Notes under the pieces: generated by a model
Told to the model about the DNA's origin: nothing
The model's database searches: none
The model's input: only the letters and a program-made list of their open reading frames with translations
Shown here: positions 1 through 64,000 of the stretch, in pieces
Numbering within the stretch: the stretch's first letter is position 1
How the letters are laid out: each line of letters begins with the position of its first letter
Assembly: GCA_013239625.1 (NCBI GenBank)
Contig: MU053881.1
Location: 10,282,873-10,346,872, forward strand
Origin: Lama guanicoe
Lineage: Eukaryota
DNA length: 64,000 nt
Reading direction: 5' to 3'
Position numbers and translations under genes: made by a program

Positions 1-243
1 TTTTTTTTAAAGGTTTTAAAAGCACGTCTCAACCCGATTAATACTCGGCTTCAACTCACTCTTCTATTATTCATTATACACTGTTTTCAAACCCTCTTTC
101 TCCCTTCTTTTAAAAATCTTTCTCTCTCTCTCTTATTCCTTCTTCTTTTCTAAGTTCTATTCATAAATAGGCATTAGATAGATAAAATCCTTAAGATCCA
201 AAATAGACAACTGATACTCCATAAACCACAGTGCCAGAGAGGT

Positions 244-1146
244 ATGAGCAAGATGAAGAAGTAGAGAAACCTTTCCCAATTAAAAGAACAAGAGGAATCC
301 CCTGAAAGAAAGCTCAATGAAATAGACATCGATAGCCTACTAGATCAAGATTTCAAAAAAGGAGTGATCAAATTGCTGAAGGAATTAAAAGAGATAATGC
401 TTAGAGAAATAAAATATGTCAAAAATGAAATTGAAGCTATAAAGAAGAGCCAAGCAAAATGGGAAAACTCATTGACAGAGATGAGGAATGATCTAACAGC
501 TGTGCAAAGCCGACTAGTTAATGCAGAGGAACGAATTAGTGATCTAGAAGACAGGGCAACAGAAAGCACCCATTCAGAAGAACTACAAGATAAGCAAATA
601 AAAAATAATGATAATAGCATAAGGGACCTATGGGATAATATAAAGCGTCCCAATCTTCGCATAATAGGGGTCCCAGAAGGGGAAGAAGGATCAAAGGGGA
701 TTGAAAAGGTTTTTGAAGAAATCATGACTGAAAACTTCCCAAACTTAAAGAAGGAATCAGATATCCAAGTACAGGAAGCTCAGAGGGTCCCAAACAGGAA
801 GAACCCAAATAGACCCACACCAAGACATATCATAATCAAGATGGCCAGAGTCAAGGATAAAGAAATGATTCTAAAGGCAGCAAGAGAAAAGCAAAGAGTG
901 AACTACAAGGGAACCCCCATAAGGCTCTCAGCTGATTTCTCTACACAAACACTACAGGCCAGAAGGGAGTGGCAAGATATATTCAAAGCCCTGAATGAAA
1001 AAAAGATGCAGCCTAGGATACTTTATCCAGCAAGGCTATCCTTTAGGATAGAAGGAGAAATAAAGAGTTTCACAGACAAAAAAAAGCTGCAGGAGTTTAG
1101 CAACACTAAACCCATGCTAAAAGAAATATTGAAAGGGCTATTCTAA
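244..1146 (+). pseudogene. L1 ORF1p (RNA-binding chaperone) with a premature stop at 262-264
   Basis: ATGs at 244 and 253 are in frame with the 364..1146 ORF: MSKMKK*RNLSQLKEQEESPE... The coiled coil and the NLRIIGVPE, TPRHII, ARREW and YPARLS motifs follow. The ORF-track start at 364 is a GTG. Confidence 0.9.
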
Positions 1147-1544
1147 ATAGAAAAGCAGCAGGATGCTACAGAAATGAGAAACGTACAACTGGAAAGGTGA
1201 TAACTCATGAATTACAAATAAAGAAAACACGAAATTATAAAAGAAGACATACAAATCACTGAGAGTGGGAGAGGGAGGCAGGGAAATATAGAATTTTTTT
1301 TCTTTCTTTTTTTAAATTTTTTTAACAGTAGGATGGGTTTGAGATCATGTTATTATCAGTTTATTAAAAACGGGTATAGGTTAATAGATTTACAAAAAAG
1401 GGTAACCACAAGTCAAAAATTTACAAGGGAGTCACAAAAATTAAATAAAATCCATGATAATACAAAGGAAAATTACCAAACCACAAAAGGAAGAAGAAAG
1501 GAACAAAGAGGATATACCAATTCAACTGCAAAGATAAGTTCAAA

Positions 1545-4500
1545 ATGGCAATAAACACACATCTATCATTAATTACTGTAAATGTTAATGGACTAAATGC
1601 TCCAGTCAAAAGACATAGAGTGGCAGACTGGATAATAAAGCAAGAACCTTCAATATGCTGCATACAAGAGACCCACTTTAGGGAGAAGGACACATATAGA
1701 TTGAGAGTGAAAGGATGGAAAAGGATATTCCATGCAAATGGAAAAGCCAAAAAAGCAGGTGTTGCAGTACTGATTTCAGACAAAATAGACTTTAAAACAA
1801 AGGCCATAAAGAAAGATAAAGAAGGACATTTTATAATGATTAAAGGAGTGATACAAGATGAAGATATTACACTCGTTAATATATATGCACCCAATATAGG
1901 AGCACCTAAGTACATACAAGAATTACTAACAGAGATAAAGGGGGATATTGATGGGAATACAATCATAGTTGGAGATTTTAACACTGCATTAACATCACTA
2001 GACAGATCTTCCAGACAGAAAATAAACAAGGCAACAGAGAAATTAAATACTACAATAGAAAAACTAGATTTGGTGGATATTTTCAGAGCATTACACCCCC
2101 AAAAAATAGAATATACATTCTTTTCAAGTGCACATGGAACATTTTCCAGGATCGATCATGTACTTGGACACAAAAGAAACCTCAACAAATTTAAGAAGAT
2201 AGAAATTATCTCAAGCATCTTTACTGACCACAATGCCATGAAACTGGAAATCAACAACAGAGAAACAAAGGAGAAAAAAAGAAAAGCATGGAGATTAAAC
2301 AATATGTTATTGAAAAAACAATGGATCAATGAGGAAATCAAAGCTGAAATTAAAAAATACCTTGAGACAAATGATAATGAAAGCACAACCACTCAAAACC
2401 TATGGGACACAGCAAAGGCAGTGCTAAGAGGGAAGTTTATAGCGATACAGGCCTTCCTCAAAAAAGAAGAACAATCTCAAATAAACAAGTTAACCCACCA
2501 CCTGAATCAATTAGAAAAAGAAGAACAAAAAGCCCCAAAAAGCAGCAGAAGGAAGGAAATAATAAAGATCAGAGAGGAATTAAATACAATAGAGATTAAC
2601 AAGACCATAGAAAAAATCAACCAAACCAAAAGCTGGTTTTTTGAAAAAGTAAATAAAATCGACAAACCTCTGGCCAAACTCACAAAGAAGAAAAAAGAGA
2701 GAGCACAAATTAGCAAAATAAGAAAGGAAAATGGAGAAATTACAACAAACAAAATAGAAATACAGAATATCATACGAGAATATTATGAAAAACTATATGG
2801 AACCAAACTGGATAACCTAGAGGAGATGGACAAGTTTCTGGAAACATACTGTCCACCAAAACTGAATCAAGAAGAAACTGAACACTTGAACAATCCGATC
2901 ACTAGAAAGGAAATAGAAATAGCAATTAAAAACCTCCCTACAAATAAAAGTCCAGGACCGGACGGCTTCACCGGGGAATTCTACCAAACATACAAAGAAG
3001 AACTCATACCAGTCCTTCTCAAACTCTTCCAGACGATTGAAAAGGAGGGAATACTCCCAAACTCATTCTATGAAGCCACCATCACCCTGATACCAAAACC
3101 AGGCAAAGACACTACAAAAAAAGAGAATTATAGGCCAATATCACTGATGAACATAGACGCCAAAATCCTCACCAAAATTTTAGCAAATAGAATCCAACAA
3201 CACATAAAAAAGATTATACATCATGACCAAGTGGGGTTCATCCCAGGGACACAAGGCTGGTTCAACATACGCAAATCAATCAATGTAATACATCACATCA
3301 ACAAGAGAAAGGACAAAAACCACATGATCATCTCAATCGATGCAGAAAAAGCATTTGATAAAATTCAACACCCATTTATGATAAAAACTCTCGCCAAAGT
3401 GGGTATAGAGGGAACATATCTCAACATAATAAAAGCTATATATGACAAACCTACAGCCAGCATAGTTCTCAACGGTGAAAAACTCAAAAGCTTCCCACTA
3501 AAATCTGGGACAAGACAAGGATGCCCACTATCACCACTCCTATTCAACATAGTCCTGGAAGTCCTAGCCACAGCAATCAGGCAAGAGAAAGAAATAAAAG
3601 GGATCCAAATTGGAAAAGAAGAGGTAAAAGTGTCATTATATGCTGATGACATGTTACTATATATAGAAAACCCTAAAAGGTCCACACAAAAGCTACTAGA
3701 GCTGATTGAAGAATTCAGCAAGGTAGCAGGTTACAAAATTAATGTTCAAAAATCAGTTGCATTTCTTTACACTAACGATAAATCAACAGAAAAAGAAAGT
3801 AAAGAAACAATCCCCTTTAAAATAGCACCCAAAGTAATAAAATATCTGGGAATAAATCTAACCAAGGAGGTGAAAGAATTATACACAGAAAACTATAAAC
3901 CATTGATGAAGGAAATTAAAGAAGACTTTAAAAAATGGAAAGATATTCCATGCTCTTGGATTGGAAGAATCAATATTGTTAAAATGGTCACACTGCCCAA
4001 GGCAATCTACAGATTTAATGCAATCCCTATCCAATTACCCAGGACATATTTCACAGAACTAGAACAAATCATAATAAAATTTATATGGAACCATCAAAGA
4101 CCTAGAATTGCTAAAGCATTACTGAAGAGAAAGAAAGAGGCTGGAGGAATAACTCTCCCAGACTTCAGACAATACTATAGAGCTACAGTCATCAAGACAG
4201 CATGGTATTGGTACCAAAACAGACATATAGACCAATGGAACAGAATAGAGAGCCCAGAAATGAACCCACAAACTTTTGGTCAACTCATCTTCGACAAAGG
4301 AGGCAAGAATATACAATGGAATAAAGACAGTCTCTTCAGCAAATGGTGTTGGGAAAACTGGACAGCAGCATGTAAAACAATGAAGCTAGAACACACCCTT
4401 ACACCATATACAAAAATCAACTCAAAATGGATTAAAGACTTAAACATAAGACAAGATACAATAAACCTCCTAGAGGAAAACATAGGCAAAACATTATCTG

Positions 4501-5342
4501 ACATACATTTCAAAAATTTTCTCCTAGAAGAAATAAAAGCAAGAATAAACAAATGGGACCTAATGAAACTTACAAGCTTCTGCAGAGCAAAGGAAACCAG
4601 AAATAAAACAAGAAGAAAACCTACGGAATGGGAGAAAATTTTTGCAAGTGAAACCGACAAAGGCTTGATCTCCAAAATATATAAGCAGCTCATACGACTC
4701 AATAAGAAAAAAATAAACAACCCAATCCAAAAATGGGCAGAAGACCTAAACAAGCAATTCTCCAAGGAAGACATACAAATGATCAAAAAGCACATGAAAA
4801 AATGCTCAATATCACTAATTATCAGAGAAATGCAAATCAAAACTACAATGAGGTATCACCTCACACCAGTCAGAATGGCCGTCATTCAAAAATCCAAAAA
4901 TGACAAATGCTGGAGAGGCTGTGGAGAAAGGGGAACCCTCCTACACTGCTGGTGGGAATGCAGTTTGGTGCAGCCACTATGGAAAACAGTGTGGAGATTC
5001 CTCAAAAGACTAGGAATAGACTTACCATATGACCCAGGAATCCCACTCCTGGGCTTGTATCCAGAAGGAAATCTACTTCAGGATGACACCTGCACTCCAA
5101 TGTTCATAGCAGCACTATTTACAATAGCCAAAACATGGAAACAGCCTAAATGTCCATCAATAGGTGACTGGATAAAGAAGAAGTGGTATATTTATACAAT
5201 GGAATACTACTCAGCCATAAAAACCGACAACATAACGCCATTTGCAGCAACATGGATGCTCCTAGAGAATGTCATTCTAAGTGAAGTAAGCCAGAAAGAG
5301 AAAGAAAAATACCATATGAGATCGCTCATATGTGGAATCTAA
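1545..5342 (+). CDS. L1 ORF2p: APE endonuclease, reverse transcriptase and Cys-rich C-terminus, 1265 aa, uninterrupted
   Basis: Endonuclease motifs NVNGLN, QETH, YAP, GDFN, RIDH and TDH; PIP-like QTKSWFF; RT motifs QGCPLSP and YADD; C-terminal CWRGC...HCWWEC. Confidence 0.98.
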
Positions 5343-5799
5343 AGACTCATGGACAGAGAATACAGACTTGTGGTTACCAGGGGGGTAGAGGGTGGGAAGG
5401 GATAGACTGGGATTTCAAAATTGTAGAATAGATAAACAAGATTACACTGTATAGCACAGGGAAATATACACAAAATGTTATGATAAATCACAGAGAAAAA
5501 AATGTAACAATGAGTGTGTATATGTCCATGAATGACTGAAAAATTGTGCTGAACACTGGAATTTGACACAACATTGTAAAATGATTATAAATCAATAAAA
5601 ATGTTATTATAAAAAAAATTAATAATTTCTATAATACCAGAAATACAAAGGAAAGATTTCGTAGAAAAATAGAAAATGAAGATTTTGCTAAGTAGGAGAG
5701 AGAAAGATATTTTTTGGCAAAAGGAGTTTGCATTGTAAGGCTTAAGTATGGAGTTCACCTCTTGAAGACTTGACCTCAAGTAAAATTTGCCATGTACAA

Positions 5800-6025
5800 T
5801 TTTTAAATTTTTTTTAAACTGGGGAATTTTATATGAATATTCAACTTCTCAGCTTTTCTTGAAAATTTAAAAGACCATCGTATACGGAGTCTGTCATTCC
5901 ATGTACCAAAGCTGAATTAGAACTCTGTGATGGTTGTCTCTTTTAAATGGCTTATCTGTTTCCCAGATTCAAATTCCTATTGATGCATATCTGAATCCTT
6001 TAGGCTTTTGAAATTTATGACCAAG
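5800..6025 (-). mobile_element. Degenerate hAT-Charlie (MER103-like) relic
   Basis: Resembles the consensus by eye (ggaattttatatgaatattcaacttctcagcttttcttgaaaa...gaaatttatgacc). Confidence 0.4.
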
Positions 6026-7140
6026 CCAGTTCATATATTAGAACTTGCCTACTTTTAATGCTAAACAGCACTGAACTCTTTAGAACTTGAGATTCTTGGC
6101 CAGTGGATGATATACCAAAATGACAGATTTTCCAAAGACTTCCTATATTGGGGAAGTCAATTACTGATAACAAGAAGGTGAATTTTGAATGTGAGGATCT
6201 GTCTTGATCACTGATTAGTACCTAAGTCAAAGTCCTAAGATCAATTTCCTTGGACAGAAGTTCACTTACTTGATCCACAGCCATCATTACAAATGGAGGA
6301 TTACCACTGAGCTATCATCTACAGTAGGAAAACAAATTTCAAAATGAAGTACTCAAACCAAGTAAGTTGTTTATACATGTTAATGTTCAAATTTCTCCAC
6401 AAATACAAAGAAAGTGAACAGAAAATATAAAGATAACTCCTGAATAAAACTCATACTTTCAAATGAATACAAAAAGGGGTTCCAAATGGGCAAAGATATG
6501 ACAAAGACAGCTCTATAAAAAGACAGTTCCTTATACTAAGTGCAGAAACATATCATGCAGAAAGGAAAAAAAAAAGTCTTTTGAATATTTATGTGACTTT
6601 GCCTGTAATCTTGAATACAATTTCCTCAACTAGTTCATTTTTATGAAATCATCAAATTCCACTAAGATATCTGAAACCAGAAGGGAAATTTAACTGGTGT
6701 CATTTGTCTGAATTTACAAAATGCATTTATTTATTCCTTTGGTATTTTAGGAGAAATGCAATGACTAGTGTGGTTTCTAAAGATGTAATACACATTTATT
6801 CAACTCCAGTTTTGGATAAATAATATGAAAATGTATTAATGGGACTATTTCTAGCATTTATTGGCATAGAATAAATGAGGATAACGTGTACGCTTTTAGG
6901 CAACAGGGTAACAGATTTCTGAAACTAAATGGTCAGGGAGGACTGTCATATTCTTTACTACTTTGTGTCCTTTCAGATGGATAAATTGTCTATGACTTTC
7001 TATTGAGTGCATATATTTTAATAGCCTTACTCTTTTTGGTGGTAGTTTTTGGTTGACATTTTGAACTGTTATTGCCATGAGAAAGAACAATGTCCTTAAA
7101 AGACAATATGTGAGTAATAGCACACAGACCTAGCCATCTA

Positions 7141-7530
7141 TTTCTATACAATTTTACTGTCATCATTTATATAGCATAAAATTACACATTTTAAGTGTAC
7201 AATTCAGAAACTTTTAGTAAACTTACTGAGTCTTGCAACTATCATCATGATCTAATTTTCACCCCAGTAAGATCCTTGAGCCTTTTTACAGCTAATCCAC
7301 GTGCCCACACCCAGCCCAGGCAGCCACTAATTGACTTCCTGTTGCACAGATTTGACTTTTCTAGAGATTTCATATAAATGGACTCATATGTTATATGATC
7401 TTTTGTGCCTAGCTTCTTTCACTCAGCATAATGTTTTTTGAGGTTCATTAAGTTTGCATTATATGTAAGTAGCTTGTTCTTTTTTATTATATGGATATAC
7501 CGTATTTTATTTACTCATCCACCAGTCTAA
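7141..7530 (-). mobile_element. Old L1M 3' end fragment
   Basis: Typical antisense L1M 3' text: aaattacacattttaagtgtacaattcag...ctagcttctttcactcagcataatg. Confidence 0.85.
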
Positions 7531-8855
7531 GCCTCTCTCCTTTTATTATTTTATTCACAATATTTAGAGAACTATTTTGTTGGTTCCATTTTAGAACGTT
7601 TCATTTGTAAACGGCAATCTTCCTGTTTCCCTGCTCTTGGAGAGGAGTATGAGACATACATCTGGACCCCATTTTAACTCAGAGCTGGCCAGGCCCTGAT
7701 GATTTTACATTTTATAAACTAGTTAACCAAACTACTTCCTAATTAAATGAATATAATTTAATTTTGAATACAAATTTTATTGGAGTGAAAAATCTTCCAA
7801 GACACAAAAAAGAATTTTTCTTGACAATGTCACACCAGCAAGACCAACAGCATGAGCCACAGGGAAGAGATGTGGGAAAAAAGAGTTACAAATGGAAAAA
7901 TCCATTAATAAAAAGAGCATGCTTAAAGATATTCCATTTTTCTAGCAGAGGTCAGAAGGAGCTGTTTTGTTCAGCAAAGCTTTAATGCTTCATGAACACA
8001 CAGAAAAGCTAATCCCAGGCGAGTTAAAAATGCCAAGTTCATGCAATGGCAAAAAGAAATGTTATACTGCTTATGGGTCTGTGTAGAGTAAAAAAAACAA
8101 GACATAAAATATTATGAAATATGTTGCTCTATATGCTAACAGGCTTTGGAAGAAGTTTCATTCTGTTTATAATCAAAATGCTGATACTGGCTGACATATT
8201 CTCCGAATGTGTAAACAGAGAGACGCAAAAGAAGGTGTGGAAGATTAAGCAGAGTGTTGTATAATTTATGAACCCCTGGAAAATGAGAGAGTATAACAGA
8301 AAACAACTGAGACTCATTATCTGTGTACATGGAAAAGGCAAAGTATCTGAGTAGCACTCAAATATATTTCCCTTGTGAGCCCAAATATACTTAATTTGCA
8401 GTTAGTTTTTTTTTTATAGTCCTACACTTTATGATTTTTAAATTTCAAAATATTTTCTACATATTCTGCCCTTTTCACTTTTTTTTTTTTAAAACAAAAG
8501 AAATTTTACTAAAAGGAAGTGAATACCCAAATCTGGATTCTTCCTTGATGGGTTTTTCAATGAAGCATCATGTCGGTGGTTTCATTTTCTCTGGGCCAAA
8601 TCTAAATTCTTAGCATTTGTAAGCAGTAAAACCTCTGCTTCATTAAACAAAGTCCTTGGAATACAAAATATCTCTGCACCCTAGGTCAAGGGCAGTCCTT
8701 CTGTCACAGCACTTGCTACTGAACTGCTAGAGAGAAAGAAAGAATGTCTCATGGAAGTAAAATAACAGTATCATTTCATGGATGTTTGGAAATAGTTTGT
8801 TTCTCTTAGCAGTTACTTTGCTTTGGGATCAAGAGTTTTGACACTTTATTTCTAA

Positions 8856-8857
<2 letters not shown>

Positions 8858-8888
<31 letters not shown>
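8858..8888. repeat. (AT)n microsatellite
   Basis: Seen directly in the sequence. Confidence 0.97.
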
Positions 8889-8892
<4 letters not shown>

Positions 8893-9159
8893 ATTCTCTT
8901 GTGTTTGAGGAAAAAATATATGTTATCTAGAAAGCTGCTTTTTAATTTTGGTCCTATTTTTATTCCAGAACTCTTTTAACATGGTGAGTATTACTGAAAG
9001 TTGCTAGATTTTGTTGGCCCACTCTAGAGTTCCTTGGTATGAGAATGTCAGTATATATAGCTCTCAAAATGGTCCAGCAAGACCTAGGGAAAGAGCACCT
9101 GGCAGAGATAACGTATATATTATTTCGAGATGCTATTCCTTCACTCAAAGGCTTTGGAA

Positions 9160-10140
9160 TTCATTAGTTCATTCATTTGTTCCACAAATATGTATTGAGC
9201 ATTTTGCTTTGTGCCAGACACTATTCTACACACAACTGAGGAGTAAAGAGCAAAGAAAAAAAAGAAATCCCTGCCTCACTGAGATTATACTTGAGAGAGA
9301 GAGCAACCAACGTATTATAGGTAAGTAAAATATATAGAAGGTTAAAGAGTGACTAATGATAAGAGAAAGAAATACACTAGGGAAAGGGAACATAAAATGT
9401 TGGGGTAAGGTGAAATGCTACATAGGGAGGCCTGGAGAGGGCTTTCTAAGAAGGTGAGGGGGTTGGCCTTGGGAATACCTACAGGGAAAGCATTAAATCA
9501 AAGAACAATGCCTAGGCTTCGAAGCAGGAATATGTTCAGTAAGTTCTAATTATTTCCAAAATCCAACCACAACTCACCACCCACTTTTCTACCACTCTGG
9601 TCCAGCCACGAACAATAACACGCTCCTCAATTCCTGCAAAGTCCCACACCTGGTCTCCTTACTTACTCAACGCCGAGATCCCCTTGGCTGTGGAGGGCAA
9701 GGGACTGAGTGGGGAAACTAGTCAGGAACTAGAACCCAGGGGAAGCTGCCTGATGGGATGCAAAGGAGCAGATGGGGATGGAACAGGAGTTCAGTTTTAG
9801 ATAAACCTCACGTAACTACTTGAGATACACATCAGATGTCCAGGTAGAGATGCAAGTCAGCAACTGGATGAGTGTGTCTTGAGTTCAGTTCACAAGTTTT
9901 GATGGAAGAAAGATGTTAGGAGTTATCAGTTTATAACTGGTATTTGAAGCCATAAGAGTAGGTAGATTATCTTGATAGCTAAGATAGGCAGAAAAAAAAA
10001 AATCGAGGTCCAGGGATTCAGTCCTGGACCTCTCCAAAACATAGAGGTCCAAGGGAAGGGAAGACGCCCACGAGGAAAATGACAAGGAGGAATGAGTACT
10101 GAGAGGAAAACCAGGCAAATGTGGGGATTTACAATCCATA
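9160..10140 (-). mobile_element. L2 relic; the ~9555-9680 piece appears to be in the opposite orientation
   Basis: L2 3' end text (ttcattcatttg...tattgagca...tgtgccagacact) and L2 core text (ggagttcagttttag, gtatttgaagccat). Confidence 0.7.
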
Positions 10141-10439
10141 AGGAGGCAGCCTTGTAGGTTTGCTTTCCAGTGCTGACTCCACCATCCCCATCACCTTCCC
10201 CAGTGGGGCTGAGCCCCAGGAGTTAGATCCATCTGGTCCCTAGTGGCTCAGGCCAACACAGAGTGCAGCTCTTGAACTCTTGTTAATTATCTGCATTCTA
10301 TCAATCACCTTGTCCTTTCTGTTTGGCTACTTCAGTGTTTCTCAAAATTATTCCCTTTTCTTCCTTTTCCTGCCATTGTCCCACTCGTGGCCACAATCAT
10401 CTAGGTTCAGGATAAGGAAAGAAGCCCCCATTCTTATCT

Positions 10440-10880
10440 GTGCCTCAACCCCTCCAGGCTTTCATCCCTTAAACCCACCCACCATGTGATCTTTTCAAAA
10501 TGTAAATCTAATAAATGAAAAGTCATTTAATCACTTTCCATTGATTTCAAGATCAAGGCTAAACTCAAGGCTCTCCACGATCTATATATGCCACTTTCTT
10601 CTCCAGGCTTCAGTCTCCCATTAAGGACCTCATATATTCTACCCATTTAATCCCAGTTTTGATTCCTTCAAACCATCAGTTCTATCCTCAAGACACAGTA
10701 CAAAGCTGTTCCCATGATGCAGAACAGCCCCGTCTCCAGCTGTGCCTAGATTACTCTTACTCATGTTTTAGTCTTGGTTTAAGTGTTGCTCCTTCCCTCC
10801 AGAACCCATCACTGACATTTCTTACCTGCTCTCTTCTGGGCTTCTTATTTCAGCAACCACAACTCTGATTTTGCTCTATC
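10440..10880 (+). mobile_element. L2 relic
   Basis: gtgatcttttcaaaatgtaaatct... and tactcatgttttagtcttggtttaagtg resemble L2. Confidence 0.55.
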
Positions 10881-11240
10881 ATTTTTATTGTAGTATAACT
10901 GGCATATAAAATTGTAAGATAAATAAGGTGTACATCATGGTGACTTGATGTATGTATGTGTTGTGAGAGAAACCTCCATCTGTTAATCAACACATCTGTC
11001 ACTTTACATGTTCACCTTTTGCATGTATGAGAGCATTTAAGTTTACTTTCTTAGCAAATTTCCAATTATACAACACAGTATTATCAACTGTAATCATCAC
11101 CTTCTACATTAGATCTTCAGAGCTTATTCATCTTATACCTGAAAGTTTGTACCATTGTACCCACCTCTTCCTGTTGCTCCCACACCCAGCCCTTGGCAAC
11201 TGCCTTTCTACTCAGTTTCTAGGGTTTGACTTTTTAAAAA
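10881..11240 (-). mobile_element. L1MA-type 3' end fragment
   Basis: tttattgtagtataactggcat...cttagcaaatttccaattatacaacacagtattatcaact...attagatcttcagagcttattc. Confidence 0.85.
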
Positions 11241-14200
11241 GTGTTCAAATGTTAATATTGATCACACTCTTGTTGCCTGAGAAGGCTTCTACTGGTACTC
11301 AACTCTACCCAGACCAGGTTCTTGGAAATGGTTCTTGCAACGAGTCACGGCTCCACTAACTTGCCTTCATTCCATTTTGTCCACAGGACCTGGTTCTCCA
11401 ACCTTGGAACCCCGTGGTGATTTCTGTACTTGGTTTGCTTTACCTCCTTACAACAAATCAATGCCAAGCCTTATTAATAGGTCTGTCAGAACATATTTCT
11501 TCAGCTTTTTCTTTTTTCTTTTTATTTCTTCTTTTCTTCCCTGTGGAATCACATGAAGTTGCAGATTTTCACCACTCCACATTGATCTTCCCACTTCCAG
11601 TGGCAACGAATTATGGAGACACATAATAGAATAGTTAGTACTAAGGGCTACCTGACCATATTTGCCATAAAACGTAGTTATAAAAATTGCTGGCCTGTGT
11701 CGTTCTCCTTGTATTAAACTATTCCCACTTAACTCTTTGACAACTGTAATTCTTTAATTTCCTTTAATACGAATCTTCCTGAAGATTTTTTTGATCACAT
11801 TTAGCTCATTAAAATCTTTACTTCTCTGAATTATTTTCTCATCTGAAATACTTGTGTAATCTACTATTTTGTTATATGTTACATATTAATGTTCTCCCCC
11901 ATGAAATGACTTCTTGCCTTTTAAATCTTATTGTAACTCATTCAAAAGAAGTGATCTGTTTCAAGTTACTTTATGTGGGTCCCACCACACGTTCTAGCAG
12001 AGTGCTAAGTGCAGTTTGTGGTTAATATCTTCGTACTGATGGATAAGTACAAAAAATTCTAATGATCAATACGCAATTAGCATCTTCATCTTTAAGTGCC
12101 ATGCGATTCAAATGCTACAGAACTTCTTCAGTACTTGGTTGATTTCTCAGACTTATGTGCAGTTTCTTTTCTTAAAATACTTAAGCATGGTCTGCTAGTC
12201 AGGAAAAATAATTTCCAAATCTCTCTATGAGTAAATATAATTTTCAGAGAGCTGGCTTTAGTTATTATCATCATATTTCTTATTAGATCCAATTTCTGAT
12301 CACCTTTAAATACATTTTATTTCAGTTGTCGTGCTGGCAAATTCTTAATTAATCTGATTTTCCTTCGTGGAAATTTTGACCACAATAAAGTTCATAATAA
12401 ACCTTCAGAGACTTATATAAAACCAGGCCTAATGAATAAATTGTGACCTAGCGCTGGCTTCTAAAGGCCATTTTGTCTTATTCCAAATCTCTAAGGCTAT
12501 TTTTAAACTGGAGGTAGAAGGTGAAATAAAAGGAATTTCTCGATTTGTTCTAAAACATTTCTGGAGCTGGCAGAATGGCCCTCCAGTGAGGAGCCACCAG
12601 GGCCTGCCAATCTTATAGTGGGTCTCAAGAGCCTACTGAAGTGCTGGCTTAAAGCTTTGAACATAATATTTATTACTGCAGAGTGTCTTCTAACTGCACT
12701 TCAACTCTAATACTATATAATGCTAAGTCTTAACTCCAGGCCAGCTTACTGATATCATAGCTTAAGCATTTGCATATTTCCACTGGATTGGTGGTGATAA
12801 AAAATCTTAAAGTAATAGTCAGTTTCCAAATAACCCTTAGGTTTCTCCCCAAACCTGGGCAGTAACTGGAAGTCATGTGTTGCCTCTTCATTTACTGTGC
12901 CCTCTTTGTTCTATTTATTTACAATGGCAAGTTGCTTTTGGTTGCCGTTTTGAACCTATACTGATGACTCACACCACTTCTGCTGCAGGGTGATAAAGAA
13001 TTACTTGTTTCTCCAGAATTGTTGACTATTTTGAGAATCCTTACGGTAAGCAGGTTCTTGTAAACAAAAGGATTTTCTAAATACAGAGGACAGACATGAT
13101 GGATGGTGGCCCATCCATTTATTTGGATGCATCCATATGTTGGCCTGAATTAATAAACAAAAAGACTGATGGCATGCGTTGTGGGGAAAGAAATAAGGTG
13201 TTACTAAGTACTATTAAGGTGCCATTTTAAGGACCATACAATATTAACTATGTTTTAACTGTGTGCTCATTATTAAGTGTATTTTTATGTGTCCATATGC
13301 GCACAAATGCATGTGTGTGCACTTTTTTTTTTTAACATGTGGTTAAATTCCTTGGTTCATCCTCTATCACTGGAAATGGCTGCAAAACAAACTTTCTCAT
13401 TATCTGATGCTCCTGTGTTACACTGCTTGCTAGCCGTCACGACTTCGGCCTCCGTTTCGAGAACTCCTTGGAGGAAGAGTGCCTGAAGAATGCTGTTCAC
13501 AAGGATTCTAAGTGTTTAGAATGCTTTCCTGATTGACTAAGTCAGTGACACACAAAATCTGACCAGATTTCTACCAGTCACACTGATGACAAAAGGCATT
13601 TAGACTGAAATCCTGACGCTGCCCCCAGTCATGAGAGCCACTACGCCCACTGGGAGTTTTCTGCCAGCTCAGTTATGGGGTTTTGCTATTTTTATAGCCT
13701 TTTCTTAAATTTAAGCCTAATGGACACAATGCATCTTGGAAAAAAGAGGGTGCAATACATATGCCTCTCAATGTGAGATGTGAAGGCTAGTAGGCACTTA
13801 CATGATTCTAAACATGTATATTTTTATTTAGTGGAGCCTAGAAACTTTCTGAGAATTTTAGAAACTATCCTTCAAATTGGGCAGTTCTATGGAAAATAAG
13901 TGGGGGGACTGTGAGCCCTCCCTGCCCCCAGCATCTACCTTCTGCTCTTCTCCCCTGGAGCTGGTGGGAGAATCTCCCAGATATCCCCAAGGTAGCACAT
14001 GACTCACTTTGGAGATGGAAGGAATCTGTCCTACATCGGGAATAAAATTTATAATGTAAAAAAAAAAATCTGTCTGTGTCATATCTGTCCCTGTGATACT
14101 GTGTTATTTGATGCCACATCTCCAGGACGTCTTTGGCAAGAAAACCAGTGTCTGCTTCCTCGGTGAGCTCTTTTCTGCACTGCTGCACAGAGATTTCTCT

Positions 14201-14476
14201 TTGAATCCCTTACCTTTTATTTGCCCAGCTGTTCCAGTTACTCCTCTTGGTCTCTTTGCTTACCCACTTCTTACAACTCTCAGTCTTGCCCCCAGTCAGG
14301 TTACGACCCTCTGGTTCTCAGGTTGAGATAAGGGAGACATGAGGAACAGCTGCTGGAATGAAGGACTCCCAAAGAGTAAACGCCAGCATTCCATTTCATG
14401 CAATTCTCCTTTATACTCTTCAAGTTGTCAGAATTAAAATAATTTTTTTCTTTAGAACATTTATTGTTTCTGTACA

Positions 14477-14610
14477 ATTTATTTATTTATTTTGGGAGGG
14501 AGTTAGCTAGGTTCATTTCTTTCTTTCTTTTTGAGTGGAGGTACTGGGGATTGAACCCAGAGACCTGGTGCGTGCCGAGAACGCGCCCTACCATGGAGCT
14601 GTACCCTCCC
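14477..14610 (-). mobile_element. tRNA-derived SINE resembling camelid Vic-1
   Basis: Minus strand reads GGGAGGGTACAGCTCCATGGTAG...GGGTTCAATCCCCAGTACCTCC (A and B boxes), then an A-rich linker, AACCTAGCTAACTCCCTCCC and an (AAAT)n tail. Confidence 0.85.
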
Positions 14611-15528
14611 TGACGTCAGAATGTCTTTGAAGCATTAAATAGCAAGATGATGCTTGCTGTACGTTTTCCTCGGTATTTCCTTCTATCATGTGGCTTTTCC
14701 CCCAGGTTGTCGGCTAGATATTTTATATCATGGCTTCAAGGGACCGAGTGGGCTCAGGAAGGCCACCTCCCACCTCAGCACAAGAGAGGAATGCTCAAAG
14801 GCCATCCATGGTCTTTGAGTTTAGGCTTCAGGCTCCAAAAACGAGAATGAAATGTGGGGCATGAGCAACACATTCAGGACACGACTTAACATGAAACGGT
14901 GACCTACATTTCCCGGAGTTAGGAGGAAAAGGAAGGAAGTAGAGGATGCTAAGAGTCAAGGGACATGAGTCCCCGAGAAAGAGAGCTTTGTTCCCTGCTG
15001 TGTAGACCAAGCCTCAAGCTGAAGGGAGTTGAGAGGGCTATCCCTGGGAAGCTGGGTATTAGGGAGAATCGGAGCTTCACTCTCTGGGTAGAACCCCAGG
15101 GGAGTTAATGAGATGACAGACATCACAGAGTTTGAGATGCGGGGGGCCTGAAAGAGCCTCACTGACTCCCCTGAGCCAACGGCATCAGAGAACAGCGTTC
15201 AGAGCGCTTTGAAGGACCTCAACCAGAAGACTCCTTGAAGATGGAACTGAAAGCTGATGCATCTTGGACGAGTGATGTGAAAACTGGATGACTGACAGAC
15301 ACAGTGAGAAGCCCCTGCCCACAGCACTGAAACTCCTACCACCATCAAACAAGCCCGGCCTCTCCGTGCATCTATGTAAGCTAAATACACGTGGGAAGGG
15401 GGAGGAAAAAGAAGAACCAACACAGTTTAAGCCTACATGAAAGCTCATACTTGAAATTAAGAGGGGTTCTCAACATTAAATCATATTTTTTGCCACCCAT
15501 CTGAAGAGTTAGGTGTAATTCCTATCAG

Positions 15529-15530
<2 letters not shown>

Positions 15531-15564
<34 letters not shown>
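15531..15564. repeat. (AC)17 microsatellite
   Basis: Seen directly in the sequence. Confidence 0.97.
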
Positions 15565-15566
<2 letters not shown>

Positions 15567-15734
15567 CTATATATAAGAATATATTATTTAAAATATCACT
15601 TTTCTATAGGATGCAGGGTCCTTTTTATTTAGATGTCATTTACAAATAAAAATAAAATAGAGAAGGAAAGAAAAGACCTGTAACATAAATTGCTGTCTCT
15701 CTGATATAAGTAATATGGTGTGCTATAGGGTGCT

Positions 15735-15870
15735 TCACAAGTACTTAGCATTTTCATGAAACCTGTGTGATAAATACTATTATTGCCATTTCACAGAATA
15801 GAGAGAACCAAGGCATAGAGGTCAAAACACGTCTCAAGGCTATTAAAAAAGTATCGAGCTAGGCTTCAGT
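15735..15870 (-). mobile_element. MIR relic
   Basis: ctattattgccatttcacaga...gaaccaaggcatagaggtc matches the MIR core. Confidence 0.6.
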
Positions 15871-18613
15871 GCTATGCTCATATACATTCAGAGCCCCTCA
15901 AACCCTTTTTTAATTTCCCATCTAACAAAGAAAGGTTAGTTGAAATAACCAGATAAGGAAGGATACTAAAAATACACATACACACACTACATTTTTGTCT
16001 TGAATCATGAAGAAAATAATCTAAATCTCCCACAACTTCAACCTTAAATGTGAACATAAAAGATACTGATATCTAAATTAAAAAAAAATTCTCCATGATC
16101 ATATTAAGAAATCTATTAAACATATCATTAAATCTTGCCTTTGAAAACGGATCACAGGTTTTTCATTATAAATGTATTTAGTAAGAAGATTAAATAATGG
16201 TCAGAGGAGTTAAAAAAATGTGAACCCAGAAATGGTTCATAATACACATCTTGATTATTATGAAAGACTGTTAAGAGCGACAAATACCGGACTCTGGCTT
16301 GTAAATCGAACTTAAAACACAAGAGGGATGTAGAACCTAGAATTTGATTATTTGGATTTTATACCGCTAATGCTTTAGAAATACGATACATACAAAGGGT
16401 TTGCAAAACGTTATCTGGTCATTAGCATAAAGAAGATATCTATTTTTTTCCCAGAGCTAATAAATTCTAGTTAACAATGAATAAAATAACTGAAAACAGT
16501 GAAGGAGCTGGAAATATCAGAAATCACTGACACTTCGAAAATCTTGTTTACCAGAATTAGAGCTCGATCTGATGGAAACAAATTCGTTATTTACATAATC
16601 CAGAGCTGACGGATAACAGCGCGCAATTGTGAGTCAAGTAAGAAAAATTGTTACTTGAATCCAAAACATTCCACAAATCAATCAACACAACAAATTATCG
16701 GTGTGATAATATATTCAACACATTTGACATTTACATTAATTGAAGGTAATGAAGAAAATATTTTTTGTTGTTTGTTGGATGAAGTTAAATGGGCTGGAAA
16801 TGCATATGAATAAAACATCATTATTACTCTCACTGTACACCTGTTCAAATTTCTACTGACAATTTGATATTTTTATTAGAGTCCACATGTAAAGATGCCA
16901 AGCACAAACAGCAATTTTTTTACACTCACAGGATCAAAGTAAACAAGCAGTGTTTTGTGCCCAGCTCTCTCAAACCACGGCGCTAGGAAAAGTGCTTAAC
17001 TAGCCCCCGAACACGGCCACTTAGTCATGACTTCTGGTTGTATAAATTATTTACAGTTTGCTAGGTAAGAGGCTGGTGGAAAATGCCTTTCTCAGCTGCT
17101 TGATTGACAGTATAATTATACTGTGTTTTTGTTTTAAGCACTGTTATGCAGAATCGTAATGCCATAAAAAGTAAATGGGAATTTTATGAGCTTTTAACTT
17201 TGACAAGGTCATGCTGAAGCGTACCAAAGAGATGTCATGAAAAGCCATAGCCGTTATTAGCTGTGTCCTGGAAGTGCCACTGCACCTCGGAGCGTCACTT
17301 GGGTTAAAACATATACCCATCCCATCCACCCCGGCAGAGGAAGCGAGGGCATGACGAAAACCACACAAGCAGTGGGTTCACTTCAATCTCTAAAGTTTCC
17401 TTTGCTTCTCTCCTGTGAAGCCTGGTTAACAAGTTCAATTTTACACAGATAAGAAAATGAGACACTAAGCAATCTGCATTGTTTTCAGTTGGATTTTATT
17501 CTTGGTCTTATCTTGTCATATCTCAGAGGACTTACTCTCCTCTTTTTTTACCTGCTTGCTTTTGATGCTTTTCTTTTCTTTTCTTTTAATTTTTAAGCAT
17601 GCCGAGACAGTGGTGGCGGCAGTGACAGCGGATGGTATCAGCCACTGTTACAGTGCAGGTGTCCCTAGGACTAGGGCGGCAGCCGTGCATCCTCACATGG
17701 TACCCCAAATTTGCCTCCAAACAAATGCCTGTTCTTTTACAACTGCAGTCAAATAAATAGAACAGATGGGCTTTTAAGGTCTTTCTCCAAAGGCTTATAT
17801 ACCACGTGAAACTCAGTTTCTCTAACTTGGCAGAAAGGGAGTGTACCATCCACCCAGCGGGGATCTGAACACGTGGTTCTAGCTGGTTGCTGACCCAAAG
17901 TGGGAACGGAAGGTTAGCTTGGATGAGGTCTTTTCTTTCACAAAATTATCTGCATTTTTTGATGTGTTTCTCAGCACTGCTATCTTTGATCTTGTTGTCT
18001 TCAGCTTCCTGATATTGCGACAACATTCCAAGTCTTTGCATTATTTCCTTTTTTTTGTTGCCCCAACAGAATGAATACATGAATATTTGTCTAGCGCATT
18101 TTGCTCCAGCTCCAGTCTGTGACAACATATTCTTTCATTTCTCTCAAGTCATTTATTCTTTGTGCTCAGACTCCATGACCGCTCTAAGAAAATGAGAAAG
18201 GAGCATGCCATGATGATGGTGGCATTGGCGGGGCACAAATGTCACTTCAGATTTTCTTGTCAACCTACATTTCAAACGCTGCCCATCTTGGCTGGGAATG
18301 AGTGATTGCTCAGCGGTGATTCCTTGGATCCATCATCTAGGAGTAAATTGTTCTGAATAATGACCTCTTCCATCTTTCCTACTTGGAATATATATTACAA
18401 GATGCCCAGAAAAATACTATTTCAGCTCAGTTGTAATTCAAGTTCACCATAAATGCCAGGCAGAAATCTTGGGAGTCTTGGGCCCCTCAAATGTGAAACA
18501 TGGTTAGGAATCAGATTCAAGCTTCTGACAATTGTCTGGGTCCATTTGCTTTCAAAATTCTGCTGGAGAGTGAATGTGTACAGTGATTTCAATGGAAATT
18601 TCATGGGCAATCA

Positions 18614-18616
<3 letters not shown>

Positions 18617-18645
<29 letters not shown>
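18617..18645. repeat. (TG)n microsatellite
   Basis: Seen directly in the sequence. Confidence 0.97.
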
Positions 18646-19106
18646 CGGGAGAGAGGAGGTGGGGAGAATTTCACTTTCGCAATTTTTTAGTTTGAAAACA
18701 AAAAACAGAAATTTGTTTTCTGTGGTGTAGTGGTACAAGGTGCAGTATAATAATCTGATTGCTTTAGGTGTGAAACTAAATTTTCCACTCCTAATACACC
18801 TGAGTGAACTGATTTAAGTTCTTCTTTATCTCAGCCACAGAAAGAAGGAGAGACAAATTGCCGCCTTCTCTCATGCGGACCTGCTAGGGGTATTCAAGTC
18901 TCATCTGGTGTTACTAACTTATCTTGGAGGATGTTTACAAAGGGATGCTTTGGACGCAGTGCCGACATTCCCACAGAAAGGTAAAAGGTTTCTAGCTTTG
19001 TGGTTGTACCTGTCTCAGGAGCTGTGGTGTCAGTTTTTAGACGTTATCCTAGGTACCAGAACAGATTCAACTCTCTTGCTTTATGTACCGTTTTACTTGT
19101 GTATGA

Positions 19107-19152
19107 GTGTGTGTGTGTACCTGTATACACACACACACACACACACACACAC
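19107..19152. repeat. (GT)n followed by (AC)n, an inverted compound microsatellite
   Basis: gtgtgtgtgtgtac-ct-gtatacacacacac... Confidence 0.9.
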
Positions 19153-19390
19153 ATTATCCGTATGTGATCTTGTGGCTGTACAAATGTATGTGTGATCCAA
19201 ACTCATTGACACTGTATCACATGTTAAATTCACTAAGAAGGATTCTTTTAAAAGGTTTCAATGTAATCATTTCTGAAAAGTCATCCATTATTCAAAAGTA
19301 TCTATACTGTAAAAATAGGTTCAAATGTTTCTGATTTTTTAAAGAGAAGGTATCTCTAAAAGAGGTCTTTGTTCTTCCCTTGCATATGGG

Positions 19391-19567
19391 ACACAAAATG
19401 CTATGATAAATCACAGAGAAAAAAATGTGACAATGAGTGTGTATATGTCCATGAATGACTGAAAAATTGTGCTGAACACTGGAATTTGACACAACACTGT
19501 AAAATGATTATGAATCAATAAAAAATGTAAAAAAAAAAAAAATAAATAAATTAAAAAAAAAAATAAA
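19391..19567 (+). mobile_element. Severely 5'-truncated L1 3' end, same young subfamily as 1-5618
   Basis: Nearly identical to 5468-5605 with only a few substitutions, followed by a long A-rich tail. Confidence 0.95.
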
Positions 19568-20344
19568 GGGATGATTTACCTAAGAAATAGTAGGTATAGC
19601 TGCATGATAGTTAAATTATTTATTTTCCTTCTACTGAATGAATGTGTACAAGAAAACCCTGGCATCTATTTTAAATATTACCAAGTATTTTAAACATACA
19701 CTAAATGTGAGTGATGTTGGGATCACAAATTGACAGCAGCAATACACCTCTGAGGTCAAAATCACAAACCAATTTTTCTAACCTGTGCTTTTAATCATTA
19801 AATCTAAACTCTTTAGTTAAGGAAATCACTCACATTTTGGTTAACTGGTTTAGACTTCATTTAAACAGAACAAAGATTATGAAGAACAATTCAAAAGTCA
19901 CTTGGATAAGAGTTATATGCTGACCATCTGCATTCTAGGTTTTATCTCTAAGTGCTCTTCAGACGTTCCCTTGCAAAGGTGTTTTGGCTAACTCAAATTT
20001 GTTTTCAGAAAAGAAAATAAAATCACTGAGATTGGATATATTGCAATGTCATCAAATTCTTCCATGTCAACTGGATTCCATAACTAAGACACATTTTTCT
20101 GATGAACATTTTTTCTCAGATCAACAGTGTGAAAGATGGAACATCCTCGCTTGATGTAAAAGCTAATTTATTTAAAATATATTCACTGAGCACTTACTCA
20201 TCTAGATCTCCACATGAGTAATACAGGGAAAGATAAGCATGATTCCTCCCTCATGAAGTTATAAGGACGACAAACAGCAATCAGGATTCCAAACTTCCAA
20301 TGAAACACAGCTCAGTACCTTCTATAAAGTCCTGGTAAACTTAA

Positions 20345-20527
20345 GACAGAGATGCACAGACTTCTATGCATCTCAGAATCACCTGGTGTTCCTTGAGAAA
20401 AACGAATGCCTGGGCCTTTCCTCCGTGTTTCTGGTTATGTAGATGTGTGGCAAACCCTGGGCATCTGTATTTTTAAAAAGACCTCCAAATAACTCTTATC
20501 TACAACAAAGTCTGACAGCTAATGGTC
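20345..20527. mobile_element. MER5-like hAT-Charlie element
   Basis: atctcagaatcacctgg...tgcctgggcc...cctgggcatctgtatttttaaaaagacctcca. Confidence 0.7.
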
Positions 20528-22439
20528 CAAAATGCAATTTTCAACCTTGCTTTTGTTTTTTAACATCATAAATATTAAAAGACTGATGTATTATGTAAAC
20601 ATTAATAGATGGATAAAGAATAACAGAAAATACTTAGCTAAAAGCCTATAGTTGGGGCTGGACTTAATTTTGTGCTTATATTCTCTGTTGGCACTGAGTA
20701 TTTTTTAATGCTAATGATCAATATCTTAGCTTTTAGAAAGTAAATCAGTCAAGTTTTCAGAAAAGAATTTGTTAGCTCATATACTTAAGAAGTAATATGG
20801 TGGTAACAATGGCTTGAGGTATGGTTCAACCCAGAGGTTTACAGTATCTCTTAATTCTGCCTTCCTTCATGTGTTAACATGACATTCAGAATGATTTTCA
20901 ATTCCATCAGCAATAGATACGTACCAGTTTCACATGCTATATTCTTAAACCACACCATGCAGAAAATGACTTCTTTTTACCCACTAAAGTGACCGAGATT
21001 TGTGTATTTCACTCCACTCCAACCGACTTAGATGAGACATCCATTGTGGAACCAATACCTGAGCTAGAGAAATAGGACAACGCTGACCAACTTACACCAA
21101 TTAGGGTCCACCTGGAGCTGGGAAGGGGGTTGTTCCAGCACACCACAAACAATACCGCTGCACAACAGAGCAGAGGTAGAGTAGATTCTGGGGAGATAAT
21201 CCCAGTGTGCAGAACTGGAGAAAATGGCACAAACAGAAATGGAAATCATTTCCCCAAGCTAGAACACAGTACTAACTCTAAACCTTGCCAAGATGTTTCC
21301 ATTCTTTCTCTTGAATACCTTTTCTTCAAATTATATGAATCAAGGAGAACATGATCTTGAACTTAGGAAATCATGAACTTAGGAAAAATAAACACGGTGG
21401 CCATTTAACTTCACTGTGGGTGTCACAGAGTGGCAGGGCAAGTGGGTAGTAAATGATATACCGTGGGTAGCATGTGTATGATCACATAACCCACAGAGTG
21501 GGTAACAATGTTGTTAATTCTGCAAAAGTGAGCATGAGGGGAGTAGAAAATAGTACAGCTTATCATGCACCGTAAGATGACAGTTTAAAGGAAATCATGG
21601 TCAAATCCATGCAGGAAGTGGACTGATGACAAACTGCACAGAGGTGAGTCACTCTAAGTTTAAAAGGACTGTGTCAGGGACAGCCCCTGAATTTCACTTT
21701 GCTGCCTTTGGCTCGGGCCAGAGAAGGAACAACGGGAAATCTCTGGAGTGTGTTAGGTGTGAGGATGCAGGTAAACCCAGGGTTTAACTTCCTTGTGGCT
21801 GTCAGTGCCACCATGCAGTGCTATGGGACTGCTCGGAGGATTGCAGAGAATGCTGTCTCTAAGTTCTGCTTGAGAAAAAGAATCCATAAGAAAGAAATTC
21901 CAGACTGTGTGGATCACTAAGATATTTTACTTATGCATGATGGTGAATGGCTTGGGTTTTGGAGTTGGCATGGGTATCAACAACAGAACTCCTTATCTTT
22001 ATGGCAGGGGGAATAATAATAGAAGTGACCCCTGAGCATCTCTGTAAGAGACATGGTAATGTACCTGCTGCAGCATGTTATAAGATCGAATAGAGAAAAG
22101 CAATAGTTCTTTCCAAGTCATCTAATGAGGGCTTCCTCTTGATCCTTGGTATACCACCTCTACTATCAGAAGTAGGAGAGCATCCATCGTGGTGCCTACG
22201 TGGGCTTGATAAAAGCCCCTATTTGCCTCCAGCCCACTCTTTCAGCTCAGTCAGGTTTTAAACAATTATTTTGAGTCTGAGTGTGACACATAAGGATGGA
22301 TGCCTGCCTCTCATCAGAAGACAGAAACTCAGACCTACAGCAACCAGGCAGGGACAGTAAATGAATGAATCATTCCACTTGCACTGTGATAATCAGGAGC
22401 ATGTGGGCCCCATCTGAAGTGGGGAACAGACTCTAACAA

Positions 22440-23280
22440 GCCCTGTCCTCGGCTACCATTTTGAAAATATGGGTCTCAAACTGCTAGATCTTCTAATTCT
22501 TCAAGACAAGCTAGAAATCACGTTGTAAATGTGAAATACCCCCATTTAAATAACTTAAAAAGAAAACAGATTATATAAGCAAGTAACAAAGGTGTGTAGG
22601 CCAGATGTGACTTGTGGGCTCCCTGGTTCCTCCAACTGACCTTTGTGAATCATCCAATAATGGAACAAAAGCTATGTTCTCATTGCTTTTTTTATTCTAA
22701 ACTTCAACCAGCTTCTCTCAATCTGCAATTTTTCAGTCATCGAAATGGCTGTGTCTCTCAATAACATTCTCATTTGTGACTCTTAATTGTTGGCCAAGGA
22801 TGAGAGTCACAAACTCAAACACCTCCAGAAGCAAAGCATTTAGAGCTAATATTTCAAGTGGGCTGGACATACAAGGCTAGAGAGAGAGAGAGAGATTGTG
22901 CTGCATGAAATAGTACATAACTCCCCTTAGAAGAGAGTCAGGAATGTATCTTTCAGGCCAGAACAGTTTGAAATGAAAAAGAGTGCTATTAACAATTGTA
23001 TCAGATGAAACTGATGTAAAAGGGGACACACTGGAATATACGGTCATCCTAAGAGGTAAGGAATACTCCAATTCGGCCACTGCTCATGTAGGATCTTTAA
23101 GAACATGTGATTCATGAAAAAAAAAAAGCCAGAGATGGGCATTTTATGGTATACCTGCTAATTTTTTAACATTGGTTGATCATTTAATTTTTAATTTTTA
23201 ATTGAAGCAAAAAAAGGAAACCCACCACCCAACTGTGTCTGTCCGTCAGATCTTGCCCTCTGCCATCCAGCTTGCAATCA
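22440..23280 (+). mobile_element. Two degenerate hAT-Charlie (MER103-like) relics, ~22440-22630 and ~22800-23280
   Basis: tgctagatcttctaattcttcaagacaagctagaaatc...taggccagatgtg, and gagtcacaaactcaaa...agccagagatgggcattttatg. Confidence 0.5.
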
Positions 23281-24872
23281 TACTACAAGGCTGTGCATTT
23301 ACACCTTGTTCTTCCTCCCAGTATGTGTTTCTGATTGAATGTTCTCTTTGTCCGTCGTTTGCTTTGGGTGCCCTAATTTGACCCTGTCCATGTGAACATG
23401 ACTTCTATCCATACCATTCATTAAACTTGATCTCTGGAGACTGAAAATTCTCCCACCATCTCCCAGTCCTACTTTGGCCATCCACTTCTGGGTCTCTGCT
23501 AATGGCAAGTCTTGTCCCTGCCCATTGCAAAAGTGGCGCCCTTAGCCTCACCTTGCAATCCTGGTCTTAACATCTCATTGTCAGTGGCAGGTGCTTAGAA
23601 AAGAAGCTCTTTGAACTGGTACTTCTATTCTTTGGCAGGAAGTTACCTTTGTCAAACTTACTAACTATAAGACTATTGGCAAACATAAAATAATGACAGT
23701 TCTATATTGTAAACACACAATTGGTGAACTATTTCATAAATAAATATGGCCTTCATAAAGCTACCACAAATCCCGAAGCTGAATATAAAATGTACCGGCA
23801 ATGGTAAATATAACATTAGCGAAATTTTCATAATTGCACTATTTTGTTCAGAAATTAAGGGATTTTCAAAGTGAAGCTCTCTAAATGTTATATTTAATAC
23901 ATGCATACTTTAAAAAAAACTCTCAGCAAATGAATAAATGCATCAGTGAAAGCAATACATCTAGAGTTAAATTTGTGCTTATATGATGTACAGTGATTTC
24001 ATTGCATGTACATATTTAATAGGTGTGTAATCTTCTAGTTTGAATGAGAGTCATCATATATGCAGGCGCCAAGAATTGGCAAAGAAAATAAACATTAAAT
24101 TGAGTTTAAATGTTCTTCAAAATTGATTATAGCGAATTACCCAAACTAAAGCTATATTTAGAAGTAAACCTAGGAAATCTTGTTTTGGCAGATGATAGAG
24201 GTCTTCTGACTAAAGATGTACAAATTCATCCCGAGGGCTTAGAAGAGTGCTTCTGAGCCGAGGAGGAGCAAAGCGAGGCAGGCTCTTTTCACTTCACTGT
24301 CACAGTCAAAGCTATACACCGATAAATTTTGCATTTTGATCCAAGATCCTAGTTTCAAGTAAGTGTTATTTCTGACAATTCTAAAGCTAGTCGACATATT
24401 TTTGACTCTGCACTTGACCGTAATTGGGCACAATGAAATCCTTCCTTTGGTCAGTACACGTTCAAGTATCTGAACTTCAAACGATTTGATTTCTCTTTAT
24501 TCACCTCTCACATCCCCTCATCACACTTCTGTCCCACATGTATTCACAGAAGAATGTCAATATTTTCGTAAGTCAAGTTGTTTTGTCTTCTAGAGCTCAT
24601 CAGGTCTTCCCGTGGTCTTCAGTACACAGCATTCTTCATGCTTTACATACACTTAGAATTAACTTTATTTTTATATTTTATGCCCATATTTCATTTCTAG
24701 TTATCTGTTTATAGTCTGTGAACAGGCAGTGCTCTAGACTAGGTGACTACAAAGATGAATATAAGTGATTGCAGCCATCAAGCAGCCTTGAGCTGGCAGG
24801 ACAAGGGAGACAGAATTAACACGGGGTAATAACACAGTAACTACTGCCTCCCCCACTTCCACTCGCAAAATC

Positions 24873-24968
24873 TATAATGTCTAAGACTTGCCAACTGATT
24901 CCTATGTAGCATTATCTCGTTACAACGTCTAAGGCTTGCTAACCGATTCCTATGTAGCATTATCTCAT
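24873..24968. repeat. Two-copy 48-bp tandem duplication
   Basis: tataatgtctaagacttgccaactgattcctatgtagcattatctcgt followed by tacaacgtctaaggcttgctaaccgattcctatgtagcattatctcat. Confidence 0.95.
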
Positions 24969-25189
24969 TTAAGAAATAACCTAAATCATAGATACACATT
25001 GTTTAATAGAGATGAGGAAATTGAGGATTCACAACTTAAGAAGTTACTTAGTAGCAAGAGAAAGATCAGTAACTTGTACCCAGAAGTCTGGCTTGAAATC
25101 CTTGGCCCTTGGATACCATGGGATTTGGGCAAATGACCGATGAACTTATACATGAGGAGATAAGGAATATTTCATAGAGTGGATTTTTT

Positions 25190-26270
25190 TCCTATTTATT
25201 TGGTAGTATGTATTAGACACCTATGATAAGTCAGGTCGGATGCTAAATGCTAGATGATTACACACGAATAAGACAGAATCTCTCCCCTTAAAGAAGTGCA
25301 CAGTCTAGAAGGAAAGACTGCCTTAAAAAAATAATTAACGGGGAGTTAAGGGCAGCTGTAGACATATGGAATAGGGGCGACGGGGAGTCGGGCACCTGCT
25401 TGGGTGTGTGAGCAATGGCTTCACAAGGAAAAGACAAGTCTTACTGAGACTTCAAGAACAAGGTGAAACTGCCAGATGGCCAGAGTTAAGTTCATTTGTG
25501 GCTCAGCATGAGGAGAGGCACGGAGGCTTGAAATCTCACTGTATATGTGGGTATGTCAATGCTGAGGCTGCAACGGAAGTGGGGAAGAGTCTCTTGGGTT
25601 TCGTCAGGCCGGGGTAGGATGCATGTAGCTTTTGGGGAAGAAGTCTAACGTGTTTATAGTCCCTTCTACTAAGCCACTATAAAATGTTACCTTATTAGGT
25701 ATGTGGAGCCACTGTGAAATTAATCCTGGAGAGTCAAGCAACCAGATGTGTGATTTTAACTAGGGCAGGAGTACAGAGAACAGGTAGGATTTTTCAAAGT
25801 ACCAGAGCAGGGAGAAGGCACAGCAGAATGACACCATATGGCGTGTTTAAAGGAAAACGAGTAATGGAAAGAGAAAGGCAGAGACGGAGACCCAAACGGT
25901 TGATCAGGGGAGATTTTAAAGGGCTCCCCCACTCCCATCTCCCATGCTTAGAAACTCTTTTGTTTTACAAGTGATGTCCAGAAGGATAATGTGATGGTAT
26001 CTGGATTTTTTAAAAAGATAAATCTAGTGGAAATGAAGAGGAGTGACTGTCGGCAGACATCCTAGGGAGCAGGTTTTGTGACAGTCCAGGTGTGAGCCAG
26101 GTGTGAGGGGAAAAGGAGCCAGAAATGAAGTAACAGCAACAATGGAAAGAGGACAGTGAATTTAAAAGAATCCCATGTAGCAACAGCACGACTGCACAGG
26201 GAAGAGGGTGCGCTCGAGAGGTGAGAGACAGGACGGAATCAGAGTATCCTGAGGCTTGACTCTGGGCTCT
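25190..26270 (-). mobile_element. Fragmented L2 relics, ~25190-25560 and ~25960-26270
   Basis: tattagacacctatg...tgctaaatgctaga...acagtctag, and gacagtccaggtgtgag...gaatcagagtatcctgagg. Confidence 0.55.
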
Positions 26271-26460
26271 TGTCATGACCTGTCTTGTATGATAACGTGT
26301 GTAATGCGTAGGTGATCTGTCTTCCCAAACAGCGTGTACTAAGAGGTTCTTGTCTAAACTCGGGATGGATCAAATGGTAGATGGGCAGGACCTAGAGACA
26401 GCTGACAAAGGGAGGTGACAACAGAAAGTGGAGTAACAGGAGGCAAGAAGTAGTTAAACA

Positions 26461-26678
26461 GGGAGTTTGAGATTTGCAGATACTAACTCATATATATAAA
26501 ACAGACACACAAAAAGCTCATACTGTAAAGCACAGGGAACCATATTCAATATCTTATAATAACGGTAAACAGGAATATGAAAACGAATATATGTATGTTC
26601 CTATATGACTGAAGCATTGTGCTGTACACCAGAAATTGACACAACACTGTAAACTGATTATACTTCAATTTAAAAAAA
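26461..26678 (+). mobile_element. L1 3'UTR end fragment (older lineage-specific subfamily)
   Basis: gggagtttgagatttgcagatact...tgctgtacaccagaaattgacacaacactgtaaactgattatacttcaa followed by an A tail; homologous to ~5410-5600. Confidence 0.92.
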
Positions 26679-27199
26679 TTAGCATATATACATAAAAGAT
26701 GTCTAGGACATCTGAGCCACAAGAGGCAGGGATATGGGAAATATACAAATGAGCCTTAGGGACCCTATTACAGTCTTAGGGAGTACAGGACCCTCACAAA
26801 TGTCTGCTCAATGTCTTAGTTAAAATATGAGCCCTGAGTTAGAGAATCAAAGACAGGAATGGAGAAAGAAGGCAGGTATGGTGCAAGGCTGTGTCTGGAT
26901 CACAAGGAAGAAGAAGAAACCTAGTTATTGGGCAGAAAGTCAGAGTAGAATCATCAGCGTTGTTGATTTCTCAGCGAGCTGACAAACTCTTGCATGTGGC
27001 TCCTTATATCTTTCCAGGAACAGACTGAGTCCCGAGGTCTGCAGATCTAAACCCACAGGGCCTCCAGAGGGCCCAAGATACGGAATTGTAGGTAGGACAC
27101 TGCATGATCAGAAGTTTTTTGAAGAGAAAGAAAAAAAAAAAAGAGACAGAGAAACCATTCACTGAGTTTCGATTTCTGTGCCCCATACTGTGGCAACGG

Positions 27200-27340
27200 G
27201 TAGCAACATTGAGACACAGATGTTTTTATTCTCATTTTACACGGTCGGGAAACAAGTCTTCTTAGTGGTGACTTGTCTCGAATCACAGAGCTAATAGATG
27301 GGTAAGCTGGGTCTGTTCTGTTTAACTCCAAAGCCAAAAC
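27200..27340 (-). mobile_element. MIR relic
   Basis: ttattctcattttacacggtcgggaaac...gtgacttgtctcgaatcacagagctaat...actccaaagcc. Confidence 0.7.
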
Positions 27341-27407
27341 AAATTCTCCCATCTCATGCTTGTTCCCTGGAGTAGTCCACAAGGCCATTTCAAATGCTTA
27401 GTGAACG

Positions 27408-27457
27408 CACACACACACACACAGACACCTATACACAAACACACACACACACACACA
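27408..27457. repeat. Interrupted (CA)n microsatellite
   Basis: Seen directly in the sequence. Confidence 0.9.
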
Positions 27458-28000
27458 GGTGCGTGCCTGGCAGCTGACATTCGAAATGCCTTCTAAATCA
27501 AAGTGGCTCTGTTTCCCAGTCTGAAGAGAGACTAAAGAAATGTTCTCCCAGCAAAAGATAAAAACAGGAATGCATTGTTCTGCGAACTCCCCTGTCCCCT
27601 TCACTCCCTTGCCCCCCTGCCCTCTGGTGACACCAACAGTGTTCTAAAGGGAGCAGCCGCTACCAGACTTTTCTTTCATGGCTGACTGAAGTCCACCTAA
27701 CTGCTGACTTCTGCATCTCCTCCTTGCTTGCAGCAGTAGGAGCAATCGTAAAGCATGCTTGGATTCATCTAGACCAGGCAAGGAGCCAGGGGGTCATTCT
27801 GCGTGTCTTCTAGTTCTAAAGAAACTCTGTGTCTGACCTAATCCATGAATCAATTAGAGTCCTTAGGTCAGGGGTATGAAGGCCCTTGTCACCTCACTAT
27901 CAGAGTACCAGCCTCGAAAACACTTTGTAGACCTGCCTTCTGGAAGTCGAGCGGAGACGGGAAGGAAGTGGCCCGGCCAGAGTGGTGTCAGATGGAACAC

Positions 28001-28018
28001 TGGCCACCTGCTGAAGGC
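28001..28018 (-). promoter_or_regulatory. Putative CTCF site
   Basis: Minus strand TCAGCAGGTGGCCA against the core CCASYAGRKGGCR, inside a CpG-enriched patch. Confidence 0.35.
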
Positions 28019-29639
28019 GGTATAAGCTGGGACGTGTCCCCGCCGATTTTACAGCTTTTCTCATACAAAGAGGATCCTTTCCCTTAAGACAAGTGCCTTT
28101 GCTTTTGTAGTTGGGAGTGTGCACTCACTTCTTATTAATGCGTAACCAAAAAATATATTAAAATTGGTCAAACACAAATGCTAAGATTTGCACTCAATCT
28201 CCTCGCAGTCAGGTCTTGTACCTTCACTCAGGGAAAAAAAGAAAAAGACTGCATCTGTTTCCTTTTTATTCCTTCACTGCTTTAAACTTGGTAGACAATT
28301 AATAAATTTTTTCTGATTAATTCATAAGGACTCTGAGTATCACACGAAGAATCTTGTGTTTTTCTTGTACTCTCAATGTATTTTATTTTAGACAGTTGTG
28401 CTTTCTTGTCCCTAGGTTTCATGCAGCATGATTTATTAAACACCTTAATGCAGCTTTTTGATAAACTATAAACTGTCTCATATAAAAGATGGGCTTTATT
28501 TTTTAAAGACGCAGACTCATTTGTACTGAATTGTGAAGGAGCCCTACGTCATCAGAGCCGCTGCTGAGAGCCCAGGATGAGCTGGTTTATTCTCTCCTCA
28601 TTACAGATTCTCTGGATGGCTTCCTTGCAGGGTGAGGCTTTCATTTCCACATCAAAAATGACTCAGACTTCCCATTGTCCTCTTTCACCCCAAAAAACAC
28701 TAAAGGGGAAAAAGAAGAATTTGTATGCTTCGGGAATAAATTTCTGAAAATGTGTGGTGAGGAATGATATCCCACAGCCGATATTTTTAATAATCAGCTC
28801 ACATATTTTGGAATACAACAAATCCCACCATCCCACAATTGTTTGTTCAGAATCTACAAAGGCCTAGACACTGTGCTGAGGGCTGGGAGGACGGACAGAG
28901 GAGGGGGACGCTCTCACCTCAAGGAGGACCCACGAAAGTGAGGTGCCTCCCCATATCTACGCCAAACGCACAGAAAGTGAAAAAGAGCAGACTGTTTCCC
29001 ACACTTCAACCAAAATACTGCCCAAACGACCAAGTGGGAGTCAATATAAAAACAAACAAACAAACAGAAACCAAGAGCGGGTATTTAATCTACGTTTCAC
29101 CATTAATCCCAAATCTCTTGGAACGAAGAGAATGTTCTAAACTCTTGATACTTTTGCTTTTTAGTTAATTTCACATGTATACCTTAATTTGAAGGTAGGT
29201 AAGAAAAAAAAAATGAGGAGGAAGATGTCCAAGATTTCTGGGCACTCAGAAGCGGAGATACCAGAAAGATCTAAACGAGGACTGGAAGATCGTAACTTAG
29301 TCTTAGGACTGGACCTTCGACAAATGTCTGTTCAACTGCTTAGTTAACACGTTAACACTGGTGCAGATTAAGGCAAAGATAAGCAAAGAGAAAAAAGACA
29401 GGCCAAGTACAAAGCAGGTAACGCACGTATGGTGAACGTCCAAGTTGAAGTAAACAATGCGGTTTAACTAGCTGTGAATTTTTTTTTAAAAAAAGATACA
29501 CGTTCCCTTTCTCTAGAAGGTGGACTCCATGGTGGTGCTAATAACTAATAGTTTGGCAGGGTCCTGCTCATCTTCTACATGGTACTTGTTGTGGGAATAA
29601 GAGCAGCGAAGACAAAACAGCTCTGTAATGAAATATCCA

Positions 29640-29830
29640 TGCTGTGAAGTCCAGCAAATTTGGAACTAAATTCTGGCCCTTTTACTCTCCAGGCCTCTGA
29701 CCTTAGACAGTCATTTGATTTTCCTAAACCTATGTGCTGTCATGTATAAAGCGAGAAGAATCATCCTCTCGCAAGACTGATGAATTCATATGTGGTAAAT
29801 GTAGGAGGAGCTCAGAAAATGATGATGGAA
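29640..29830 (+). mobile_element. MIR relic
   Basis: aaattctggccct...tgaccttagacagtcatttga...catgtataaagcgagaagaatc. Confidence 0.6.
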
Positions 29831-30504
29831 AATAGAAGATGCGTGGGGATCGTAAGGGTCATTGGAAGAATGGACTGTTAAAGTGACATGGGGTGATGAC
29901 TGATGATGTGAGAACTGATGTCAGATTCTACAGAACTTTTTAGAGACTGTGTGTTGAGTTTCAGAGTGATGCCTTTGGTGGGAGAAAAAAAGCAGCCCAC
30001 TGAAAAATACCCTAGAGAGAAAACCATCATGGTTGATATTGTCAGTTTGCCCCAAGTTACATCATTCCTTCTTGTCTTTCTGTTTTTTTTTTTTTTCCTC
30101 CCTGGGTATTGATCTCAGCTCCATTTCTGGCCTTACTGAGAACCTTTCCCTGAGCAACCTCATGAATCTAACATGGAATGATATACTTCTCCATAGCTTT
30201 CTGGTTCTCAACAACCCTGGGTTGTTCTCAACACCCAATTTCAGATCACCACCTAGAGAAGCTATTGTTGCCATGGCCTTCAGGCTGTGCTTGATCTGAA
30301 AAATGAAGTTTATTCAGCTATGCACTTATTTTTTAAACACAGGAGTCATTCTCATGAATATTCAAGTTTCCAGTTTTCCGTGCACAAGAATGCCAAAAGA
30401 GCTGACTCTTGAGTCCCTGAGAACAAGAACTGGCTGGAGCTAAGCAGGGCTGGAGAAGACACCACTGACCAGCGTCCACCCACACCTCTCCCTTCCCTCA
30501 CACA

Positions 30505-30939
30505 ACTGTATTGGCTCAGAGGCACAACTACACGGAGCCTTTAGGACTCCAGGAAAAGTGACGCCTTCAGTTTCTGAGTCTTCCTTTTGGCCCGGCATTT
30601 GTTTCTTCAAGGACTTGTGACCAAACAAGGACTCATGGAATGTTAGGGGATCTTTTCTGGGGGTTCCTAGAGAAGTTCCTTCCTCCTAAACCTCCTGAGA
30701 AACGTCCTAAACTGATGCTCTCTTTTCTTTTGGACACTGTTAGTCATAAGAGGATGACGCTTGGAACCGCTTCTTTAAGACAAAACCCTAAGCACGATGG
30801 CAGGCAGAACCCGGGGGATTGCAGGGACACAGAGAAAGAGGCATTCAAAAGCCCACAAGACTTCTGGACTGATTCGCTGTGTGTAAGCCAGTCACTCCTT
30901 CACTTTATCCATTTTGAATGAGGTGGTTATTGCCTGTCT
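30505..30939 (+). mobile_element. Old ERVL/MaLR-class solo LTR relic, interrupted near its end by an L1
   Basis: ctgggggttcctagagaagttccttcctcctaa...ctctcttttcttttggacactgt...cttctggact resembles LTR33/LTR16/MLT1J-class LTRs; subfamily uncertain. Confidence 0.5.
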
Positions 30940-31213
30940 GTTTTTTTTATGCATTTTTTTATTGAAACATAGTCAGTTTACAATTATGTGTCAATCTCTG
31001 GTGTACAGCACAATGTTTCAGTCATACATGGACATACATATATTTGTTTTCAGATTCTTTTTCATTCTAGGTTACTGTAAGATATCGAATGGAGTTGCCT
31101 GTGCTATACAGTAGAACCTTGTTGTTTACCTATTTTATATATAGAAATTAGTATCTGCAAATCTCGAACTCCCAATTTATCCCTTCCCACCTCGTTTTCC
31201 CCAGTAACCGTAA
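30940..31213 (-). mobile_element. 5'-truncated L1 3' end with a TSD
   Basis: Antisense L1 3'UTR. TSD copies are ggttattgcctgtct (30925-30939) and ggttgctgcctgtct (31214-31228). Confidence 0.92.
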
Positions 31214-31544
31214 GGTTGCTGCCTGTCTCTTAATGAACGCAAGTGACTCAGTGAGTGGACCCCACTTGTGCATCACAGCACCTCTACATACACGGGCCCT
31301 GTCCTGCTTAATTCCTCTCAGTTACTTACTGGGCTCTGGTCAGCATTTAAGTTGGTGTCTCTCACTACAGACACGCACTGCAACAAATCCTGACCAGGAG
31401 ACTATCAAGGCTGTGTTAGTAATCAGGATGAAATATGCTAAAGGGTGACTTTCCCTCCTTTTCAAAAAAGGAGTGATGGAAGGAGATTCTCCCAGGAAAT
31501 TCTCCGATTTTTCTATTTATGTGTAAGGTTTCTGTCCAGGGGAT

Positions 31545-31800
31545 AGTATGAAATAGTCTTTCAGGGTGAGGGCTCTGAGATCAAACAGCTTAGGTATAAA
31601 TCCTTGTGCTTCAGCCTACCATCTGTTTAACTTGCAGTAAGAGGAAACCTTTTAAAGACTCCATATTCTTACGTGAAGTATTGGGATGGTAACTGTACCA
31701 AACTTGTTAGGCAGTTTTAAGAACAAAATGAGACAATAAACACAAAGTACTTAGCAGACTTCCTAATTTACACAGAATATTCAACATGTTAGTTTAATAA
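31545..31800 (+). mobile_element. MIR relic
   Basis: gggctctgagatcaaacagcttaggtataaatcc...aaaatgagacaataaacacaaagtacttagc. Confidence 0.7.
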
Positions 31801-32798
31801 ATTTTTAAAATCACATATAGAAACAAGACAATCATTTAATGGTTGGAGTCAGCACATCTTCACTAAGAAATGACACTTTATGGTACACAGAACAAACAGC
31901 TAGTGAGATGTATGTATATTTTTAATTTTTTAACCAAATATTGGATCAACATTTCTAATGTTAACTTTTTATATGGAAAGAAAAAGACTGCATTTACAGA
32001 TCCTCATCCTTGCGTAGGGTACTATGTTTTTATGTTTTAAGAACAGACATTTGTAAGGTTCCTCTGCTATGCATCAAAGCATAGATTCAAGAATTTTATT
32101 TGAGAATAGATACCTTGGGCAGCTTCTGTATGTACTTGGCAAGGAATTGCATTTCAGCTCAGGGAAAATTCTCCATTTAAATTTTAAATAGAAAACTATA
32201 ACTTAAAAACAGAGAGAGAGAGAAAAGTAAACAAAAAAAACCCTGTACATATATGGGATTTTGATTCAAGTAATTTAAAAGAATGCTACTCTACCCAAAA
32301 GGCAGGAAATAAATTATTAGTCACCACTAATCCACTGAAGTTGGTTGCTACAATCACTCAGTAGCTTAGCTCAGGGATTTGTGCATACTTTCACTCAACA
32401 AAACCTCTGCAGTCATTAAATTAACGTACAGACCCTGAGCAGAATATCTATTAAATTAACCTTTTTTTTTTTTGGATGCTGCTGCCTTTGTTCTCAAGGT
32501 TTTAACTAAAAAGAGGTGCAGGTGGAGTCAAACAGAAAGAGTACTTCTGGATGTTCCTACCTTGTACTTGCACCCAAGATATATTCGTTTTAGCAGATTC
32601 AGTCTAGATTAAAGTGAAAGACAGAGATCTAGGAATAACAACTTGATCCTTAGTTCTGCCAGAACTGTATGACCTAAGCAATTCACCTGGCCCCTCAAAG
32701 ACTTAGTTTCTTTCATAAATTTAATATCCAAGCTTTTTTAACCACAGGATATAATGACATGGTAGATGGGATTGTGTTATGAAAAATTAAGAGAATTA

Positions 32799-32831
32799 AA
32801 TGAATAAATGGAATATATGTATGTATATATA

Positions 32832-32886
<55 letters not shown>

Positions 32887-32953
32887 GCATGACTGGGACA
32901 TTGTGCTGTATGTCAGAAACTGACACATTGTAACTGACAGTACTTCAATTTTA
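32799..32953 (+). mobile_element. Short L1 3' end with an expanded (TA)n, inserted in a MIR
   Basis: Perfect 17-bp TSD aaaaattaagagaatta at 32782-32798 and 32954-32970; contains gactgggacattgtgctgta...tacttcaa. Confidence 0.92.
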
Positions 32954-33042
32954 AAAAATTAAGAGAATTAGAAGGCGGCAAATTATTATGAGGAAAAAAG
33001 TAACTGTTAATAAGTCATTATTTTCTCCAAAGCACCTGGCTA

Positions 33043-34790
33043 CTTTTTATTGAGGTATGATTTCTGGAGTGTGAATGCATAAATCTTAAGAATACAGATT
33101 GATCAGTTTTAACAAATATATACATTCAGTAAGCTACATGCCAATCAAGATCCACAGTACTTCCATCATCCCACTAAGATCCTTCATACCCCTCCCAGCC
33201 AGTCTCCTGTACTCATGCAAAGCAACCACTTTTTTTAAACAGCTTTATGATGTATAATTGATGCACAAAAAAAGTGCTCATACTTAATGTGCACGATATG
33301 ATGAGTCTGAACATATGCCAACACTGGTGACACCAACACTGCAGTCAAGGCAGTAGACATATCCAAAACTTCCTGAGGTTGCTTGTATGTCTTTATTGTT
33401 GCTGTCATTTCTTTTAGTAAGAGCACTTAACATGAGATCTACTCTCCCAACAAATTTTAAAGTGCAGAATACTACACTGTTGGCTGTAGTCACTGTGCTG
33501 TATAGCAGATCTCTAGAATTTATTTACTCAGCTATCATAATTGAAACTTTATACCTGTGGAACAACACCCAACTTCCTCCAATGCCAGTCCCTGGCAAGC
33601 ACTACTGCACTGTCTGATTCTATGAGTTTGATTATTTTTGGTACTTCATAGAGGTGGAACCACGCAGTATTTGTCCTCTGTGGCATGTTGTTGCAAGTGA
33701 CAGGATTTCCTTCTTTATTAAGGCTGAATAACATTCCATTTTATGTTTATACTGCATTTTCCTTACCCAGTCATCTGTGGATAGACACTTCAGTGGTTTC
33801 TATGTCTTAGCCTTTGTGACTAATGCTACAGTAAATAGGGCAAATATTTCTTCACCATCCTGATTACATATGCTGGATCATAGGGTAGTGCTATTTTTAA
33901 TTTGTTGATAAACCTACACATTGTTTTCCATAGGACAGATACACACACACACACACACAAATGGAACAGAATTGAGAGCCCAAGAATGATTCTATGTATA
34001 AACAGTCAACTCATCTTTGACAAGGACGCCAATAACACACAAGAGAGAAAAGGTGGTCTCTTCAACAAATGGTTTTGCAAAAACTGGATATCCACACACA
34101 TTCAATGAAATTAGACACTTTTACCCTACCCCATTCACAAACATCAATCCAAAATGGATGAAAGACTTAAAACGTATGCCTTGAACCTCTGAAATTCCTA
34201 AATAAAACATAGGGAAAAAAGCTTCTTAGCACCAGTCTTTACAATGATTTCTTGGATATGACACCAAAAATACAGGCAACAGAAATACAGACAGACAAGT
34301 GGAACTACATCTAACTAAACAGAGTTTGCACAGCGAAGGAAGCAATCACCAACGAAAAGGCAACCGACGAAACGGGAAAGAATATGTGCTAAACAGGCAT
34401 CTGATAAGAAGTTAAACTTCAAAATATGTAAAGAACTCCCACCACTCAGCAGCGAAAAAAAACAAACAATTTGATCAAAGCAACTGCTCTTCTGGAAGTT
34501 TCCCTCACCATAGATTTGCTCTGCCTGTTCTGTAACTCCACAGAAAAGGAAGCACAGGGTATATAGCTGAGATGAACCCACATAGATTGTTCCCTTTTTT
34601 TATTCCGAAGGAGCACTCCATTGCATAAAAATTGTATCTTTTGTTATTTTCCTGTTAGAACAACAGAAAGACTGCTCCCAGGTGTTAGCGCTTATGAGTA
34701 AGTCCGCTGTGAACACCCTGGTACAAGACTTCCGTTGACAAGTGTTTTCACTTCTCTTGGATAAAGTCCTAGGAGCACTGTGCTACTTTA
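33043..34790 (-). mobile_element. Old L1M 3' region, split into ~33043-33230 and ~34476-34790 by a younger L1
   Basis: Antisense L1M 3' text stops at caaagcaaccact and resumes at caaagcaactgctcttctg...accatagatttg. Confidence 0.8.
33231..34475 (-). mobile_element. L1MA-type insertion with a 5' inversion
   Basis: 33231-33932 is an L1 3' end on minus and ~33933-34475 is an ORF2 piece on plus (KWNRIESP...QLIFDK...LFNKW). TSD is at 33218-33230 and 34476-34488. Confidence 0.88.
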
Positions 34791-36109
34791 CAAGAATTTA
34801 CTCTGAACATAGACTCTAAGCATCATGGTTATTTTAATATGTAACCTAGATGAATTTAACTATTATTTTCTAAGAATCCGCATTCCACATTGAAGATGGC
34901 CTGTTCTACTGAAGGGGAACCTTTCTTACCAAAGGACACATGTTTCAGTAAGAAGTAGCTTTCCTTCCTCTGCTCTCTGTCCTTGAAGAAGAAAATGATG
35001 GGAAAGGACTTGGAAGTCATGTCCAGCATATTAAATGGGTAATATATGAGCAGATGACAGAACTGATGGAACTGATGAAAATATGTATCTTTGGGGCAAG
35101 GGTGGAAATGTGTGTGTATGTGTGTATGTGTGCATAATTTCTCACTTATTTATTCCTAATGGTCCTGAAATAAATGTATCAATGGAAATTAAAGTATGAA
35201 AACCTATTCGATGCTCCCATATGAATATCACCATTAAATTTCAGTCTTTAAAAACATAATACCACAAGTTATCCAGGACACTAAAAAGTACCAGAATTTT
35301 GATTCCTATTTTGGTTGAAAAACTGAAAGAAATATTCAATCAGACTTTCCTCTGATCATTTGATTCAACAACCTTTGAAATCATCTGTGCCATTACTAGA
35401 TAATAATTCTGGGAAAAAAATCTTTCTCAGCCTCATTTTCCATATCAGGAGTTTGGCTGTGTAACTTGAAGGCAGAGTACATTATGTTTGTTTTTTCAAG
35501 AAGCACTTGTCCTGTTAATTTGCAAGTTAACTTTAAAATGTCAAATGTTAAGTGTTAGTTATATACTTTTATTCACTCCACGAGATGGAACATTATCATT
35601 CTATGCATCAAAATATTTATAAGTGATACAACTTCACACGTAATAATTGTGACTAACTTGGGCTCGGAGTCTAGGGCTATGATATTGCTACAGTGAACAA
35701 GAGGAGGAGAAATATATACTATTAAATACAAGACAGGGGTCTCTCATTATGAAATCAGTGCAGGCTCTGTTACAGGCAAGGTTTATGCAACTCAAGTAGT
35801 GTTTCAATATATGTCCAAACTAAGCTGGGAGAACCACCTGGGAGATAATGAAGGTGATGAACTCATGATATCACTTCACCCAGCAGCAGAGAAAAAGGAC
35901 CAGGGTCCCATCACTCAGGATCCCAAAGGACCTTCCTGGAAGAAAATAACCTATAGATTAGAATCCCCCATGGTTATTGACAGAATATGAAATAATGCTC
36001 TTGACTTTCTGAAGTTAGAAGCTGGTCAGTCAACAGGAAGCCAGAAACCTGTCAGGTGACTACAGCATGAGCAAACATCAACTTCTCTCACCACTCTAAA
36101 AAAGTGAGA

Positions 36110-36510
36110 TGTGGTATGTATATGCAATGGAGTACTACTCAGCCATAAAAAGAATGACATGATGCCTTTTGTAACAACATGGTTGGACCCAGAAATGATC
36201 ATACTAAGTCAGCCAGAAAGAGAAAGAAAAATACCATATGATATCAAGTAAATGTGAAATCTTAAAAAAAAAATGACACAGGTGAACTTATTTACAAAAG
36301 AGAAACAGACTCACAAACATTGAAAACAAACTTATGGTTGCCTGGAGGGAAAGCAGAGGGGAGGGATAAATTGGGAGTTCAGGATTAGCAGATACAAACT
36401 ACTGAATATAAAACAGATAAACAACAAGGTCCTACTGTATAGCACAGGGAACTATATTCAACTTCTTGTAATAATTTAAATGAAAAAGAATATGAAAAGG
36501 AAAAATAATT
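36110..36510 (+). mobile_element. 5'-truncated L1 (ORF2 C-terminus and 3'UTR) with a TSD
   Basis: Homologous to ~5183-5480. TSD aaaaagtgaga at 36099-36109 and 36511-36521. Confidence 0.93.
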
Positions 36511-37450
36511 AAAAAGTGAGAAAGGCTTTGCATCTCTCATTAATAATAAAGAACTTTAATTTTACTCAGCTTTCATATTCAATGCATTTTTATGGTTAAT
36601 GGGATTCTCAGTAAACAGGTCTTCCCATTACTAAATGTTTAACAGTTTACTCTTCAAGCTTAATATGAGACACAGAATGTGTATTCCTCTGACAGAGGGA
36701 ACAAAGTGCTACTAAAACTAAATGTTATGTATGTATTTATGAGATATATGCCACTAAGTTTTACTATGTATCCACAGTTGCAGAAAAATACACTTTGGAA
36801 ATACAAAAGACAAATAAGGGAATGGATAATTCACACTAGAAATTTCTAAACTGTTTTTATTTCTAAATTAAAGTCAGTAGCAGCTTATTTGGCTTCTCCA
36901 TTTTACAGTTCAAGGCTGAACCAACTGACGCTCACCCCTCTGGTTTAATCTTATAAAGTACCTGAGCCAAACTTGACTGAAACAGGGACCACATCAGAAA
37001 TGGTAGCAGCTCTATCAAGTGGATTCCAAAATCAAATCTTATTCCTCAGGACCATGATTTGGGCTCACACTTAAGTTCCCTTCAGGAATAAATCAGACCC
37101 AAAAGTTAAAGCTTCGCAGCAAAACTGAGCACTTGTTTGTTGCCTGAAATCTCCCATTGCTGTGTCCCAGATTTACAGAACTGGCTCTGGAAACATGAGA
37201 AAGGCCGGAAACAAACCTGGGTTCTGAATGTGGTCCCTCCCCTGGGGAAGGATGCAGCCACATCATTAACAATTGTCCTAAGAATGATGTGCAGGAACGG
37301 ACCCAAACTGGCTCTGGATTTCATTACGTGTTCATGAATTTTGCGAACTTCTCACTCAACAAAGCTATCATTACAAATTTAATTCTATAAAATTACAGTT
37401 AAACTGATTATGTGAGAAATAAAAAGTAAATGCTCCAAACCCAGTACTTC

Positions 37451-37858
37451 TGTACTGGTGTTGAGGGTTGCCATAACAAATTAACAAAGGATTACCACAC
37501 ATGCTGGAGGCTAGAAATCTCAAGTCAAGTAGTTCCCAGGCTCACACTCTAGAAGCTTCAGAGGAGAATCTTGTCTTGCTTTTCCTAATTTCTGGTGGTT
37601 GCTGGTCATCTTTTGTGTTCCTTGGTTGGTGGCAACATCACTCTAATCTCTGCCTCGGTCTTCATGTGAACTTCTTCCACTGTTGCTTCTTATAAGAACG
37701 TCAGTCATTGGACTGAGGGCCCACCCTAATCCAGTATGAACTCATCTGACACTGATTCTACCTCCGAAGACCCTATTTCCAAATACAGTTACATTCACAG
37801 GTACCAGGGACTTTACAGCTTCATCACATCTTTCCTTGGAGACACAATTCAACCCACA
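37451..37858 (-). mobile_element. MaLR solo LTR (MLT1B/C-like)
   Basis: TG...CA ends, agggttgccataacaaa...gagggcccaccctaatccagtatga...gacacaattcaaccc, and a candidate 5-bp TSD acttc (37446-37450 and 37859-37863). Confidence 0.88.
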
Positions 37859-37989
37859 ACTTCCTAATTACTTGACTACATTTTAACTATTGTGTTACAT
37901 TCTTGGGCTTACAGTGGGTATACTTACACTATAGCAAATACTACAAAAATTGGCAAACACTACACAACTCAGTACTTGATTTACCATTT

Positions 37990-38210
37990 TATCGACTGCA
38001 AATATTTTCTCTACAGGGGCAGAGAGTAAAATTTTTAGGCTTTTGTGCACTATAGATTTCTCTGTGGCAACTACTTAACTCTGCGCTTATACTGTGAAAA
38101 CAGCCGTAGGCATTATACAAACAGACCTAGTAATGTTCCAATCAAACCTTATTTACCAAAAAAGGGAGTGGACCATATTTACCCTGTGGGTGACAGTGGG
38201 CTGACCCCTA
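37990..38210 (+). mobile_element. MER58A-like hAT-Charlie element
   Basis: tttaggctttt...tctctgtggcaactacttaactctgc...gttccaatcaaaccttattta...gctgacccc. Confidence 0.85.
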
Positions 38211-40005
38211 GTCTAGACTCAAGAAAGGAATGCAGAGAATGTTATTAAGGCAGACAAATTTCAAAATGTGTCACATTTGTAGCTGTTATATTGCTAACAA
38301 CACAAAAAAGTGAGGACATATTCTTTGAGTATTTGGAGGTTATCATTCAATTCGACAAAGAAATTACCCAAGTCACTGATGGAATTTGAGTGAAGCTCCA
38401 ATAGATGTGTCTTTTGTTTTCCTCCCTAGTGTAAATTAGAATAAAAACCAGTATTCATGTCAGAATTACGACATAAATCAACCCACTGCAACCACAAGTT
38501 GGCTACAGATATCAATTTGGCAAAAATTAAGGGAAAAAACAAAGAAAAATTCCTCAAAAATCAGTTGGCCATGTGGAATCTACAACCAGGAGTATTGCAT
38601 ATTTCTTTCTCTTTTTTTTGATAAATCATGTCCTACACATGATAAAACGTGTAATAAACTTACGTATGCATACATGTGCACATTTGTTTTTCCTAGAGAG
38701 CCGACTGTTAAACTTTTGCCAGGGCACCACCATGCAAACCCCTGAGGATTGCAATATTCCTGCAAAGGGCAGTTCATGTATCAGACATGTAAAGTCTGAT
38801 AGGATGCTGCTGTAAATCCAAAATATCAAATGAGAGTGGAAGAGCAAAAAAATGTTTACCCCTGCCTAAGACTGACCAGAACTGAAACCCTCCAAAATAC
38901 TGCCACTGACATGGATGCATCTGATTAGGAAACCAGAATCCAAGAGAAGGCCTTGCTTTGATAATTAAGTTAGACTTCCCTCAGGCTGTAATCTCCACAA
39001 ATATACGTAAAGCAGCACCTCCCCAAGAGAAGTGACTGCAGGTGCCATGACCACCTGAGTCATACAGAAACGTGTGACACCTTTGGGACAGTATGGCCTG
39101 GACCTCTTTTTTAGGGCCAGCCCGCCCTTGAACCTGGGTCCCGTTCCTTACATGCTTTTCACTGGGTATTGATTCATTCGTTTATTTAGCCTAAGTTTCA
39201 TCCCTTCTCCACGAAAAGAAAGATTATCAACATACCTCTGCACTATAAATGTTAGGAGAATTTTTAAAAAGTAAAACACAGAAAGATTTTTTTTTTACAT
39301 GCTAAGCACCAAATAAATGTACGTTATAGCCATCCCTCCCACTAATTCTGCTTTTAATAACATAATTATTCATTTTCCGAGTAGACCTCGATTTTCTGAG
39401 AATCCAGGAAACCTATGTTAGGCTCCATAGCTGGATATAAATGATATCTGTAAAACAAAATGTAAATAATTTAATTTCTGTTCATTTTTCCTGCATGAGT
39501 AACAGGACTGGCCCTTGTGGTACCACACCATACAGTACCTCCTGGCAGAAAACGTTCTGGTCTCACATAACTGAGTCCACGCATGCAGGCACCCACTCTC
39601 TCTAACGTCAGGAGATGGAAATGCATGTTGAATTCCATCTAATGCCGATCACTGCACGTAAAATCAAGCCATCAACTAAGGAGTGGTTGTGGCATGATCA
39701 TTTTTACATTGTGTGACAAGTTCCTGTTGTACTGTCAACAGACATAAACTTTAATCTCCACAAAGAGAGTTTCTGTAAACTGTATGTCACACTAATGCTT
39801 TTATTTTGCATGCCACTTTTCCCCAGAGAAATTCCTTTTACTGTGATTTCTCTACCCCAATTGTAATTCGTTTCTGACTGACAGGCTGACAAAACTATTC
39901 AATTTCTTTATATTACTGTGCAGCCATTGATTATTTCAACATATTTCTGCTCTCTCTTTTGCCTTTTTGAAATAAATGCTGTTCCTACTGTCTGCCCAGA
40001 TGGCT

Positions 40006-40009
<4 letters not shown>

Positions 40010-40042
<33 letters not shown>
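40010..40042. repeat. (AT)n microsatellite
   Basis: Seen directly in the sequence. Confidence 0.97.
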
Positions 40043-40044
<2 letters not shown>

Positions 40045-43000
40045 TTCAAGGGGAAAGTACATGTCCCCTGTATTAGGCTTGCCATGTCTAATTTGAAATT
40101 TCGTATCTTGACTTTGGACAGCAGACTGAAATCATTTCCTCATCGCCAAAAATGTCCCTTAGAATTTAAAAATCTATCAGCGTCAATATAGAGTGGTTTG
40201 AAAGACTGATATGGCCTCTTAATAAAGAGCAAAATACTGAGATACCAATGGAATCTTAAATTCAATTTTATGTCAAATTAGACCAATCCCAAAATGGGAA
40301 TTAGGGGTGGATATTTTGCTACATGGTTGGATAGCCTGTTACCTGTGCTGTTGCCTTTCTCCAAATATTTTTTTCCCTTGTAAAGACGTTCCACACCCTG
40401 TCCCTTAAGGCCACATTATAGTTCCCTAGTCATCTTGACTTCTGATTAATTTATGAGCATCTACATCACCTGCCTCCCAGCAGAGAGTCTTATTCTAACC
40501 CATCAATGCTTAGTCTCCCTTCTTGCTTAAATGAGATCACAAAGACGAGGGAGACATGGATACATTCAGAACCGCTTTCTATTTGGAACAATGGATCTAC
40601 GCCTTTCTCATCACCCTTGAGGACAAGGACCTTGCTCACCTAAGCTTCTGCACAGTTCTAGGCATGTAATTGTTACTCAGCGTATGTTTTGGTGACAGAC
40701 AAAAGTAATGGAACCCCATGAAATGTTGATTTACACTCTCTTTTCTTCTGTTCTATCACAATAAATAAAATACTGTTCTTGAAAAGATCAACTTGGTTTC
40801 TATTTTACTGAAATCATCCTTCCTTGCCCTACATTTTCTTCTGGAATTGCTTCCTTTGCTGAAGTGTCACCCACTGTGGTCATAAACTTCAGTATATTTC
40901 ATCCATAAATGATCATTATTTTCTAAATTGAAAAAAAAATAAGAACTTTCATTCAGGACATTGCTTCATTAATGCATCAAAATATATCCCAGTTCAGTGT
41001 TTACAGAAAAAGATGAAGGTAAAAGAAATCTAAATCGCCTTTGTTTTACACACAGATTTAAGTCAAGTTTGATCAAACAAATTTCACCTTAAGTCTCACA
41101 AATTAATTTTTTCCATTGTCTGAATTTGGCTCTTTGTACTCTGATGCTTTAAAATGGATGATAATTTGTCATCTGCTGTGAACGTGCTGTCAACTAATGA
41201 GAAAAGCAATATGGCGCCTACTACATTCATCACTTTCGAGCCCTAGAAGATGGACATATTTTCATGAGTTCAAAAATAAAATGGTTTATTGATTCCAGCT
41301 ACCCAGAGATGTTTTTGATGGTCATGTCCTCACAGTTTGGTGGTAAACATTTTGCTCCTTTTCTACGCATTTAGAATCTTAGTTCTAATTGACAAAGTAT
41401 CGCAGGAAAGGCAACAGACTGCAATGGACAACTGTGCTGATGACCATTCTGTGGTTAAAGAAATGAAGTATTACTGCACTGAGCTATGCTTTCTGGCGTG
41501 ATCTTACTCGTACGTAGGCTTCAAACTGTCCTGCTGTCTTTCATTTTCCTTGAATGGCAAAAAAAGAAGAAAAATAAAAGCATCCTAGATTTAGTAGCCA
41601 TCTATTATTGCATTACTACGTTCTTTCTCTTTACTTTTCCTTCATTAATAAAACCTGAGATCAAGATTTGAATTTACATTAAAAAATCTGGCAACCCTAC
41701 TGATTTCAATCTTCTTTTTACTCACATTCCTTTAGGCTTTTTTTTGTTTTTTTTAAATAGTCATTGAATCACTAGTTTATTTTTTGTTGTTGCTGTTTGC
41801 TTTGTTTTTTCTTTCAACGCTGACATCCCTTGAACAACCAACAACTTTTAGCTAAATTGGTAACTACTGTATAACAGGTATCGAACTTACTGTGGAGCCA
41901 AAAGTGTTGTGAATTATTTTCAAAATCAAGGTATAGGTGACCTTGTCATTCAGACTCTACAAGCATAAGGCAGCATCTTATTTGTTGCGTTGTTAATGTC
42001 CTGTAACTCTGCCGTAACTAATGGAGATGCTCTTCTCGGAAATTGAGTGAGAAGGCATTCCTGTAGAGCGTGCCATTTCCAGACAATGTTCTCTTAATTT
42101 TTTAATGCAACTATTATTGTGATTTATAAGTGCATTGAAGGTACTCTGTAATCTTTTTCAGGATATGTTCATTGTTATTAGTGAAGTCCTCAACTCCTTG
42201 GGAGGGATGTTTCATAAACCTATTTTATAAATATAACACTTTCCTGAAAAAGGATGCAAACTTTACTTTTTTTATAGATCAGATTAACAAGGACACCTGC
42301 AAATTGTGAAGAGCCTTAGAAATCTAAATAACTAATTCAATGAGATGTTGAATTTGAGGGTAACCTCTGAACACCTGATCTAGGAAGAAATGCAGGCAAC
42401 CTATTATTTTCTACGTCAACATTCTAAACTGTTTTCTATATTAGAGTATGCGTAAGTTAATATCTATGATGTGATTTAAAGACATTGGGAATAACTTAAA
42501 CTTCTTTCTTTTATAATCATAATTTGATTACAGTTTCTGCTAATTAATGAATTCTGTGCAGAGCATTTCAAAATGTGTTTGCTATAACTATTACACTGGC
42601 TTGAATTAACAATGACTAGTAGCTACTGAGAGAAAGCAGAAATATTTTATTAATAGAAATACTGTGCTTAAGACACATTGGAGCTCCAGCATTATACAGT
42701 ATGTTAAAGAGAGAATTCAAGAGAAGGAAAGTCTCTTGTGGACTATGTCAGTAGGGTCTACTGCCTGAGAAACAGAAAGGAGACTGCCATAAACACATTT
42801 TGGTCTTGTAGTGTGAATCTTGCCCACAGTGAAAGAGCAGGGCTGCAGCATACAAATTGTATATGCCTCTTCATAGTATATTAACACAATAATAGCAAGA
42901 CAGAATTTCAATAAATTCTTCACCTTACTCTTTTCCAAAGTTCTCAAAAGCAGGATTCAGTTATAGGGAAGCTTTGGACATTATTTCCAATTTATCCAAA

Positions 43001-45213
43001 AGGTTAAGGAGGAAAGAAAAAATCTACTGCTAAGAAGTACATTTAGCAAAATTAAGCATTAGTTTGAAGTTAAATGTTTACTTCCTTGCCTTTTAAATGT
43101 ATTTGATACTGGAGGTAAAACTTAAAAAAAAAGCTTGACTAGAAATTAAGAGTCTGTTAATGCTTACCACTATTTATTCAATATATACAAAACAAATTCA
43201 AGAATAATGTGGAAGCTACCAATGGTGGGAAGACATCTACTGAATGACTTCTAGAACAATACAAAGAAAATGTAAAGAGATCAAACCAAACACTTGCTAA
43301 TGGGCACAGAATTATTGGAATTTTGGACCAACACAATTATATATTTTAAAATCAAGCACATGAGAATTATCCCTATGATAATAGAAATTTAAAAAGAAAG
43401 GCCAATGAATCCAGGTAACCCAATCAAACTATCACACCGATTATTATGGAGCCTCTCAGACACCAGTTTACGTATGTTCTGTCGCAACAAAGCAAGTCCA
43501 TGGCAAAACAAACAAACAAACAAACAAACAAGTTATTGCAAGGTGTTTCATGCTAGAAGCAATAGTAGCCATTTTTATACTCGGAAACAATCCCTAATTT
43601 TACCAGAAATCAACAATGTACTCATCCCAGCTAGCGGTAAAACTACAGCCTACTCCTTGTGCCTGCATCCTAACAAAAAGCCATTTTGGCAAAGTAAGAA
43701 TGTCCACAGGAGATGAAAAATTACCTTAGGATGAAAGAAGAGAAGAAATACGAGTACAGATCAGCAAATTTTATTTTGTTTTGTTTCTAAATAGACTAAG
43801 CATTAATCATGGATTCTAAAAGAAAAGAAGAAGGAAAGTAGGAAGAAAGGGAGAGAGGAAAGAAAAGATCAGATCAACATGACCTGTAACACACACCGCA
43901 ACATCCCAAGGCTTTGCCGTCCTCTCAAATTTGCTACGAGACTTGTAGTTTAAAGAACGTGCCCTTATCTTCAGTTGCTGAGCTGGGAGGCACGTAAGAA
44001 TTAACTATTATTTATACTAACGAGACATTTTATAACACTGGTATTAAATTCAGAAGTTGGATTAAACCACCAGGAAATGCATATGCCAATAAAATATTAA
44101 TTACCTGTCTTTAGACAGTAGGATGTGAACTTTGGGGCTTAACACATTACTTTTCAACTATAAAAATATCCTTTAAAAACACTCTACCTCTCATTTCTAG
44201 CCTCTAGTATTTCGAAAGTGAGATTGTAGAGGTTCTTAGTGTTCACTCCAGGTTAATTATGTGTGGTGGCCATGCCTCATGCTGGCATTCCATGCTACGT
44301 AATTTATAATATACTAACTTAATTTATAAACTGGCTAGATTGTTTCGTTGTGTAAGGAGACTCAAATGGAACATATTTAATTATTTGAGCTCCCAGAAGA
44401 ACACTATGCAGAATGAAATGGGCTTAAATTGGCATTCCTTACAACATGCTAGGTTTCAGAAAGACACAGCCCAGTGGCTTTTAGCTAGATCAGACAAATG
44501 ATCTTGCCAAAAGCCAACAGTATAAAACTCCTGGGCTATACGTGGATGTCATCAGACAAAGGGGCTGCCTCCATTGCTGGTAAAAATGAACGTTTTTAGA
44601 GATATGAGGTGAAGGAATCCCAATCACTGCTGCAAAAACAGAACTGAAAATTCTTCAAAATATCCCAAGTAAGGCACTTTGGTCTAGCATCCATTTTGTA
44701 AGTTCTCAGGCTTTAAACTCTCTCCTCCATAACATTCCTTTAGGAAGCTGGTCTTCTTCAGACGTCCCATGATTTTCCTCTCAACAAACATCACAGGGAG
44801 AAGAGATAGACAAGACGTGGTTCCCTGCATGCCCTGCCTGATTTAGTGCAGAAATTGAGGTTTTTCCCTCTGTGGGTCCCTTTAGCAGGGATTCAAACAT
44901 TTTCTTCCAATTTCACCACACATGACTGTGGCTACTGACATCCATAAACCACACGTATAAGGAAAGGTAAGCTATGACTCTGTGCTTTATAAGGGAAGGA
45001 GAAAAAAGTCCATGTATCATCTTAAAAGCTGCTTCCAGCATTCATTATTGAATGAGCTCATTTTGCTTGAGGAAAACAAATCAACACACACAATGACACC
45101 AAATACAACAAACTTGGTAACTATCTGGAAATAGAAGGTAAAACCCTGAGGGCTCCAGGGCTAATGGCAAGAAGAAGGAAGAGCTGCTGTATATGGGTAA
45201 AGGGCCCAAAGAG

Positions 45214-45215
<2 letters not shown>

Positions 45216-45252
<37 letters not shown>

Positions 45253-45266
45253 CGCGCATGCACATG
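45216..45266. repeat. (GT)14(GC)7 compound microsatellite
   Basis: 51 nt of unbroken purine-pyrimidine alternation. Confidence 0.95.
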
Positions 45267-47924
45267 AGTGTTCTTTGAAACAGCAAAAGGCAGAAGAGAG
45301 AACAAAATGGAGGAAGGGAGGAACAGAGAGAGAAGGCAAGAGAGAATGCAAAACCCTACAGCAAGGGTTCCCAGGGGACCCCCACTTAGGGCATCAAGAA
45401 AGCTTTTGGAGAACTTGAAAGTCTCATACAAAAACTCAAGTTTTGTTATGATACTTCTCCGTTATTAGCAACTCTGCTGTGAAGATGACTATGCCTGTAG
45501 GAGTGACCTGACTTACAGATATTCGTAGAAAAGAGGAGTTTCATGTCTTCATTGACAAGGCAAAGAACAGAGACTACACAGAGATACAAAGTAAAAATCT
45601 TGATCCCCTTAGGGATTTGCAGAAATCTCCTTGAGAACCTTGGTCTTTCACAGAATGTGGAATTGCAGTTGGGATCATACCAGTTTTCCTTGGAATGCGA
45701 GGGACAGCTTACATCTGAAAAAGTTCAAACTGCTGTCTGAACTCTGGGCACGATTCTTTACCGCAAGGGCTCAGGTAAAGTCAGTGAGCAAAACGATGTA
45801 GGCAGGAGACACTAGCGGGTGTTGGGGACTGTGGGAACCCAGAGTCTCCAGCCATCTCCAAATGGGTATAATGTTCCTTAGTTTCACAATATTTGGGCCA
45901 TTTTAGAAAGTGTACTCAGGGTTGCTAGAGTAACTTTTTCTTTCCATGAGGAGATCCAAATTAAATATTTAGGCAAAATATCTCCATTAAAAAAAGTATC
46001 TGTGATATGGAGGCTACCTGTTGGCAAGCCCTAACGTACACAGCTGAAATTTCATTTCCTTACAAAACTAATTAAAATGGTACCTGTTTGTTCTTTTTCA
46101 GCTTATAAAAAACACAAATCCAAAATATTCAGTTCCCCACTCCCTAATGAATGACTCACATTTAATAGTCCAAGACTGAGTTCCAGATATCACATCCACA
46201 TTTCAGGAGGCAGTATGAAGGAACTTGACAATGTCAGGGAGGTACTCTTTCCATCGTAGATAGAAACTTTCTTCTCCCCCAAGGACAAAGGCATGAAGCA
46301 GCCGTCTCTTAGGGAAGGTTCCTATTCGCTGTCATCTGAGATTCCAAATATGCACCACTAGCCTAGATTCAGTCATGTGGTCATACTTACTATGAAGGAG
46401 CTTTGGAGAGATTAGTCCTTTTCTGATTGCTCACTTGCCCATATGAAATATTTATTATTATGGAAGAAGAATGTATTATAATTTGGGACTACCCAGGACA
46501 AATGGAGTTCTCTGTACAAAAGGCGACTTTAACATTGACCCTTTCCATCTTTCTCACATCCATTAAAAATTCTCACTGCCATGAAAAGAATCCACTTAGA
46601 CAAACTGTTGTTAATTTCACTCATTCTCAATTAATGTGTTGGTGACGTGCCACAGAATAAAGTTTGAAACCATTTTTTTAAACATATGGAGAAATTTCAA
46701 AAATTGCAACATTAATGTTTGATTAAAAAATATTTTTAAAATAGAGAAAAGGAAAATAATCAATGGTACAGATACCCAAGTGCCCACCAGCTAGATTTAA
46801 CTGATATTAATGTGTTCCCATATAAGTTCTCTTTCCTGAAACACGTTTTTAGGGGAAATCCCAATATGGAAAAGCCTGTGTAGAACTGACTATTTTCAAG
46901 ATGAAGGGTAAGCTCAGAATCCCACCCTTTTCCCTGTGCAACTCCCTTGACCCCCAAATCTCCAGGGTTCTTACTGAGTGCTCAACTAGCACGATTCAAT
47001 AAGACACTGACAATGAAAAACAAATGCGTACTATTTCTGAGTTGACTAGAATTAAGACGTCTGATACACAACCATACTTTTTCTTCCCTTCTCCTTCCCT
47101 CCCCTCCTATTCCTTCATTTATTCCTCCTCTCATTCCTTTTAAAAGAGATCTTGGTTTCATTATTTATTACACACGGAAACATTGGTTGTTCTGACTTTC
47201 TTATTCGCTTACATTTAGAGCAACTTGAAATTTCTGAAACATCTTTGGCCTATATTCGCTCTGTTTGGAGGGGATTCTGAATGTCTATCTGTTACGCACT
47301 CTAAAGTGAAATATACTACATACGTCGTCTGTAAGTACACTATGGTTTTTGATTTTACACAACTGATTACAATATCACAAGCATTTTATCCTTTCATAAA
47401 GTCAAATGCATGTCAATTTCAAAGCAAAGCAAAAAAAAAAAATCTAAGTGATGCTAAAATATAAAAACACAATTACATTATAATCCACTCTGGTCTCTGA
47501 CCTTTTGCATCTGAACTTGAATATGAGTCACCTTCAGATGCCTTGCTAGATACACACTGAGGTTTTAACCACTACCTTTGCCACACCACGTTAAAAGGAA
47601 ATAAAACAAAACTACATAGAAAGATGAGACTCACGATTCTACACCAGGAATGCATCCACAGTTTTTCTTGCCACTTTGGCCTTGATCCACTTAACAATAT
47701 GGAACAGCAGGGTGGCTGGCAGCGGAAAAACTAGGGTCTCAACATGTCAGGGACAAGTGGCGTATTTCTGCATAGCACGGCTATAGCAAGCGTTTTATTT
47801 TCCCCTGAAAGACTCAATTTGTCTAATTTTATCGGAGACACGAGCCCCGGAGAGTTCCTGAATGAGTTTACCACAATGTATTCTGCACACTTCAAAAATA
47901 AGAAATAAATATGACATGACTTAC

Positions 47925-47970
47925 CCTGACCTCCCTTCCAGTAATTCCTGCCTTCATTCACTCCTCGTTT
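47925..47970 (-). other. Candidate 46-nt exon of an unidentified transcript
   Basis: Minus strand shows a CTAAC branch point, gcttcttgctttttctttctttAG| acceptor and CAGG|GTAAGT donor. No homology recognised. Confidence 0.3.
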
Positions 47971-48129
47971 CTAAAGAAAGAAAAAGCAAGAAGCACTCAT
48001 TGTTAGTATAGCTACCAGTTATATGATTTAATCCAGAATATAATTCTGCAAAAATTAACTGCTGAATGGCAGCTCTGCTTTTTTTTTTTTCAATCTTTGA
48101 CAAGTTGCTGAAATTAGTTCCTTGAAAAC

Positions 48130-48280
48130 CACTCATTGATGTATGATTGGCATACAAAAAGCTGTACATACTGAATGGGGGTACACAACTTGATGAGTTT
48201 GGAAATAAGGATGCACCCATGAAACCATCACCCCAATCTACGCCGTAAGTATATCTGTCACTTTCAGAAGTTTCCTCAGA
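48130..48280 (-). mobile_element. L1MA-type 3' end fragment
   Basis: ttggcatacaaaaagctgtacata...acaacttgatgagtttgga...cccatgaaaccatcacc; similar to 33250-33380. Confidence 0.85.
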
Positions 48281-51200
48281 AAACTGATTTCATGTTTGCT
48301 GTCACTACCATCCACTTTACCTGTTATAGACCAAAGAAGGTCAGCACACATCCATTCCAGAAACCAGACTGCTCCCGTTTTCTTCAGAATTCAGCTCTCT
48401 TTAGATTTTGAGTCAAATGCAACTTTTTGATCTATATTTCAGTTTGGAATTTTTTTTTTAATCTTTACATTGGAAAGAGAATACATCAACAAATCTTCCC
48501 TTCTCTGTTATTTACTTAGGTCAACGGCTCTCTTCCATTTACTCATATTTTGCTAATTATTGCTTATCTCTTTAATTGTTGCATCTCTAAATGTGTCTAT
48601 ATTAATGTAGAAGAACCATTCAGGAAGCCAAATTCAATGCATACTAAGAAAAATGGAATACCAGGGATTTCAAAAAGGAGCCTATATTTTTCTCTTTCAA
48701 AGATACAGAAGAGGAGGGGGGTGCCAAGGAGAAATAGCTGAGTAGATATTCAGATCATACAGTGTTAATTTGAAGAATTTAACCATGTATACCTAATCAA
48801 TGGATTCTATTCATTTGAAATGCTTTCAAAAATAATTAATCAGACAAAAATCGCTTGATACCTAGTGAAGTTGATAATAATCATGAGAAATAAGTAAAGA
48901 TCAAGGTTCGTTAAAACCTAGAGAGTCACCTCATTTTTCTAATTGCAATTTTATCTAAGTCAAAGTTGAGCTCCGCATGGGGCCCCACTGCTATTAAAAC
49001 TACAAGTCATGGCGGGGAAAAGACACTCTAACTCCTTAGCCATTGGGCAAAACTGACAATAAAATAGCAGTAAAATAAGCAGCTGGCACAGCCGCTTCCT
49101 TCTATCATAAGCTGACAGGGCAACATAATGAAAGCTGCATCAGAAACTATACTTAAGATGAAAATGTATTTACATAAAATACTTGATTCTGAGGCAATTA
49201 GGGCTTCATTTATAGCAGCTTGTTACCAGAGTGGTACCAACAGTCCTTCATAATTAAAGGTGCCATTCCATCCCCGGGCCCTTGGTGAGCAAAGTGAGAA
49301 TTCACCTCCTGTTTCTTGGGAATCGCAGTGTTGTAATCATTTTGAAACAGAGGGCGATGCGCGTTGTCACCTCCCCACTCGGTAACACACAAGCAGCCTG
49401 TCCTGGAATCGGCTTCTGAGGACCCAACCGTCCCCGCCCTCCTTGGTAATGTGTGTCATTTTGTCACTTTCCTTCCTAATGCTGCTCACGGTTCTTCTAA
49501 GGTGTCGGGGCTCTGAACTTTTAGAAAGATGTGTTGTTTTACACTAAGGCCAGAAGCTCTATATACATCAAGGGGAAGGAAAAAAAAAACAACTTCAAGT
49601 GATGGGGGCTTCAAACGAATTTCTAATCTTTACAGTCCTTCAGTACTTATATTTTAAGAACGGAGGCATAATTTATTTCCGATGAAACCGAATTGCTCAG
49701 CTCTCTGCTAATAGGATCCTCAGGGCAAAAGGGGGTAGAGAGAGTGGCATCATAAAAAAAGCAGAAAGCTTCACAACTTTTTGAAATTTAAACTAGAAAC
49801 AATGAATTAATAATTATGTTTGCCATGATTATTGCACATTTATGATAAATTGTTCTCATTTAGTAAATGGGACCATGAACTTGAGTGCCCAAAGGGTTTA
49901 ATATACAGACCGCTTATACTGGCCTAAGAACCACTGGTGACCGTTCTTATCTTAGGAAGGAAGCCATCAAGCTATTTGCAGGCACCAGCACATAATGTGA
50001 TTCCGTTACCCCTAAGTCCTAACGCTGTTCTCTTCTCAGAGTCAATCTGATTGGCTGCCAAGTGTGTTTTCCCACCTGAAAGCAAATCACTGTGAAGACT
50101 TTTCTGTCGTGGCTACAGAATGGTCAATTTCCCACCTAGTGAAAACACTATTTTTGGAGCCCAGTCATGAAGATTTACTTTTTCATCAGACCACATAAGC
50201 AAAGGAATGCTTCAACATCTTGAACTGTCATTGTGGAAGGACGGAGCAGCATCCTACCAAAGGATCGTTAGTTACTAAAGCAAGGGAGGTCCATCTGCCT
50301 AATTACCCAGCGATGGAGATGGCCTCTGGTAGGCGCAATACTGAAACTGGGTTTGGTTCGTCCAAGTGTGCTGGCCCGTCATCTTCCCTTGAAAATAATG
50401 AAAGGAAAGAATAGAGGGCTGAAGTGGCTGACATGTAGCCAGGGCTCCAGGCAAGCATCGTGCTTCCTCCCGTGAAAAGTACCACCATTTATTATTGCTC
50501 ATTAAAATTTAATTTTATATGGCATCTTTAAAAGGTCATTTTTTAAATTGGAATTTTGTAAACAACAATACTGACTGGTTAACGACTGTGGGGAAAAAAA
50601 AACAAATCTTCGTAGATTTATTGTTTTAAGCGATTATTAAGGAGGAAAGCTTAAACAACAAAACAAACAAATGACTTCCCTCTTACAGAGCCAGAACGTT
50701 CTCCTTTCTAAGTAATTTAGTTTACATTATAATTTTCAGTTGGTTTTTGCAGTAGAAGCACCTTGGAAACCTAATTAGAACTGAATAATCATTAGCATAT
50801 AAAGGATTAAAACCCATAACTGAACTACGACAAATTTAAACCAAGACTAAGATGGTAACATAGAAATAGCACTAGAATGGAAAGTGGAATTTAACTATCT
50901 TTCCCTTTCATATACTGCAATTAAAATCTATTTTTCTCCTACTGAAACCTATTTTATTATAGACCATGATTTTTTAAACTTCTGATCTAAAGTGGTCTCA
51001 TATAGTTGTAAAGCTGTAATAAATGCTACTACTTATAATATCAAGATAAAATAAATCATTTATTCTCCAAAAGAAAAGAGGATATTTTTTAGTGAGTACC
51101 AGATTTCCAAGCACTGTATATACATTTTTTTTTACTTAACCCTGCAAGAACACATCAGAGTGGACTCTGAGCCCTTGGAATGAAGGAGACTGATGATTAA

Positions 51201-51344
51201 GGAGACAAGTGGCTTGCTAAAACCATGCGAGAAGACAGTGGTAGAATGCAAAATTTAGAATATTAATCCAGATCTCCCTGATTCCAGTGGATTTTTTACT
51301 ACCTAGGCTATCTTCCTAAAGAAAGTGTGTTTATCTGCATTAGT

Positions 51345-51565
51345 GCAGAGATCAGCAAACTTTTTCTGTAAAGAGAAAAAAAATGGTAACTATTTTCTGC
51401 TTTGTGAGGCATGCAATCTCTGCAGCAACTATTCAAAGTCACTGTTGCAGAATGAAGCAGCCTTAGACAAAATACAAAGAAATGAGCTATCTGTATTCCA
51501 ATAAAACTTTATTTACGAAAATGATCAGTGGGCCAGATTTGGTCAAAGGGCCATGGTTTGCCCTA
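51345..51565 (+). mobile_element. MER58A-like hAT-Charlie element
   Basis: cagagatcagcaaactttttctgtaaag...ttccaataaaactttatttac...gggccagatttgg...gtttgcc. Confidence 0.88.
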
Positions 51566-51669
51566 CACTAGAACGTAAGCTCTGTGGAGGTATTAACTTC
51601 ATTTTGTTGAACATTATATTTACTTAATACCTGAAAAAGTAATGCTTAATTAATGGTGATATTAAAAAT

Positions 51670-51860
51670 AAGACTAGTTAATACTTACATGGAGTTCATT
51701 ATGTGCTAGTCATTTTTGCATGTAATAATTTATTTACTTCTCATAATACTCCTATTAAGTTAGTTATGATTTTTACTCATCTTGAGAGATAAGGAAACTG
51801 AGGAATGAATAATTAATTTTTCAAGATAACGCGGCAAGTAAGAGGAGGATCCAAGATTTA
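51670..51860 (-). mobile_element. MIR relic
   Basis: tcataatactcctat...gataaggaaactgagg...tcaagataacgc. Confidence 0.7.
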
Positions 51861-52119
51861 GGCTCTAAAAGTACATAGTACACAGTAGAATCCTAATAAT
51901 TAATTAATTAAATGAATAAAAGAATGTGCAATGGAATCAATATAGAGAGTTAGACCTGGGTACTTTAAGACAGAATTATGTATCCTGGTAATCCAGGAGA
52001 TTTCTGTCTTCCAAACAGTCTAGGTTTACAAAGCTAAATTTAAAAGAGAGAAAGAGGGAGAAGCAAATGAAGTCAAGGCAATAACATGTAATAACATGTA
52101 TATAGAAGTAGAAATATGG

Positions 52120-52950
52120 ATTATGTTAAGGGCTATAAAGAATTGGAGAAAGGCTCTGAGAGTGTACCAGTGGGACTGAGGGGTCTGAGAAGGTCTCCAA
52201 ACGAAGGATCCTGAAAGGAAGAGTTGCTGATGAACAGGAATCATCCAGATGAAGAGCGGGGAGAACAGCTTCTCAGGCTGGTAACTAAGGTAAAGGTCCA
52301 GAGACAAAAATGATGCCGTATCAGATAAGGGAGTAAATGGTGCCGCTGGGAATGCATGGATGGGCTGGAGATAGATGCTGGGAACGTGGCAGGGGAGAGA
52401 GACAATGTCAACTGAACTGAAGCGGGGAGGTGAAAATTCAAGGGTAAAATTTTGGACAATTTAAGTTTGAGAAACTTGAGAGAAATTCATGTGTTGCTGC
52501 TCAGAAGGCAATGGATTCATAAACCTCTCAGAGGAGAGGCATGGATGAGTGATAAGAAATGGTAAATATTAGCATTTGGATGGCATTAAGTCATGGGCAT
52601 GGAAGATCACTTGGGCAAAGTTTGGACAGAGAAGAACTTTGATATTCATGAATGTGCCAGAGAGAGTACCTTGTGAAGGAGGCTGAGGCACAGTGGTCAG
52701 AGGGGCAGGAACAAAGCAGGGAAACTGTAGTTGTAGGGAAGCTAGGAGAAGAGTGTCTTCAAAAGGAGGCATGGATGACTACGTGGAATGAGGTGGGACG
52801 TTAAGTAAGTGAGGACTGAGAAGTGTTTTTTGGATTTCCAACATGGAAATCACTGGTGTCCTTAACAAAGCTGTTCTGGGGTCATGGGGACAGAAATAAG
52901 ACAGGAGTAGGAGGGTAATTATGACAGGTGTAACAGTCCATATAGACAAC
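52120..52950 (-). mobile_element. L2 relic
   Basis: aattttggacaatttaagtttgag...ttaagtcatgggcatgga...aggactgagaagtg...ggaaatcactggtgtccttaacaaag. Confidence 0.75.
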
Positions 52951-53861
52951 ATTTTTTTTTTTAAGAAAAGGTAAATACGTGTGAGAGACTAAGAACACAG
53001 GCTTCAGAAAAGGTGGAAAACAAGTGAATGAAACCGAGTTGGGATTGGTATGGACAAGAAAAACCTAAAACCGAAATGCCCAATGGTTTGTGCTGTAGAG
53101 ATTCCCTGGGATGCCTGCAAGGTGGCCCCACATAATAATCCAAGAGTAGTGTGGATCGCACACTCTCACTTCCTCCCACTATTGATGGGTGCAGTCAATT
53201 AAGCTTAGCAACATTACACAGTAGTAACAGAGCTATTGCGTTTGCTATCCTGTGGGGCTGTCAGCGTACAGAGTCATTTTCCAACTGTCAGGGCAGAGGA
53301 TTCGCTCTCTAGATAGTGATTACAATCCTTTGAATGTTTATGCAGAAACTCTTCCCACCCAGAGGAGAAACGATTATGATAAGCACCATCGGTGAATGAT
53401 ACACTGCTTCCTTTTGCATTCTCAACACAAGCATAACTAAGCTACCAAAGGAATCAGAGAAGCAGACTCATTCCATAGGAATTAACTTCTTGAATTCAAA
53501 TGGTTATTGATTGGTAGGGGGGTCCGTTCTCTGCTTCCATCTATGCTCTTTTTTTACTTAATTTTAACCAAGCCCTGGATTTTACCTTTTACTCATTACA
53601 ATATTCAATTAAAAAAAAACATAAGGTACTATTTAACAGGGACAAGAAATATCAAAACGAACAAGACATGCTCCAGCTTTCATGAACTTATACTCTAGTG
53701 AAGGAGACAAGATTTATATTTATTTTGTAGCATTTCAGCAGTTTACTATTACATGAAACTGATGGCAACCTTGAGAGGAAGACAGAATAGATAATCTGAT
53801 TTTAAAGGTAGGCGGAAAGGATTTGGGGAAGATAAGCCTGAAGAGTCTAATGGCCAAACAT

Positions 53862-54025
53862 CATGGTTCTCAAAGTGGGAACCAGCATCAGCTGGAAATT
53901 TAGAAATGCAAATTCGTTGAACTCATTCCAGATCCACTAAATGTGAAACTCTGGGATGGGGCCTAAAAGCTGTTTACGAAGAGCTCCAGGTGATTCTGAG
54001 GCATACTTGAGTTTGAGAAGCACTG
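53862..54025. mobile_element. MER5A hAT-Charlie element
   Basis: ggttctcaaagtg...accagcatcagctgg...agaaatgcaaatt...ctccaggtgattctga...gtttgagaagcactg, with terminal inverted repeats. Confidence 0.88.
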
Positions 54026-54070
54026 GAATAAGAGAAAGATATTGGGCTGGACTAAAATAATGGACATTGG

Positions 54071-56982
54071 GGGTAGGGGCCAAGATAGTAGTCTAGGAAG
54101 AACTTGAGTTCACCTCTTCCCATGGGCATGCCAGAATTACAACTATTTATGGAGCAACTATCTAAGAGAATGACCTAAAGACCAGCAAAAAATATTTTCC
54201 ACAACTAAAGACACAAAGCAGGAAATACATCGAGATTGGTAGGAGAGGTGGAGACATGGCATAGTCAAGACCCACAATCCTGGTGTATGATCCACAAACA
54301 GGAGGATAATCACAGCTTCAGATGTTCTCCCCAAGGAGCAAGGGGTCTGAGCCCCACATCAGGCTTCCCCATCTAGGGGTCTTGTATCAGAAAGACAGGC
54401 ACCTGAAACATCTGGCTCTGAAGATGAGCAGGCCTTGTGTACAGGAGAGCTAGGGGGCTGTGGGAAACTGAGGCTCTGTTCTTAAAGGGCATACACAAAA
54501 TCTCACGTGCCCCGAGTGATCTGAAAGGAGCCTGGATCAGACCTGCTTTCTGATCTCAGAAAGTGTCTCAGAGAGGCAGAAGGTACCTGAGACACCCCTG
54601 GGGTAAAGACACTGGCAGCTGAAATTTGGGGGAGCTGGCAAGCACCATTCTGGAATCCTCCTTCTAACCTGTTAGTGCCAGGAGCTTACCTGCCCACCAG
54701 AGGGAAAGTACCAGCCAGTATCTCCTAAGCCCCACAGCCAGCTGCCCTGAGACCCAGCTCTGCCCACTAGTAGGTCAGCAGCCACCACACCAGGCAAGGC
54801 CTGGCAGCCAGTGGGGCCAGGGGCCAGCCTCGCCTACCAATGTACTCACAGTAGCTGGCCCCGCCACAAGAGAAAGGCCTATGCAGTCCACAGAGGGCAT
54901 ACCTTGACACACACTCATGATGTTATATATGAATCTTATGGTAACCACAAATCAAAAACCTGTAACAGAAACACACAAAAAGAGAAAGAAATCCAAACAT
55001 AACACTAAATATAGTCATCAAATCAGAAGGGAAGAGAGCAAAAGAGGAAGAAGCAAAAAATGAACTACAAAAACAATCCGAAAAAAATTGGCAAAATGGC
55101 AATAAGTACCTATCAATAATTACTTTACATGTAAATGGACTAAATCAAATCCAATCAAAAGATACAGTCATCAAATAAAAGAAATAACACTCATCTGTAT
55201 GCTGTGTACAAGAGACTCACTTTAGGACTAAAGATATGCAGACCAAAAATAAAGGGATGGAAAGGTAGTCTATGCAAATGGAAAAAGAAATCTTGGGTAG
55301 CAATACTTGTATCAGAGAAAAGAGACTTCAAAAAAAACTGTAACAAGAGAAAAGAAGGATATTACATAATGATAAATGTATCAATCCAACAGGAAGATAT
55401 AACAATTATAAATATATATGCACCCAACATAGGAACAGATAAATGCATAAAGCAAGTATTAACATAAAAGGAGAAACAGCAATGATACAATAATAGTAAG
55501 GGACTTCATTACCCCTCTTACATCAATGGACAGATCATCCACAGAGAAAAATCAATAAGCAAATACTGGCCTTAAATGACACATTAGAGCAGAGACTTAA
55601 CATATACATAGAATATTTTACCCAAAAGCAGCAAAATACACATTCTTTTTGAGAACACAGGAAACATTCTCCAGGACAGATTACATGCTAAGCCACAAAA
55701 GAAGTTGCAATAAATTTCAGAAGACTGAAATCATACTAAGCATTTTTTCCAATCACAGTATGAGACTAGAAATCAACTATAAGGAAAAAAAACTGCAAAA
55801 ACATGAACATGTGGAGACTAAATATTATGCCATTAAATAATCAATGAGTCACTGAAGAAATCAGGAGAAAATAAAGAAATACTTGGGAGACTAATGAAAA
55901 TGGAAACACAGCAATCCGAAATCTATTGGACACAACAAAAGCAATTCTACAAAGGAAGATTATAGTGATACAAGCCTATCTCAAGAAATATGAAAAATCT
56001 CAAATAAATAACCTAATCTTACACCTTAAGGAACTATTTTAAAAAAAGAACAATCAAAACCCAAAGTAGAAGAAAATAAATAAAAAGATCAGAGCAAAAA
56101 TAAACAAAATAGAGACTAAAAATAAAACCAGTAAAAAAAGATCAATGAAACTGAGAGCTGGTTCTTTGAAAAAGATGAACAAAATTAATAAACCTTTGGC
56201 TAGACTCATCTAGCGAAAAAGAGAGAGGATCAAAATAAATAAAACCCAGAGTGAAAGAGGAAAATTTACAACCTACATCACAGAAATACCAAGGATCCTA
56301 AGAGATTACTATGAATAGTTATATGCCATTAAAATGGACAACCTGGAAGAAATGGATAAAACCTTGGAAACATGCAATCTCCCAAGTCTGAATCAGGAAA
56401 AAATAGAAAATATGAACAGACTGATTACCAGTAGTGAAGCTGAATCAGTAATCACATTTTCAACAAACAAAAGTCCAGGATCAGATGGCTTCACAGGTGA
56501 ATTCTACAAAGTATGTGAAGAAGAGCTAACACCTATCTTTCTCAAACTATTGCAAAAAAATTGAAGAGGAAGGAATGCTCACAAACTCATTTTACAAGGT
56601 CAGTATAACCACGATACCCAAACCAGACAAAGACACCACAGGAAAAAAAAACAAAGAAAAAAAAGAAAATTATATGACAATATCACTGATAAAAATTCTC
56701 AACAACACAACTTAACAATACATTAAAAGGATCATACACCATGATCAAATGGGATTTATCCTAGGTAAGCAAGGATGGTTCAGTATTTACAAACCAATAA
56801 ATGTGATACATCACATGAACAAACTGAAGAGTAAAAACCATATGATCATCCCAATAGATGCAAAAAAACAAAAAGGTTTTGAAAACATGTAACATCCAGT
56901 TATGATAAACATTCTCAACAAAGTGAATACAGAGGGAACACACATCAACATAAAGGTCATATATGACAAGCCTACAGCCACA
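54071..56982 (+). mobile_element. Older degenerate L1: 5'UTR (54071-~54918) joined to the spacer and the 5' half of ORF2 (~55097-56982); ORF1 absent
   Basis: Starts ggggccaagata (L1 5' end). ORF2 remnants include [46 protein letters not shown] and IYDKPTA, with many stops and frameshifts. Confidence 0.93.
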
Positions 56983-57223
56983 ACAAGGTGGTTTCTGATG
57001 ACAGCCAGAGAGGAAGACAGCCTTAGTCCCATGACCCACAAGGTTATCAATCTTGCCAATAAGCATGTGAATTTGCAAGTGGATCCTTTCCCAGTCAAGA
57101 CTTTAAGACTCCAGCACTGGCTGACATCTGACTGCACCCTCTTGAAAGACAATGAAGTAAGCTAAGCTATGCTCAAAGTCTTGATTCAATAAAACCATGA
57201 AATAATAAATATGTGGTGTTCTG
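56983..57223 (+). mobile_element. MLT1-family MaLR LTR fragment ending at its polyA site and followed by an A-rich tail
   Basis: gacagccag...cccacaagg...ttgccaataagcatgtga...ggatcctttcccagtcaag...gctaagctatgc...aataataaatatgtggtgtt, then an A-rich run at 57224-57246. Confidence 0.8.
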
Positions 57224-58984
57224 AAAAATCAAACAAACAAAAAAAAGACTGGGCATTAGGCAACATGACCTTGGGAAAATTATTCAACTATTTCACCTCA
57301 ATTTTCTAGAAATAAATCCTATTTTGCTTGAGGCTGTAAATACATCCCCGCCAGGGGTCACAAACACAGATCTCTATAGAGATGAAGCAGGCAACATATT
57401 AGTGAAAGAAGATGGGTAGGAATAAAAGAAAATAATAGCATAAGTGAGCTGATAAATGACAACTAGGTATTAGGAGACAGAAATGAGTAGTAGGAACGAT
57501 AGCAAATTTGAAACAAAGCCCTTTTAGAAAAAAAAAAATCAAGAACAAATAAAAACCTGAATTTGTGTGCGTGTGATTACTTCATCATTAAATACACTAC
57601 AGGTTGAAATTGTACGTGTATAAGAATAAAATAACAAAAATGGAAGGAAGGAGGAAGAGAGAGATTTGAGGCTGGAGGGTTAAATTTACTTAGAAGCCTT
57701 CTGGAATAAACTATGCTGAGTTTTAGAAGTCCACATGAGAAAAACAGTATCTCTTGGAGTGAAGGTAAGGACAGTAAGGGTTGTGGCAGGAGGCAATCAG
57801 TTAGACAGCAAGGTATAAATGGTAGACTTCCATGATGGACTCCTGCCATGATGGTCTCGATCAAGGTCATACAGCTGGTAATTAGTGGAATCACACATAT
57901 GACTGCCAATTAAGGCATCCAATTAAGACTGGGAAGAAATGGCAAAGAGTTAAAGTTGCAATGCTCTTGAACTGACCTGTTTGGTCTCAAAGTGTCAAAG
58001 GGACAGAGTAGGCCAACAAAGACCAGGACTAGGAGTCTTGATTAAAAAAAGGGGTCTCACCGCTCACGTAGGCAGAATGCTGTGTGTTAAAATGACACGG
58101 AGAGATAAAAATACTGATTAAATGCAATAAATGGGGTGCAGGAAGATAAGGTTAAAAAAGAGAGGGAGAGGTGTTTTTCAAAACCTAGGTAAGGGGAGAT
58201 TGTTTGAGCAGGAAGGCAAATTTAGCAAAAACGGCACAGTCAAGTCTAGGGTCATTTCTTTCTGTCCTTTAAAAATACACACAGATAACTCTAATTCCTC
58301 TTTTGGAATTGGCCAAGATGATAGACAGAAAAATATGGCTACAACTCTTTATTTCTATTATTTTTAATGGAAACATAACAGAATATGAAAAATAGGGAAT
58401 ATGGAAACATTTTTAAGGATCCCTCACTATAAATGAGAATGCATGATCTGGAAGCACCCACTGACACTATTTCCAATGAATTAAATGCCTTGCTTAACAA
58501 GAAATAATTTTCCCCTTTTCTACCTCCTTTCCCACAAAGCAACACAGTAACATGGGATCCAGTTCAAAGCCAAATTGGCAAATTTACAAATATTGCCTGC
58601 TTATATGTGTTTCAGAATGTCATTACCTGTATCAATTATAACAAATTTTTACAGGATTACAAGATAACCCAAATCAAGATTTAAAAAAATAATATTTTTT
58701 AAAGCAAGAAATGTTTGTTATTTGCATGAGTTCAATTAAAAAAAAAAAAACCAGTTCAGGTTCTGGTCTATGCTGCTTGACTTCATAGCCTTATTTAGGG
58801 CACAGAGAGGAGGAGACAGTTTCTACATTAAAAAATAAAATAAAAAAGTACCCAGGATGGTGCTTTAAGTCACGTCTGGGCTACAGGTTAGTACCCATCC
58901 GAAGGCAACATGGCAGAGGACCTCAGGGCATTTGCAAAGGCTCTTTTCTCTCGGCACCACCTATATTTCTATCAGATTTTCAGC

Positions 58985-59290
58985 AGATTTCTGCTCCTCC
59001 TTCAAGATCCAGCACATGTACCATCTTCTCTGTGGAGCCTTTCTGGACTATGATAGCCAGAACTGATGGCTTTCTTCTTGTTTTCACAGCACTCTGCCCA
59101 TGGCTCTGTTTTGATAATTTTCTCATGTCTTATAACCATTTTTATAGCTGCCTTCTACTTTAACTATGAGTTTCTCAACAGTAGTGCCCTTGTCTCATTC
59201 ATCCTCTAACCCCCAACATTTATTAGAATATCTGGCCTACAACATATTCATGAAAAAAGCACAAATGTGAATGAGTAAGTAGGTAAAGCA
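58985..59290 (+). mobile_element. L2 3' relic
   Basis: tccttcaagatccagc...tctgtggagcctttctggac...ccttgtctcattcatc...gaatgagtaag. Confidence 0.7.
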
Positions 59291-61599
59291 AGGAAGTAGG
59301 ATATGGAAGGGAGTATGCATTTCACCAGCTCAAGACCAAAGTTCCCCTCCGTCATGTGACGAATTTAGGCAGGAGGTATTAATCTGCAACTGAGCTTACC
59401 AGCTCATGGGTCAGTCTACACTATCTAGGTACACACCCACACGTTGAAATTTCCATGCTTTATGTAGGCAAAGAGAAGCAGAGACTGGAAGGGTGTGAAT
59501 TATGTCTGCGTAACATTGGAAAGACAGTCAATTTAAGAGGATTCATTCTGTCCTTCAGTATCACTATGCCATGGGTTTCTGCAATCATAATCCGATTTTT
59601 CAGGAACAAACACCCCTGTTTATTTTTAAATTTATGACCCTCTGGCCTCTAGTACTTAAATATGCATCTACCTTTCTGCTAGGGATGCAAGACTCTACCT
59701 AATGCAGTCTTGGCCTGAGAAGTAGGAAAAGTGGTGGAAGAATCTGGTCTTGTTCACATTCATCACATATTTATAAATTTAATTTCTAATTTTTAGTGAC
59801 CACCTTCAGTAAGGTAAGGGTGGGGAGCCGTGGAATATTTTCTCTTGTGAACTATCTGTATTTGGTTTTTATACTTATCCTTTCAAAGTTCATTTTTAAG
59901 ATCACACCTATTGTCTCTTCCGTTAAACTTGATGCAAAGAATATTGTGTCAAGACAATGTTCATATTTTTGCCATGTGTATCCATATGTATACACACATT
60001 TATACAGATCCAAAACAGTAAATGACTAAAACGCTAGAAAATGACACACAATTTGAACCAAAGGGTGAGAAATTACTAGTCTGTGTCATTTCATGTAAGG
60101 GAAAATAAAGAAAATTGCTTGAAAAACACCGCAAAGTTGTAGGTAAATGTTCTGCAATTGCAAAAGGATTGCTACTTCATGAGACATTTTCCCTTACTAT
60201 TTGTATCTTCAAGCAGAATATGCAGTGTTCTGTTTATGTACAAGTTTACATTTCCACTTTGCTCTCTGATCCTCACTTGGACCGAGCCATTGATGCCACC
60301 ACCATCCGACGCTCTCAGTCTCAAGAGAGGTGAGGCATACTCAGCCGTGCACCTGCAAGGGCGTACAGACATTTCTGATTTCTCAATAGCGCAAAGACTG
60401 TACTGCTGGCGTCATCACTCCTACACTCTTCTAAGAAGCTTCTAAGAGAAATGTGCAAAATCGAATGTTCTTGGTAAGAAGCAAAGGGAAATCTTTGTGT
60501 TAAGCCCTAGATTTACTACCTTCCCATTTTATTATGTACATCTTTCAGTGTTTAATGGACCAGTCCTCCATGTATCATTTTCTGATATTCACATTCTCGC
60601 TGGCAAGACTGATAAGTCCAGTCTTCTATTGGGATGTAATTCTGTCCATGTGGCTCATTTCTCCATTTCCCTGCCCCTACCCTCTCTCTTTACTGCAAAG
60701 CATCACTAGAGACTAAATGAGATTTTGCTGTTGTTGTTTTTAAGCCTTCAACTGTCCTGCTCCTCAATTTCCAGCTGACGTGATAATCTTCTGTTTGGGA
60801 TACCACAGTTGATTACTCTAGAATGACTGTAATACTCATTATCCACCATTTGTTGAAAGGGTGGACGAAAACTGTGATTAAATAAAAATTGGCTTGGATT
60901 TTGCCTCAAACTTCTACTACATCACTTTAAGGGCTTAATTAAAATTTTGCTGTGGCTGTTTCTAAATGTTTTTCTCCATCACTTCCTCGGTCACTGCAAA
61001 TGCGGTAGACTTAATTCCTGACACCATTATTTACCATTGCCAGAATTCACACCCTTTTCCACGGAAGTTGGCAGTTCTTCAGACGGGGGATTGAATATAC
61101 GCATCTAACTCGATGGTGGGCTCAGCGATGTGACCTTCTTTGACCAATAACTCTTATGACGTGCTTACATATTTGGACTTGTCTTCTTGCATTGCTATCA
61201 TCTTTATAAAAAACCCACTCTATCAGGCATACTGACCCAAAGAAAATGAAACAGAAACATATTTGGACTCAACCCCAACCCTGGGGTCTACCTCAGCCTA
61301 GAAAGCCAATTCTCTGCCTACTTGCACATAAGTAAGAGAGAATAGTGACAAGTGTTTTAAATCTCTGACCTTTGGGACTGTTTATATATGCAACAGTAGC
61401 TGACTCATACAACGACCCACTTTGATGACTATGAGGAGGAAAAAACATAGAATTAATTTCAGTCATGACATGAATTAACATTTATAGAGCACTCATTGTG
61501 TGTAGAAATATGCAATTTGGGAAGCCATAAAAGACAGAGAAACTTTGAAGACTGCTCCAGAAGATTCTGGTGGAAGGGCATGACTCTCACCTGATTACT

Positions 61600-61960
61600 T
61601 TAATACTATTTACTGAGAGCTTCTTCTGTGCCAGACACTGTGCTACAGCTTGAAAGAACAAAAATAACCAAGATGGAGACCTGACCTCAAAGAGCATGAG
61701 GTGTAGTAGGAGACAAGCTTGCAAACAAAGCAGTGCTTTATAGAATTACACGCAGTGGCTGAATTTGAATTGTATCTAGCACAGCCATACGGAGTCCAGC
61801 ACACGGTGTCAGGGCACCTGGGTTAAAATCCAGGCTCAACCACTTCCTTCACTTTTATTTGCCTCAGTTCCCTCACTTGTAAAAGCCAGAGAATTAGCAG
61901 TTAGGCCACTGCTTAATGTATAACATGAACTCAGTGGTAGTCATTATTATCACTATTATT
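61600..61960. mobile_element. L2 3' relic (~61600-61720, minus) and MIR relic (~61780-61960, plus)
   Basis: tatttactgagagc...tgtgccagacactgtgcta...cctgacctcaaagagc, and cctgggttaaaatccaggctc...gcctcagttccctcacttgtaaa. Confidence 0.7.
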
Positions 61961-62859
61961 ATCATCATCATCAATTTCAGCAACATATTTAATATAAGTA
62001 ATAGGAAATTAGTCAACATTTCCTTGAGCATGGCACACCTGGAGACATGGCAGGCACCGTGCTAAATGCCAAGAGGGGCTGGAAGAGGAATGAAGGAAAC
62101 CTCTACTCTTAAGGAGCTCAGCAGAAACACCCATGTGAAAAGGCCAGAGGTTATACAGAGTGAAGAGAATGATCACTGGAAGAATCATGTAAGACAGATA
62201 TGCCTTTTCAATTCAAAGAAATGAAAGAAAGTATCTCATGTCTACGTAACAACCAAGACTGACCAGTTAAGAGTTTTCACTGTATGTTGACACTTTTTCT
62301 CAACCCTGCTGAATGCAGTACTGTGTAAACTCATAATTGATGGTTATAATTAAAACTCAAAAGTAAGAATTTGTATTTTTTTTCCTTGATGAACTGACCC
62401 AGTCTGACCCACATCTTCAGGAGCATGGTCTCAGACAACAAATCCCTGTGTAATCCTTTATATAAAGCTGCACGGGTGGTCTGTAGCCATACCTTTGCCA
62501 TTTGCAAATGAAAGATAGACCATTTAATCTGGTTTCCAGAGCTTACCTTGTTTATATTATTTCTAACATAGACTAAGTGCCCATCAAACAGCACTTGCAT
62601 GAATTCAACTTTCCTAATTAACCACAGCATTTAATTTCCATCCCAAAAACACATTCAGAAAGAAAACAACAGAGTAAGTTTGTTATTAAAGTTTAGTATG
62701 AAGTACAACAATAATCGTAACATTCTTCCCTCCAAATGAAACATTTGGTTGATAAGAAAAGTTTATAAAAACAGATACATACACACATACACCACCACGA
62801 CCACCACCACCACCACCCTCACAAATTAATAAATAGATATCTTTACAAAAGAGCACAAA

Positions 62860-63605
62860 GGAAATGAAGTAATTCACAGAAAGGAAATATAAATGGCTGA
62901 TATATAAAAATGTTTGAGCTTAGAGAAATTATACTAAAATTTAAACATCATTATTTTATACTTTTTGATTAATTAAATTTTGAAGTGTCCTATGCTAGCA
63001 AAAGTTTAGAAGAAAAAGAGAAAGGTTCTGTGACATATACAACTTTGTCATGATGGATTCTAAAGAGGAACTCGACACTATGAAATTTAAAAATGTGCTT
63101 AGTAGAGAGTCTACATATTCTTCTTGAACATATCTGTCTTAGAAAAATATCTGTACAAGTATACAAAGAGGGATGTGCAAGGCTGCTCATAGCACACATA
63201 ATTTCAGTAGAGAAAAACTGAAAACAACCCAAGTCTTCATCAAAATGGGAATGGTTAAACAGTCTCCCCTTCATCAATTCTACAGAAATTAAAAAGAAGG
63301 AGGTAGACTTCTGGGTATGGGAACAGAGATGTCTCTCATATTACTGGATAAAAAAGCAGGTTTCTGAACAGTATAAAAGGTATGACAGCATTTGTTTTGA
63401 AAATGCACAGACGAAATTTATTATCCTACACAAATATGTATATGTATACATGCATGGAAAATGGTTTTGAAGGATACAAATCTAGTTGTTTCTGAGAAGA
63501 GGAATAAGATTGCCAGGTACTAAGGCAGATTTTTGTTGTATTAATCCACATTGTATTAATTTTTATAAAATTTCTCATAGTTTACTATGTAATTAAAAAT
63601 AAGTA
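62860..63605 (+). mobile_element. Old L1ME-type 3' region
   Basis: aattcacagaaaggaaatataaatggct...aaaaactgaaaacaacccaagtcttcatcaa...ggaatggttaaa. Confidence 0.75.
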
Positions 63606-63609
63606 AGTA

Positions 63610-63785
63610 GGACTTTCGTTTTTGAGCAAGACGGAATAGCAAGGCCTGCATTTACAATCTCTACTGGAACAACAAAAAATGGATAAAATACAGGAAACAC
63701 ACATTTGAAGACACTGGATATCAGACAATCAAGGTCAGTAATCTCTGAGATATGCCAAACGAACAAGGTGAGGCTTATGATTACT
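63610..63785 (+). mobile_element. Old L1M 5' end, interrupted by an LTR
   Basis: ggactttc...caagacggaatagc...aaaaatggataaaataca...ctggatatcagacaat...aaggtgaggc. Confidence 0.65.
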
Positions 63786-64000
63786 ATCTCAGTCTATCTG
63801 GGCTGCTGTAACAAACAGCACAGACAGGGGGACTTATAAGCAATAGAAATTTATTTTTCCCAGGTTTGGAGGCTGTAAGTCCAAGAGCAAGATGCCAGCA
63901 TGGTCAGGTGAGGGCCCTCCTCCGGGCTACAGACTTATCATATCCCCACACAACAGAAGAGGCAAGGGAGTCCTCCTTGGGCCCCCCTTTTAAGGCAGCA
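63786..64000 (-). mobile_element. MaLR LTR (MLT1A-like), running off the window end
   Basis: ctcagtct...gggctgctgtaacaaa...atagaaatttattt...ggaggctgtaagtccaaga...ccagcatggtcaggtgagggccc. Confidence 0.88.

Follow-up and report, generated by a model that had tools for sequence, protein, structure and literature searches.

A long-dead L1–LTR chimera in the guanaco genome, most likely pasted in a single step from one RNA

The window, a stretch of 64,000 nucleotides of Lama guanicoe DNA (assembly GCA_013239625.1, contig MU053881.1, positions 10,282,873 to 10,346,872 of the forward strand), contains a composite unit in which an L1 5'UTR is followed, without ORF1, by ORF2 codons 1-638, then by about 235 nt of an LTR-type repeat and an A-rich tail, all parts sharing the plus strand. 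This architecture of L1 5'UTR, partial ORF2, LTR stub and tail had been proposed in an earlier note on this DNA and is confirmed. The L1 piece and the LTR end were most likely pasted in a single step from one RNA, and the copy is long dead. Within the window there is no second copy of the LTR piece, the 5'UTR or the flanks, and no Rfam or tRNA match. The parts are as follows, P0008 and P0004 being relatives of the LTR piece.

54054..54071, + strand: 5' duplicate of the target site, beginning at CT/AAAA, which resembles an endonuclease site; 14/18 against 57243-57260
54071..54910, + strand: L1 5'UTR, once a CpG-rich promoter region and now decayed, akin to pig L1A 5'UTRs and recognized by GC, CpG and shared words; 3' end approximate
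54910..55095, + strand: 3' part of the L1 inter-ORF spacer, aligned to the final ~145 nt of the spacer of a young L1 in the same window; 5' end approximate
55096..56980, + strand: decayed L1 ORF2, codons 1-638 (endonuclease, linker and first half of the RT domain), by alignment to the young ORF2
56981..56989, + strand: L1/LTR junction, 7-9 nt assignable to neither side, with possible short microhomology, between the end of the L1 alignment (56980) and the start of the LTR-relative alignment (56990)
56990..57223, + strand: 3' part of an LTR-type dispersed repeat, cut at the polyA site, by P0008 and P0004 alignments; ten related copies or clusters
57204..57209, + strand: AATAAA polyadenylation signal, 14 nt ahead of the tail; the same hexamer would fit the codons of P0004 aligned here
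57224..57246, + strand: A-rich tail, 19/23 A
57243..57260, + strand: 3' copy of the target-site duplication, 14/18 against 54054-54071

The L1 5'UTR has a GC content of 52%, which falls near 54900, and retains 5 CpG in 830 nt (CpG o/e 0.09). Two of its words, a 16-mer at 54346-54361 and a 13-mer at 54693-54705, are each found, in order, in six pig L1A consensus 5'UTRs. The reported absence of ORF1 was borne out, as there is no alignment to the ORF1 of the young L1, and the remainder of the spacer is missing as well; the junction left by this loss is located approximately rather than to the base. ORF2 homology to the young L1 extends over 55096-56980 (74% over 1,836 aligned bases) with 39 gaps, 28 of them frame-shifting, and breaks at codon 638, beyond which the rest of ORF2, including the YADD motif, and the L1 3' end are missing. 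The statement that the copy lacks the RT core therefore holds for YADD (699), which is gone, but not for the whole domain, since about 123 of the 257 RVT_1 residues (516-772) are retained. A Pfam search with nine decayed frames gave nothing at the cut-off, the best hit being RVT_1 at E 0.034. We propose no function for this dead copy; L1 proteins in trans would be required only if both internal losses preceded insertion.

The ends of the unit carry the signs of an L1-mediated insertion. The direct repeat described at 54054-54070 and 57243-57259 indeed matches at 13/17 positions and extends to 14/18. With tight anchors, at most a few bases away from where the unit begins and ends and chosen after the repeat was known, 10 of 9,909 random window positions gave an equal match (p ~0.001), and with loose anchors 173 of 2,978 null positions did (0.058), the A tail inflating the matches. 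Its length and placement fit those of target-primed reverse transcription (TPRT) by L1 (about 7-20 nt, enclosing the whole unit). The left copy begins at CT/AAAA (54052-54057), one mismatch from the L1 endonuclease motif TT/AAAA (PMC13174262). The hexamer and the tail were found where they had been reported, and the 14-nt spacing between them sits in the range of 10-40 nt by which the polyA signal precedes the tail in L1 3' transductions (PMC9311842); another AATAAA is present at 57188. L1-mediated insertion is thus indicated by the A tail and its 14-nt distance from the hexamer, by the duplication and by the resemblance of the target to an endonuclease site. Together with a relative of the LTR piece that has no L1 at the junction, these features support the core of the original proposal, namely that a single RNA, terminated at the polyA signal of the LTR, was integrated through TPRT by L1.

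The LTR piece, which we take to be MLT1/MaLR, is confirmed, family label aside, as a stub of a dispersed repeat ending 14 nt past AATAAA; its ten related copies or clusters were found as spurious ORFs. P0008 aligns to 56990-57131 with 35/46 codons identical, and P0004 to 57025-57223, across the AATAAA region. The ends that we presume an integrase-made LTR to have (U5, TG...CA, a short duplication) were not seen here: P0004 homology stops at 57223 with the A tail directly after. Over a 32-column core, identity to the LTR piece is 75% for P0008 and 72% for P0001, compared with 31-47% for the nine other copies, and a tree groups the piece with P0001/P0008 (support 97.6/92). Across 46 codons, the LTR piece and this close relative show 11 one-base and no multi-base differences, a divergence of ~11% (95% range 5-18%) that is compatible with the 4/18 mismatches of the duplication (6-48%). 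The differences are distributed unequally, with branch lengths of 0.29 for the LTR piece of the window versus 0.00-0.03 for the relative, and all 7/7 polarized changes in core columns fall on the window's branch (p 0.016). By eye, a handful of bases are in common near the L1/LTR junction. A scan with the LTR motif returned no match in prokaryote genomes and none in viral contigs; four metagenome loci were discarded as chance matches in microbial-looking DNA without extension.

Known by peptide alone, P0001/P0008 is a candidate for the donor LTR or the donor's orthologue, and it continues 5' of the junction as non-L1, repeat-like sequence. It may also stem from another lineage, in which case it could be the orthologue of the window site. 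Its 31 residues upstream of the junction gave no match to either window flank (best E 0.01 over 11 residues), and where P0001 matched the right flank over five residues (E 0.13), this was judged to be chance. The left flank consists mostly of a short element with terminal inverted repeats (10/11 bases), presumably MER5A-like, leaving ~30 nt before the duplication. The suggestion that both flanks are parts of one MIR was not supported, as nine comparisons, in which three MIR-like copies in the window were aligned with the flanks or with the site after rejoining, gave no significant result (p 0.13-0.73); this test is weak, with 2/3 control pairs reaching significance.

Considering these features together, we favor, with a probability of roughly 0.6, a one-off L1 read-through, a 3' transduction whose RNA acquired its polyA tail at the LTR signal before being retrotransposed, accompanied by two internal losses. 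The donor L1, from an old family of cetartiodactyl type, would have sat elsewhere in the genome, upstream of or inside a solo LTR, and we infer that L1 and LTR were transcribed on one RNA. Transcription from the L1 promoter would have passed the L1's own end, with cleavage and polyadenylation at the AATAAA of the LTR; ORF2p would then have nicked the target and, priming from the tail, reverse-transcribed the RNA as far as its 5' end, giving rise to the duplication. One loss would have removed ORF1 and its flanking parts, the other the last ~2.2 kb of the L1 and anything preceding the LTR piece; as to their timing, each may already have been present in the donor, have arisen in the course of reverse transcription, or have followed insertion. 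The actual donor could be the P0001/P0008 locus.

Several observations lead us to this reading: the tail 14 nt past AATAAA, the duplication at both ends, the endonuclease-like site and the single strand; the fact that P0001/P0008 is far closer to the LTR piece than the nine other copies; and an LTR divergence compatible with the decay of the duplication. Moreover, L1 read-through to a downstream polyA signal is common (PMC9311842; PMC6466679), and other transcripts make use of polyA sites of MaLR LTRs, MLT1C included, with a preference for the sense strand (Lee, Ji and Tian 2008, PMC2553571). The unit resembles the latter in that a sense-strand LTR signal terminates a foreign transcript, except that the cases in PMC2553571 are host mRNAs, whereas here an L1-started RNA would have been fixed as a retrocopy. 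It also acts like an L1 3' transduction, with the L1 at the 5' side, a non-L1 part ending at a polyA signal 10-40 nt before the tail and a single enclosing duplication, yet it is not a textbook case, because the L1 3' end is absent. The transductions in PMC9311842 and PMC6466679 normally keep the L1 3' end and its tail before the transduced DNA; the unit has neither of these nor ORF1. A 3' loss is easier to accept given that the copy has a second internal loss, that of ORF1, anyway. Against read-through, the candidate donor is known as a peptide and no donor L1 has been seen, nearly all differences lie on the window's branch where a donor in the same genome predicts otherwise, and the duplication is weak under loose anchoring. 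Read-through must also account for the way in which the relative carries on upstream of the junction as repeat-like sequence, which calls for one more deletion or for an L1 that had inserted within the LTR.

A rival possibility is that the RNAs were joined by template switching or ligation, where reverse transcription would have started on a host RNA whose 3' end lay at the polyA site of the LTR and, ~235 nt on, jumped to an L1 RNA at a short microhomology; neither an adjacent donor L1 nor a large 3' deletion is then necessary. The relative runs continuously across the junction and a few bases appear to be shared there, and same-orientation chimeras formed by switching or ligation are described in PMC13174262 (Law and Burns 2026). 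The U6-L1 type chimeras of that paper likewise unite two unrelated sequences in the same orientation within one duplication, but they carry the foreign RNA 5' and the L1 3', the reverse of the unit in the window, and MLT1 is not mentioned in the text. Because of cis preference, priming on a host RNA is less likely with L1 RNA at hand, and a second event is still required for the loss of ORF1. We regard such joining as unlikely, if worth keeping in view.

The L1/LTR junction itself is no assembly artefact but a fixed feature of several closely related species, as half or more of the junction words are present in 14/24 of the sequencing-run rows listed, across six organisms with 2.0-2.15 Gb of contigs. 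In RNA or possibly RNA runs, the shares are 0.04-0.33, which is no evidence of expression. The unit could in principle be one copy of an unnamed non-autonomous family of a camelid-type lineage, in which a doubly deleted master combined the L1 promoter and half of ORF2 with an LTR-derived 3' end, borrowed the LTR polyA signal and was mobilized repeatedly in trans; the presence of both a 5' end and a polyA signal would suit such a master. We consider this improbable, and the family put forward in the earlier note was not supported by the searches, all of them weak. There were no matches to the junction pattern in metagenome contigs, a set that yielded no mammalian repeat; 0/5 phmmer matches span the junction and 0/2 of the window's own junction ORFs are in the protein collection; and a word-indexed protein search with the junction ORF gave no candidate, an uninformative result in that it also missed P0001, which shares several words. 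ORF-defective L1 RNAs mobilize in trans only at a low level (PMC5860796). HAL1 (pig HAL1_SSc, PMC6501411) is comparable, being likewise derived from L1 and non-autonomous, with a 5'UTR related to that of the unit and a 3' part of an origin other than ORF2, but it is multi-copy, keeps ORF1 and drops ORF2, whereas the copy in the window has no ORF1, half of ORF2 and no known sibling. Paper listings and the openings of abstracts showed no report of an L1-MLT1 retrocopy or family; with most subscription papers and Repbase/Dfam outside the literature searched, this does not establish absence from print.

Splicing might instead have made one or both junctions, from an L1 donor to an LTR acceptor and from a 5'UTR donor to the spacer, akin to SpORF2 and SpIRE RNAs. 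Judged by eye, the spacer of the young L1 has a strong acceptor near 1328 and pig L1A has a donor-like site late in its 5'UTR, and ORF1-less spliced L1 RNAs exist (PMC2896524). For the LTR junction, however, the suggestion of splicing was not supported: the relative's codons permit at most 1 pyrimidine in 9 nt and at most 8 in 21 nt just 5' of the junction, so that it has no pyrimidine tract there and splicing into the LTR is unlikely, and no GT is present at the L1 break. SpIREs and SpORF2 (PMC5860796, PMC2896524) share with the unit an internally shortened, dead-end L1 retrocopy that keeps its 5' end without ORF1; SpIREs keep the L1 3' end and SpORF2 the whole ORF2, while the unit has neither and its splice sites are conjectural. 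Overall, we give splicing little credence, although at the approximately placed ORF1 junction it may have played a part. Equally doubtful is assembly in place, with a resident LTR and a nearby L1 insertion joined by deletions and a coincidental tail and duplication: the close relative, with its intact 5' sequence and short branch, could be the site's orthologue in a slower lineage, the loose-anchor p is 0.058 and MIR continuity of the flanks is not shown, but the LTR end would have to be lost exactly 14 nt past AATAAA and replaced by a 23-nt A-rich run, with a chance 14/18 repeat at both ends, and the relative's upstream residues match neither flank.

Returning to read-through as the preferred explanation, the unit is a fossil of a known by-product of L1 activity, with no sign of a new element family found, and it leaves the view of L1 biology unchanged. 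If siblings exist, they would define a new composite non-autonomous family, in which a retroviral LTR would have supplied an L1 derivative with a new 3' end and the master's endonuclease would have been encoded with no functional reverse transcriptase beside it. The P0001/P0008 locus offers a tangible starting point for finding the donor, which, if found, would tell read-through and template switching apart in the case of a chimera whose L1 lies 5', an orientation outside the catalogue of chimeras consulted. As a single copy, the unit documents that an old polyA signal of an LTR was used in the germ line, and it would make a clean marker to be scored as present or absent.

Composition, words shared with pig L1A and alignment to the young L1 of the window confirmed the L1 5'UTR and partial ORF2 attributed by the earlier note to the element at 54054-57260, which is arranged as follows:

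54071 to ~54910, + strand: L1 5'UTR, GC-rich, with five CpG remaining
after ~54910 and before ORF2, + strand: end of the inter-ORF spacer, directly after the 5'UTR part
55096-56980, + strand: ORF2, 74% identical to the young L1, with 28 frameshifting gaps
after 56980, + strand: L1/LTR junction, with 7-9 bases assignable to neither side

The window is mammalian in character, CpG-depleted at a GC content of 38%. By word search and inspection by eye, without alignment, two words of the 5'UTR, one of 16 and one of 13 nt, recur in unchanged order in pig L1A consensus 5'UTRs, each in six of them. The young L1 (1-5620, +; 5' end outside the window) has an uninterrupted ORF2 of 1,265 codons (1545-5342) that matches human ORF2p structures, and an ORF1 (244-1146) with a single stop, at codon 7. 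Compared with this copy, the element has no ORF1 homology, and its ORF2 breaks at codon 638, within the RT domain (516-772) and upstream of YADD at 699. By eye, the inter-ORF spacer of the young L1 contains a strong splice-acceptor look-alike, a long pyrimidine tract leading to AG (1290-1330, +), from which ORF1-less RNAs could arise. Five short, 5'-truncated L1 3'UTR copies of differing age lie at 19391-19552 (93% identical to the young L1 end), 26455-26686, 30948-31218, 32871-32961 and 36327-36502.

Beyond the junction, a non-L1 stretch of ~235 nt leads to AATAAA at 57204 and, after 14 nt, to an A-rich tail (19 of 23 positions A). The direct repeat claimed at 13 of 17 positions was borne out, reaching 14 of 18 when extended; tied to the element ends it is significant (10 of 9,909 null positions as good), and not tied it is marginal (173 of 2,978). 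Its 5' copy carries an endonuclease-like CT|AAAA site. Because tail position, duplication and this site agree, an RNA extending from the L1 5' end to the LTR signal was very probably inserted in one step, taking all RNA-based readings together, as previously proposed; the duplication itself is proof of joint arrival of the two ends and of nothing more. When the flanks were considered as one MIR, none of nine comparisons was significant in a weak test against three MIR-like copies (25013, 51790 and 61861) found via a motif. A short inverted-repeat element, presumably MER5A-like, makes up most of the left flank; it lies at 53860-54025, ~30 nt before the duplication, and its termini at 53864-53874 and 54012-54022 match at 10 of 11 positions.

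The 3' piece is presumably MLT1. Since gene callers accidentally translate such DNA, repeat copies were sought among proteins. A search of 1.84 billion representatives with the 90-codon frame that spans the junction yielded five matches, three on the L1 side, two on the other and none spanning; a profile built from the non-L1 matches gave 10 matches among 26 candidates. These related copies indicate that the piece is a dispersed repeat. For one of them, P0004, the alignment covers the AATAAA region and ends at 57223, the last base before the tail. A second AATAAA (57188-57193), 16 nt upstream of the main signal and not evident in P0004, is probably private to the element.

Four of these peptides, P0001 (chosen as top match) and P0006-P0008, form one cluster set apart from other copies. 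In a fixed 32-column core, which left out the near-duplicates P0006 and P0007 and the extra members P0017-P0023, identity to the window was 75% for P0008, 72% for P0001 and 31-47% for nine other copies. Six core columns are common to the window and P0008 and occur in at most one of the nine others, although four are adjacent, beside an indel, leaving about three events. The tree grouped the window with P0001 and P0008 (support 97.6/92). With frameshifts allowed, the alignment of P0008 begins at 56990 and reaches the stop of P0008 at 57131; 35 of 46 codons are identical and 11 differ by one base, none by more, for a divergence of ~11% (5-18%). On the 5' side of the junction P0008 has 31 extra residues, partly matching another repeat copy and with no match to L1 or either window flank. 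This closeness and the non-L1 extension point to descent of the 3' piece from one particular LTR, elsewhere not joined to L1, with the cluster, known as peptides only, as candidate donor. Branches are asymmetric (window 0.29, P0001/P0008 0.00-0.03; 7 of 7 polarised columns on the window side, p 0.016), the relative having barely changed over 56990-57131 since the split. A possible reason is that the cluster belongs to a sister lineage that evolves more slowly; it would then be the donor's orthologue or, less likely, that of the element site. Half or more of the junction words were present in 14 of the 24 listed sequencing runs, from six organisms, which shows that the junction is fixed across a group of close species.

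We favour read-through with internal losses, at a probability of roughly 0.6: an L1 transcript would have read through, ended at the LTR polyA signal and been retrotransposed, with internal stretches lost. L1 read-through to downstream polyA signals is described as common (PMC9311842, PMC6466679), and sense-oriented MaLR LTR signals are reported to terminate foreign transcripts (PMC2553571). The earlier note has the element depend on L1 proteins in trans; these would not have been necessary had a full-length L1, together with its transduction, been inserted in cis before both internal stretches were lost. Template switching between LTR and L1 RNA is possible, but read-through is preferred because the chimeras described in PMC13174262 carry L1 at the 3' end and because splicing into the LTR, entertained in the earlier note, is unlikely to have made the junction: codons of the relative, a peptide-based estimate, permit at most one pyrimidine in the 9 nt before it, and the L1 break lacks GT. 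An imperfect 28-nt inverted repeat (56981-57008/57117-57144, 75%) has its first arm starting at the junction; it is the longest among 166 pairs in the region and may be chance, and a hairpin formed by it could have favoured a jump or deletion there.

No sibling sharing the junction was found in protein and metagenome searches, both weak: the protein collection contained neither of the window's own two junction frames, and no mammalian repeat came up in the metagenome scan. ORF-defective L1 RNAs are described as poorly mobilised in trans and termed dead ends (PMC5860796). That the element belongs to a family is improbable.

In the literature covered, largely open-access and without repeat databases, no L1-MLT1 copy of such make-up was found. 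In its working the element resembles L1 3' transduction, with its end at an adopted LTR polyA site, although transductions keep the L1 3' end, which the element lacks. It shares ORF1 absence, though no evident splice sites, with spliced SpIRE/SpORF2 retrocopies, and is not a HAL1 (half-L1) element, because HAL1 retains ORF1. The element is thus a further case of the known by-products of L1.
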